Positions 1-64,000 of a stretch of 64,000 bases of DNA are shown here, piece after piece. The stretch covers positions 89,032,001-89,096,000 of the forward strand of contig NW_026262734.1 of the NCBI RefSeq assembly GCF_021869535.1. The letters run 5' to 3'. The notes below the pieces were generated by a model, which saw nothing but the letters and a program-made list of their open reading frames with translations, had not been told where the DNA came from and made no database searches. A program made the translations under genes and the position numbers. Source of the stretch: Mytilus californianus (taxonomy: Eukaryota). Position 1 is the first letter of the stretch. Every line of letters begins with the position of its first letter.

Positions 1-241
1 AAAAACTAGTAAACAACCAGATGTCATAACAAAGCTAGGTGTCAGATTCGAAATCCTACAGAGTAAAAAAGTTTGTGAATAAATTAAAGTTATGATAGGG
101 TATCAAAGATCTACCAACAACATCAAGTTTGATGAATGAATAAACAGTCATTTCAACTTTTCTGTTTATCGGCTTTCTGTTATGGTAAACGTCAATATGT
201 TCAAAATGGTTAAAAGGTTTCCACATCTAACAACACCAAAA

Positions 242-2203
242 TCAAGTGTATGAATAAATATTAATTTCGCTTTTACCGGGGAAAGGGACCAAGGCTTTAC
301 TACCACTAAATGTCCAAAGATTTCCACATCTATCAATTGCAAGATCTAAAAGGATTGTAGTTGCATTATGCGCATTTGGTGGTAAAATATCTCCTATGTA
401 ATGTCCATACGGAGTAAACAAACATATTCTTTGGTTTCCGTGAGCTCTGTCAGCGACAAACACATTGCCTCGCTGATCTTCGCAAACCAGCCAGAAGTAA
501 GAATTTTCATCCTGGAATAATTGCTCTAATTTTCCAGAAAATGTAAATGCATAAAGTGATTTTTCTGTGCAGATTAAAATTCTGGAAACCGTTGTCACAC
601 GCATGCAAGATATAGACTCCAAACCATTAAAATTTTGCGCTAACAACTTGCTGCCAAAAGTGTTAATGACTCTACCGTTATTGTCGGTTTCATAAAAAGT
701 ACCCTTCGGTTGATTCAGCAGCAACACTGTATCATTATCAACTGTACAAGCATGTGTAAATGTAACTTTAACATCTAATTTTTCAATTTGTTTTGAAATT
801 TGGCTTAATCTGAAAAGACATAATGTATTTTTTTCTGTAAGGTAGAAGTAAACGTTGTTCTGTGTATGTCCAACTGGGTTCACATGACACTTTCCACACT
901 GGATGAAAACAAAGTCTTTGTACGAACCATCCGCACTTATAATTTTCAACTGATTGCCTACTAATACCAACACTGCATCTGTATTGTAAGTGCAGACAAC
1001 TGAGTCGACACGAAAATCAAGATTGAATGATTTTCTTTTTGCAAAGGCGTTTTCGTTGTCAACTAGATGTGACGACGGTTTCTGTTTAACGGCTATAAAC
1101 GAATTTGTCATAGGTCTTTGTTCCCTTTCAATTTGTCCTACTGCCTCATAAAGCTGATTTAATTTAATTGACCCAGGCTTTAGCAGGGGTTCGAAAATGT
1201 CAGGCATTGTTATACCATAATTATGTTCATAGTGGCATAAGCGTGTTTCAAGTTCTGGAAAAGATTTTATCAAATCGCTTTTGTCTCCAAACTCCAACAA
1301 ATTTTCGGTCGCATACAGGAGCCCATCGATCGTCTTCTTAGATCTGTTCACGTCCTTTCTGTACGATTCTAAAACAGCCTTGTCTGTGTGTGCCAAGCTA
1401 TCTAGTTTGCAGATATTTTCATCTGTAATTTCATCAATTTTTCTGCAAACGTCCAATTTCAGACGTTCTGATAAGTCTTTAATTTCTACTCGTGTGTTCT
1501 TTATATGATTATTATATTTCTTTTCCTCGTGTGCAGCCTCGTTTAAGAGTGATTGGAGAAGGGGTAAACGTGATTTTAAACCTCTTAACGCTACACTTAA
1601 GGATGTTCGTGCTTTTGCAACAGTCGTTTGAAATGGTTCAGTTTTATGTCCTTTATGTATACCTAACATGCAAATAGAACAAACGGGTTTTGAGCACGAT
1701 TTACAGAATTCCTCTATCGGACGACAGTATGTATAATGCTCTTGACACATTTTCTCAACGGTGGCAACTTGCATACATGCATCGTCCTTCGAAACGGTCC
1801 CGTTTCCCTGTGTGTCTATAAGGACTACGGTATGACCTTTGAACTTGTTATGCTTTTTATGGTAATCATGACACTCTTTGCACATAAGTTCTTGACAATC
1901 TTCACATTCAGAAGAGACCACACCTGTGTTATCGCACATTTGACACTGTATTCTAGATTGATCATTTTCCGAACGATAAGAAAATTTATAGTCATCTAGT
2001 CCATCGATTCCCTCCCTATTAAGAGAAGTTAAGCTTTCACATAACGGACATGCTATTCGATATTTCGGGAGACAGAACGATTGCTTGTCTAAGCAACGAC
2101 GACAGAACACATGGAAGCATTTTAATACTTTCGGATTATACAATTTCGATTCACATATTCCACAAGAATATATACTTGGAGTAAAAGTTGAACCCTCAGC
2201 CAT
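242..2203 (-). CDS. TRIM-family E3 ligase-like protein, type A (RING, B-box1, B-box2, coiled coil, NHL-like beta-propeller), single coding exon
   Basis: Intact 653-aa ORF. RING CGIC...CFHVFCRRC...CPLC, B-box1 CQMC...CEDCQELMCKECHDYH...H, B-box2 CQEH...FCKSCSKPVCSICMLGIHKGH, helical middle region, C-terminal repeats such as GNVFVAD and LAIDRCGNLW. Confidence 0.9.
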   Translation of the reverse strand: MAEGSTFTPSIYSCGICESKLYNPKVLKCFHVFCRRCLDKQSFCLPKYRIACPLCESLTSLNREGIDGLDDYKFSYRSENDQSRIQCQMCDNTGVVSSECEDCQELMCKECHDYHKKHNKFKGHTVVLIDTQGNGTVSKDDACMQVATVEKMCQEHYTYCRPIEEFCKSCSKPVCSICMLGIHKGHKTEPFQTTVAKARTSLSVALRGLKSRLPLLQSLLNEAAHEEKKYNNHIKNTRVEIKDLSERLKLDVCRKIDEITDENICKLDSLAHTDKAVLESYRKDVNRSKKTIDGLLYATENLLEFGDKSDLIKSFPELETRLCHYEHNYGITMPDIFEPLLKPGSIKLNQLYEAVGQIEREQRPMTNSFIAVKQKPSSHLVDNENAFAKRKSFNLDFRVDSVVCTYNTDAVLVLVGNQLKIISADGSYKDFVFIQCGKCHVNPVGHTQNNVYFYLTEKNTLCLFRLSQISKQIEKLDVKVTFTHACTVDNDTVLLLNQPKGTFYETDNNGRVINTFGSKLLAQNFNGLESISCMRVTTVSRILICTEKSLYAFTFSGKLEQLFQDENSYFWLVCEDQRGNVFVADRAHGNQRICLFTPYGHYIGDILPPNAHNATTILLDLAIDRCGNLWTFSGSKALVPFPGKSEINIYSYT

Positions 2204-2869
2204 TGCTGTTGGTTATGAAATTTAATCAAAATTAAATTATCAATACTGATTTTAACAAAACTAAACTTGTTACTTAATTTATTGTTTTCACTACAAAGCA
2301 GTATTGATTACTGTGTGCATGTTCCGATTAATAATCAATAATAAAGCCAATTTATAAGCTTGAGTAGTAGCTTTTAAAAATTATTAAATGATCCGATAGT
2401 TCCATAAAATATAAGCATTCTAACTGTAACGTACCAATTCCTCTTTCCAACTTTTTTATATTTGTTTATATAAGCTGTGATAAAATCTGATATAACATGT
2501 TAAAAGTATAAGCGTTTGACTTGGTAGTGAAATAGAAAAGGATTTTATGTTTCATTTCTCAAGATGGCGGTTTGTTTCTTGCATTTTGAAAAATAAATTC
2601 ATACCCATATTTAACCCACTCTCTTATTACAATTTTTAAAATTGTCCCACCATTCACCCCGATCGATGAGCTTTTCATATTCTACATTGTATTTAATTGT
2701 ACTCATCCTGATGTACCGGACATTTATTTCTCTTTTTTTTTCTCACATTATGTATGAACGACTAATATGATGTACGCATGACTGTTTAGCGTCCAGTGGC
2801 AAATAAGATGCATATTCTGGACGAGAACCTGCTTCAGCTGTGTACAAGACAAACACGCTGAGCCATATT

Positions 2870-3055
2870 TTTAAATCACGTGCTTGTTGACACAGTAATA
2901 GTCCATAAGAAGACATGTCACTCTGCCTAGGCACGAAATTCTGACTCATTGCCGACCAGTTTGTGCTTTAATTTCTTAATGCCGCGTGCTTAGCGAAGAA
3001 GCAAACAATACTAATTTTAACTACAGGCTTTGGTTTGGCTCGGCCAGAATCGAAA
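2870..3055 (-). mobile_element. Fragment of a mollusc tRNA-derived SINE
   Basis: gtgcttagcgaagaagcaaacaatactaatttt...tttggtttggctcggcc resembles, from recall, an abundant bivalve SINE body. Not searched. Confidence 0.45.
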
Positions 3056-3139
3056 TAAATGCTTTTGTGAATATGAACATTATTTTATTAAGTGACTTAC
3101 ATATACAATAAACACTGAAACTATAGTCACATGATTGCG

Positions 3140-3350
3140 GTACAATGTAAAATCAATATAAAGTTGAAAGTTTGACTTCAGTGATTTAATTATCAATATC
3201 GCGAAATTTGTCAATACATATATCATATAACGTTTATTATTTTTTTTAGATACGGAGGGCATGTAAATTTAAAGTATAAGTAGAGCCAACCCATCAAACA
3301 GTAATATAGAATATTGGTTATGTTGTCCCTTTAATCATTGAGTTTACACC
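3140..3350. repeat. Non-coding module shared with 16460-16670, 18860-19050 and 59200-59270
   Basis: Colinear blocks: aaagttg..aagttt.acttca.tgatttaattat, caatacatatatcatataa, tatgttgt.cctttaat. Confidence 0.65.
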
Positions 3351-4304
3351 GGGAGCAATGGCAAAATACACAAGACTAATAGTAGGGCTGAGGAACGTCC
3401 GTCTGAAACCCATAGATACTCAGATACCGTTTGATAAAATTTTCATACTTAGTCGGAATATTTGTCATTATAATTACTTGACTTTCATATATCGTCAGTT
3501 TGATTCGACTATTCTTACGATAGTTATGAAACTTTGTCCATTTTGTTTGTTTTTTTTTTGTATTGCAAGCATGACACATCGTGAATGCAAGTCATCAGAA
3601 TTTGTTTAACAGAAGGCTCTCATACTTTGACTGTTTACCATCACGTGTAATTGACCATATTGTATCGCCATTTTCATTTGAACATTTTTAGTTATTTGAC
3701 TGGCGGTTTTTTTTTGTATTCTGACAATAACATCTTGTGAACGCAACTCCTCTGATCTGTTTAAAAAGAAAGCTTTCGTACAAATATGGCAAGACACGAA
3801 GTTACAACTGCATGAAAGAATGAAAGAACAAAACCATTAACTGGAAAAAAGAAAATAATTGATTATATTAAGAGTTTATTAAACGAAAAAAAAACAAGTC
3901 ATACCATCAATTATGGGCTAAGATTGTGAATTCCCAGTCTAAGACTGAGATACAAACCATTTGTGAATGTCCTGCTTCCGGATTGCCAAATTCTTTTTTG
4001 TTGAAATAAGATGTTGAAGGAATTTTACATTTTCCTCTCTACAATGATACATATATGACTCCATTGATAAAAAACGCGCAATCTACAAGTTAACGCACGC
4101 TGCGGTTTTTTTCTACAAAAAAAAATAAATGATGACAAATGATTGAACTAAAACATTTAATTTTTTCGGCTCGAAAGTCTTTCCTTCATCAAACTAATGC
4201 CATTGTTGAGAATCTCCCGAATGTCATATCATACAGAACGTAAGGAAATACAAAGGGGCAATTTCACAACTATAACTCGAAAAAACATGGCCTACAGAAA
4301 AAAT

Positions 4305-5958
4305 AACTAGAGGCTCTTAAGAGCCTGTGTCGCTCACTTTGATCTATGTGCATATCAAACAAAGGACACTCTCCAACATTGTAGACGAGAATAGACTTCA
4401 TGACAAAAATCTCTATTTTGTTGATCTTGTATTACTGATCTTTTAGTCTGTTTAATTTCTCTCTATCTTCTTTAGTTTTTGCTAAAAACACAAAAAAGGG
4501 TACAAAAAATCCTCATTTTAGGGCAATCCCTCCTATGACGAGTGACAGTCTGCTACATGTAACTATATCGGAAAAGTTTGACTTTTTAATAGATCTTGCC
4601 TTGCTGATCATTTTTGTGATTAAAGGTGTTTATTTATCTATTATAATTTAAATCATATAAGGCATAAAGTAAAAAAAAAATGTTTCTCTCTAAATATCAT
4701 AGTTTTCATGATTATAAGCAAAAATGAAAAAAAATGGTAAAATTTGTCATTTATGTGCAATAACTCCTATAAGAATTTGTCTAACAGTTTTGACGTATAA
4801 GGACAATTGGTAGAGATCATTATTCTGAACATTTTTGCTCCTTTAAGATTTTCTCTATTTATAACGTTTAAAAAAATTTACAAACAATTGTCAAAAATTG
4901 ACTATAAAGGGCAATAACTCCTTAAGGGGTTAATTGACCATTTTGGTCATGTTGACTTATTTGTAGATCTTACGTTGCCGAACGTTATTGCCGTTTACAT
5001 TTTATCTATATCTATAATAATATTCAAGATAATAACCAAAAACTGCAAAATGTCCTTATAATTACAAATTCAGGGCAGCAACCCAACTACGAGTTATCTG
5101 ATTTGTCTGAAAATTTCAGGGCTCATAGATCTTAACCTGATGAACATTTATACGTCGTTTCAAATTTGCTCTTAATGCTTTAGTTTAAGAGATATAAGCC
5201 AAAATCTGCATTTTACTATTATGTTCTATTTTTAGCAATGTCGGCCATGTTGGTTTGCAAGCGAGGTCATCGGACACATTTCTTAAATTAGATACCATAA
5301 GGATGATTGTGGCTAAGTTTGGTTAAATTTGTACCAGTAGTTTTAGAGGAGAAGATTTTTGTAAAAGATACAAAAATTTACAATAAATTGTTAAAAACTG
5401 ACTATAAAGGGCAATAACTCCTTAAGGGGTCAATTGATCATTTTAGTCATGTTGACTTATTTGTGGATCTTACTTTGCTGTACATTATTGTTGTGTACAG
5501 TTTATCTCTATCTATAATGATATTGAAGATAATAACAAAAACCTGCAAAATTTTCTTAAAATTACCAATTCATGGGCAGCAACCAAAACAATGGGATGTC
5601 TGATTTGTCTAAAAATTCCAGGCAGATAGATCTTGACCTGATGAACAATTTTACCCCTGTCAGATTTGCTCTTAATGCTTTAGTTTCCGAGATATAAGCC
5701 ACAATCTACATTTTACCCCTATGTTCTTTTTTTAGCCATGGCGGCCATCTTGGTTGGTGGGCTGGGACATCGGACACATTTTGTAAACTAGATACCCCAA
5801 TGATGATTGTGGCCAAGTTTGGTTAAATTTGGTTCAGGAATTTCAGAGGAGAAGATTTTTGTAAAAGTTAACGACGACGGACGACGACGGACGACGGACG
5901 CCGGACGCCAAGTGATGAGAAAAGCTCACTTGGCCTATTAGGCCAGGTGAGCTAAAAA
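4305..5958 (-). mobile_element. Non-autonomous Helentron-like (HINE/DINE-type) element with two tandem 500-bp internal units
   Basis: Terminal hairpins aggctc-ttaa-gagcct (4311-4326) and ggcct-att-aggcc (5932-5944). Short subterminal inverted repeats gctcac/gtgagc. (GACG)n-like microsatellite at 5870-5908. actataaagggcaataactcc occurs at both 4901 and 5401 (period 500). Confidence 0.75.
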
Positions 5959-6761
5959 GGGGAGTTTAAGAACATTCAACACAATGCAAAAAATAGAAAT
6001 CATTAAGCAAAACAACTCATACAATCAACGGTTGTGAACTTAGCTGCTCTGGAATGATTCGCAGTAAAAGGTATCAACTCACTGTACGTCTTTCGAAAAC
6101 TTCAAATATGACTGACTCAGTGTCAGTGTCACAATCACATATATAAGGTAATAACAGACTAGGACTCAGTTTCAATTGAAATGACGAGTAACATGTAGGC
6201 AGTAAGTTAACAGAAGTCATTAAAACTACAAAATTTAATGAAAAATCAATTCAAAATTTGAGTTGAATAAAAAATGAGAAACCTTGCATTTTAGATATTA
6301 CACATATAGTTGAATAATTTTAATCATCTAAATATCACATTTAATACATAAACTCATACATACATGATCTCATCCATTGATAATAACCGGTTATATAGAC
6401 GTTTTCACAGTAAGTACTTTGAAAAAAGAAATTAATGAAATACGATTTAATATATCCTTGTGACATTTCAAACTAAAGCACACTTAGTATCAATATACAG
6501 TTTTCAACAAGTCAGGTGTCTGTGCAATTCGAAAGCTCGAAATCGACACGAACCTAACCAAAATAAGCTATAGGTAAACTTTAGAGGAACTATACATAAA
6601 TATGCCAGATAGGTGTATGAAATAAATACTGATTTTATCATTAAGTTTTATTTGTCAACATATAAGGTAAACAAACAACGTTCTAAAATATATCAAAATA
6701 TTACCACATTTATTAACAACAAATATACGGTAGACTGCCAACAACAAATTCGGAGTATGAT

Positions 6762-8644
6762 TCAACACAACTTAATTTTCTCCTTCGTCGTCGTAATCAT
6801 AAACGATTCCATGTCCATTGATTGTCCAAATACTCCCACATTATCAGCAGATAACGCTTGCTGGTATATACCATATAACTTAAATAAATACTTATATGAT
6901 GGAAAAATTTCTTCTATATAGTTTCCATATCGAGTGAAAAAAAAACACACGCTTTTCTCACCCTTTTCATCGTCTGCCACAAACAAATTCACGCGTTGAT
7001 CTTTGCAAATCTGACAGAACTTTGATTTTTTTGTTCTGAAATACGTGCTCTAATTGACCAGAGAAAGTAAATGTGAACAGTGAAGGCCATGATGAGATGA
7101 GAATTCCAGATACTGATGATGTAACAAACATGATATTAATTTTGTCAAGACAATTTGAACTTCGTCTCATTAAGTCGATACTAAAAGTATTAATGACTGC
7201 TTTCATCGTTGGTTCCGTAAAAGGTGAATACAAATGGATTGATTTAGCACCAAGAAAGTATTATTATCAGTGGTACAAGCATGCGTAAAGGTGATTTATA
7301 ATTTTAAATATGTTTTGAAACCGGGTTAGATTTAAAAAGACACGAAAAGGTATTTTTCACTATTTGAAATGGTATGGTATATATTATGGCACACTAGCCC
7401 ACTAGACTAACTCGCGCAATCCAACATTTGAAAGAACTACTGACATTGACAAATCCATCTGTTTAAAACTTTATAACTGTCTGTCTATTATTTCCAACAC
7501 TGCTTTTTGAGCTTTATCAGAACAGACATTTGTTTTGAAAGGAAAATCAAGTTTTTTTATGTTTTAATATTTTTTAAGGCTTTAATGTTGTCAACAAGAT
7601 ATGAAGAAGGATTCTGTCTGACAGCGATAAACGAATTAGTCAAAAGTTTGTGTTCCCTTTCCATTTTCTTACTGCTTCATAAAGCTGATTGAGCTGTTTG
7701 AAGCTCTGTCAAGGCAGTTATTTTTTGGTCTGTCTTACCAAACTCCAACAGGTTATTGGAAGCATATAATAGCACACTGATTGTCATTTTAGACCTGGAC
7801 AACTCATCCCTGTACGATTCAAAAACAGTCTTGTCTGCTTGTGTCATTCTGTTTTACTTACAGATATTTACAAGAGTAGTTCCGTCAATTTATTTTAATC
7901 GGTCAGATGTTTCTTTGATTTTCGCCCTTGTGTTTCTTATATGATTATCATTTTCCCCCTCAAAATGAGCTTTTGTCCCATGTACATTTACTCCATATCC
8001 TTTCATTTTCTATTAGGTAAAAAAAAATCGAGAAAGGGTAATCGTGATTTAAACGCTCTCGTCGCTGCGTGAATTGAAGTTCATGCTTTCGTAATAGTTG
8101 TTTGCAACGGTTCTGTTTTATGTCCTCTATGAAAACCTGCCAAGCAAATATTACAAATAGTTTTTGAGCATGCTTTACAGAATTCCCAAACCTGACGACA
8201 GTATTGATAATGCTCTTGACAAATTTCTCTATGGTGGCAATCTGCGTACATGCACTCTCCGTCGAGGAGGTCTCTTTACCATGTGTATCTATAGCGACTA
8301 CGGTATGGATTTTGAATTTGTTTTGTTTTTTATGGTTATCATGACACTCTTTGCATATAAACTATATTTTGACAATTATTGACGCTTGACAATTTTCACA
8401 TTTAGAAGAAGCAACATCTTGTTAATCGCACATTTGATACTGAATTTTAGATTGTTCATTTACCGAATTCGAGACAGAGAAGTAACGCTTTCACACAACG
8501 GAAATGCTATTCGATGCGTTGAAGGACGAACAGTTGACTGGTATAAGCACCGAAGACAGAACACATGGGTGTTATTTTTATATTTTAGGATTATACATTT
8601 TCGAATGACACAAACACTTGAAGCAAAACTGATCTCGCAGCCAT
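6762..8644 (-). pseudogene. Decayed paralog of the type A TRIM gene
   Basis: ATG at 8644 in the same context as the 2203 start. Fragments KMYNPKI*..THVFCLRCL..RIAFPLCES, LFTFTFSGQLEHVFQ and NLFVADD..CFFFTRYGNYIEEIFP align by eye to the 653-aa protein. Multiple stops and frameshifts. Confidence 0.85.
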
Positions 8645-9247
8645 TGTTGGTTATGACGCTCTCTAAATATTAAATAAATGATTGTATTTTTACATAGATT
8701 TATTGTATATTGTTGTTATTGTTTTCACTACAAAACGTCGTGATTACTGTGTGCATGTTCCAATAAATGAGCATAGACAAAATCGTTTGATTATGTTTGA
8801 GTTACAGGTTTTAAAAAGTATTAATCTATTCGATATAGATCCGTAGTGTATGGGCAGTCAAAAAGATTTTAACATTCAAAGTCAGCAGTTTTGTCTTTGT
8901 CATTAACTTTTTTCGTTAAATATTCTGTCTTGTTTGCTTTTTTCCTTTGTTTTATTTGTCTTGTACCATGCCAATGTGTGACTACTTCCTTATTGTCTAT
9001 AACAGAAGCTATATTTCTAATATGTGTTTGCTGTCATCATACAAGTGTATTGTATATGTATGGAGAGAACTTAATATAACTTGCGTCAAAACATTTTGCT
9101 TGATTATTGCAATAAAATATTATTAAGATAAAAAATAATATAGGCATGTCAATTGTGACGTTCCCATTTAATGGTCAAACAATAATTGTAATATGGCAGT
9201 AAGGTTTGGATATTTAATGCATAATGTACATGTGACTTACACCAGCA

Positions 9248-9371
9248 GTGTAACTGAGACTGTTGTCGCTTCGCTCAGATATGTTTTGATCTTGTGGAAC
9301 AATTAAAAAAGTGTAACTGAGACTGCTGTCACTTCGCTCAGATATGTTTTGATCTTGTGGAACAATTAAAA
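9248..9371. repeat. Tandem duplication of a 63-bp unit
   Basis: gtgtaactgagactg.tgtc.cttcgctcagatatgttttgatcttgtggaacaattaaaa starts at 9248 and at 9311. Confidence 0.9.
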
Positions 9372-9795
9372 TGTATTCTTGTGTGTTTCAATACATACTA
9401 CTGTTATAAGGTTACTACTGTTTTGTTTTCAATTTCTGTTTAATCTGAAGTTAAAATATTTAATGAATAAAACAGTATAACGTATAGAAACTGTAAACAT
9501 GCTTGACGATGATCATCATCATAGGTTGAAGCGCCATGTTCTAGAACTATTGAAAGTTAAATTTTAAATCTATACTATTAAACGAGAAGACCTCATTTTG
9601 TGTGTCGCTTCTCTTCCTTCCCCAATGAATTAATCATCATGCCTATAGGTACCATGCATAGTCGCATTTGTCATCCATTCTTATGATTATTCAGTTTGGG
9701 TTATTTTGGGAGAAAAAGAAAGAAAAAGGCGTCCGGATATTGTTTCCGTCATCAGACCAACATTTAAGTCATACCCAAGACTTCCGATTTTAAAC

Positions 9796-10013
9796 TTTAA
9801 AAGAGGGGGTAAAGGGTTATTTTCGTGCAACGTGTTTTGCCACTTTTTATTTCACGTGCAGCCGTGAAAAAGGTTCGTTATTCACCGTGTTTCTTGAAAT
9901 CGATAAAAAGATCAATGTGCAAGAAATTTTTAATTGTTCGCTCATTGTGAAATGGCAATTTTATTTCGCGTTCTCAGTCCGTGCAGATACCCCCCTTTAC
10001 TCCCCTCTTTAAA
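9796..10013. mobile_element. Small MITE-like element with about 22-bp imperfect TIRs
   Basis: tttaaaagagggggtaaaggg at the left and ccctttactcccctctttaaa at the right. Confidence 0.5.
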
Positions 10014-11086
10014 CATAATTTTCATAATTACGCGGAGACATGACAATTATTTTCGCGTTATTCTGCATGTATACTATGTTTATAATCCTAAAATATATAG
10101 AGACTCTCTATATAATATAGCAGTGATCGCCGTGGAGAAGAAACTTGGAAATGATAGTTTAACTTAATAGAAAACACACTTTATTTATATTATATGTATG
10201 TTCATAGCGGTCATGATGCAGAAACGCGAAAATCATTGAATTTAACAGAGAGCAAAAATATAACGGACTTTGGAAAAAAGGGAGAGGGCTTAAAATAATT
10301 GTCCAGTCTCCAAGTGCCTATGACTCAGTTTGATACCTTTTCTGAAATTCTCCAGACATAAAATCTTTTACAATAATTCATCCTACAACAGTTAACATAC
10401 TTTCAACCAAGCTCTAAATACCCGCGATTTCGCGGGTGTGTTCTAGTTCATTTTGATAATTCAGACGTGAAAATATCAGATTGATGTTGAAAGTAAAAAT
10501 AGTGTGATTAAGTATGAAAATAACCACAACGTGTGTCAGATATTTGAAAAATAGAAGTTTCCCCCTGACCATGCTGACGGTTGCATAAACATTTCTACGT
10601 TTCTGTTGTCTCAAAATTATGTTTAACCCTTACTAGATAATAAGCAGTTCGCTGGTCTACGGCAAGAATGTTTACAGTTTATTACTATTTTGATGTTTTA
10701 ATGAACTCTCGTAAATTTTCGTACTGTACAATAACATTCGCTCTGTATGTGTAACATGCATTTTAATTGTTCCTTTATTTTTCGAGTGAGTTCACTTCCC
10801 TTAATCTTAACGGAGCAAGTTTATTACCTGAATAGATTTTTTAGTAAGAGCACTATCGAATCTTGCCGTTGACTGCTTCTCATATGACAAGCGACCAACA
10901 GTGGGATAGAAGATTGCAATAGCTGAAACTACGTCCTCTTTATGCATGCCTGTATTAATACATGTACTAATGAAGTAAACCTCGATACGACCATGTTAAA
11001 ACATGATATAATTTATTAAGTTTGTCCAACCTTCTATTTAGCTGGACCACAATGTCAATACGCAATCATAATATATTAATTCATTT

Positions 11087-12997
11087 CTAACATTGTAATT
11101 TATATATTCTTATTAACTCTGTTTTATCTATTACAGACAACAGATTTCGACCAACGAATAAACTATTTCCGTCACCGAAGTAATTAGGAAGTCTTAAGGT
11201 GGACACTGGTTTCAAATCACCATCAACCGACAAAACACGCACTACTTTCGATTCGCGTAAGAATACAAATATTTTACCATCATAAAAGCAAACGCCTTCT
11301 GGGGTGTCATTTAAATCATATGTCCATTTGACGAGTCCATTTTGATTGACGCAAGAAATAAAACTGTTAGTTTTAGTTTGAATGCTAACTACTATAGTGC
11401 CATTTGGAAGACAACATATACTTTTAAGAGGCATAATAAAGGGATCGCCGAATTCGGTTGGTTCACAAAGAAAGGCTTCACTAAAATGTTTAAGAACATT
11501 TCCATCGATTTCAATGATGTCAATATGCGACGTTACCCCACGCGACCAATCAAAGTTAACTCTTTTTTTTGAAGCACCACTGGGACTTGAATGACATATG
11601 ACTGCATACACATTATCTGGCAAGCGAGAAATATTAAAGTACGCATTTTCCGTTACTTTTTCGGTAATTATACTCAAACTTTTATAAGTTGATAAGCGGA
11701 TAAGACGCGATTGTTTCCCAGGGGCAGTAAGTAAGACATCATCGTTTTCATGAATATTGGTGATGTCGTATACACCTGCAATCGAAACTTCATCAATGAA
11801 CTGATTTTCGACAGTGTCTCGGAATCTTTGTACCTTCAAGTTTGCATTGTCTATGGCAATTATCGAATGTCCTTGAAGAATTAAACCTGTAAATCTTGCA
11901 GTAATTTTATTTTCTAATCCACTCGGTTCAACTTGAATCGCTAGGAACTGTTCAAGTTCAAATGCACGAATAGGTAAAACGTCTGATGAATATTTGATTC
12001 GCTTGCTGCATACTGTGGTCTCCGTATCTTCGAAGTCTAGTGTATCAGCTGGAACAACATGAACCGTTCCTATCGGTTGATCAACAAGTGTGTCACACAA
12101 ATTCAGAAACTTTTCGTTAAGTTCAAGTTTTAGCTCAATTGGATTATCTGATACTCGAAGTGAATAAAGCAGATCCGTATTTTTCTGCAGACTTTCCGGG
12201 ATTTTTGATAAAACGGTTAACATATCTTTAGTTGAAGTGAGGGATTTTGATAATTCTATTTCATCACGGAATCGTTTTAAACTTTTGACAATTCCTTCCG
12301 TTCTTTTCTGCAATTGTTCTACGTTTGTAACGCTATCAACTTTGCTCAATATGTCTAAACATTTTCGATTGATCATTTTCTCAAAATCTTGAACGATTGT
12401 CTTCAATTTGTAAACAGTATTTCTTATCTGCTGCCTTGAATGCATCAATAATTGATCTTTATCGGTCTCACTAGTGACAATGTCCTGTCCGTATCTGATT
12501 AGATTTTCTATTTCGTCATATGCATCTCTCAATTTTTCCCTTGCCAAATCTCTACATTTTTTAAAATTTTTGCAATCACAGTCGGTACTCCTATGATTCT
12601 CAACAGCACATTCGGAACATATAATCTGATAACATCCAAAACAGAAAAAGTCACAAATGTTTTGAGGGTGTTCAGAACATGGTATTCCATTTTTAGGTTT
12701 TATTTGAGTGTTGCCATCATCTGAGATAGCCTGTAGTAACAATTGAGCTAGATCGTCTGTTGGAAAGGAATTAGCCCATTCTTCTGCTGATACTGTATAA
12801 GATGACGCTTTAATCTCTCGTCTATCCACAGGACACGTGAATTTGTTAAAGCGTCTCGTTGATTCTATCAACTGGGTCAAACATTCACAGCATATCGAAT
12901 GGTCACATGGTAATAATTTTGGGTCTTTTAAAGTGTCTCTACATATAGGACAAGATAAATGATCAGATGTTATATTATCTGCAAGTCTTCTCTGCAT
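11087..12997 (-). CDS. TRIM-family E3 ligase-like protein, type B copy 1 (C3HC3D-type RING, B-box2, coiled coil, beta-propeller-like C-terminus)
   Basis: Intact 636-aa ORF. RING CPIC...CDHSICCEC...CPVD, B-box CSEH...FFCFGCYQIICSECAVENH. A splice acceptor (tttctttacag) lies 1 nt before the ATG. Confidence 0.9.
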   Translation of the reverse strand: MQRRLADNITSDHLSCPICRDTLKDPKLLPCDHSICCECLTQLIESTRRFNKFTCPVDRREIKASSYTVSAEEWANSFPTDDLAQLLLQAISDDGNTQIKPKNGIPCSEHPQNICDFFCFGCYQIICSECAVENHRSTDCDCKNFKKCRDLAREKLRDAYDEIENLIRYGQDIVTSETDKDQLLMHSRQQIRNTVYKLKTIVQDFEKMINRKCLDILSKVDSVTNVEQLQKRTEGIVKSLKRFRDEIELSKSLTSTKDMLTVLSKIPESLQKNTDLLYSLRVSDNPIELKLELNEKFLNLCDTLVDQPIGTVHVVPADTLDFEDTETTVCSKRIKYSSDVLPIRAFELEQFLAIQVEPSGLENKITARFTGLILQGHSIIAIDNANLKVQRFRDTVENQFIDEVSIAGVYDITNIHENDDVLLTAPGKQSRLIRLSTYKSLSIITEKVTENAYFNISRLPDNVYAVICHSSPSGASKKRVNFDWSRGVTSHIDIIEIDGNVLKHFSEAFLCEPTEFGDPFIMPLKSICCLPNGTIVVSIQTKTNSFISCVNQNGLVKWTYDLNDTPEGVCFYDGKIFVFLRESKVVRVLSVDGDLKPVSTLRLPNYFGDGNSLFVGRNLLSVIDKTELIRIYKLQC

Positions 12998-13574
12998 TCT
13001 GTAAAGAAATACAATTTAATTATTTAATTTAGAAATATTCCCGGACATAAAACAGCGAAATCCTCAGCTTTTAAAATCTTTGCACATAATACATACATTT
13101 CATTAAACAATACCATTACATAGAAGTTTTATAAGATTCCGTCATTTTGATTGGACGGAGCATACATAAACATTAATTGTATTTTCCCAAGATATGCAAC
13201 ATCTATGACTTCACGTGATCTACGTGCAACGTTTAAACAATGCATAGAAAAACAAACGAAAAGCCTAATAATTTCATGGGTAAAGAATAGATATGTAATT
13301 ATTAAAGAATTGAAGGTTTCTTTTTGTGTTTTTAAAGGGTTGTAAAATTAAGAGTATAACGGTGCGCAAACAGTTAGTGTCTCATTGGCACTCATACCAC
13401 ATCTTCTTATATCTATAGTTACAAAATGTGATTCGGTCAAGTTCATTGGATGCTTTTGCGCCTAAAAAAAATAAAAAAGCAATACGTTCTTGAATAGAAA
13501 TATCTTTTCTCATTTTGTTGAACAAACATAAAACCTTTAAGTTCCCGAATGAAATTGATCACAGGATTTGTAAT

Positions 13575-13790
13575 TACGCAGAAGGACGGGTGCACATCTT
13601 GATCAGAATCTACCTACCCTGGGTACCTGAGATTACTCCCGGTTTAGGTAGTGTTAATGTTAGTCAGTCATTGCTATTATGCATGGTGTTTTGCAGACTG
13701 TTGATTTTCTTTTTTTTTAGCCATGGATTTGTCAGTCTGTCTTCGACTGATGAGTTTTGTTTTTCCCTTTTCAAAATTGGTACCTTCCGC
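13575..13790 (+). repeat. Dispersed repeat family B (3' tail-like); other copies at about 32115-32310 and 59800-60090
   Basis: Shared blocks cacctgagatta, gccatgg..ttgtcagt.t.t.ttcgact.atgagtttt. Confidence 0.55.
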
Positions 13791-15494
13791 CTCTTCTTTT
13801 GTCCCATAATTGAATTGAGATGTGTAGTGTTTTGTTGTTATTCGTTTCATACGTTTCATACTTTAGACTGGTTTTCTTTAAATTATGGTACTTATTTGCT
13901 TTCTTTTCTTTTTGTTTTACACAAGACTAATATATTTTTTTCCAAACTCGGGAGTATTACTTTTCTGCACACTTTGTAAACTCGGAATACGTTTATTACA
14001 TATCCGTACAAAGATCACACTAATTTTCCGCAATCGTTGTGGTCAGTTAACCAATGTTTTCTTTAAAGATGGGTTAATGCATAATCATTGTATGTTTGTA
14101 TATATTAGTTACCTGATCCTTCGAAAAATCAAGACAACAATAAAAATAAGATGTTCAAAGATAACCATTGAGACAACTATCTACAAAAAATCGACGGGCA
14201 AGGATATAAATACATGTGTTTGACAAAGTCAACTAATATTTGTGGAAAACAGTTGTTTCGTTTGAAGATCCTCAGAATAATTCCGAGAGTTTCTGAAATC
14301 CATTGCATGCACTAAATACGAGGCCCTTCACATGTTTAGTCACTTTCTTCCCGGTGGCAGTCTAGATATCCCGCCCTTCATCACCAGAAGACCCACGTTT
14401 TAGAACCTGCCTATTGTTGATTGTTCATGTCCTGACTGTGAATGAGTGAAATATATGCCACTGGACGTAAAAAAAAAGAAAACCATTGAAATTTCAGTAG
14501 TTCAAACTCCGTGTTTTGTTATAAGAAGCTCAAACATTTATCGAGTATAAAATAACAAATAAACAAAAGATAAAAAAAATTCCGACGTTTTAAGCTTCAC
14601 GTATACCTTAAAAGTAAATTGTGCCAAGTTTAATTTGAAGTCATTCCTATGTAAATTAAAGAAGAATTTGCATTGACAGTCTTTCCTAACTCACAGAGGA
14701 AACCAAGTTGATATAAGAAAAACAATAATGTTGGAGACAAAAAAAAAGACTACATGACAAAATTAAATAAACTATATGGAAGAGATTGGGGCTGTTAAGC
14801 CTGTACAGAGTGTATATTAAACCAGGTCATGATTTCTACACGACAAAACGTCATCAATGAGGATTTTGAAAACTGTACGCTCATTGGTAACGATTTGAAA
14901 AGATAAATTTTCTGGCTACATATCTAATGCCTCGAGTATGGAGAGTGTCTTTGTGACTGCAGTTTAATGACGCTCGCAGAAACATTAAATTAAATTGACA
15001 GCAGAAAATATCTAGTGTTCACAGGGAGAGGGAGGGTGAAAACTTATTTTGTATATTAAATGTATCTTAACTTAGGTTTAATTCAATTTCAAAAAGACAG
15101 GTGGATACATGCTAAAGTAAGGTCAACTGGAATTTAGGTTCTTTATGCATACCATTGCATATTTGCACCCCCCTCCTCCTCCTAAAAAAAAAAATTAAAA
15201 AAATTTTTCTGTAATCAGTATTTTATAACCAATTCTTTTATTTCTAACAGTTATTCTTTATGCATTTCACCTCATTATTCCCTATTCTTTATTTCGTTTG
15301 TCCAGTTTTCTCTATTCTTTATTTCGTTTGTCCAGTTTTCTCTATTCTTTATTTTTAATGGCCATTATTCTCTATTTTGTTAACCCCGTTCAGACCCACA
15401 TTTTGGGCCGCCTCTTACGGCATGGAGTGGTTCTTATCTTGCCTGGTGTGAGACTAAACTACTAACGCGCTCTCTTTTTAAAGTGATGTCAAAT

Positions 15495-16880
15495 TTTCCC
15501 ATCCTTCATTCTTCGTCTTAGTCGACCTACTTTCATACAAAAAAAAGTGGATGTGGTATGATTGCCGATGAGAAAACTCTCCACCAGAGATCCAATGACA
15601 TAGAAGTTAATACACGATAATAATACATATCCTGCTTATAAAATAAGGCGATGTGGAATAATTGCCAATCAAACAATAGTACATGTGAATTTAAGCAATT
15701 TTAAATTAGTAGTTTTTGTTCTAAATATGCATGAACTATTGTACATTGGACGGTAAACAAGCAACAACAAAAAACCGGACATCTATTTCTCCTTTTTTTC
15801 ATTATTAACATTCACTACTAGAAACAATAATCCTTTATTTTGTCTATTCAATATATAAACTGTACCTGTATATTATTATTTCTTGAAGATTATGATTAAT
15901 GTTCTACACAAAAAAATGACAAAAATTATGTATTCTGATTTACTTACATAGTACTCAATGACTCCGAAGACCTTTGTATGATATTATTTTGTTTACGACT
16001 ATTATCAATATTCTACACAGAGATAGACAAAAACTAAGTATTTTGATTTACTTACATTTTACTCAATGACATTCAGTGTATACAATAATTAACTCATTGC
16101 AGAATAAAAACTAATGTATGTTATTATTTCTTTAAGATTAAGATAAATTTTCTACAAAGAAATAGACAAAACGTTTGTATTTTTATTTAATACTTACATT
16201 TTACTCATACAACGTAAATTGCAGTAAGGAATTTAATATAAAATAATATATGGTACTACTTCTTTAAGATTAATATGATCAATTTTCAACATGAAAAAAA
16301 AAGACAAACGCAATTTAATTTTATTTACTTACATTTTCAATGCAGAATCGAAACTAAGTTTTGTTGAATATAGTTTAAATTTAGAAAATCATATGATTAT
16401 ATGACGTACATATACCATAAACACTTAAACTATGACCACAGGATTGTGTAAAAATATAAATAAAGTTGGGAAGTTTTACTTCAATGATTTAATTATGAAT
16501 ATAGGGAAAACTGCCAATACATATATCATATAATGTTTAAATGATTGGTTAATTTAAATACGAAATATATGTTAATTGAAGGTATGAAACATGTATGAGG
16601 AGAGACAACCCTTTAGTAAAAATATGGAATTATATGAATTATGTTGTTCCTTTAATAAATGTGTTTACTAATGAATCGAGAGAAAGGAAACCTGTCTATT
16701 CTCGCAATAAACTTTGGCTTTGGTAAACGATAAACAGTTTAATTTCTTTGGTAAAACTACTTTATCGTATTGAAGTTTTTAGAAACTTTTTAAACTTTTA
16801 AACTGTATTATTTGAAATTTGAATAACGACAGGATTCATGATAATTTATATTTCTAAGATGACAGGTTTTAGTCTATTTT
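15495..16880. repeat. Segmental duplicate of 18420-19290, containing four degenerate 110-140-bp tandem units
   Basis: Colinear similarity from caattttcccatccttca...gtcgaccta through tttgaataacga. The unit tctaca...gacaaa...tttacttacatttt recurs near 15903, 16012, 16151 and 16286. Confidence 0.8.
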
Positions 16881-17170
16881 ATAATACCCAAATTTCACAT
16901 TGCCGTCATGGTTCACATATATGTTTTTTTTCCTTAAAAAAACTATCTACCCCTATTTTTTGTTTCCACTGTCTGTATCTCTCCGCTCAGCTCTTAATAA
17001 AATTGCACATAACGGCTTTGCGACGTCAAAAACGTTAACCCGGCCTAAATAAATTGACTCGGACATATCAACGACATCATAATGAATGAACCGACGTTGA
17101 TGTTTGACCCAAACTTATCAAGTCATCATCCGGTTTGCTGGTGAAACAAGAAAAAACACTTGTTTCTGTA

Positions 17171-17274
17171 TTATAGATACAATGAATAAGCGTGGATTCT
17201 TGAAAAAGAAACCATGAGCCCGGAGGGCGAGTAGTTTGTTTTTCATGAATCAACGCTTATCATTGTATCTATAA
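17171..17274. mobile_element. 104-bp hairpin / miniature inverted-repeat element
   Basis: ttatagatacaatgaataagcgtggattcttgaaaaa is the near-perfect reverse complement of tttttcatgaatcaacgcttatcattgtatctataa. Confidence 0.7.
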
Positions 17275-17805
17275 CTTAAACTATTGTGTTGATGTCTTTT
17301 CAAAATTAAAGCCTTTTCTTAATTAGAAGGCATTGTAAGCGAGTATAAATAACCCTGTTATCATGTTCAACGATGCACTAAAGTTCACAATTAATTGGTT
17401 AGAGAAATACAAATATAACATAACACGTCTGTCTTTAAATTATTATGCATCTGAATATTATCCGTAATTTACAAAATAAGACATATTCGAACTTATTTTT
17501 AAGTATATATAATAAGTATATTACCAATATTTCTAGCAAGAAATCTAATTCTAGGCACATCATAATTTACTAGCATAGGTATTTGCGAATAAACATTTGT
17601 ATAGATATGTAGTAAAACAGATGAAATCATACTATATATATAAAACAAAAATGCACAAATTGAATGTTATAATTTTTTCAAGTACATGAATCAGTCAATA
17701 ATAATTCAAAAATAAACGGGAAAAGCCGCTACTTTAACAAAAATATCCACAATAACATACAAAATAAGAAAAACGGAAAAACTGAAGAATAGGGACAACA
17801 AATTG

Positions 17806-18090
17806 AAAACAGGGATTCGAACCTAAACCGACAAGTCTCTACTTCTAACTTGACTCTATAACTCATGGATCTTAACCTCGCGGCTACCAAGTTATACTAT
17901 ACGATTGTCTATTATGTATATATAAAGGTACAAACCCTGTGTGTCCATTGTACCGATGTGTATCATATGATCATTTATATATATAAAATAGACATCTAGA
18001 TTGCAATCTATTGGTAGCCGAGAGGTTTCATCGATGTGTTGAGGTCAGTCAGACATAACAGATTTCAAGGAGGGTTCGATTCCCAGTGAA
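17806..18090. mobile_element. Two divergently oriented tRNA-like (Pol III A/B-box) SINE heads
   Basis: Minus copy: ggtagccgcgaggtt...ggttcgaatccc (17809-17892). Plus copy: ggtagccgagaggtt...ggttcgattccc (18014-18084). Neither folds as a full cloverleaf. Confidence 0.5.
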
Positions 18091-18419
18091 GGCATATAAA
18101 AATTACAAAAAATAAAGGTAAGTTTTTAAATTAATTCCATTAGTGAACAGAAATCAGTAAATTAGCTAATTCAAATTTAATGAAATTAGGCACACAAAGG
18201 AAACAATTGAATATGATTTGGTAAGTCCATTTCAGCGACAGATTTAGGAAACGTTGATTCTAGAAAAAGAATAGGCTGATGTCACGGCAATGGTTTAAAT
18301 CATGCAACATAACAAATGTACTAGGTTTAAGATTTCTATCATATTTATTTTGTAAAATATCAATATGCAAACAACCTGATAATCGGTACCTATCTTACGC
18401 ACTTTCGTTTTTAAAATGG

Positions 18420-19290
18420 GTTCAATTTTCCCATCCTTCATCCCAGTCGACCTATACATTCACTAATAGTCTCAATAACAAATATCTATTAAATATATGA
18501 ACCGTACCTGTATGTTCCTGCTTCTTGAAGAATATGCTCAATTTTTTCTATAGAAATAGACTAAACTATTTTATTTTGATTAACTTACATTTTAGACATT
18601 GACATTCAGATTATACAGTAAGGGTTGCAATGCAGAATCAAAACTATATATAATATATTATATATAATTATGATCAATTTTCTACATAGAAATAGACAAA
18701 CACAATGTATTTTGACTTACTTACATGTTCAATACAGAATCGAAACTAAGTTTTGTCTGAATAAAGTTTGAATTAAGAACATCATATGATAATATTACGT
18801 ACACACAACATAAACACTTAACACTATGGCCACAGGATTGTGTTAAAATCTATATAATTATAAAGTTGGGAAGTTTTACTTCACTGATTTAATTATGCAA
18901 ATAGGGAAGTCTGCCAATACATACTTTTTATAACGTTTATAAACTGTTTTGTTTTAGATACGAATTACGTGTTAATTGAATGTATGAGGAAAGACAACCC
19001 TCGAGTAAAAATATGGATTATGAATTATTCCCTTTAATCAGTGAGTTTACTAGTGAGTCGAGAGATAGGACACATGACCTTTCTCCCGATAAGGTTTAGG
19101 CTTAGGTAAAAAGTGAACAGTTTAATTTCTTTCGTAAAACTATTACTCATAAGTTACTTAGAAACTTTTAATGTTATCTTTTGAACAGTATTATATGAAT
19201 TTTGAATAACGATTTTAATCATGTTAATAGTCGGGTTTATTATTTTTCACTCTAGAAAATTTATTAAAAGCATGTGAGAGTGGTATTTCT
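18420..19290. repeat. Segmental duplicate of 15495-16880 (two tandem units; lacks the 15535-15810 insertion)
   Basis: For example cagaatcgaaactaagttttg, cacaggattgtg and taaagttgggaagttttacttca are present in both copies. Confidence 0.8.
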
Positions 19291-19314
19291 TAGATGACAG
19301 TCTTTAGTCCAATT

Positions 19315-20445
19315 TTAATGCCCCCCCCCCCCTCCCTTCGCAACAAAGACGCAGTTGTTGGGGCCATATAGTTTTACCCTTATCCGTCATTCCATCATTC
19401 TGTCATACCGTCATTCCGCAACGAACAGTTATACCGACTTTTTTTCTAAACGCCTTCACATATTGAGCTGATATTTATAACGTAAGTCTACTATGATGGG
19501 CAACAGATCGAGAATACGTTTCGTTCCGGTCCGCTGATTTTTGTCGAAATTACGGGCTTTGGACTGTATAATTTCATGAATATAGTAGTTATACGGACTT
19601 TTTTACTAAACGCCTTCACATATTTAGCTTATTTTAGAATGTGAATCTATTATGATGAGTTACAAATCAAATTTACGCTTGGTTCCGCTCCGCTGCTTTT
19701 CGCTGAAACAAAAGTCTTTGAACTTTGAACATTTTGTGAAAATAACAGTTATACGGACTCTTTTTCTAAATGCCTTTACATGTTGATATAAAAATAAGGA
19801 GATGTGGTATGATTGCCAATGAGACAACTATCCACCAAAGTTCAATTGAAATGGATCAGATGTAAGCAATTATAGGCAACCGTACGGCTTCAACAATGAG
19901 AAAAACCTATACCGTATGGTTAGCTATAAAAGGCCCCGACATGAAAAATATGAAACAATCCAATTGAGAAAACTAACGGCCTAATTTATAACAAAACAAT
20001 TTACGAAAAACAAATATGACAAACATGCACCAATGACAACCACTGAACTACAGGCTCCTGACTTGGGACAGTCACATAAAGAATGTTGCGCGGTTAAACA
20101 TGTTTTCGTTTTAAAACTAGATGTGTCGAAACGACACGAATGGCCGTTCTTTCAAATAAAGCATGAAGCTATTTTTAGGAGCAGAAATTTGAGAATCAAA
20201 GTTTGTTTGACTGTTATTGTCACGAAATTTTCAAAGTCCAATGTCTGTAATTTCGTGAAAAATCAGGTGGGCGGAATCAAACGTAAATTCGATCTGTAAC
20301 TCATTATAGTAGACTCACATACTAAAAAACGGCTCAATATGTGAAGGCGATTAGAAAAAAAAACCGTATAACTGTTCGTTGCGGAATTTGGGAATGACGG
20401 AATAGCAGAATAATGGATAAGGGTAAAACTATATAGGGCAATAAA
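19315..20445. mobile_element. Two inward-facing Helentron-like heads with 160-bp satellite-like units, interrupted by a retroelement tail
   Basis: tatagttttacccttatcc.tcattc...ccgcaacgaacagttatac (19367-19435) is inverted at 20364-20440. The unit agttatac.gactt recurs at 19427, 19587 and 19747. Confidence 0.7.
19792..20105 (-). mobile_element. 5'-truncated 3' tail of the Naiad-like retroelement family (gattgcc subfamily)
   Basis: ataaggagatgtggtatgattgccaatgagacaac...gacaaccactgaactacaggctcctgacttgggacag matches 20941-21240 and the reverse complement of 31760-32070. Confidence 0.7.
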
Positions 20446-21837
20446 AAGAAAAATCATACACATGCCGAATCTTAATAGAATAACAAAGGATATGGGGTAT
20501 CCATCCATGACACAAAATTAGTTCACGCACAGCAAGAACACAAAAAAAAATACACCAAAGGAACATTATACCGTTCTGTTTTACCGATATTTCTAATCAT
20601 TATACATTTCATTTCAAATCATCTCAATACATATCTGAATATATGAGCACATTAATCTCCATATCGCAGCCAAATAGTACAAATACATTTGTGAATTAAA
20701 GAATGTGATTAAATTCATACGACATTTTAAATATCATTATATAACAAAAAATGTAATTTCATGATGTCATGTAGTTGTATAAATGTTTGTTTGGTTCTGT
20801 ACATGTACTTTTCAGTTAGGTTGACGGGCTATTTTTGTCAATATTTAAGATGTATTTGCGAAAAATAATACATTATGTGTTACATTGAAGATGCATTGTT
20901 CAATGAACAGAGGTAAAGTGAACATCATCCACCAAATATAAATAAGAAGATATGGTATGAGTGCCAATGAGACAAACTCTCCTTCTAAGTCACAATGTGT
21001 AAAAAGTAAACAATTATAGGTCAAGGTACGGCCTTGAACACGGAGCCTTGGTTCACACCGAACAGCAAGCTATAGATGGTCCCAAAATGACTTGTGCAAA
21101 ACAATTCAAACAGGAAAACCAACGGTCTAATCTATAAACAAAAAAACGAGAAAGGAGAAACACTGATGAACCACACCAACAAACGACAACCACTGAACAA
21201 CAGGCTCCTGACTTAGGACAGTTGCATACAAATGCAGCAGGTTAAAACGTTTTAACCGGCGCCAACCTTCACCCTAACCTGAAACAGTAGTGTAACATTA
21301 CACCATAAAAAGACACACTATGAAATATCAATTGAAATGGCTTAACTCGATGAAAAAGACATATAAACAAAACACAAGTAAACATACACTGAACGAATAT
21401 GTTTGATCTATGACACAATATAAATACAATATTAGTAAAAAAAGATGTAGAACAATGTCAAAGGTCAAAAAGACAACTTTAACCTGGGACAAAACGGCGT
21501 TAAATAAAGTAACGTACACAGGTAAATTTAGATATAATGATAATGTTGTCAGGAGTACGGAAACGATTTTTCCAAAATAAATTAATTTGTTGTTCACAGT
21601 GCGAGTACAGACGTGAAAATTTATCGTCATACTAAATACTGATCAAAGGTGGTACATAGTAAAAATAGTGAGACGAGATATACATGTAATACAAAATAAG
21701 TAAACATTGAATAACAGATATGCATTACAAATTGTGTCAAGAGGTCAAATTAACACGAAAGTACGATTTGAGAGTACTCTCAGTTACTGAAAGCTAGTTA
21801 AAAGTCAAAAACAATTAATAATAAAAAAATCATGCAT

Positions 21838-21905
21838 CAGAGACTAAAATCAGTAAAAACACATCCCAGGGATTTAGTGTTTTAACGCCATGGACAGTCA
21901 AAGAA
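21838..21905 (-). promoter_or_regulatory. SECIS-like element (form 2) in the 3' UTR of the Naiad-like ORF
   Basis: ATGG-cgttaaaacact-AAA-tccctggga-tgtgtttttac-TGAT. Ten-position helix II with one mismatch, apical AAA 12 nt from the core, tcc/gga mini-helix, gact/agtc helix I. About 160 nt downstream of the stop. Core reads ATGG, not canonical ATGA. Confidence 0.7.
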
Positions 21906-22052
21906 GACATGACTTGTGCAATGCCAAAATAAAAGTATCGACAGGCAGTAAGATAGTTCGGATTTAACCTTATAATACATATGTATCATGCTATATATAG
22001 ATAAAGCAATGTATTTATACATTCCAAAAACCCATTCGAAAAGAAGATAAAT

Positions 22053-25000
22053 TTAGTTATGTTTTAATTTGTTGATGACCAAATCGATGTTAGTGCCAAT
22101 GTAAACAATATTCAAAGATCTTATTACAACATTAAAAAGATAACCTTTACTAATAAGTTTGTTTAAAGGTTCGATGAGTTTACACGGATCACATAATGAT
22201 TTCCGCGCTTTTAGTAATATTACCGTAAAATTTAGGATGTGAAATACCGTTTTTAATAAGTTTTCTACAGGTACAGCCAAATTTACTAATCAAATCTTTG
22301 TATCTATGAAAGAATTTAGTAAATGTTTTCAGTAATTTATGGTAACGAAATCCCTGACTTAATAATTTACCAGTGATGCATTGATTACGTTCGTTAAAAT
22401 CTATGACATCACTACACACACAGGCATAACGAACGAGTTGGGATATATAAACACCGTATGATGGAGCCAAAGGAACATCGCCGTCTAAAAAAGGAAAATT
22501 AACAATAGGGAATGCAAAACTCTTTTGTCGTAAATTTAAGTATGGAGTTTCCCTTTAGAAATTGAAATGTCTTAATCTAGAAAAGGACAACTACTGCTGT
22601 TTATGTTAGATTTATTCAAAGTAAGTTCCTTTGAGTAAATTTCGGTAGTATATTAAGAGAACTCTGGATGATTTAACGAAAAATATCATCAAGATAACGG
22701 TAGGTATTGTTGAATGTGTCCAAATATATAACAATGACGTTTGGCCATAAACTGTGATTCATAGCAATACAGGAATAAATCTGCTATTAAAGGGGCGCAA
22801 TTAGTGCCCATAGGAATACCTACTATACACTTTATCGCCGAAACGTACATATATGTTGTCCAGGAGAAAATTTAAAGCTTCAATCATATATCCACACTTC
22901 CAGCAAGTGTATCTAGCATACTTTCCTTTTTCGTTACAGAAAAGGCTTTAAACGATTTACAGCAAATAAATTTGCAATGAGATTTTTCAAAAGACAATTT
23001 AATTAAATTTGAAAACTTTTTCTTAATAAGATTGTGTGGAAGTGTAGTGTAGAGAATAGAAAAATCATAACTGTCAACAGAATTAAAAGGCACGTATTTT
23101 ATCTAAAACCTCTAAAGAATTTTTAACAAACCAAAAATGATTAATACCATTATTTTCATAAACTTTATTACAAAAGTTAATAACAAGTTCTTTGATAGTA
23201 GTTAGGGAGGTAGTTAGAAGCACTGATAGATTAGTAGTAGAACAGTTACTAGATGCGGAGATGAAACGAAATTTAAATGGTTGTTTGTGTGATTTAGGTA
23301 ACCAGTACATAGTCGGGACTTGCAAATGTTCGGAAGAGTCTTTAAGCTGGGTAGTGGCAGTGATATGCTTGTTTACAATTTGACTCTCTGTGGAGCGTAC
23401 GGACCTGAATGTAGAAGAATTGATAATTTCGTTTTGGAGAACTTCCGTGAAGTATATGCGTCACACCACTACTACATTATTGGCTGCTTTGTCTGCCGGT
23501 ACGAACACAAACCGCTTTGCGAGTACTTGGAGTTTATTTTTTATTCTAGAAATGGGTATATAATGAACCCTATTATTGGTTTCAGAATTGTTTTGAAAAT
23601 GAGATAAACAAATATCAACAATATTCATAATTTTATTCATATAACTGTCAAGAGATTTTTTTATCAAATTTTTCGCGTTTACACCAATTTTTACAGTAGG
23701 CAGATAGAACGTCTTTAATGACCTCACGACACTGTTTCCAATCTTTAATGGATGGAGGACGATATTTAGGTCCTTTCTTAAAAAAAGTTTTTACCTCACG
23801 GTCTTCAACGATGTTGAGGTCTCCTGTAATGACATAACCATAGGGAACATATCTAAAACTAGATGTTTCACAGTCCCAAGTGGAAGGAGCAGTATATTCT
23901 ATATTGACGTCTGATGTTACTGACGTATAATTCAAAATCAAACTTCTGCTGGTTTCTTTGCACGAATACGAAAAAATAGGTGGTTCTGTATTATCAAAAT
24001 ATGGAGGTATTTGGCTATGGATGGTAGAGTCATTGAATATACTAGATAAATTAATAAAATCAATACATCTATTTATATATTTTAATTTAAGAAAATGCCG
24101 TTTATAATTTTCAGGTTTATCGATACTAGGAAACAGCCTGTGATGACAAAAGGCTGTAATAATACGGGTGTATTCATACAACGGGCTGAACATTGGAATT
24201 TTATCACACTCCAGAAAAATATCATGTAGTTTACTTATTGGTATATGAGCAAGTTTGCATAATAATTGATGTCTACCATTATTTTTGATTATAGATCACA
24301 GATTAGCAAGTGTATAATTTATACGATGTTTAATACGTAGATTACGGTTTGTACGTTTACCATGAGACTTATTATTTCTTAGACGTATGTCGACAATATT
24401 CATGACATCGATAGAAGTTTTAGATATGTTCCCCATGTCCCAACATTTTGTCATTGAGACCGAGAGGATAAGCTGTTTGAAGTATTTCATCCAAAATAGT
24501 TCGCGAACTTCACGGGATTTTTCAAATTGTTTGTGTGATTGTCCTGGTTGTTTCTAAACGGTTTCAAGTGGTTGGAATTTTATAAATTTTAGATTGTGAT
24601 TATGCTTATCTAAATGTTGGTATATCAAACTTTTGAATTTTGTAGGTCTTTGAAAGTGGTAAAGGTGCTCTTGTGTTCTTCTGTAATATTCTCGTACCAT
24701 CTGTCCCACATATTGAATACCACACTTAGGCTGAGTTCAAGTTACCAGATAAATAAGATTTTGGGTTTTTCAGGTAATGTCACAGGAAAAGGAGAGCGAA
24801 AAAGCTCTCCCGTTCACTGTTGACCTTGGCTAACAGTATTGTGTGAAGTTAATTTGAAACAGGTCAGTCATTTTCTGGCATTGCACTGAAAAATATGTGG
24901 ATATCCACGTGCAATTTTGTTTAACAATCTAGCTGCAGAGTTATTGCCTCCTTTGACCCAATTGTACACAGTGCTAAATGTAGCAGGATAATTTTGATAG

Positions 25001-25134
25001 GCTGCTGTAGAATTTATATTAGAAATACAATTTTTAAAGCACGTGGATCTTCTAGAAGTAGGATTGTTAAGACTTCCACTTAAGGTGCTAAGGGCCGTCA
25101 CGAACTTTCTCTCAGGGGACAGCTTTTGCTCCAT
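22053..25134 (-). pseudogene. Decayed EN-RT ORF of the Naiad-like element; candidate selenoprotein ORF
   Basis: ORF-track fragments join in frame across TGA codons at 24868-24870, 24770-24772, 24737-24739, 24296-24298 and 23461-23463. Several frameshifts and one in-frame TAG (about 24554) show this copy is inactive. Confidence 0.85.
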
Positions 25135-25792
25135 GATGACGGGTCATACTGACATTGAGATGAATAACAGCAACTGTTCCTTTGCTTTTTCCATTTGCTA
25201 ATTGTGATTTTATATCAAATATTGAATATCATATCTTTTCTATCACAAAATGATAACGGTACTAAATTAAATTGTCTGTTCGTTTTGGGTTTATTTTTTA
25301 GAAAGGGGGTGGGGGCGCACTTCGATCCTTTTTGTGGTAGGGGTCATCAGCTGAGAAATTAAGTACACCACCCTTTTCATGTTTTTTAGATACTAAAAAG
25401 AACATACCTTTTCACTATTATTTTTTTGACAAAAAGACCGATAGCCATATTATGCCATTTCACGGAGAGTAAAAGTAAGTTTGTCAAATATCTAATGCAT
25501 TTAGGGTTGTTGGTTTAATTGTATACAATCAGCAACCTTATCATGTATCAAGTTTTAATTTTTTAACCTTATCACATATAATGAAGCTTTATGAAGAATA
25601 TATAATAAGTGAGCCGGTCGAGGTTTGTTTTGTTTGAAGTTTTCACTACTCACCAGAACATGCAGAACGTATTCTTGAAAAATTCCTGTCAAAATTAACC
25701 ATTGTAATATGATTAATACATGTACCTGTATATACTAGTACATTTAAATATCTTGATTGATTGATTTTTCTTGCAAAACATCCAATTGCTAA

Positions 25793-27036
25793 TGTTCCGG
25801 ACCTAATGAGTATTTGGACCATACGCGTATAGTCATGGCCATATGGGTATACTCATATGTCCCAACCTCACGCGTATGGTCGGACAACATGAGTATATAC
25901 TCGTTTTGTTATTAACAGGCCGGACGGATTAGTTTGACCATATAGGTATTTTTCGAATAAATTCTAACATCTTTGGCAGGAACACAAAACTTTTTTTTTT
26001 CGAACCAAAATCAGCACAAGTTACTCTCTGAAATCCTTTATCTTTGACATAGTGTGTCTGAAGCTTGGTGCATCTGTTATCTTACCTTCGCTAGAGTTAA
26101 TTTAACGCACATGTATCCTGTCGACGTTTTCGGAAGAAACCACAGGCACTTTTTTCTTTTGTCTTTGATGATATTAATATATGTTTTTCAGTTGTCCCTC
26201 TATTCTTATTTTCCACATAACAATATATAGGGAGCGCGTAAAAAAGGTAAAAAAAAAAAAAAAAAACTACCGAACTCCAAGGAAAATTCAAAACGGAGAG
26301 TCCTTTATCAAAACTGGCAAAATCAAAAGCATTACACACTAATAAGAATGAAAAACAACTGTCACATTTCTGACTTGGTACAGCCATTTCCTTATGTAGA
26401 CAATGGTGTATTAAGACCAGTTTTATAGCTAACGTAACCTCTCACTGGTATGACAGTCACATATAATTCCATTATATTGACAACAATGTGTGAGCAAACT
26501 ACTGTTATTGTAAGATCGTTTGAATAGGTCCAGGAATAGATTAAATAGCTAAACATAGTTTGAAATGTTAAAAAAAAACTTTAATTAAGTAAAATCAAAT
26601 TTAAACACCAAAATTAGAGAGAAAAATGAGGATTTAATGCACAAAGTGTCTGTGTGTAAAACGTTGATCTCTTGTTGAACAGTTTATTTAGATATTTCTC
26701 GAAGTTTTTTTCCAAAGTCGACATATTGTGTATTGGAGGAAAATCGATAATAACCTTATGAAAAATGCGTTTACTATATTTTGACTTCTGAGTAAAAGTC
26801 ACATTTTTCACCTTCATCATGTAATAATGATTTAATTTTACCATATGATTAAATAAGTCAAAATTTCATGTTTTAAAGATCTTTATTATGACACATCGAA
26901 GGATCACACGTAATGCCATTTACAGTAAAAATTACGTTTCAACATTCATCGTGTTTATAACCCGGACCATATTTGTATATACGCATACGGTCATGACCAT
27001 AGACGTATGGTCCAAATACTCATATGGTCCGGAACA
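25793..27036. mobile_element. MITE-like element with about 70-bp TIRs
   Basis: tgttccggacc..atgagtatttggaccatacg..tat.gtcatg.cc at the left is inverted at 26962-27036. No clear target-site duplication. Confidence 0.75.
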
Positions 27037-28295
27037 CAAATAAACAAGTAATGCACATTTAGGACGAGAACGACTTCATATTTGACATAATAGGTAATTT
27101 GTAAGTGATGGCAAAATTAAAAAAAAATAATCTCGAAGGGTTTTACAAACACCAATCAAAGAATAACGTCGTTTAAATTGTAATTGTTATATACATCTGT
27201 TGTATTTGTTAATGATTCAATAATTACTTAAAATCAAAATAACGTTGAAAATTAATTGACGTTTGTGCAAACGTTCAAACTTAAAAAAAAAAATTTCCAC
27301 CTTCTGCATGCACTAAAACAATACCTGCTTTTATAAACAAAAGGAGACGTTGATTAGACAGAAACCCAACAACGAATATAAGCAAAAGTATAAAAAAGAC
27401 AGGATTTTATTTTACTATGGATCAAGATCTACATCGTTCAAATCTATTTAAAAAGAGAGGCGAAAGATACCAAAGGCATATTCAAATTTAAAGTTATCAG
27501 TAAGATCTACCATGCATAAAAAGCAAATTATCCAAATAAAGGAAACATTGAATGACTACTTATCAGGTTCCTTACTTAGGAAACGCACCTCAAATGTGAA
27601 ACGTAGAAGATCTTACATTGATAAACTTCCTAAATATGCCAAAGTCTATGTTTTGCTAAATAAACTCCACTCTCTCGGACTCCTATCAAAGTGAATAAAA
27701 GATGCGTCTTTGTATGGCACACGTTTTTGGTAATTATGCTCTGGTTGGGTTCTACCACAAGTGACTCCCAAGTCAATTCTTAGGAGTGCCAAATTCAATT
27801 ATACCTTGGGTGCCAAAGACAATACTTTGGTGTGTAGAAGCATGGTCATTTGGCCTTCTCTCGTCCGACGATAGAGTATAGATGTTGAGGACGAATTCTT
27901 CTGATTGCGTTGGATGAATGAATACGCTACCAGTTTTTTCCGAAATTAAATCGTTAAAATCTTATGGCAAATGAGTTCCGCGCTCTCTGCACATTAAAAT
28001 TACCTTTGGAAGGTATTTCGGTGGTGTAACTTAAGTCTCAGGATAAAAAGTCTGTTTATAGCAAACACTCAAAATATTACAATATAAATGATAAGAGATT
28101 CTGATCACAATGTATCAGATTTCATTCAATACAGAACTTAAAATCATGCGAAAATACATATTTAATTGATTTGACGGTTTTCGAATATATGTGAAATTTT
28201 TTGTTTCCGTTATCTTTGTCTAAATCGACTACGGTGCAATATGAAATGAATAACATATACTTTGAGGTCAATACATTCATCACAGATACCAGGAT

Positions 28296-28352
28296 TAAAA
28301 TTTTGTACCAGACGCGCGTTTCGTCTACACAAAAAAAAACTCATCAGTTACT
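28296..28352 (-). ncRNA. Degenerate minimal type I hammerhead ribozyme motif
   Basis: Minus strand: CTGATGA-gtt...gac-GAAA-cgcgc-GTC-tgg. Core intact, short palindromic stem III, GUC cleavage triplet. Stem I pairs poorly. Confidence 0.6.
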
Positions 28353-28599
28353 TTCGAATCAAAAATGTTAAAAAGGCGAAATAAAATACGAAGTTGAAAA
28401 GCATAGAGAATTCAAAATTCCGAAAGATTTTCCAGATTGAAACACTGCTCTAAAAGTTTCATGGACTACATATTGACAAAACATACATCCAGCTTTTACG
28501 GGGTCCGTTGGTGACAAGTTGCAAGGAAAACTTTCTGTCCCTATCCATAATACAATCGTTTTCTAGTGGCGCTTCATCCCGGACCAACCCTGTTACACG

Positions 28600-28695
28600 A
28601 CCTACCGACATGTTTTGTATTTATTGTTAATTCCTTCTTGTCCTGAACATGCACGCAATATTTGCCACTGTACTTTGAGCACATATCAATCAATT
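28600..28695 (+). mobile_element. 3' tail fragment of a mollusc SINE (related fragment at about 14420-14475)
   Basis: tgtcctgaacatgcacgcaatatttgccactg...atcaatcaat; 14425-14468 reads catgtcctga...gaaatatatgccactggacgtaaa. Confidence 0.45.
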
Positions 28696-28800
28696 AATAT
28701 ACACTAAATGTTAATTTGTTAAAAATATAAATTTATTTGTACGAGTTTTTCTCCTGTTTTGTAGCGAGTACACATACATTTTATATTTCCGATTCTGTAG

Positions 28801-29762
28801 ATATAAGAAGATGGGATATGAGTGCCAATGAGACAACTCTCCATTCAAGTCACAATTTGTAAAAGTAAACCATTATAGGTCAAAGTACGGCCTTCAACAC
28901 GGAGCCTTGGCTCACACCGAACAGCAAGCTATAAAAGCCCCCAAAAGTGACTAGTGTAATCAGGAAAACCAACGGTTTAATCTATATAAAAACGAGAAAC
29001 GAGAAACACTTATGAACCACATCAACAAACGACAACCACTGAACATCAGGTTCCTAATTTATGACAGGTGCAAACAAATGCAGCGGGTTTAAACGTTTTA
29101 ATAGGCGCCAACCTTCGCCCAAACCTAAAACAACAGTGTAACATCACAACATAGAAAGACTCACTATAAGATATCAATTGCAATGGCTTAACTCAATCAA
29201 AAGACATATAAACAAGAATTAGTGAACATACACTGAACGAATAAATTTGATCTATGACACAATGTAGATACAAAATTAATAAAACAAGGGGGTTAGATGT
29301 AAAACAATATCAGAAAGACAACCATAACCTTGGACAAAATGCCGCCAACAAAAAAACGTACACAGGTAAATACAAATAATTTTGTTGTAAGGTATACATG
29401 GAGTACGGAAATATTTTTACAAAATAAATAATTTTGTTGTTCATAGTACGAGAACAGAAGTGAAAATTTATTGTCATACTAAACAATTACCAAAGGTGGT
29501 AAATATTTGAAATAGTGAGACGATATAAAATACTAAATAAGTAAACATTAAATAAAAAAAAAAATACATTACCAAATGTATCAACAGGTCAAATACCACG
29601 AAAGTACGATTTGAGAGTACTCGCAGTTACTGAAAACTAGTTAAAAACCAAAATTATTAGTAATAGAAAATCATGCATCAGAGACTAGAATCAACTATAA
29701 CACATCCCAGGGATTTAGTGTTTTAACGTCATGGACAGTCAGAGAAAACATGACTTGTGCAA
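28801..29762 (-). mobile_element. ORF-less 3' UTR/tail copy of the Naiad-like element
   Basis: Colinear with 20941-21920 along its length. Similarity ends just after gacttgtgca. Confidence 0.9.
29680..29745 (-). promoter_or_regulatory. SECIS-like element (form 2) with canonical ATGA_AAA_GA core
   Basis: ATGA-cgttaaaacact-AAA-tccctggga-tgtgttatagt-TGAT. Helix II is kept through G.U pairs where copy 1 has Watson-Crick pairs. Confidence 0.75.
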
Positions 29763-30271
29763 ATATGTATTGTTTTTATCCTGCAATTTACACCCGACAC
29801 CGCGAAGGGGACCTCAAAGTGAATTATCACACAAAAAGAAATGTCCGTTTGCTCAATATGAAAGCAAGTACAAGCACAAATAAAGCAAAAATGTATTTGT
29901 TTACCTGCTATCAGTTGGCTGATTGCGGGATAAAAAAATTTAACTGTTCTTTTTTTTACCTCTATTTTTTTTATCCGACTCTCGATTTGCAGTGTTGCTG
30001 ACAAGGATTAAACTGTATTATGTCTTGTTTTTTTTATAGATAAGAAAATAAATTTGTAAATATTTTGTGTCTTGCTGTTTGACTTATTATAGTGCTATTG
30101 TTTTATTTTCGTCGAGTTTTTCGAAGATCTATTCTATTCCACATCGCGATACAACTCGATTAATTCGGAAAATACGAAGCATTCCTGAAACCTCTTTATC
30201 TTATTCAGTAACTATAAAACACAGTAAGCCTTGTATTCACCGTTTTATATATTTTGTATGGTAAAATAAAA

Positions 30272-30562
30272 TGTTAGGGTGAAGGTTGGCGCCTGTTAAA
30301 ACCTTTAAACCCGCTGCATATGTTTGCACCTATCCTAAGTCAGGTGTTTCTTGTTTCTCGTTTTTTATATAGATTAGACAGTTGGGTTTCCTGTTTGTAT
30401 TGTTTACACTAGTCATTTTGGGGCCCGTTATAGCTTGCTGTTCGGTGTGATCCAAGGCTCCGTGTTGAAGGCCGTACTTTGACCTATAATTGTTTACTTT
30501 TTACACATTGTGACTTGAATGGAGAGTTGTCTCATTGACACTCATACCACATCTTCTTATTT
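30272..30562 (+). mobile_element. Short 3' tail of the Naiad-like family, inverted relative to 28801-29100
   Basis: ...ggctccgtgttgaaggccgtactttgacctataat...ctcataccacatcttcttatt is the reverse complement of the 28801 region. Confidence 0.85.
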
Positions 30563-30769
30563 CTAAATAAATCATTTTGACGGATACCAAAAAAAACTGC
30601 ATGAGTCATATACCTAAACTAAACATGATGAAAAGCAAGAAATAAGGGGGAAATGTTTGTTAATGCCTGTTGAACTCTTTAGTACATATTTTTACAAAAA
30701 AATACAGATTAAGAAATAATTGCAGACGAATAACATAAAGGAATCATAATATTCATTCACAAAAGTGAG

Positions 30770-31170
30770 TCTCAACATGCACTCTCTAACAAGAGAGGTA
30801 TAATTATCACATCAAATGTCTATAAGATGTACTGCAAGCTAACTGAATGCAATCTTATGGGTTATATTGAAGATAAAGGGATACTTGGTGAAACTCAAGG
30901 TGCATTCCGAACAAGATAGGAGAGTGGAGGATTACATTTTCACACTTAAGGCAGGAAGGAAAAGACTGTTCTTGCCTTCCTTGATCTTTCATCGGCTTTT
31001 GAAAAGTTTGGCGAAATGGACTGTTCTATCTTCTATGAAAAAAAGGTATCTAGGAATACTGAAAGATTCCCCGTGCACTATATAAAAATATTAACAAAAA
31101 GGGCCTTTTTGGTAATTACGAGACTCAGTCTAATTGGTTCGATCAAGAATTTGATCTTAAAAAGGGATGG
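30770..31170 (+). pseudogene. Decayed non-LTR retrotransposon RT fragment
   Basis: Manual translation across frameshifts: NKRGIIITSNVYKMYCKL..GETQGAFR / RRVEDYIFTLK / KTVLAFLDLSSAFEK / WRNGLFYLL. Confidence 0.7.
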
Positions 31171-31394
31171 ATATGACTGGCAATATTAGTAGCATGATTA
31201 TATTACTCTGGAAAAAGTTTAGTGAACAAATACTATGGAAGACCAAACACGACAATACCGAAGCTGCATCTTAAGCCTTTATTGTAAATGTGTATGAAGA
31301 AGCTTATTGAAGTCATTACTCCGAAAGGTTTAAGGACGTCGTAATAGAATATCTGCTTCACGGGTGATAACGGATATATTACAACTCGTGATCC

Positions 31395-32070
31395 TACATC
31401 CAGTCGATACTGTTTACTTATATTCTGGCATTGCACAAGGTCATGCGTTTCTCAGACTGTTTATGGCGTCTTTACACTAAATCCGTTGAATGTGTAATGA
31501 TTGATACTTTAGTCTGGGAGAACACAATCATTTATTAGTGATACAGTAATTGGCTTTGAACTAGCTGTCAGAGACTGCATGTACTCTCAGATCTGTACTG
31601 TGTGTCTTTTTTGTTGTGGGTGGTGTATTAATTTCTTGTACATTATAGTCTATGCTTTTATTAGCTGATTTTTCTGCTTTGTATCGATCTGATGAGTAAA
31701 GCTCTTTCCAACTGATATTTATAGTTCTTATGTTGTACTGTTACATCATTGTCCAAGGTTAAGGGGAGGGTATGGCTCCAGCAAGCATGTTTAACCCCGC
31801 CACATTCTTTATGCGCCTGTCCCAAGTCAGGCACCTGTAGTTTAGTGGTTGTCGTTTGTTCAGGTCTGTCATATTTGTTTTTCGTAAATTGTTTTGTCAT
31901 AAATTAGGCCGTCGTTTGTTTTTTCAAATGAATTGTTTCACATGTCGTGGTCTTTTATAGCTGAATATACAGTTTTCTCATTCCGTATGGTTGTCTATAA
32001 TTGCTAACACCCACGTCATTTGAACTTTGGCGGATAGTTGTATCATTGGCAATCATACCACATCTCCTTA
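31395..32070 (+). mobile_element. 3' UTR/tail of a second Naiad-like subfamily
   Basis: gtcgatact...tggcattgcacaaggtcatg and tttgaactagctgtcag match the 3' UTR at 21760-21945 (minus strand). Ends in attggcaatcataccacatctccttatt. Confidence 0.75.
31451..31518 (+). promoter_or_regulatory. SECIS-like element, diverged copy
   Basis: cagact..ATGG-cgtctttacact-AAA-tccgttgaa-tgtgtaatgat-TGAT..agtctg. Helix II sequence differs from copies 1 and 2 but pairing is preserved. Confidence 0.65.
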
Positions 32071-32509
32071 TTTTTATATTAGTCCTCTTAAACTGTATTC
32101 GTTTGATCACGAGCAATACGACGGTTGCCACGTGTTGGGCAGGATAGTTTTGCCATTCGGGAGCACCTCCGATATTTTTTGTGGTTTGTCATGCTCGAAC
32201 TATAGTTTTTTTCTTTGTTATTTTTATTTTACCACATGATATTGTCAGTCTATCTTTTGACTTACTAATACTATTTTTGATATTCCCCCTTTATCATCTT
32301 CTGCCTCTTTCTAAACAATGCTATTCAATTTCGTACTTGAAGTGGCTTTCCAAATTTTCTGATCGAGCGGAATCAAATTGAATTTAATATCTTAGCTGCT
32401 TGTTTGTTATTTGGAGTATGTAATAAAGTCCTCTAATATTGCTTTCAACTTTTGCTGTGCCACTGCATTTCTGTATACCACCATGTGACAAATGAAACAT
32501 GTTAATTAG

Positions 32510-33060
32510 CTCAAGGTCATATGATATATGCCAGACAGACACATGCACCTTGCAATCATCCAACACACCAAATATAGTTGACCAATTGCTCAAAGTACTA
32601 AGATTAATCATCAAATCCTTAATCGACCAAAGAACTATAAAAAACATTGCAGTTGACCAAAGAAAGGGGTCATGGTTAGATGGATTCTGTCAGACAAACG
32701 CATACACCTTACAATCATCCCATACACCAAATATAGGTCGCCCGTTTGCTTATAGTATCTTTGAATCAGACCAAACCACAATAACTTATCATTGACGTAT
32801 AAACGTAAAATGAGGTCTAGATGAAATAAAACCTGTCAGACGGACATGCCGCATTATAATAATTTTAAACATCAAATTTACATGTAGTTGACCTATTGCT
32901 TAATAATGCTCAAAGTATTTGGTAAACGGATATAACAACGAAAACATAATCTTGTTCACTGGTCCATAAAATGAGATCAAGTTTAGATGAACCATGTCTG
33001 ACACAAACATAGACCTTTCAAGAATTCCATATACCAAAATTAGTTATCAGATTACTCATA
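32510..33060. repeat. Degenerate satellite-like array, about 160-bp units
   Basis: cagac..ac...acct..caa..atcc...acaccaaatatag recurs near 32563, 32724, 32880 and 33030. Confidence 0.55.
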
Positions 33061-33065
33061 AGAAG

Positions 33066-35685
33066 TACCCATATCCTCAGTGATTGATATAATCTTGCAT
33101 CCAGTTCATGTTTAGTTATGGGCATAGAAAACGTTAAAGGAGAGAACCGAATACAAGATAAAATCTATACGTTTCAGATACCAAAATGTGGACTACTATG
33201 CACAATGCAATGCACAAGTGCTCACTGGATATAGCTCAGAGTTGTTAACAACATAACTAGTCTGGAGATAAAAAATGACGCATGATAATCAACAATATTG
33301 TCATCTGAGATCTATAATTTTATTTTTACCATTGTTATGAAATAGCGAGCACAAATATACAAATCCACTTGCCCTCATTGACCTTTCCTGTGAACATCGC
33401 CTCATCAGACGCTAAAGTGAAGGTGTGTTCCGTCAACATTTGATCACATAGTAATTCTTGTGTTTTTTCTAATGTTGTCTCTTGCTCATCAACCCAAAAT
33501 GCATACATGTAATACCAATATCAAAATCTAAATATGAAAAACCTATCCACATTTTGGTACTAATGGGTGGGAGAGGGGGGAATATATCAAGGATCTCATC
33601 AACCCAAACAGTCAATATGTATTGCCTGACTAAATATAGCCCTTAAACCAACCACTTGGATATTGAAAGAATGAGGATGTATCCCATGTACTTCAGCCAA
33701 AGATATCAACCAATGAGGTTATACCCATATCCTCAGTGATTGATATAATCTTGCATCCAGTTCATGTTTAGTTATGGACATAGAAAACTCTGTTGTCCAT
33801 ACAGCATATTTGCATGCCAATCTCAAATAACACCACTAGCAAGGCTTTCCCTTAAGGAATAGTATTCCCAAAACTCAAAACAAAAATGTCTTCAACACTT
33901 TTATTAAATATTATTCTTTTATTTCTTTACAATGCAACTAACCATTTCTAGATACGTGTACACAGTTCTTTATAAATAGTTTCACAATTCAATAAGTTCT
34001 CATGAATTCGACCACATACAAATTTATAAAGTCTCGTTAAGGCAATGAACTCATATCAAAATGTACATTATTTGTATCACATCTTCAGCATGATGAAAGC
34101 TTGTCGTAAGCAAAGGGACTTCACCTCCAAGTGTCAACTATGCTGGCTTGTCGCTTACTTTACTGTTGTTGGATCAAACTCACTCTTTACTTCCCAATCA
34201 GGAACATTGACAATTGTATTTCCACTTGATTCTTCTCAACTCTGCTAAAACTATATTAACCAATAACAATTTGTTTATTTGTACTTGTACAGCATTAGTC
34301 ACACTTCGAAAAGGAAAAATCCCTTCGCCTACAATCCACGTGGAAAACCACTAGGGAATCAGTGTCCCTCGAACTGTAGACAAAGAAATTTGAATTTAAA
34401 AATTTCACTTAACATAAAATTTTAGTATACATTGGTATACAAAATCATTCAACATTATATTTAGTAGATAAAACAAAACAAAAATATTGCAACAATTAAT
34501 CTTCCAAATCAAACAGATTGTTGTGACATCTTTCAACACATCAATGAAATTATATACAAATCCACTAGTAAACATCTCAAAATTAGGGGCAAATTTTTAG
34601 AATTACTTTCAAATAGGTTCATTTAACATAAAGCTGTTCCATCACATGTTTTTTTTTTTTTTTTTTTTTTTAATTCAAGTATCGCGCCTTACTGGCATCT
34701 TCTGCCTTTCTCTTCAATACAGACAATTTAGTGTTATATCTATATTTACACCATTTCTTTTTTTTATTATTATATTTCCTGAAATCAAATCATTACGTAA
34801 ACATGCAATTTGTACTCACCAGATTCTGATCAGAAAAATCCTGTCCTTTAAGGTTGATCCTCAATGACATGAATTATCGTAGAATGTCATATTGCTTCTC
34901 CTTCAGACATCAGCTTGTCAGTAACACCCATGATCTGAAAGCTAAAACATTCTATTCATATTCTATGTACATTCAAACAGATCGCTGAACGCGGACCTCG
35001 ACGAAGACACCTTTTTATTCAATACACATCACTCCAGCCAACAAAACTAATACCAAATGACATGTAATTTCACACTTAATGCTTTCCCTTTCTCAATCTC
35101 ACTATTCCTTTCTAACAAAATCTTATTATACATAAAATATTTTAACAAACTCCAATTATACATAAAATATTTTAACGCTATAGTACTTTGCCCGGCGTTT
35201 AACCGACAAACGGCATAACAAATATCTGATCACCTGGGTTAATAATATCTACCCATGACAAGGTCTAAATCCCAAAACATTTCACCACCAAGGTCAAAAA
35301 TTACCACCTAGGTCTATTAAGAAGCCACCAAGGCGAATATAAATGACCACCAAGGTCTTAAAGCCACCAAGGCTAGTATTTTCTGTTTAATGTTGCCACC
35401 AAGGCAAATGTGAACAATTATAAAAATGACCACCTAGGTTTATTGCCACCAAGGCAAATATAAATGACCACCTAGGTCTATTGCCACCAAGGCATATATA
35501 AATGACCACCAAGGTCTTAAAGCCACCATGGCTATATTGCCACCAAGGCAAATGTAAGTAAAAGTTAAAGAATATAATTACTTTGCCGACAACACGTGGA
35601 GCACGACCATCCCACAGCTTGAATATTGAAAGAATGAGGATGTATCCCATGTACTTCCGCCAAAGATATCAACCAATGAGGTTAT
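33066..35685. repeat. Displaced direct repeats of two about 66-bp blocks arranged B...AB...A
   Basis: Block B (tacccatatcctcag...catagaaaac) at 33066-33132 and 33722-33788. Block A (ttg.atattgaaagaatgagg...gaggttat) at 33657-33722 and 35619-35685. Confidence 0.9.
35285..35548. repeat. Array of 13 CCACCWWGG motifs with short variable AT-rich spacers
   Basis: Counted directly: ccaccaagg x9, ccacctagg x3, ccaccatgg x1. Confidence 0.9.
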
Positions 35686-36307
35686 GAAAAATTAAACCTT
35701 GAAAATTTTTTACACTTTTCTTATAGATCTTTTACATATTTTACTATAGTTTTGATAGTAATAAGTTTTGATTTATTTTACAAATAAAAAGAATTTCACT
35801 GTCTTCTTGTCACCCAAATTTATGAGTTAATTTTAAAAGAGATTATATAAAATACCAGAGTTAAACAAAGAATTAGACTAGCCATTGTTTGCCATTTTTC
35901 AAAAGATTAACAAAAGCTGTAAATTAGAGTTTATTATATTATCTAAAAGCGATAGCAAAGTAAAGGTTAGATAATACTTGGTCATGTTTTATGAAGATTT
36001 AAAGCCCAAGGTGTAGCCGAGGGTGTTAAATGTTCATAAAACATGACCAAATATTGTCTGACCAATTTAGAACATATTCAAACTTTCGAGTGACCTTACA
36101 AAATTATCCTTTCCCATTGTAATATTCAAACCTTGATAAGAATTCACTTTTTATAAAGAAGTGTTAACTAGGTTAACAAAATGAATGTATAATATAGGTA
36201 ATGCTCATTTCAATGGTTGGAATGAAATAGCACTAACATAGTTTTGTGCGGACAAAAAGGATAAATTGTTCAAACATTGAATTTTTCTTCAGCTTCAGGT
36301 AAAATTC

Positions 36308-37984
36308 AATACTTATATACCTTAAATTTTCTTGATTTTAAAAAGCACACAATGTTATATAAATCAGCTTTTTGAAATTTGTATATTTTTTGATAATTAT
36401 AAAACTCACTCTATAAATATTTGAATTACAACCATTAAACATCAGATGCTTACTTTTTATTGATGAATGTACATGTATTGTGTTTTTTTTTCGAAAAAAA
36501 ATCCTTTGCTTTATATATCAACAGTCTGACATTGTTTTCTTGAAAGAAAAAAAAATAATAATTGACTCGAATGTCTGATATCAAAATTGAATAAAAGATT
36601 ATTTTACCTACATCTTTGCCCCCATTTCATTTTTTGTTTGTTATATATATGTACCATGATAAACATTTGCAAAATTCAAAATGTTTTTTTATAATTCTAT
36701 TCTCTTTCATCTTTAATCAGCAGGCTATTTTCCCAAGGTAAACGCTTCAGGGGATTGTACACTTCGTTCGTGTAGTTATTAAGAGTTCCCTTTCTTTATT
36801 AATCTACAATGAAAAATCATTCATGTGAAGCATTTTATAGTGCATGGAAAGCCATGTACTATGAAAATTAGAAGGGAAAAAACTGACTTTTCATTGGACG
36901 AGAAGGGGTGAGTATGTTCTAATATTATGTAACCTTTGACCATATGTTGGATTAGCATGTCTGGATTAAGACCACGCTATCGTTGATTTGAGTTCTTATG
37001 TGACATGGGGCCAGTGAAAGGGATTATAAGATATTTTCCTTGCTGTACATAATTATTTACCCATATGTGCCTCACCTGGGAATGAAACGAAAATTGTATT
37101 TTAAGAATTTCTGGTCACTCGGACATTGACCAGCAAAAAATAAACATCTTTAATACTTATATACCTTAAATTTCTTGATTTTAAAAGGCACACAATGTTA
37201 TATAAATCAGCTTTTTGAAATTTGTATATTTTTTGATGATTATAAAACTCACTCTATAAATATTTGAATTAAAGCCATTCAACATCAGATGCTTACTTTT
37301 TATTGATGAATGTACATGTATTGTGTTATTTTTTGAAAAAAATCCTTTGCTTTATATATCAGCAGTCTGACATTGTTTTCTTGAAAGAAAAAAAAATAAT
37401 AATTGACTCGAATGTCTGGTATCAAAATTGACTAAGGATTATTTTACCTTCATCTTTGCCCCCATTTCATTTTTTGTTTGTTATATATATGTACCATGAT
37501 AAACATTTGCAAAATTCAAAATGTTTTTTAATAATTCTATTCTCTTTCATCTTTAATCAGCAGGCTATTTTCCCAAGGTAAATGCTTCAGGGGATTGTAC
37601 ACTTCGTTAGTGTAGTTATTAAGAGTTCCCTTTCTTGATTAATCTACAATGAAAAATCATTCATGTGAAGCATTTTATAGTGCATGGAAAGCCATGTACT
37701 ATGAAAATTAGAAGGGAAAAAACTGACTTTTCATTGGACGAGAAGGGGTGAGTATGTTCTAATATTATGTAACCTTTGACCATATGTTGGATTAGCATGT
37801 CTGGATTAAGACCACGCTATCGTTGATTTGAGTTCTTATGTGACATGGGGCCAGTGAAAGGGATTATAAGATATTTTCCTTGCTGTACATAATTATTTAC
37901 CCATATGTGCCTCAATGAAACGAAAATTGTATTTTAAGAATTTCTGGTCACTCGGACATTGACCAGCAAAAAATAAACATCTTT
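36308..37984. repeat. Near-identical tandem duplication, period 844 bp
   Basis: aatacttatataccttaaa begins at 36308 and 37152. The second copy lacks a short cctggga segment. Confidence 0.95.
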
Positions 37985-38412
37985 TATTTTACAAAGAATT
38001 GGTTTTCATTCCAGGTGAGTGTAACGTTAAAGGACACCGGCCACTTCAAACAATCATGTGTAAAATAAAACCTTCATAGTTAATAAAATCGATATCTTCA
38101 TGTTGTTGTGTGTATTTCTTATCAGGGAATGTGATAATCATTAGTGTAAACACAGATGGCCTTGATCGCCCTTGTATGCATATTTTTAGACATGATAACG
38201 AGGCTCACGGCTATGACATCACTTGTGTTACCAGCTGTATATTCTCAGTGGTAATACTATATAGATAATACAGAAATTCCATGAGTATAGGGTTCCATTC
38301 ATATCTCATATTACATACATATTTTAGTTTTATGTAAAAGCAAATCTTTATGCAGAATTATTCAAAAGTAAGAAGTAATTATTTTTTATTTCGTAAATAT
38401 TAGTGTATAAAT

Positions 38413-41400
38413 ATGCCGTATTGTGTGGTTTACGGTTGCAATAGCAATTCTCAATGTGACAAAAATATATATTGGTTTACTTTTCCGAAAGATTCTCAGA
38501 GAAATCGAGCTTGGGTTCACTATTGTAAACGACAGGACTTTACACCGTCTAAACATAACAGAATTTGTTCTAAGCATTTTACCCTTCATCAGTATAGCAG
38601 ACACCCAGAAAGACTTTTAGAATTGTGATATCCGGATGCGAGAGCAGCACTGAAAGATGACGCCGTACCCGACATTCCTGTAGTTGTGGATGCAGAAAAA
38701 GGACCATCTTCTCCTAAAAAGCCTAGGTCGGCCTTCGAAAAAAGACAGAAACGTCAGGTACAATTGATCCTCTTTATTATTCATCGAAACTTATGTGAAA
38801 CATACGTTCATGGTTATCTGTATGGTTTCAATACTTATAAACAATTATTATATTTGTATATCTTTCTTCCCATTTTTGTTCTTCTGAAAATTGTCACAGG
38901 CATTTATCTTATTAACATGAAAAGGTATATATCCATTTACATAATACTACGATCCATTAAAAAAATTATCGTAAGTAATACTGAAATGTTCAGGACTTCC
39001 GAGTATTTTTTTTTTTCTCGTATACTTTTTTTTCTGAAAAGTAGTTTATGGGATAATTTATAATTTCGCTTGAAGAAGGAGTCCGTGTATTGCCATTCTG
39101 AATCTATTATAAAATGAAATAAACGAATAAGGTTTCGCGAGTCTTGCTAAAGAAAACATAAAAAAAACATATCAATTATTTAATTCCACCAGAAATCTGC
39201 GACAGTCCTTTCCCGAATACCACGCATAAAAAAAGGTGTATCTACGGGATATATGATTTTTTTTACATTCATGTATGAGAGTATATTTTTTTTAATGAAA
39301 GCATTTTTTTTAAATAAAAATTTAATTTCATCTATAGGTTCTTGAAGAGGCCTTCAATGATTCATTAGATAAGTCTTTAGACTCCATTGACATTGAAACT
39401 GAATCGTCACCCGCACATGACAGTATGGACATTCGGGAAGAGGAAGCAATTCCGGTAGATGTACAAAAAACATTCGAGACAACTGCTTCTAATACCGATG
39501 CCACAAACATGACAACGCAGAAATTTCAAACAGATTCCATTCCACAGAGAACAAGAAGATTGCAAACGTCAAAGCCCAAGAGAAAATCTAAAGGTATCCA
39601 GTGTAACCCTTCAGATATTGATTCAGAATGTCTAGTCGCCACATCAAAATAATTGATAACCGCAAATACTACAAGCAGTAGCCATACACCGGTAGCGACC
39701 GAGCAAAACTTGGATGACAATGATGAGATGGATGATGATGAAGATGATGTAGATGAATATGATAATGATCCTGATTATATTTATAACGAGTCCGAGGAAG
39801 AAGATGGAGACGATGAGTATGGTTCTGATGATGACGAAGAAACAAGCAATTACAGGATAGAAGAATGTAATGATCCAATTGAAGAAAAGTATTACATGGT
39901 CTCTGAAACAGCATTATTTCAGTTACTCTCAGTATGTAGAGAGTGTAACAGTCGGTGCGTTCCAATAATTGAATTCAGTAGAGGGACAATGATATCTACA
40001 TCATCTGTATGTGCTTTTGGACACGTCTACAAGTGGAAATCCCAAAACTGTCATGAAAGACTACCATGGGGAAATATTTTACTTGCAAGTGCCATAATGT
40101 TTAGCGGAAATAATACAGCCAAGATTGTAAGATTATTCGATCAAATGAAACTGAAAGGCATTAGTGAACGCTCAGTAAGAAGACTGCAAACAGCATACAC
40201 ATCATGTGCTGTTATTTATGAATTTGACTCACAGCAAGCAGACCTGCTTACTTCCTTGCAAGGTATGTATATTTCTTCATAGTGTTACTTCGTTTATTAT
40301 ACCTAAGTCTCTTTTAATTTATTTCCTGGAATACATGTTTTTTTCTATCCTCATTTTCTCCCACTCTCAAATTAAGTATCTTGTGACAGAACATAATATA
40401 TTTTCTGTACGAAATAATTTCATTGTTTATTATATAAATAAAAATGTTATAATCTTCATGCATTACACTTTTTAATATTGCAGGTCCAGATAAACAAGTA
40501 GTACTTGGTGGCGACGGAAGGTGTGACAGTCCTGGTTATAGTGCTAAATATGGCAGTTATACCCTGATGGACTTGAACACAAATAAAATATTGGACATTC
40601 AGCTTGTTCAGGTTTGCATTAATTTAACACTTGATAGGGTTCTCGATATTAGTTTTAAATTAGATCTGTATAAACGTGATAAATGATTCCAAATGAATTC
40701 AGCTTAACATGCATACTTTTATAAAACGGACTGAGAGTTGCTGTCCAGTGGCAAGCATTTCATGAATCTTACCCAAATCTCATAATTTTCTTATAAGTTT
40801 TGAATTAGATCTGTATAAATGATTCCAAATAAATACAGCTTAACATGCATACAACTATAAAACGGGTTGATTGTTGCTGTCCAGTGGCAAGTATTTCATG
40901 AATATTACCCAAATCTCATTGTTTTTATCTAATTTTTAAATTATATATGTATAAATGATTAGGAATAAATACAATTTAACATGCATACTACGGATTGATT
41001 GTTGTTGTCCAGTGGCCAGTATTTCATGAAATTTTCTCCAAATCTCATTGTTTTCATAAATTATGATGACAAATAATTTCATTGTTTGCTTATTTATTTC
41101 AGTCAAATGAAGTTAAGGGGTCAACCCATATGGAATTGGAAGGACTAAAGAGGGGTTTGTCCCTTCTTATGGACACTAATAATATTGAAGTCTCAACGCT
41201 TGTCACAGATAGACATGTTATGATTAAGAAGTTCATGAAGGACAACCATCCAGAAATAAATCATTATGTAATAATGAAATAAATGTATGGCATATAGCAA
41301 AAGGTATAACTCACTCAACTTCTTACTATAGCTATTTATACAATCTAATCAAGTTGTGAGTGAAAAATCTCAAATAATTGAATAACAAATCATGTTTTAT

Positions 41401-43054
41401 AAAACCGCAATACTCTTAGAATGTTAAATAATTAAAAAAAATTTGCATTTCGAAATATTTACTTTAATCCATTGCTTACAGGAATATCAAAAAAATTGGA
41501 AACCAGAGCCAAGGAGAAAGATACAGGGGACATAAGACCATGGATAAAGAGCATTGTTAACCATACATTTTGGGTAGCTGCATCAAGTGGGGAAGATCAA
41601 AATGTGAAAATACACAAATGGACATCAATTTCCAACCACATCATCAATAAACATGTCCATGAGTCTGATGTATTTCCGCAATGTATCCATGGAGAACTTG
41701 AAGAACAAAGAGCTTGGCTTAAACAAGGTAAAAAATATCTTGAAATAAAAATGGTTTCCATATTTCTATGAAAAAAGTCTAATTGTGATTTTTCGTGTTT
41801 TTGTACAAATTAAAATAAAAAACTATTTAAATAAGAAAATAAAAAGGTTTGATTTATCAGATCGACGCATTGGCGATCATACCACATCCTTTTATTTTTA
41901 TAAAATGTCTACATGTATATCATAAGCCATATATGGTGAAATGTTCGCATCTAAGCGAGGCATTTCAGTTTGAATCTATACATTTCTATGGCTCAAATTA
42001 TTTCTTTAATAAATGATATTCAATTTTAATTTTTAGGTTCCAGATCTCATAAACTTGTTCTGGAAGTAATCGAAAGCAAATATGTGCTTAACGATTTAAA
42101 AAAGTTGTCACCAGTGCACCAGACATATGGCCTTGAGGTGTATCACTCTCTTGTGAACCAGTATGCACCAAAGAACACCCACTTCTTCCAGTATGCAATG
42201 AAAGCAAGGTAATTTATTGTGAACAGTATGTTAAAATAACCAATAGCAAACAGAATAGTGAAAGGTGTGTTCCTGTACTTTAATTACATTAAATGGTCAC
42301 CATAAAGTGTACATATAAACTCATCAGTGGCTAATTTAAAACTTTGAAGCAATAAATTAAAAAGTTTAGTAGGTTCTTTATTTATAAATCTGTTGATTTA
42401 AATGCTTTTGTACCGTTTTTTCTTCTTCTTCAGAATTTACATTGCTGCATTGCATTACAATGAAAATGGAAATAGACAGCAAGCTGTCATAAAAGCAGGA
42501 ATCCTGAAATGGAAAAAGTCGTACCCTAAGGCAAAAAAAGAAGAGCAATGTGTTGTCAAACCACAGAAAGTTCAAGCAACCTATGGTAGGATTTCATAAA
42601 ACTTTCTGGTTCAATAATAAAAACATAAAAAGCACTATGCAAGACATTTACTTTGTAATAATATTGCTCTTCAGCAGTTTATTTTTATTTATGGGAATTT
42701 TAAAGGTTTATTTACAGCAGAATGAGTCTCTTTTTGTACAATTGAAATTGAATAAGTTTGTATTCTCAAAATGCATAATGCACATGCATGTAAGTGCATT
42801 TATAAATTCGCACTGCTAAGTTATGTGAATTAGAGGCTGAGCTACTACATATTGTTTCTATTTGTCTTGTAGATTATGTTGGAGCTCTTCTGAAAAGAAC
42901 TTTTGACAGACGAAATAACTTGTCAAGCATTAAAGAAGCTTTAGAGGACTTTAACGTTGTATACCAGAGACTTCCTCCACTAACAGCATCAAATGCTCAT
43001 TTTGATAAGGAGGAGCTAATAAGACATCGAACAAGTCGTTTTGCTAGAAACTGA
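38413..43054 (+). pseudogene. Kolobok THAP-domain DDE transposase, 8 exons, inactivated
   Basis: GT-AG exons 38413-38757, 39338-40262, 40484-40611, 41103-41303, 41482-41727, 42037-42208, 42434-42585, 42873-43054. THAP MPYCVVYGC..FP..W..C..CSKHF..AVP. Transposase motifs GDGRCDSPGYSAKYG, LVTDRH, WHIAK, LEVYHS, ALHYNEN. In-frame stops at 38626 and 39650 and a disrupted HYxDVWH motif near 41268-41285. Confidence 0.88.
40650..41060. repeat. Three about 130-bp tandem units inside transposase intron 3
   Basis: ttg.tgtccagtggc.ag.atttcatgaa recurs near 40739, 40873 and 41002. Confidence 0.85.
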
Positions 43055-43281
43055 CATCATTTCTCAACTTTGCATACTTGTACATTTGTTTTAATATATT
43101 ATGTGATCATTGTTCAATATAACTGTTCACCATTATCCTTGTATTTACCACAATTTACACCATGTAATCAAGAGTTTCTATCTTTCAATGCTAGGTTGTG
43201 GAAACATGAAATATACACAGATTTTAACCAAAAATATGGGCGGGAAATTGAGAGCTTCATGAAATATTTTTTTTCAAATTA

Positions 43282-44680
43282 TCATGGCCTGGCATATTTG
43301 AACCCAGTAAAGTCCTCAGATGGGAATGCCTCCCGAATTTTTATTACTGCACATGCTGGTATCACTTTTCTTCTTTTTTTACCAAGAATATGCCAGATCC
43401 AACGAGTGAACCGTCTGTACGCAATATATCTATATAATCTGAAAAAAAAATTAAATATTTAACAGATTATTCAAATTTGTTATACAAAGTGATGCTCTTG
43501 AACAAGGATATTATTATAACTGATTTTCAGTATGCTGAAAAAAAGTGATTAAGATGATTTCATATTTTCATGATGATATATTTGATTATCCAGATTTAAT
43601 TATTTTGCCTTTTTTGCATTCCATCATCAGCTTGGTCTTGACATTTTTTTTTATTATGTTTCTGATTGAAATTGTAATTAAAAAATGATAGTTGTGAAGT
43701 TAAATTTATGTTTAATCAACGACATTAAATTGAACTTACTCATGAATTGGTTCATTATCATCTACTGGTCCCTGCCTTTCAACAAAGTCATACAAATTTA
43801 AAGAGACTTCAATGACATGTCTATTTAGACAGTTTCCAGTAAACCCCTCATGGTCTGTTATGCAATCAAGGTCCCCATCTTCCATCTTTTCTGCAACTGG
43901 ACCAACTTCCTTGCAACAAAGGCATTCATCCACAGTGGGCATTACAGTGCAGTTGTTACAGTCACACCTGGGAAATTTAATGTACTATGTAGATTTGACT
44001 TGCAAATATTTTACAATAAATCCTTAAAATCCATTATTATGTAGATTTGTAAAAAACGGTCAAGTAATTTATAAAAAAGGTAACAATGCATCAGTGTGAA
44101 ATGAAAAGCATAGCACATTTTAACATTAATTCCATATCATTGTGAGTAATTACTACATGTACAAAATGTACAACAAAATCAGAACCTATTTTTTAAATAA
44201 AAACTAATAGTCTGTAGGTCTTATTCATCATCTTATTCTTTGAAAATGAAAGTATGGCATTATCCCATTTCATTTGACTCTGTATGTAGTTCAGGGAGTT
44301 TTTTAATATACGAGTGTCGGCAAATGTGTATGATATACATGTCAACCCCCCTTTTTTAATAAAGAACAAAAAACGGACTAAAACACATTTACATCTAAAG
44401 AGGCTTGGTTATGTGAGTTATTTAATCATGTTAGACAATATTGGACAATCAACCATACCATGCCAAGTTATCCATCCGGCTGTCTTGCAGGTCAGAGGAG
44501 TCAGATTCGTCGACTTCAGAATTTTCCTCAGAGTCCGATTGATTTTGACTGCTCACTTCGTTTTGTTCAATATGAACAACAGGCTCGAACTGATACGGTT
44601 GAATATTATCAACAGCAGTTATAAATGGCTCATCATCGCTGTCCTGTCCGTCGAAATCGATTGAATACTTTGTCTAATTT
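43282..44680 (-). CDS. KolX / P2X7-ballast-like Cys-rich protein, 3 exons; start codon not found, possibly a pseudogene
   Basis: Exons about 44680-44459, 43967-43740 and 43438-43282 splice in frame: QPYQFEP..RMDNLAW|CDCNNCTVMPTVDECLCCKE..CITDHEGF..CL..E|LYRYIAYRRFTRWIW..LGKKRRKVIPACAVIKIREAFP..FTGF. Confidence 0.8.
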
Positions 44681-46129
44681 GATTTGGAAATAGCTGTGTT
44701 TCTCGTGGTATGGCGAATGTAAACAACACAAGTGACGTCACGCAGTCATTCGGGACGATGCTTATTTATTGTCGGCAATTATAGGCAATGTCCGAAAAAG
44801 GGTTATTTCAAGCTGATACAACCTGTTTTTATAGACATACGATATGTGTTACACACTAATCTACGAAATTAACGATGTTTACATCCCATTACGATTTATT
44901 TTACAAATGATAGTTTGAAGTGGCCGGTGTCCTTTAAGTTTTATAACTTGATATTTTAAATGAATATTTTCATGTTTAAGGCATTGACATTTTAAATGAA
45001 TGTTTTCTAGATGTCAAGATATTATAAACTGAAAAGGGTATAGTTGCAGCCGCAACAGCTTAGGGGAAGTAAAAGTTTTTTTACATTTACAGAATTTTCT
45101 TATGTAAATAATTATTTTTGAAGACAACATCTTTATGCTTCCTATCATTGAATTTAACATGTTTATCCCTCTTTTTAATAATTAAATAATTGCGTTTGTA
45201 TTTTTATTGAGTTATTTGGGTGTAATACCACCAAATCATAGTACGTCACATCCGGTTGCTTACGAAAAAGGGTCGAAAAAAAATATTCCCTTGAATTTGA
45301 CAGTTGTAGGAAATTAATCCTACATTTCATTGCATTACAATTGTTCTTGGTCATAAACATATTTTTGGTGTTTACAATTGTTCTTGGTCATAAACATATT
45401 TTTGGTGTTTCAAAGCATCACTATTTTTTATTAGGTGTTTAAATAGAATATTTTGGATTCTTGAGGTTACATGGTTACTAAAGCTTGTACACAGGTAAAA
45501 AAGAGGTACAAGTTTGATTGGTTAACTTCTAGTGATAGTTATTTTCTTATATGCAATGAAATGTCATGTGAAATTTTGTCTATAGTACTGGACAGGATAA
45601 AACTTTACTCATGCCAAGTATTTCTTTATTTGAAACAAAGATAAATTCTTCACAATTTTTTGAAAAGTTTAACAAAGACTAATCATAAAGGTAAGTTAGT
45701 CAATAGTACGTTTCATTCCATTTTTTATGTTGAAAAACAGAGCGGTATTATGCTATTCTGTATTCTGTATCTGTATAGATTCTGCCAATGTAGGCACCCC
45801 TCCAATAGAATAGAAATAAAATAATGTCCTTCACCACATAATATTATAAGTTAAGAATATGTCCAATCCAATCCACTACACAATAATATATTTATAAAAA
45901 TGACTTCTTCTGTTCCGCCACCGTTTAATTTCACAATAAAAGATAAAATCATGTTTGATTGTAATCCGTATGCACCTTTATAATAACCAAAATTTATTAT
46001 TGGTTGATAACTGTCTATTTGATTTTATTGAAACTGTGATACACTCTGATCATCAGCATAATGTCAAAATATTCTTTAAATTTACTCATCATGATAGATA
46101 GTTTTTCTTGTCACATTTTTGTTGTTTGA

Positions 46130-48690
46130 TTAGCAGTTCATACCGCTTCATAAGCAGGTTGTTAATAAGCTGTCTACACACTACATCTAGCTGTCCAGCA
46201 ATCTTTGATTAAGATCATTATTGCGTTTATCTATAGTATAATAGAAAGGATTAACTATTAGCTAAACTAAGTCTATGTCCTCTTCATAAGATTTTGCTAA
46301 AAGTTCACTACCTCTATCGACTTTTATCTCCATCAATCTTTCCCTGTCTGTCTCAAGTGACTCACACGTCAGTAGAAAATGTGATAAAATTTAAGGACTC
46401 TTGTTAAATAGCTTACATGTTGGGATATTTTTATTTTTATTGAATGCAATTCGATTCGATTGAAATATATATGTTCTTGTTGCGATTTTGATTCTTGTAG
46501 GAATCCTTCCAATGTCTCTAGTATTTGCTGTCTTTGTAGTAATAAATGGGTGTATTTTCCCGATAGTATATTGACAATTCATATATTGGAGAGTTGAGTA
46601 CATCTTTGAGTCATCAAGAATTTTGATTGGATTTGTTGCTATTATAGCGACAACTTCAGCGCAGGTAGGTGCACAACAGTTTATGTTACCAATCTTTCCG
46701 CCGAGTCCTGTTTCACACAAGAGGTTCAGTAAAGTTTTGACATATACTTTATATAAGTCGGCAGATATAGCTCCAACTTGACGTACTCCTTGATCTACTA
46801 AGTAAGGTTCGGAAAGGTGACCATTCCATTTAATACATGTAGCAGCATTTTGGTAAAGATTTTGTATCATTAGCAGTGATTGATCAGATATTCCAATTTG
46901 GAAGAGTCTTCTAATAAGGTTTGCATGTACCACCACATCAAAGGCTGATTTCCCATTGAGCATAGCTATGTAAATTGGTCTTTTTAAATCTTTATTTTCT
47001 CTCTCAAATTCCTCTATGATGAGTTCACACATAAGTGGGGTGGTATCCTCCATGAATCCACTTCGTAACGGGTTTTGAGATTCAATAATTTTTACATTTT
47101 CTCTTCGTTTTAAGATCTTTTCTATTATTTTCGATAAGGTTGGTGTGACAGTAATTCCACGGTAGTTAATAGCATCTTTAATATTGCCTTTATTTTTGAA
47201 TATTGGAAATAATGTGCCAATTTTGAGTAAGTCTGGATCAAAGCAGTATTTGAATGACATATCTATTAGTTCACGTATATAAGCTTTCAGATCTTCACCA
47301 CCATATATAATATATTCTGCTTTATTTTTGTTCAAACTTGCAATTGCTTTTTCTACTTCCTCATCAGTCACTTGCTTATGGGTATATCTATTTTTGACAT
47401 ATATCAGATATAACTTTAACTTCTTTCTAAACATGTTCAAAATGTTTTTGATCGAACTTTGTATTGACAGACTTTTTAGTTAGTTCTCCAAAATGTACAT
47501 GCCAGCCGTTCATAATTTGGTTTATCACTGTAATATACTTGATTATCGACGTTGAGTTTATATAAGTTTGGACATTTTTCCTCTTTGATTTCTAATCATT
47601 CTAAAAAAAGTTTTGGTATCTGTGACTTTGGATTCAATTAGTTTTTGCCTCTCATGTATTCTTCCAATGGCTATTTCTAAACGACATTGTTTCCTCAATT
47701 CATAAGTTGTTTGTTTCTTTTGTTTCAGGTAAATGTTGTTCGGATCATTAATACTTCCATCACTTTTCCAGTTATAAAACGCATTTTTCTTGTTCCTGAT
47801 AGCTCTACGGATTTCCTTATTCATCACTTTTTGGCTTTTTTTTCCTATATTTTATTTGTTTAGTTGCTTTAATTATAATGTCATTTAATATATTGAATCC
47901 GCTCTCAAGGTCTTCACGATTTTGCACTTTTTGTTGAATTAATTTCTTGCATATTTTTCTGTATCAATTTTGTCCCATTTTATTCTGTTATTAAAAGTTT
48001 TTGCTGATATTTGAGTTTTTTCTATAACATTGAGTTTTTTCTGATGATGTAAAACAGACAATAACAGAGGATAGTGATCCGAAACATTTAAAGTTACATT
48101 TAGTTTCTGTATATCTATTATGTTCTCAGAATATTTGTTTTGGTAAAAAATAAAGTCAATGGCAGTGTCGTCTTTTCCATTTGAATGTATGAAGGTAAGC
48201 CCAGTTTCTTTTGAGCATAACTCATGGTCTTGCATAAAGTCAGTGATATATTTCTTTCTTTGAGAGGAAGCACCATTAATTATGTCTTCATTAAAATTTC
48301 CTCCTATAATTATCTGATGAGTATTCGAATGGGTACATACAATCTCATTTAGTTGGTCTATACATTATAGTAGCTCTTGTGTATTATTGGTGGGTCCTTT
48401 GCATGTTAGATATAAAGAAACAATAATGATGTTGGGATCACCTTCTTATTCGATGCACTGAATTCTACTAGTTCCTGCTTTTAAAGGTGAAATCAAGGGG
48501 TCTAGCTCTTTTCGCCACAATATCGCTACTCCACCATATCCTCTCGGCATTTGTATTGGAGGCAAAGGGTAATTAAAGTCAACCGATTTTCCTATTCCTA
48601 TAAATTTTCCTATTCCTATATATTTAACAGAGTTATCTTCACTTTTGTAAATAAAAATAAACACTGTCAAATGCAAAATTGTTAAGAATG
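46130..48690 (-). mobile_element. Decayed non-LTR retrotransposon (APE endonuclease, RT, C-terminal Cys/His motif; CR1/L2-like group)
   Basis: RGYGGVAILWRK, TFIHSNG..IDFIF, SDHYPLL, YRGITVTPTLSKIIE, AFDVV, GVRQ.AISADLY, APTCA, CKL.NKSP..LSHFLLTC. Frameshifts throughout. Confidence 0.85.
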
Positions 48691-49827
48691 AGGATTTTAT
48701 TCACTACGAAGGCTGAAAGGTAACAACCAGAGTTATGTATATTGTTTTAGTAATTTAGACAGTTTAATTATGCGTTTGAATCATGTATAAATGTTCAGTT
48801 TAAAGTAAGAACTACAAATGAAAATAAAGCGCATTTCTCTCCTTGTAGCCATATACATTTTTTTTTGTTCAGATTCCTTTGTTGTTTATAAATTTAATGT
48901 TTTTATACTCTTGTGTTTAAAGAAATGATGTTCTGTTACACATCATTAATTTAACTTAGTTTTAAAGTGAATAATTTGTTTATCATGGCAACACTTATCA
49001 AAATTCAAAAAGAGGCCCTTGTCTCACTCATGTTGACATTATTTGGCATCAACACACAAAGTTAACCGAGCTAGTTAGCTCCCTCTTATTTATCATTATT
49101 GTTTTATAATGCGAATATATATGTTCCACGTTTATATTATTTTTTGCATTCAATTTAAACGATTAATGATTATTTCACTTATATATGTATGAACTTATTA
49201 TGTAATGTTTATCACGTATACACTTGGACATTGACCAGCAAAAAATAAACATATTTTATTTTACAAAGAATTAGTTTTCATTCCAGCTACAATACCCATA
49301 TATACCGTCAAACAAACAAACAAGCACTATTTCAAGTTCACAAAGCAGTCAAACCCACAACAGAAGGTCAAGGACAATTGACATATAACAGACGGAAACT
49401 CCATAATATAAGACATTCGTAAACAAGATCCCTGTATAAAGTATCCAGGTCTTTTACTGTCTGATTTATTTGCTTTTCGAAAAGGGCTAACGCCGTCGTC
49501 ACCGCTAAATCAGTATTTCTATATCTCACGTTCTGCCATTTAAGTCCCAGACTAGACACAATAAAAAAAAAAAAAAAAAAAAAAAACACGAAATACATAT
49601 AGCTGCAATATTTCCTTTTCTTTTATTAAAACCACAATATCCGTTATATAAATAATCAAAAAATTAATTCCGACACGTTACTCAATCAAATGATGTTGGT
49701 TTGCTGATATTTAACAGAGCACGGTTAGAAATCGAAATGAACTGTTGCTCTCGCACATGTTTCTGAAATCTTATTTTGAGTCAAACTCTAAAGTCACAAT
49801 CTATACGTATAGATCTGCCACTGTTTA

Positions 49828-49831
<4 letters not shown>

Positions 49832-49861
<30 letters not shown>
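49832..49861. repeat. (TA)n microsatellite
   Basis: Uninterrupted TA run. Confidence 0.95.
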
Positions 49862-49864
<3 letters not shown>

Positions 49865-50151
49865 TTCCAAACTCATTAATTTATTTATATTCATACTAGT
49901 AGCCATACATACATTTGTTTAATTCTGTCACTAATTTGCTCGACTACAATGTCTTCAGATAAACAATCCGTGTAAAACATTTTGTTTTTCATTTTAAAAT
50001 CAAATCAAATATTTTATTGGATAAAGCACATATAATAAATATGACATTGCGTAATCCAAGTGTAAAACATACATGACATATGCAACATGACATATAATTT
50101 AAATGCAATATAATGCATAACAAGAGATAATTAATGATATGCTTTATATAA

Positions 50152-50488
50152 TAGACACGTTGTTTACCCCGTATAACTCCGATACAAATAAAATAAAAAA
50201 TAGTGAGCATGCTTCTATCAATGGCAAGGTCGTGATAATGATATTTGATTAAAGAAATTGTGATATTTGCTTATGAAAATATCACATATTTAAAAAAAAA
50301 ATCTTGCAATTAGAAATGTTTTATACAAAAAAGAATATATTGACGCTAGATATCCGAAGAACAAATATTGGACTTTCCAATAAATTGTAAATTCTCCTCT
50401 GTCTGAACTCTGTGGTACACGGGGTTTTCGATTCCAGCGAGTCCGGATTCATTTGTATCGGAGTTATACGGGGTGAACTACGTGTCTA
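50152..50488. mobile_element. MITE with 38-bp TIRs (possible TA target duplication)
   Basis: tagacacgt.gtt.accccgtataactccgatacaaat at 50152 is inverted at 50451-50488 with 2 mismatches. Confidence 0.8.
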
Positions 50489-50677
50489 TTTTTTGTAAAT
50501 ATGTAGTTCTTCCATAACTTATGGTAGACCAACTAGCACTAATCGTTATTATAAACTTCTAAAGCTAATATCAAATAATTACGTATTTGTTTGGCATGAG
50601 CTAAATTATTTGGATTAAGTAAATATAGTCTACTGATTTGATATCATCATCTTTAATCATTTTTTTAATGCATTTTA

Positions 50678-52585
50678 TCATTGTAATTTATATATTTTTA
50701 TTGAATTAGTTTTGTCAATCACTGCCAAAAGATTTCTGCAAACGATTAAACTACTCCCGTCACCAATGTAATGAGGAAGTCTAAAGGTGGACGTCGGTTT
50801 CAAACCACCCTCAACCGACAGAACACGCACTACTTGAGATTCCCGTAGGAACACATATATTTTACCATCATAATAACAAACTCCTTCACAAGTGTCATTT
50901 AAATTGAATGTCCATTTGATGCGTCCGTTCTGGTTAATGCAAGAGATAAAACTGTGTGTTTTTGTTTCAATGCTAGCTGCTATAGTCCCATTTGGAAGAC
51001 AACACAGACTTTTTAGAGGCATAATAAAAGGATTACCGAATTCGGTTGGTTCACAAAGAAAGGATTCACTAAAATGTTTCAAAACATTTCCATCAACGTT
51101 GATGATATCAATATGTGACGTTACCCCACGTGACCAATCAAAATTCGATCTCTTTTTGGAAGCACTACTAGGGCTTGAGTGACAAATGACTGCGTACGCA
51201 TAATCCGGCAAACGCGAAATATTATAATAGGCCTTATCAGTAACGGTTTTTGAAATAATGCTTAAACTTTTGTAAGTTGATAATCGAAATAGATGCGATT
51301 GTGTCCCAGGGGAAGTAACTAAGACATCGTCGTTTTCATGAATATTGGTAATATCGTATACACCTTGAATTGAAATTTCGTCAATGAACTGTTCTTTGAC
51401 AGTGACTCGGAATCTTTTTACCTTAAAGTTTGCATTGTCTATCGCAATTATTGCATATCCGTGAAGTATTAAACCCGTAAATCTTGCAGCAATTTTATTC
51501 TCTTGTCCAATTGGCTCAACTTTAATCTGAAGAAATGATTCAAGTTCAAGTGCACGAGAAGGTAAAACATCCGATGAAAATTTGATTCGCTGGTTGCATA
51601 CTGTGGCCTCCGTGTCTTCAAAATCTAATGTATTCGCAGGAACGACATGAACTGTTCCTATAGGTTGATCAACAAGTGTGTCACACAAATTTAAAAACGT
51701 TTCATTTAGTTCAAATTTTATCTCAATTGGATCATCTGATACTCCAAGTGAATTCAACAGATCAGTATTTTTCTGCAGACTTTCTGGGACGTTTGATAAA
51801 ACGGTTAACATATCCTTGGTTGAGGTTTGAGATTTTGAATATTCCACTTCATCACGGACTCGTTTTAAATCTTTAACAATTTCTTCCGTTTTTTTCTGTA
51901 GATGTTCTACGTTTGCAACGCTTTCTACTTTGTTCAGTATGTCCAAACTTTTTCGATTTACCATTTTCTCAAAATTATAAACGATGGATTTCAATCTTAG
52001 AACTGTATTTTTAATCTGCTGCCTTGATTGCTTCAAGAGTTGATCTTTTCCGATCTCTTTAGTGACGATGTCTTGTCCATAGCTAATCAGATTTCCTATT
52101 TCGTTATATGCATCTCCCAATTTCTCCCTTGCTAAGTCGGCACATTTTTTGAAATTTTTGCAATTACATTCGGTACTCCTGTGATTCTCAACAGCACATT
52201 CGGAACATATAATCTGATAACACCCGAAACAGAAAAAGTCACAAATGTTTCCTGGGTGTTCGGTACAAGGTATGGTATTTTTAGATTTTGCTTGCGTTGT
52301 GACATCACCCGAAACAGCCTGTAGCAACACTATAGCTAAATCGTCTGATGGAAAAGAATTAGCCCATTCTTCTGCTGATATATTATAAGATGGCGCTCTA
52401 ATCTCTCGTCGGTCCACGGGGCACGAAAATTTGTTAAAACGTCGTGACGAATGTATCAGCTGGGTCAAACATTCACAACATATCGTATGGTCACATGGTA
52501 ATAGTTTTGGGTCTTGCAAAGGATCTTTACATATCGGACAAGATAAATGATCAGATGCAATATTATCCGCAAGTCTTCTCTGCAT
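50678..52585 (-). CDS. TRIM-family E3 ligase-like protein, type B copy 2
   Basis: Intact 635-aa ORF colinear with 11087-12997. Same RING (CPVD) and B-box, same splice acceptor (ttctttttcag) 1 nt before the ATG. Confidence 0.9.
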   Translation of the reverse strand: MQRRLADNIASDHLSCPICKDPLQDPKLLPCDHTICCECLTQLIHSSRRFNKFSCPVDRREIRAPSYNISAEEWANSFPSDDLAIVLLQAVSGDVTTQAKSKNTIPCTEHPGNICDFFCFGCYQIICSECAVENHRSTECNCKNFKKCADLAREKLGDAYNEIGNLISYGQDIVTKEIGKDQLLKQSRQQIKNTVLRLKSIVYNFEKMVNRKSLDILNKVESVANVEHLQKKTEEIVKDLKRVRDEVEYSKSQTSTKDMLTVLSNVPESLQKNTDLLNSLGVSDDPIEIKFELNETFLNLCDTLVDQPIGTVHVVPANTLDFEDTEATVCNQRIKFSSDVLPSRALELESFLQIKVEPIGQENKIAARFTGLILHGYAIIAIDNANFKVKRFRVTVKEQFIDEISIQGVYDITNIHENDDVLVTSPGTQSHLFRLSTYKSLSIISKTVTDKAYYNISRLPDYAYAVICHSSPSSASKKRSNFDWSRGVTSHIDIINVDGNVLKHFSESFLCEPTEFGNPFIMPLKSLCCLPNGTIAASIETKTHSFISCINQNGRIKWTFNLNDTCEGVCYYDGKIYVFLRESQVVRVLSVEGGLKPTSTFRLPHYIGDGSSLIVCRNLLAVIDKTNSIKIYKLQ

Positions 52586-52974
52586 TCTGAAAAAGAATAA
52601 AAAAAATTTTTTTTTATTTCAAATATTTTTTTAAACAAAACAAGAAACACATAAGATCTAAAAATTTGCAAGTACCTGCATGCATTACCAAACCAAAAAT
52701 GCATTTCCTACAATCATTTAAACAATTATTTTGCTTTATGCCTTCATGTATACTCATGCATATTCATATAATTCTGCACCCAAATTGCACCAATTGTAAA
52801 CTTGGTTTTACTTATTTTAGTTGATCTTGCTTGATCAAATAACCGAATGACATACCACAGAGAAGGTATGCTGTCGAAAAATATAAACCCCGGAGTCAAA
52901 AGTCGGTAGTATGAAAATAGTCTATTGTGTATGTTGAGTCTTATTTAAGAAATAGTTCTATCATGCCATGATCT

Positions 52975-53118
52975 ATGCTCATTTTAACATGGGTAGGCAT
53001 TACATATGTCAATATATTTATACCGAGCATTAGCGAGGTGTAAAAGGTTGACAATATAATGCCTATCCATTTGTAAAATTTTTACAAATATAATGCCTAC
53101 CCATGTTAAAATAAGCAT
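52975..53118. mobile_element. Small inverted-repeat element (28-bp arms)
   Basis: atgctcattttaacatgggtaggcatta versus taatgcctacccatgttaaaataagcat. Confidence 0.7.
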
Positions 53119-53769
53119 TGAGCAATGCATGATGAAATTGAGAATGGAAACAACGGGGAATGTGTCAAAAAGACAACAACCCGACCAAAGAGCAGAAAAC
53201 AGCCCAAGGCCATCAAATGGTCTTCAACATAGCAAGAAAATCCCGCACCAAGAGGCGGGCTTCACCTGGCCCCTAAACAAAAATATATACTAGTGAAAGA
53301 TAGATTTATTTCGATTCTAATAGGAAAGTTTTGAACTCTTGTACTTCGAAGCGGACCTATGATACACGCTCGGAAGGCAGCCATTTTGATTTTATGAAGC
53401 CAAAACGATATAGAAAATCAACCGTTTCACGATATAAAATGAACAGATATATTTAAACTTACTTAAATTTTAGAGAGATTTTATTTAATTTTCTAGCGAG
53501 CAACACCAACACAAATGTCCATTTTGATCTCCGGCGTTGTTCAAAATTCAACTGACGTTGCAATTTCAATTGTGACGATAATCACGTGCAGCCCATGTTT
53601 TATTTGAATTAGAACATGGCTTGGTTTCCAAAGCAAAAGAAAAACTTCATATTAGAATTCTTTGTTGAGTGTCATCGGGCTTGCACACATAAAAATATTC
53701 CTAAAAATAAAATAGTTGTAAATACCTGTGTTTTATTTTTGCTTTTCTATTTATCATCGAATATTTATA

Positions 53770-56700
53770 AAAAACACCCAAGATGTCACTTAATCTTACA
53801 CATATGTACATTAAATTGTCAAGTGTTGAGAAAATATGAAAAAAGAATCAGACTAAAAGAATGGATGAGACAACAGAAATGCAATACTAGTATTATATTT
53901 TTACAAGAAAGATATTTTTCGGATAATTCTATAGATAAAGAATTCACGGGAAAATTATATCATAGTTTTGGAAGTACACAATCAAGGGGTGTTTCGATTT
54001 ACATCAACAAAATAATTAAACATGAAATTATTGAAAAGTATGTAGATCAAGAGGGAAGAATTGTTTTAATCAACATAGAAATTGATAAAAAATATATTTA
54101 CTTTTGTAAACCTTAACGCCCCAAACACATGTTAAGATAAACATATATTCTTTAAAAAAGCTCTAAATGTCATTGAAAAATATAGTCTTGGTGTAATTAT
54201 CATAGGGGGAGATATGAATGAGACGCTGAATATAAAAGAAAGAAAAAGTAATAGAAAAGATAAACAAAAAATAAAAAATAAGACAAATGCGGTGAAAATT
54301 TGATTAAAAAAAAAGTTATAGACATTTGGAGAGTAATAAATCCAAATAAAACACAATATACCTGGAGAAAACAAAATAATGAAGTAGCTAGTAGAATTGA
54401 ATATTTTCTAGTCAGTCAAGAAGTGGGACATACGGTAGTCCACACTGGTATAAAACCCGCTACAATTCAAAATATAACCCATTTGGCGATTTCACTTAAG
54501 ATCAATCATTGTCAGGGGGGAAAGGAAAGGGATATTTCAAATTAAACAATAGTGTTCTTAAAGACGAATCATACATAATAAAAATACACACTTTAATAGA
54601 TAAATATGAAAAATTAAGAAACCGAAAAAGCTTAGCAATCGTGTGGGATCTGTTTAAAATAGAGGTAAAGGAGACAACTATTGAACGTTGTAAAATTAAA
54701 GCTAAACATAACAGAGGTGAAATTGAAAAATTAGAACAAGTACTAAAACTTTTGAATGAAATTCATGAAAACAACCTTGATGAAAAGAAAAATAATTTGC
54801 CCAACATAATAGATTCAATAAAGAAAACCGAAGAAAGGCTACAAACTCTATATTCTGATAAAGTAAAAGGAGCACAAATAAGATCAAAAGTTAAATGGAT
54901 AGAAGAAGGCGAAAAAATACAAAATACTTTTTGGGATTAGAGAAATGGAGACAAACAAAGAAAAATATTACTGCTATTAGGGACAGTGAAGGGGAAATAA
55001 CTGAAGATCAAGGTAAAATATTAGAAACGGGGAGGAATTAATATGTAAATTTATATACGTCAACTAAGCCAGATTTAGGTAACATTGAGAATTATATTGA
55101 AAATACAAAAATATACTGAAAACTATCTACACACGAAAGTAATGAAGTCGAAGGAAAGCTGACAATAGAGGAATGTACAAATTATGTCTTTAAAATGAAA
55201 CTTAACAAAACATCGGGTATCGATGGTCTTCCAATTGAATTTTATAGATCTTTCTGTTCCAACTTACAATATTTTGCTGTAGATGTCTTTAATAATTGCT
55301 ATATGAAAAAAGAATTGACAAATTCACAGAAATGAGGATTTTAAAAATTACCCTTATTTACAAGAAAAATTACCCTTTAAATGTAGACAATTATAGACCA
55401 ATTACATTTTTTTTTTTTTTGTGTACTTTATTAAATGTCGATACCAAAATTATAGCATATTCTCTTGCACAAAAACTTAAACCAGTATTGCATGAAATCA
55501 TTCACAGTGATCAAAACGGGTACGTAACAAACAGATATATTGGGTTTAATATTAGACAAATCCAAGATATTACACATGTATAGACTATTAAAAAAAATTC
55601 AACGTAGATGGGGCAATCCTTTTTTTAAAGATTTTTCAAAGGCATTTGACTCGTTAGAATAGGAATTTATGTATTGTTCATTAAAGAAATTTGGCTTTCA
55701 GAATTCTTTACTGAAGTGAATAAATACTTTATATACAAATATAAAGGGTTGCATGTTAAATAATGGTTGGATTTCAAGAGCGTGGTATCCGTCAAGGGTG
55801 TCCCGCGAGTTCTTTAATTTTCGTTATTGCTGTTGAAATTTTAGCCTGTAGATTAAGAAAAGATAAAAAATTTAAAGGTTTTCAAATCAAACTAGATAAT
55901 AAAACACATACTCTAAGGTTAATCCAGCTTGCAGATGACACCACTTTATTTTTAAATTCAAAACAAGAAGTTTCATTAACTTTGAACATTATCGAAATTG
56001 TCGGATCACTTTTAGGCCTAAAGCTTAATCGAAATAAAACCGATGGGATATGGCTCGGAAATTCAAAGTGTGAACACAAGAACCGATAAAAGTATTAGAA
56101 ATATATTTCGGACTTTTATAAAAATGAGTGTAAAAAATTAAACTTGCAAAGACAATACGAAAAATCTGAAAAAATAATTAAAGACTAAATAAAAGAAAAT
56201 TAACTATGTTAGGTAAAATAACTCTTGTTAAATCATTGATCCTTCCGAATATCACTTATGTTGCATCAGTTACAAAAATTGATAAAGAATACCTTGCAAA
56301 ATTTAAAAAAAAAATATATAGTTTTATATGGAACAATAAACCAGAAAAAGTTAAAATAGTTATAATAAGTAAAAATAATCATGCTGGCGGGCTTAAATTG
56401 ATAGACATAGATAACTATATAGAATCCATAAATATTAATTGGGTAAAAAGACTCATTGATAATGAAGACTCATCACCCAATTGGACAGTCTTACCAAAAT
56501 TTTACCTAGACAAATTTGGACAAGAATTCCTTATATTTAAAATGAACTTTAACAATATTATTTTGATTAATACACTATACGAAATTGTTCCAGAATTTTA
56601 CTTAAAAATAATCATCTCATAGATAAATTCAGAATCAGAAAAAGAATCATATAAACCTATTAGAAAGCAATTTTTATTAGGCAATAAACAAATCAAATTA

Positions 56701-57790
56701 AATGGTAAATGTCTTATTTTCAAAAATTGGATAAACAGTAAAATTGTATTTGTAAATGACATGATTGATGATAAAGGAAAAATTAATCAAAATAAGATTT
56801 TAGATAAACTATCTTGCCATGCTTATTGGTTTTCGGAATATACTTAATTGATGAAAGCAATACCAAAACAGTGGTTACAAGAGCTAAATAAAAGAAGAAT
56901 CAATTAAAACAAAAGTTGCTACCGACTCCGAGTTTAAACTTCAAGATAGAGAAGGAAAAATGGTATCAATAAACACATTTTCCTCCAAAGATATTTACAT
57001 CTCCCTTTTAAATAGATATTATGAGAAAGCAATAGGATTTCAAAAATGGGACATAATTCTTAATTTAGATAACAATACAAGGAAAAGAGAACAAATTTTG
57101 TACTTTATCTTTAACTATATCCAAGATAATAAATTGAGAATGTTAAGATGGAAATTTCTACATTACATTTTACCAACCAAACAATTACTTTTCTCTTTGA
57201 AAATAACTAAAACTCCTTTATGTAATATATGTAATTGTCATTAAAGATTATGAACATTACTTTTTGACATGCAAATATCTGAAATTATTTTGGGATCAAA
57301 TAAAACTAATACTAGATAAACTTAAAATAGGACATCTTATAATATCACTTGCATCAATTTTGTATGGATACAAGATAAGCGATACAAATTACTACAATAT
57401 TAACGACTTTCTAATAATTATACTTTTTACTATATATAAAGTATATTATATATCAGAACAGAAAACAAAACAAATTTATGTGTTTGAAATTTTTAAAAAT
57501 GAACCTCTCTAACGTTACGAAATATTGACAAATAAACAAGGCAAATATAAAAACTTCTACAATTTGGTTGCAGAAAAAATTAATTTATCTTCTTAAATTC
57601 AAATTTATAATATATCATATTAGTTTCTTTTTAATCTGTTGCTTATAATTTGTTAGCTAAATTGTATATTGTGTACTAACAAGTACTAACCTTATCACTG
57701 AAATGCTATATACTAACGTTAACGAGGCCGGGATAAGGTATCGGTACTTTATGTATCTCTAACAAATGTACATTTCAAATAAACAAAACC
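53770..57790 (+). mobile_element. Decayed L1/Tx1-clade non-LTR retrotransposon ORF2 (APE, RT, C-terminal zinc motif)
   Basis: TLNCQ.LR..IIFLQE, RGVSI, EGRIVL, IIGGDMN, DIWRVINP..YTWR, YFKLNNSVL, GAQIRSKVKWIEEGEK, YRPIT/LLNVDTKI, DQNGYV, RQGCPASSLIF, QLADDTTLF, CNICNC..HYFLTC. Many stops and frameshifts. Confidence 0.9.
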
Positions 57791-58989
57791 AACTTTATTT
57801 CTATCCAAAAAGCTAAATAAAAACTAATTATTCAACACAGTTCAATCTATTTGATACTGTATTGCCATTTTCAAATAAATTTGAAGGTAGTTTTGTTTTC
57901 GAAGTAATTTGAAAGGTTATTGAACAAACAAAAAATTCGGAAGTAGCAACAGTCGGTTTCTAACATACGTGTAAAGGAGTAAGAACCGAAAAGTATCAAT
58001 TTACGAGTAATGCTACACATTTATCTCCAACCTCCGAAGCAAGGTTATCGGTTCTCCGAACTTTCCCGATGTCCTGCGTTTAATTGATTGCCGAGTTTAT
58101 GAGCTTCGGTTCTTGCTTGGAAGTTGATTTATCTAAGATTAATTCCAGTAACAAGTCTGGTGTCATGCAATCTCGGTATATATCTTATGATCTCTTATTA
58201 ATTGACGAAAATGTAAGAAAGGTGATAATGGAATTATGAGATATAATGATTTTTGTTTGTTTGTCTGTTTTCTTAACGTACAGTGATACATAGTTCATAC
58301 AGATCTAAGACGAAAACACTTCAATCATTTTGTGGTAGGGGTGAGCAGATTAGGCATTGAGTATCCAACCCTTTTCCAATATAATGTGAATAACAAACAT
58401 AAATACCCTATCATATATTTTGTGATAAGAATATTCCTATAGCTATCATGCTAACGCTATTCATGGAGAGAAGAATCAGAGAAAATAGACTTAGATTTAC
58501 GACTGTAGCTTTAATCGCATCTGTGAAAAAATCGATATATACTTAGTTTCAGATACTTATGATTGAATCAGGAACAATCTCATATATTTCCTCTTCATTT
58601 CCCGACACTTACTTGCATAATCCAGGATTGAGGAAAGCAATGATCATAATCATAATTTTTTCTTCAAACGGTTAAAACCATTCTGTGATTGACAATTTTA
58701 TGAAAATTTAGCTGTTAAAAACGAAAGTAGAAAGCACAAAATTGTTATTTATGACCTTAAGTCGATTCTAACCGGACGTTTTGAGAATGTTCGACCCTAT
58801 CATAAATTTTCTAATTTTGTCGAGCCGCAGTGGAAATTCTGCTTAGTTTTCGTAATACATGAACTTTCAACATCAAAACCAATAATCAAGGTTCGCCCAG
58901 TACATATATCGTACATTGTCAAAAAATCAATATTTTCTTGATTATTATGACTGATGTTCTTCATAAGAATAAACTACATAGTATGTATT

Positions 58990-59270
58990 TAGTATTACTT
59001 ACATTTTACTCATTATGTTTACTCACAACGAATTTAGGTTATACACAAAGAATTCAATGCAGAATCGAAAGTACAATTATGTTGAATAGTTAAAATATAT
59101 AACATGAAATGATTGTATGACGTTTATCTATACGAATAATCATGCATATGACCAATTATTTGTTTTTAAATCATTGTCAATAGTTTTCTTAAGTGATTTA
59201 AAGTTTATAGGGAAATTAAATTATACCAACACATGTATCATATACAACAGTAACTTCCTTTTAACTTTAC
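58990..59270. repeat. Further copy of the upstream non-coding module
   Basis: ttacttacattttactca, tcaatgcagaatcgaaa, gttgaata, tatgacc and ataggga are shared with 16190-16530. Confidence 0.7.
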
Positions 59271-59799
59271 AGATTTTACAAATGCAAATTTATATTTCTC
59301 AGAAAAAGTTTAGCAACACAACTTCTGCCGAAAAAAAAAGTAAAACAAAATGTAGATTTATCTTCCAAGTTTGTGTTTTCGTGATATTCAATTGTTTGTG
59401 TATTAAAAAGTACTATAGTTATGCAGTTATGTTGGTCAAATTTCAGACAGCTACGCTGATCTTGTTATATTTTGCAAATGGTCTAATTTAAAAAAATGCA
59501 TATAACATGAACAATTGACAAAGTGGCGAATTTGAAGGCATCATTGATTACCTATGAAAAAAATCTAACATTTCCTTCTCGAAATGTCTTTAAAATTTTT
59601 TTGGGAGGTTACTTTTTTACCCCCCCCCCCCCCCACACACACACACCACACCCCACACACACATTTTTATCATATTTTTTTAATTTTCTCCTTTAATCAA
59701 TGCAATAACTTTTTAAAAAATGTATTCAAATAATTTTGAGCTTTTTCTGCAAAGATATAATCTCTCAAAATTTTGCCAATAATTTCTTTCAAAAAGTAA

Positions 59800-60090
59800 C
59801 TAATCTGTGGGATAACTGTCGATTCGAGATTTAAAGAAAAATCTCTTCATATATCACTCGAAGCAGGATCTGCTTACCCTTCCAAAGCACCTGAGATTAT
59901 CCCCGTTTTTTGTAAGGTTCGTGTTGCACATTCTTTAGTTTTCTACGTTGTGTTTTTGTACTGGTTTTTGTACTGGTTTTTGTACTGTTGTTTGTCTTTT
60001 GGTCTTTTTCTCTTTTTTTGCCATGGCGTTGTCAGTTTATTTTCGACTTATGAGTTTTAATGTCCCTTTGATATCTTTCGCCACTCTTTT
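59800..60090 (+). repeat. Dispersed repeat family B copy
   Basis: gcaggatctgcttacccttcc..agcacctgagatta...gccatggcgttgtcagtttattttcgacttatgag. Confidence 0.6.
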
Positions 60091-61639
60091 ATAAGTGATG
60101 TAAACATACATCATAGCTTTCAAATATTTTAGTTTGAGCATTCGGGACGAAGATAAATTCCAGAATTCGGACGTTTATGTTGATAAAAAGTAAGAAAATT
60201 GTATTTACAAGAATTCTCAAAAGATATAACTATTTTAACAAGAACTAGTTTGGTCTTCATGAGAACTGAACACAAGTGTACGGGCTTTTTTTTATATATT
60301 CACAATATTTTGTATGTTTCAATAACACCATTGAAATTTCCTTTGTGACTTTATTAAAACAGTTTCAATCTTTGCTGCATGCTATTTGATTTTTAGTTGT
60401 ATTTCTTTTAGTGATTATTGTGGCATAGCTTTGTACCGTTGGTAAAATTGGTACCGTTTATGTTATTCGAAGATATGCGGAGCAGTTGTGTATTCCTGTG
60501 ACATACATATAAACAGCATATATCATAGGACTTTGTTCTCATAGCAACAATTCAAACTAATTTTACACAAAACTCAAATAACCTACCGTTCTTGTCGTTT
60601 GTAATATTAAGAGAAAATTTGTATCATTATTTGAAGGTCAGAATGTTTTTTTTTTTTTCAATTCTGTATTCTTTAATTTTAAGGCCATTTTTCTCTAGTT
60701 TTTATACATTTTGCTTGTTATTCTTCATTCTTTAATTTCAGCACCTTCATTATAAAAATTCTCTGTTTTAAAGTTTTATCCTGTTTTTCTCTATTTATAT
60801 TGTGTGTCCTTTTTTCTACACTTTTTACCCATTAATTTCTATTCTTTAGACCCAATCCTGACCCTCTCATACGATAATGCTTTTTGTGTTTCATTTGTTT
60901 TTCTTTATAAAAATAATGAAATGTGGTATGATTGCATATGAAAGAACTATCCACCAGAGCTCAAATGAAGTGGATGTATGCACTTATAGGCCACCGTAAA
61001 AAGGTGCGTTCGGCAAAAGATTTTACAACCCTATAAAATAACAGAAAAAAGCATTCAATTCTTATGCTGCAACCATTAAATCACGTGTTATGTCAAGTTT
61101 GTTCGTTTGTTTTCCTATGCATTTTTGTGACGTTGTCAAGGGAAGCACGTGCAATCGTGAATGTTGCATTTTTTGAGAAATAAACTATAATTTTGGAATT
61201 AATACATTGCGATTGCATTGTTGTCAGCCGATGAAAATTACTGATTCTTGTGAAACTCACATGTAATGTAATTTTTCCTAAATTAAGTGTTACATTAAGA
61301 TCAGTCTGGGTTTAAACAAAACATACCTGACTTTTCAAATAATGTAGTCAATTGCCCTCCAAAAATCAGGCTTAAGTTACAAAAAAAAAAACCACTAAGT
61401 TTAAAACGTAGTAAAATTTTACATGTCATATAAACCGAATTCACTAATCCTTCCAGTTTTAACAGATAAGACAGTTATCTTGTTTGCACTTGGTATTTAA
61501 TGTAGATCACCTTAATAGAAGATAATTACACACGATAGACATTCCTTCGGTTGTATCCTGCGAACGAAAGGCCAACAGTTCCAACTCTAAACAAACAGGG
61601 GACACGGTAAACTCCCCAAGTCTGGAAGAACATGATTTA

Positions 61640-61880
61640 TTTAATAGTTTTTGGTTTTGAACTAGCTTTCAGTAACTGTATGTTAGTTGTGTTTTGTGCT
61701 CCGTACCGATCGCGTTCTATTGATTTAAGCCTTTTGCTATTGAGTTTTACTGTTGGTTCTTGTGTTGTGCTGTTACACAGTTTAGGGGAGAGTTGAGCGC
61801 TCACAAAGTTTAACATGCTAAAACCCGCTACATTCTTCATGTGCCTGTCCCAAGTCATGAGCCTGCAATTCAGTGGTTGT
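61640..61880 (+). mobile_element. Internal fragment of a Naiad-like 3' tail (no SECIS)
   Basis: ttttgaactagctttcagtaactg...gtgcctgtcccaagtca...tcagtggttgt matches 31555-31850. Confidence 0.6.
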
Positions 61881-62247
61881 TGCTTTCCTTTTATCTGAAA
61901 TCGGAGCCTTAATAAAACAAATCAATAACAAGAGACTTTTTTCCTGAGGGTGTAATATCTAAACTGAATTGCACTTGTTCATCATCCCATTACAAATTCA
62001 TTAAACAGTCTCGCTAGTCATGTCATTTTATTGTTCCTAAATCAAATACAAAATTATACAAAACAGGTTTTTTTCTTTTAGTAGTCCAAAAGAGTGGAAT
62101 TCACTATCTCGTAAAATTAAACAAATCAAATTGTATCGGCATCTAGATACTTTTACAAGTCATTATATTTTTAATAAAGTGTTGATTTTGTAAGTTTTAC
62201 CACAATGTATACATGTACCATAGTTGTTAAATATCGTGATAAATGAC

Positions 62248-62783
62248 ATTATTACGTGATTATTTCTGTATTGGCTTTGTTATTGGTTCGAGACTTGCTG
62301 TAGTGTGTAGCATCACCACCTGATATAGGTACTCCTGAAGCAAAGACACAATGATAACAAAAACTATCTATTTTATTTCCCGTACAATACACAACTATTT
62401 TCCGTAAATTTATCCGTTTACGTGGATTTCTCTGTGTAAACAATAGTTACTCCGAAATACATGCAGTGTTGTTAAAGCCTAAATATAATATAATTTTCTT
62501 CTACGAAAACGTTTTGAACATGTACCACCCGGTCCAAATCTGATGGTTTAAAGAGAGAGGAAGCCAATTAAGGATCATAACCAGCCCTAAATTGTAGTTA
62601 CATTATTAGGAATCAATATCACAAAACTTTACTTGTCAGCAAAAAGTAGAATATAATAAAGATAAGAAGAATTTGACCTTACCTGACTTCAATTTGTTTC
62701 CATCACTTCGGGGGTACCTATATCCGTTGTGAATGCGTCACTATGAATGACAAGGCCAATACAGAAATAATCACGTAATGATA
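62248..62783. mobile_element. MITE-like element with 25-bp perfect TIR core
   Basis: attacgtgattatttctgtattggc (62251-62275) is inverted at 62755-62779. Additional inner inverted match tataggtac..c.gaag. Confidence 0.75.
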
Positions 62784-64000
62784 TCTTTATTTATCAACCT
62801 CTGTTTTTGTTTATTTTTTTCTTTTCACAAGATTTTTACATCTTCAACCCAGAACTGGAACTATCCCAATCTGAGTTTTCTTTTATAAACTGCAATGTCA
62901 AATGATCCGGTGCTGTTTCGAGGTATCATTTATAATTTCTGTTTCTGGAGACAAGACTGAGGATATTTTCACCCTTTTTCAGTCACTATATGTATTTCAA
63001 TTCATATGTAGACGCAACACACAAATAGTGATTTGAAACGTACTGCTTTTGCATGAGAGATATAGAAATAAAAAATAAATAAAATTAGGAGTAACATATG
63101 ATTGCCAATGAGACAACTATCCTTCGACACCAACTTACCACAGAACAAAGACGTAAACAATAACAGGACATTGTGTTGCCTTCAACAATTGATTTGCCTG
63201 GGTCGGGTTGAAAAATAAATGACACCTTACAAAAACATGAGAAGCGAAAGTAAACAGTAAATCAAGTTGCACCCATTAAACTGTTAAAATGTTTTAAATA
63301 GTTATGAGGTCGACATGGAATGATTTTTGTGATAATCTCTACAGAATCGTTGCCCAAACCTGAATTATTAAATAATCAGCTGAAAAAAGGTTTTTTAATG
63401 TGATCGTGTATTCAGTCTGCAATATTGCCACACCAAACGTTTAGGCATGTTTATTGTATGTAAAAAGTAAAATAACAAAAATACCGAACTCCATGGAAAA
63501 TTCAAAATGAATAAAGGAAGACTCATCAGTTTGGGTGTAGATAGCTCTAAGAAGAATTCTATATGGTTTAATTTAATATATAGGGCAATCTCAAATAAAT
63601 ACCTTACAACATATAAACCATATAGTAATTCACAATACACACGTACTAAGAACGATAACTTTAATTATCTCCATATAAATGAAATCAAATATAAGTTATC
63701 CAATTAGTAAACTTCAGTTTGAAATATACTGAAATTGATAAAATAGGTTTTACTACAAATCATAAGTATCTCTACCGAAGTCTATATCCGGTAACTGATC
63801 AAATAATATTACAAATATCAGTAACACCTTGTGCCAACGATCATATATGCTGAAAAGCATTATTTGCTTAAAGTATTAAAAAAATGATTTGAAAATTTGC
63901 AGATAATCGTAAACTAACAATTAAATTGGGTCTTTCAAAGGTGTAAATGTTAGTTTCGTCAATTTTATGTTAACCATTGTTTTGTGCATATTCTTGGGCT

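Follow-up and report, generated by a model that had tools for sequence, protein, structure and literature searches.

Naiads are Penelope-like elements that were described together with four selenocysteine (Sec)-coding families, two from clams and two from spiders, each with three or four in-frame UGA codons (Craig et al. 2021, PMC8557442). A UGA at the cysteine before GIY-YIG and another at the cysteine eight residues past the DKA motif are found in all four published families, and the SECIS elements of these families lie 1-21 nt past the stop codon (PMC8557442). The same paper gives as further Naiad features an IFD insertion between RT3(A) and RT4(B), the lack of a canonical hammerhead ribozyme, and copies that are 5'-truncated or arranged in partial tandem (pLTR) or inverted form. 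Selenoprotein-coding transposons are known from one paper and four families; a literature search from 2021 on found no further paper on Sec-coding transposons. Other Naiads (the extended oyster element Penelope-2_CGi and the proteins P0048, P0052 and P0129) are of a Cys type. A host gene, SELENOP, also has multiple UGAs in one ORF, decoded processively via SECIS elements in the 3' UTR, and is notably Sec-rich in bivalves (cited in PMC8557442).

Here we describe a Naiad in a 64,000-nt stretch of the Mytilus californianus genome (contig NW_026262734.1, positions 89,032,001 to 89,096,000; hereafter the window, numbered from its first letter). We estimate a probability of roughly 85% that the window holds a dead copy of a high-copy Mytilus-type Naiad whose family reads five UGAs as Sec. 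The family would encode, in a single ORF of ~1000 codons, an N-terminal GIY-YIG endonuclease, a KR-rich/CxC linker and a reverse transcriptase (RT), broken only by five UGAs, each of which would replace a conserved cysteine. A hairpin ~145 nt past the terminal TAA may recruit the host selenocysteine machinery, and the reading of all five UGAs as Sec would then give the full endonuclease-RT protein. We infer this Sec insertion, as we would any benefit from Sec. Since Sec-coding Naiads were published in 2021 for clams and spiders, the mussel family is an extension and not a discovery. What appears to be new, judged from sequence, is the mussel host, the number of putative Sec sites (five) and the use of two positions not described before: the first CxC Cys in any family and, in a bivalve, the second CX2-5CxxC Cys. 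Mytilids, a candidate five-Sec protein and the CxC position are accordingly added to the known range of selenoprotein-coding transposons.

The original prediction identified the element as a Penelope-like Naiad, and the domain order agrees with this: an N-terminal GIY-YIG, the CX2-5CxxC motif, a KR-rich block, CxC and DKA, and then the RT. The GIY/YVG core spans codons ~60-78 and the RT lies past codon ~490, all in one single frame. Upstream of GIY-YIG, the CX2-5CxxC motif reads C-x4-U-x2-C in the family compared to CxxCxxC or Cx4CxxC in relatives. A cysteine pair, U-x4-C in the family, lies between the GIY and YVG strands, and a K/R-rich run is found near codons 184-205. The linker motif at family codon 353 is UxC, which reads WDC in the window and CxC in 9/9 relatives. 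PADKAANN is found in the window and in the other copies, and DKA in relatives. Pfam searches on the three UGA-bounded pieces of the window copy returned nothing apart from RVT_1 at an E value of 0.02, and the RT piece had no match among PDB sequences.

To compare the element with other proteins, we used the UGA-free piece covering endonuclease and linker as query against 1.84 billion representative proteins. Of the 1,278 relatives recovered, nine have lengths of 650-1105 aa, and these nine full-length relatives were aligned to a natural copy carrying X at the breaks. Full-length relatives align end to end, with PF01541 at the N-terminus and RVT_1 downstream.

The window contains the five in-frame TGAs that had been reported on the minus strand at 24870-24868, 24772-24770, 24739-24737, 24298-24296 and 23463-23461, as well as the TGG-GAC-TGT reported at 23878-23870 on the same strand. 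A protein-like reading goes on past each of these TGAs, in changing frames. We then read 30 copies, namely the window copy and 29 others that are ~88-91% identical to it, and later 8 more places, out of ~8,900-9,900 candidate places in the 1.65 Gb genome. Codons were tallied site by site using natural copies as frame rulers. When a natural ruler of 974 codons is used, internal stops reach 30% or more of the 30 copies at just five codon sites, and at all five this stop is TGA. The eight additional genomic places show the same five-TGA picture.

Fixation across copies had been proposed as a check on the TGAs of the window. Those at 24870, 24772, 24739 and 23463 are fixed, with TGA in 85-100% of the covering copies, and the one at 24298 is private to the window (Table 1). 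At position 24297, RNA reads have the family letter in 42/42 cases, among the best 40 of 674 variant rows. The linker CxC codon had been noted to lie one transition from TGA, and TGA is indeed the family state, the TGG being private to the window. The four fixed TGAs of the window and the TGA at CxC in the family together make five fixed in-frame TGAs in the family. We rejected the possibility that the first TGA merely overlaps an ATG in another frame, as the window sequence ATGACT might suggest: most copies have GTGACT, and the TGA frame is open upstream.

Table 1. Positions of the Naiad copy and its features in the window (all on the minus strand).
Feature	Position	Strand	Basis
Naiad element copy	20934..25068	minus	homology shared with the 29 other copies (blastn)
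First 22 codons of the earlier ORF, including ATG 25134	25069..25134	minus	unique flanking DNA, open in frame by chance
Extra N-terminal block of 75 nt (25 codons)	24941..25015	minus	in the subfamily of the window copy, missing from the main family
UGA 1, codon 24, second Cys of CX2-5CxxC (C-x4-U-x2-C)	24868..24870	minus	TGA in 21/23 copies; Cys in 8/9 full-length relatives
UGA 2, codon 55, Cys just before the GIY strand	24770..24772	minus	TGA in 22/26 copies (2 CGA, 2 TAA); Cys in 9/9 relatives
UGA 3, codon 66, first Cys of the CCHH pair within the GIY-YIG core (U-x4-C, then YVG)	24737..24739	minus	TGA in 26/26 copies; Cys in 9/9 relatives
Private nonsense TGA, not a Sec site	24296..24298	minus	family codon TTA (Leu), 29/30 copies
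Former UGA 4, codon 353, first Cys of CxC	23876..23878	minus	TGA in 28/30 copies, TGG (Trp) in the window alone; Cys in 9/9 relatives
DKA motif, the Naiad form of PLE DKG	23485..23493	minus	translation, within PADKAANNVVVV
UGA 5, codon 491, Cys eight residues past DKA	23461..23463	minus	TGA in 30/30 copies; Cys in 9/9 relatives
RT part of the ORF	22056..23460	minus	weak RVT_1 match; relatives match RVT_1
True stop of the family, TAA	22053..22055	minus	TAA in 29/30 copies
Decayed SECIS-like hairpin, 3' UTR	21838..21903	minus	SECIS_1 matches at the homologous place in other copies
3' tail	20934..21837	minus	homology limits and read depth

That the TGAs replace conserved cysteines, as originally proposed for four of the five in the window, holds for all five family sites, which align to Cys in eight or nine of the nine full-length Cys-type Naiads. 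Across the 30 copies, the scattered private stops number 53 TAA, 19 TGA and 10 TAG, as mutational opportunity would predict. For five random nonsense changes, the probability of a TGA at a Cys codon every time is ~1.4e-6, in line with the earlier argument that random decay is unlikely to produce such a pattern.

We also found unbroken relatives of the family. The nearest library protein is 90% identical and is encoded on metagenome contigs from three samples (L032-L034). On these contigs, a 1001-codon frame runs from an ATG to a terminal TAA, with five TGAs at the family sites, 28 ordinary Cys codons and neither TAA nor TAG in between. For lineages that are 39-48% identical, the called genes end at a TGA on the CxC codon in all six cases looked up, and on longer contigs TGA is also found at the site eight residues past DKA and at two GIY-region sites. 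For example, the frame on contig L056 stays open for 964 codons when four TGAs are read through, and its CX2-5CxxC site is Cys. Among 150 representative relatives, the ORF ends exactly before the CxC codon in 56, while the codon is Cys in 14 and Trp in 6. On the tree, the stop state at CxC is clustered yet interleaved with Cys, and at least three changes are needed.

These relatives indicate a far wider spread of the trait than has been published. We somewhat favor the view that Sec-coding Naiads form a large and diverse bivalve clade, mytilids included, in which Sec takes the place of the first CxC Cys, a position new to Naiads, and in which Cys and Sec were exchanged repeatedly. If so, the mussel family would reach five Sec and spread thousands of SECIS-bearing tails over the genome. 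None of the 38 inspected genomic places holds an intact copy, each search having scored about 40 of 9,000-9,900 initial candidates. Given a divergence of 6-9% between these genomic copies and the unbroken relative, activity of the family may have ceased in M. californianus.

The element extends roughly 1.1 kb past the TAA at 22055-22053, and in the copies a SECIS-like hairpin starts ~145 nt past this stop. Rfam SECIS_1 matches at one homologous place in nine of ten other copies with scores of 25-33.3 bits, short of the gathering cut-off (35). When the UTR only was searched, SECIS_1 was the sole or best Rfam match (E values of 2.4e-4 and 2.3e-3), at sub-threshold bits. The hairpin has an AUGA core, a 10-bp helix II, an AAA loop motif and a 3' GA at the right spacings. 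Predicted folds are SECIS-shaped with modest z-scores (-1.1 and -2.6), and the covariation in the hairpin has one divergent copy as its basis. Rfam found no SECIS in the window copy alone because the core is mutated to AUGG (21891-21888; ATGA in 27/29 copies), and not because the hairpin is absent. A single SECIS-like element was found compared to five UGAs. A divergent lineage has its own SECIS-like match, which overlaps the stop codon and in this resembles the published Sec-coding families.

The last ~300 nt of the element are far commoner than the ORF in both DNA and RNA reads. Thousands of 5'-truncated tails with the SECIS-like hairpin could represent a ready SECIS source for host genes.

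On the host side, we found two tRNA-Sec genes with scores of 79.6 and 77 bits (Rfam cut-off 47). In a stranded RNA run, reads cover the whole ORF with a strand bias of roughly 30:1, which corresponds to sense transcripts given the usual library type. Nearly all RNA reads are 85-95% like the window and therefore originate in other copies. The locus is present in sequencing runs of two organisms and in runs labelled mollusc metagenome. The RT piece falls in a cluster at 90% identity or above with RefSeq entries named "uncharacterized protein" from Mytilus edulis and M. californianus, in agreement with the earlier suggestion of a mussel host. In the RefSeq sets of these two species, genome annotation chops Sec-Naiads at each UGA into such pieces.

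The conserved UGAs could be real and yet not encode Sec. They might be leaky stops that near-cognate tRNAs decode, or they might terminate translation to give separate endonuclease, linker and RT products, in which case the hairpin would not be a SECIS. The sub-threshold SECIS scores are compatible with this reading, gene callers do give separate pieces of 277 and 462 aa, and processive decoding of five UGAs from one SECIS would be demanding. Nevertheless, all five UGAs lie exactly on invariant Cys codons, a placing for which a generic stop or readthrough signal has no need. The AUGA core, AAA loop motif, 3' GA and right spacings of the hairpin argue against it as well, as do the SECIS-like element that the divergent lineage has at its own stop and the tRNA-Sec of the host. 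Consequently we consider a function of the UGAs other than Sec coding improbable. We regard it as highly improbable that a dead master copy acquired the TGAs by nonsense mutation and passed them to all its descendants as a functionless pattern. Common ancestry alone makes any master mutation look fixed, and every inspected genomic copy is degraded. A dead master would nonetheless have had to acquire, with the probability given above, five random stops that are all TGA at Cys codons. It is also difficult to reconcile with natural contigs that have frames of 1001 and 964 codons and no other stop, with TGAs kept between lineages sharing just 39-48% of residues, and with thousands of copies, which are beyond a dead master on its own.

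The Sec-coding reading is the one that we compare with the described systems. The closest of these are Naiad_Mmer from Mercenaria mercenaria and Naiad_Scon from Sinonovacula constricta (PMC8557442), which are like the mussel family in element type, domain order and bivalve host. Both clam families have a UGA before GIY-YIG, at the first CCHH Cys and eight residues past DKA, as does the mussel family, and they have a SECIS in the 3' UTR, where the mussel family has its SECIS-like hairpin. The two sites common to all published families correspond to window positions 24772 and 23463. The mussel family differs by its five UGAs, compared to three or four in the clam families. Its additional UGAs replace the first CxC Cys, a site used in no published family, and the second CX2-5CxxC Cys. 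Its hairpin is also much further from the stop (~145 nt compared to 1-21 nt), its RT6(D) site carries no UGA, and its host is a mytilid mussel while theirs are heterodont clams.

The spider families Naiad_Sdum and Naiad_Smim (PMC8557442) are likewise multi-Sec, with a UGA before GIY and eight residues past DKA as in the mussel family. Among the published families, Naiad_Sdum alone shares the UGA at the second CX2-5CxxC Cys. The spider families otherwise use the first Cys of CX2-5CxxC and not the CCHH Cys; they are without IFD, have no Sec at CxC and live in arthropod hosts. The Cys-type Naiads have the same PF01541, CX2-5CxxC, CxC, DKA and RT and align end to end with the mussel family, but with Cys at all five positions they make recoding unnecessary. 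The decoding proposed for the mussel family is like that of SELENOP. In contrast, SELENOP is a host gene of unrelated sequence that usually has two SECIS, whereas the mussel family is a transposon in thousands of copies for which one SECIS-like element was found.

The Sec state could be real and still have arisen in the mussel family independently of the clam families, by convergent Cys-to-Sec change rather than from a common Sec-using ancestor. The clam families lack two of the Sec sites, namely those at CxC (first Cys) and at CX2-5CxxC (second Cys). In the tree, relatives with Cys and relatives with a stop at CxC are intermixed, with the changes described above, and one relative of 60% identity carries Cys at CxC but ends at the codon eight residues past DKA. 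On the other hand, the mussel family has each of the three positions used in clams (before GIY, at the first CCHH Cys and eight residues past DKA), so shared ancestry fits at least as well. We therefore view an independent origin as possible but doubtful.

Finally, we defined the extent and the state of the window copy. The homology limits are at about 25068-25070 on the 5' side and about 20934-20942 on the 3' side, for an element length of roughly 4.1 kb. In at least 39 further genomic copies, the shared sequence begins at window position 25068, and window positions 25069-25400 match no other genomic place. The ATG at 25134, which the original prediction took as the ORF start, is thus outside the element, 66 nt beyond the shared sequence. 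In an alignment of the 5' region, an ATG that belongs to the main family lies ~30 nt upstream of the corresponding position, and the 75-nt block at 24941-25015 is missing from the main family. The further copies with shared sequence from 25068 do have this block.

The copy had been described as dead, and it is: we count 13 indels relative to the family, five private stops (TAG 24556, TGA 24298, TAA 22655, TAA 22574 and TAA 22538), the change from Sec to Trp at CxC and the change from AUGA to AUGG in the SECIS core. The RT part bears nine deletions and the three private TAA. The window copy has no function and cannot work. Two details of the earlier description need correction. The presumed 1-nt frameshift between the first and second TGA is in fact a 5-nt insertion near 24832, and in place of a single non-TGA stop in frame there are four on the family frame (TAG 24556; TAA 22655, 22574 and 22538).

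Regarding other Penelope-like features, we found no hammerhead or twister inside the element at E values up to 10 (window copy, ten copies and a 1.3-kb tail) and no pLTR arrangement in the window copy. A single weak hammerhead match is located in the upstream flank of one copy (L006), outside the element. Many copies are 5'-truncated, and three of the copies (L018, L023 and L029) have extra adjoining tail pieces.

Besides the studied element, a second Naiad tail and three shorter fragments of related Naiad tails lie in the window (table). The second tail contains a match to the Rfam SECIS_1 model at 29681-29742 (29.8 bits), in which the ATGA core is unbroken. In one of the fragments, the corresponding hairpin (31452-31518) has an ATGG core, the identical change to that of the studied copy, and its helix II is preserved by the base-pair swaps A-U to U-A and U-A to C-G.

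Related Naiad tails in the window and clear tRNA-Sec genes in the host genome
Feature	Location	Strand	Identity to studied element's tail
Second Naiad tail, related, 5'-truncated	window 28803-29762	(-)	82%
Related-Naiad tail fragment	window 31415-31946	(+)	
Related-Naiad tail fragment	window 30273-30565	(+)	
Related-Naiad tail fragment	window 19788-20106	(-)	
tRNA-Sec gene 1	C132:34106546		
tRNA-Sec gene 2	C1:48003347		

For the last ~300 nt of the studied element's own tail (20934-21215), DNA and RNA read depth is 10-100 times that of the ORF, and many reads continue into dissimilar sequence at 20975 and 21221. This tail end is therefore common to a far more abundant repeat, or to very many truncated copies.

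About 450 nt past the 3' end of the second tail, we found a match to the type I hammerhead ribozyme (RF00163; 28305-28351, minus strand, 27.1 bits, E 0.021). Because Naiads are described as lacking hammerheads (PMC8557442), this match may be part of a neighbouring canonical Penelope-like element.

Two relatives of the RT piece (P0259 and P0281; 445-477 aa, 52-55% identity) are catalogued under 'Candidatus Thiodiazotropha' MAGs, and their source is probably lucinid-clam host DNA binned into the symbiont genomes, which hints that Sec-type Naiads are present in lucinids. Another relative, P0003 (60% identical), has Cys at the CxC site, but its ORF stops exactly at the DKA+8 codon, suggesting that Cys and Sec can be exchanged at a single site between close lineages. 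The Cys-type Naiad protein P0129 (1105 aa) matches ubiquitin hydrolase (PF00443) at its C-terminus; either its gene model is chimeric or the protein is a fusion.

Outside the window, the host genome also carries a tandem tRNA-like array (G000:C154:27755505-27807263) of at least 50 units with a period of 728 bp, each scoring 42.8 bits to the tRNA-Sec model, slightly under the model's cut-off.
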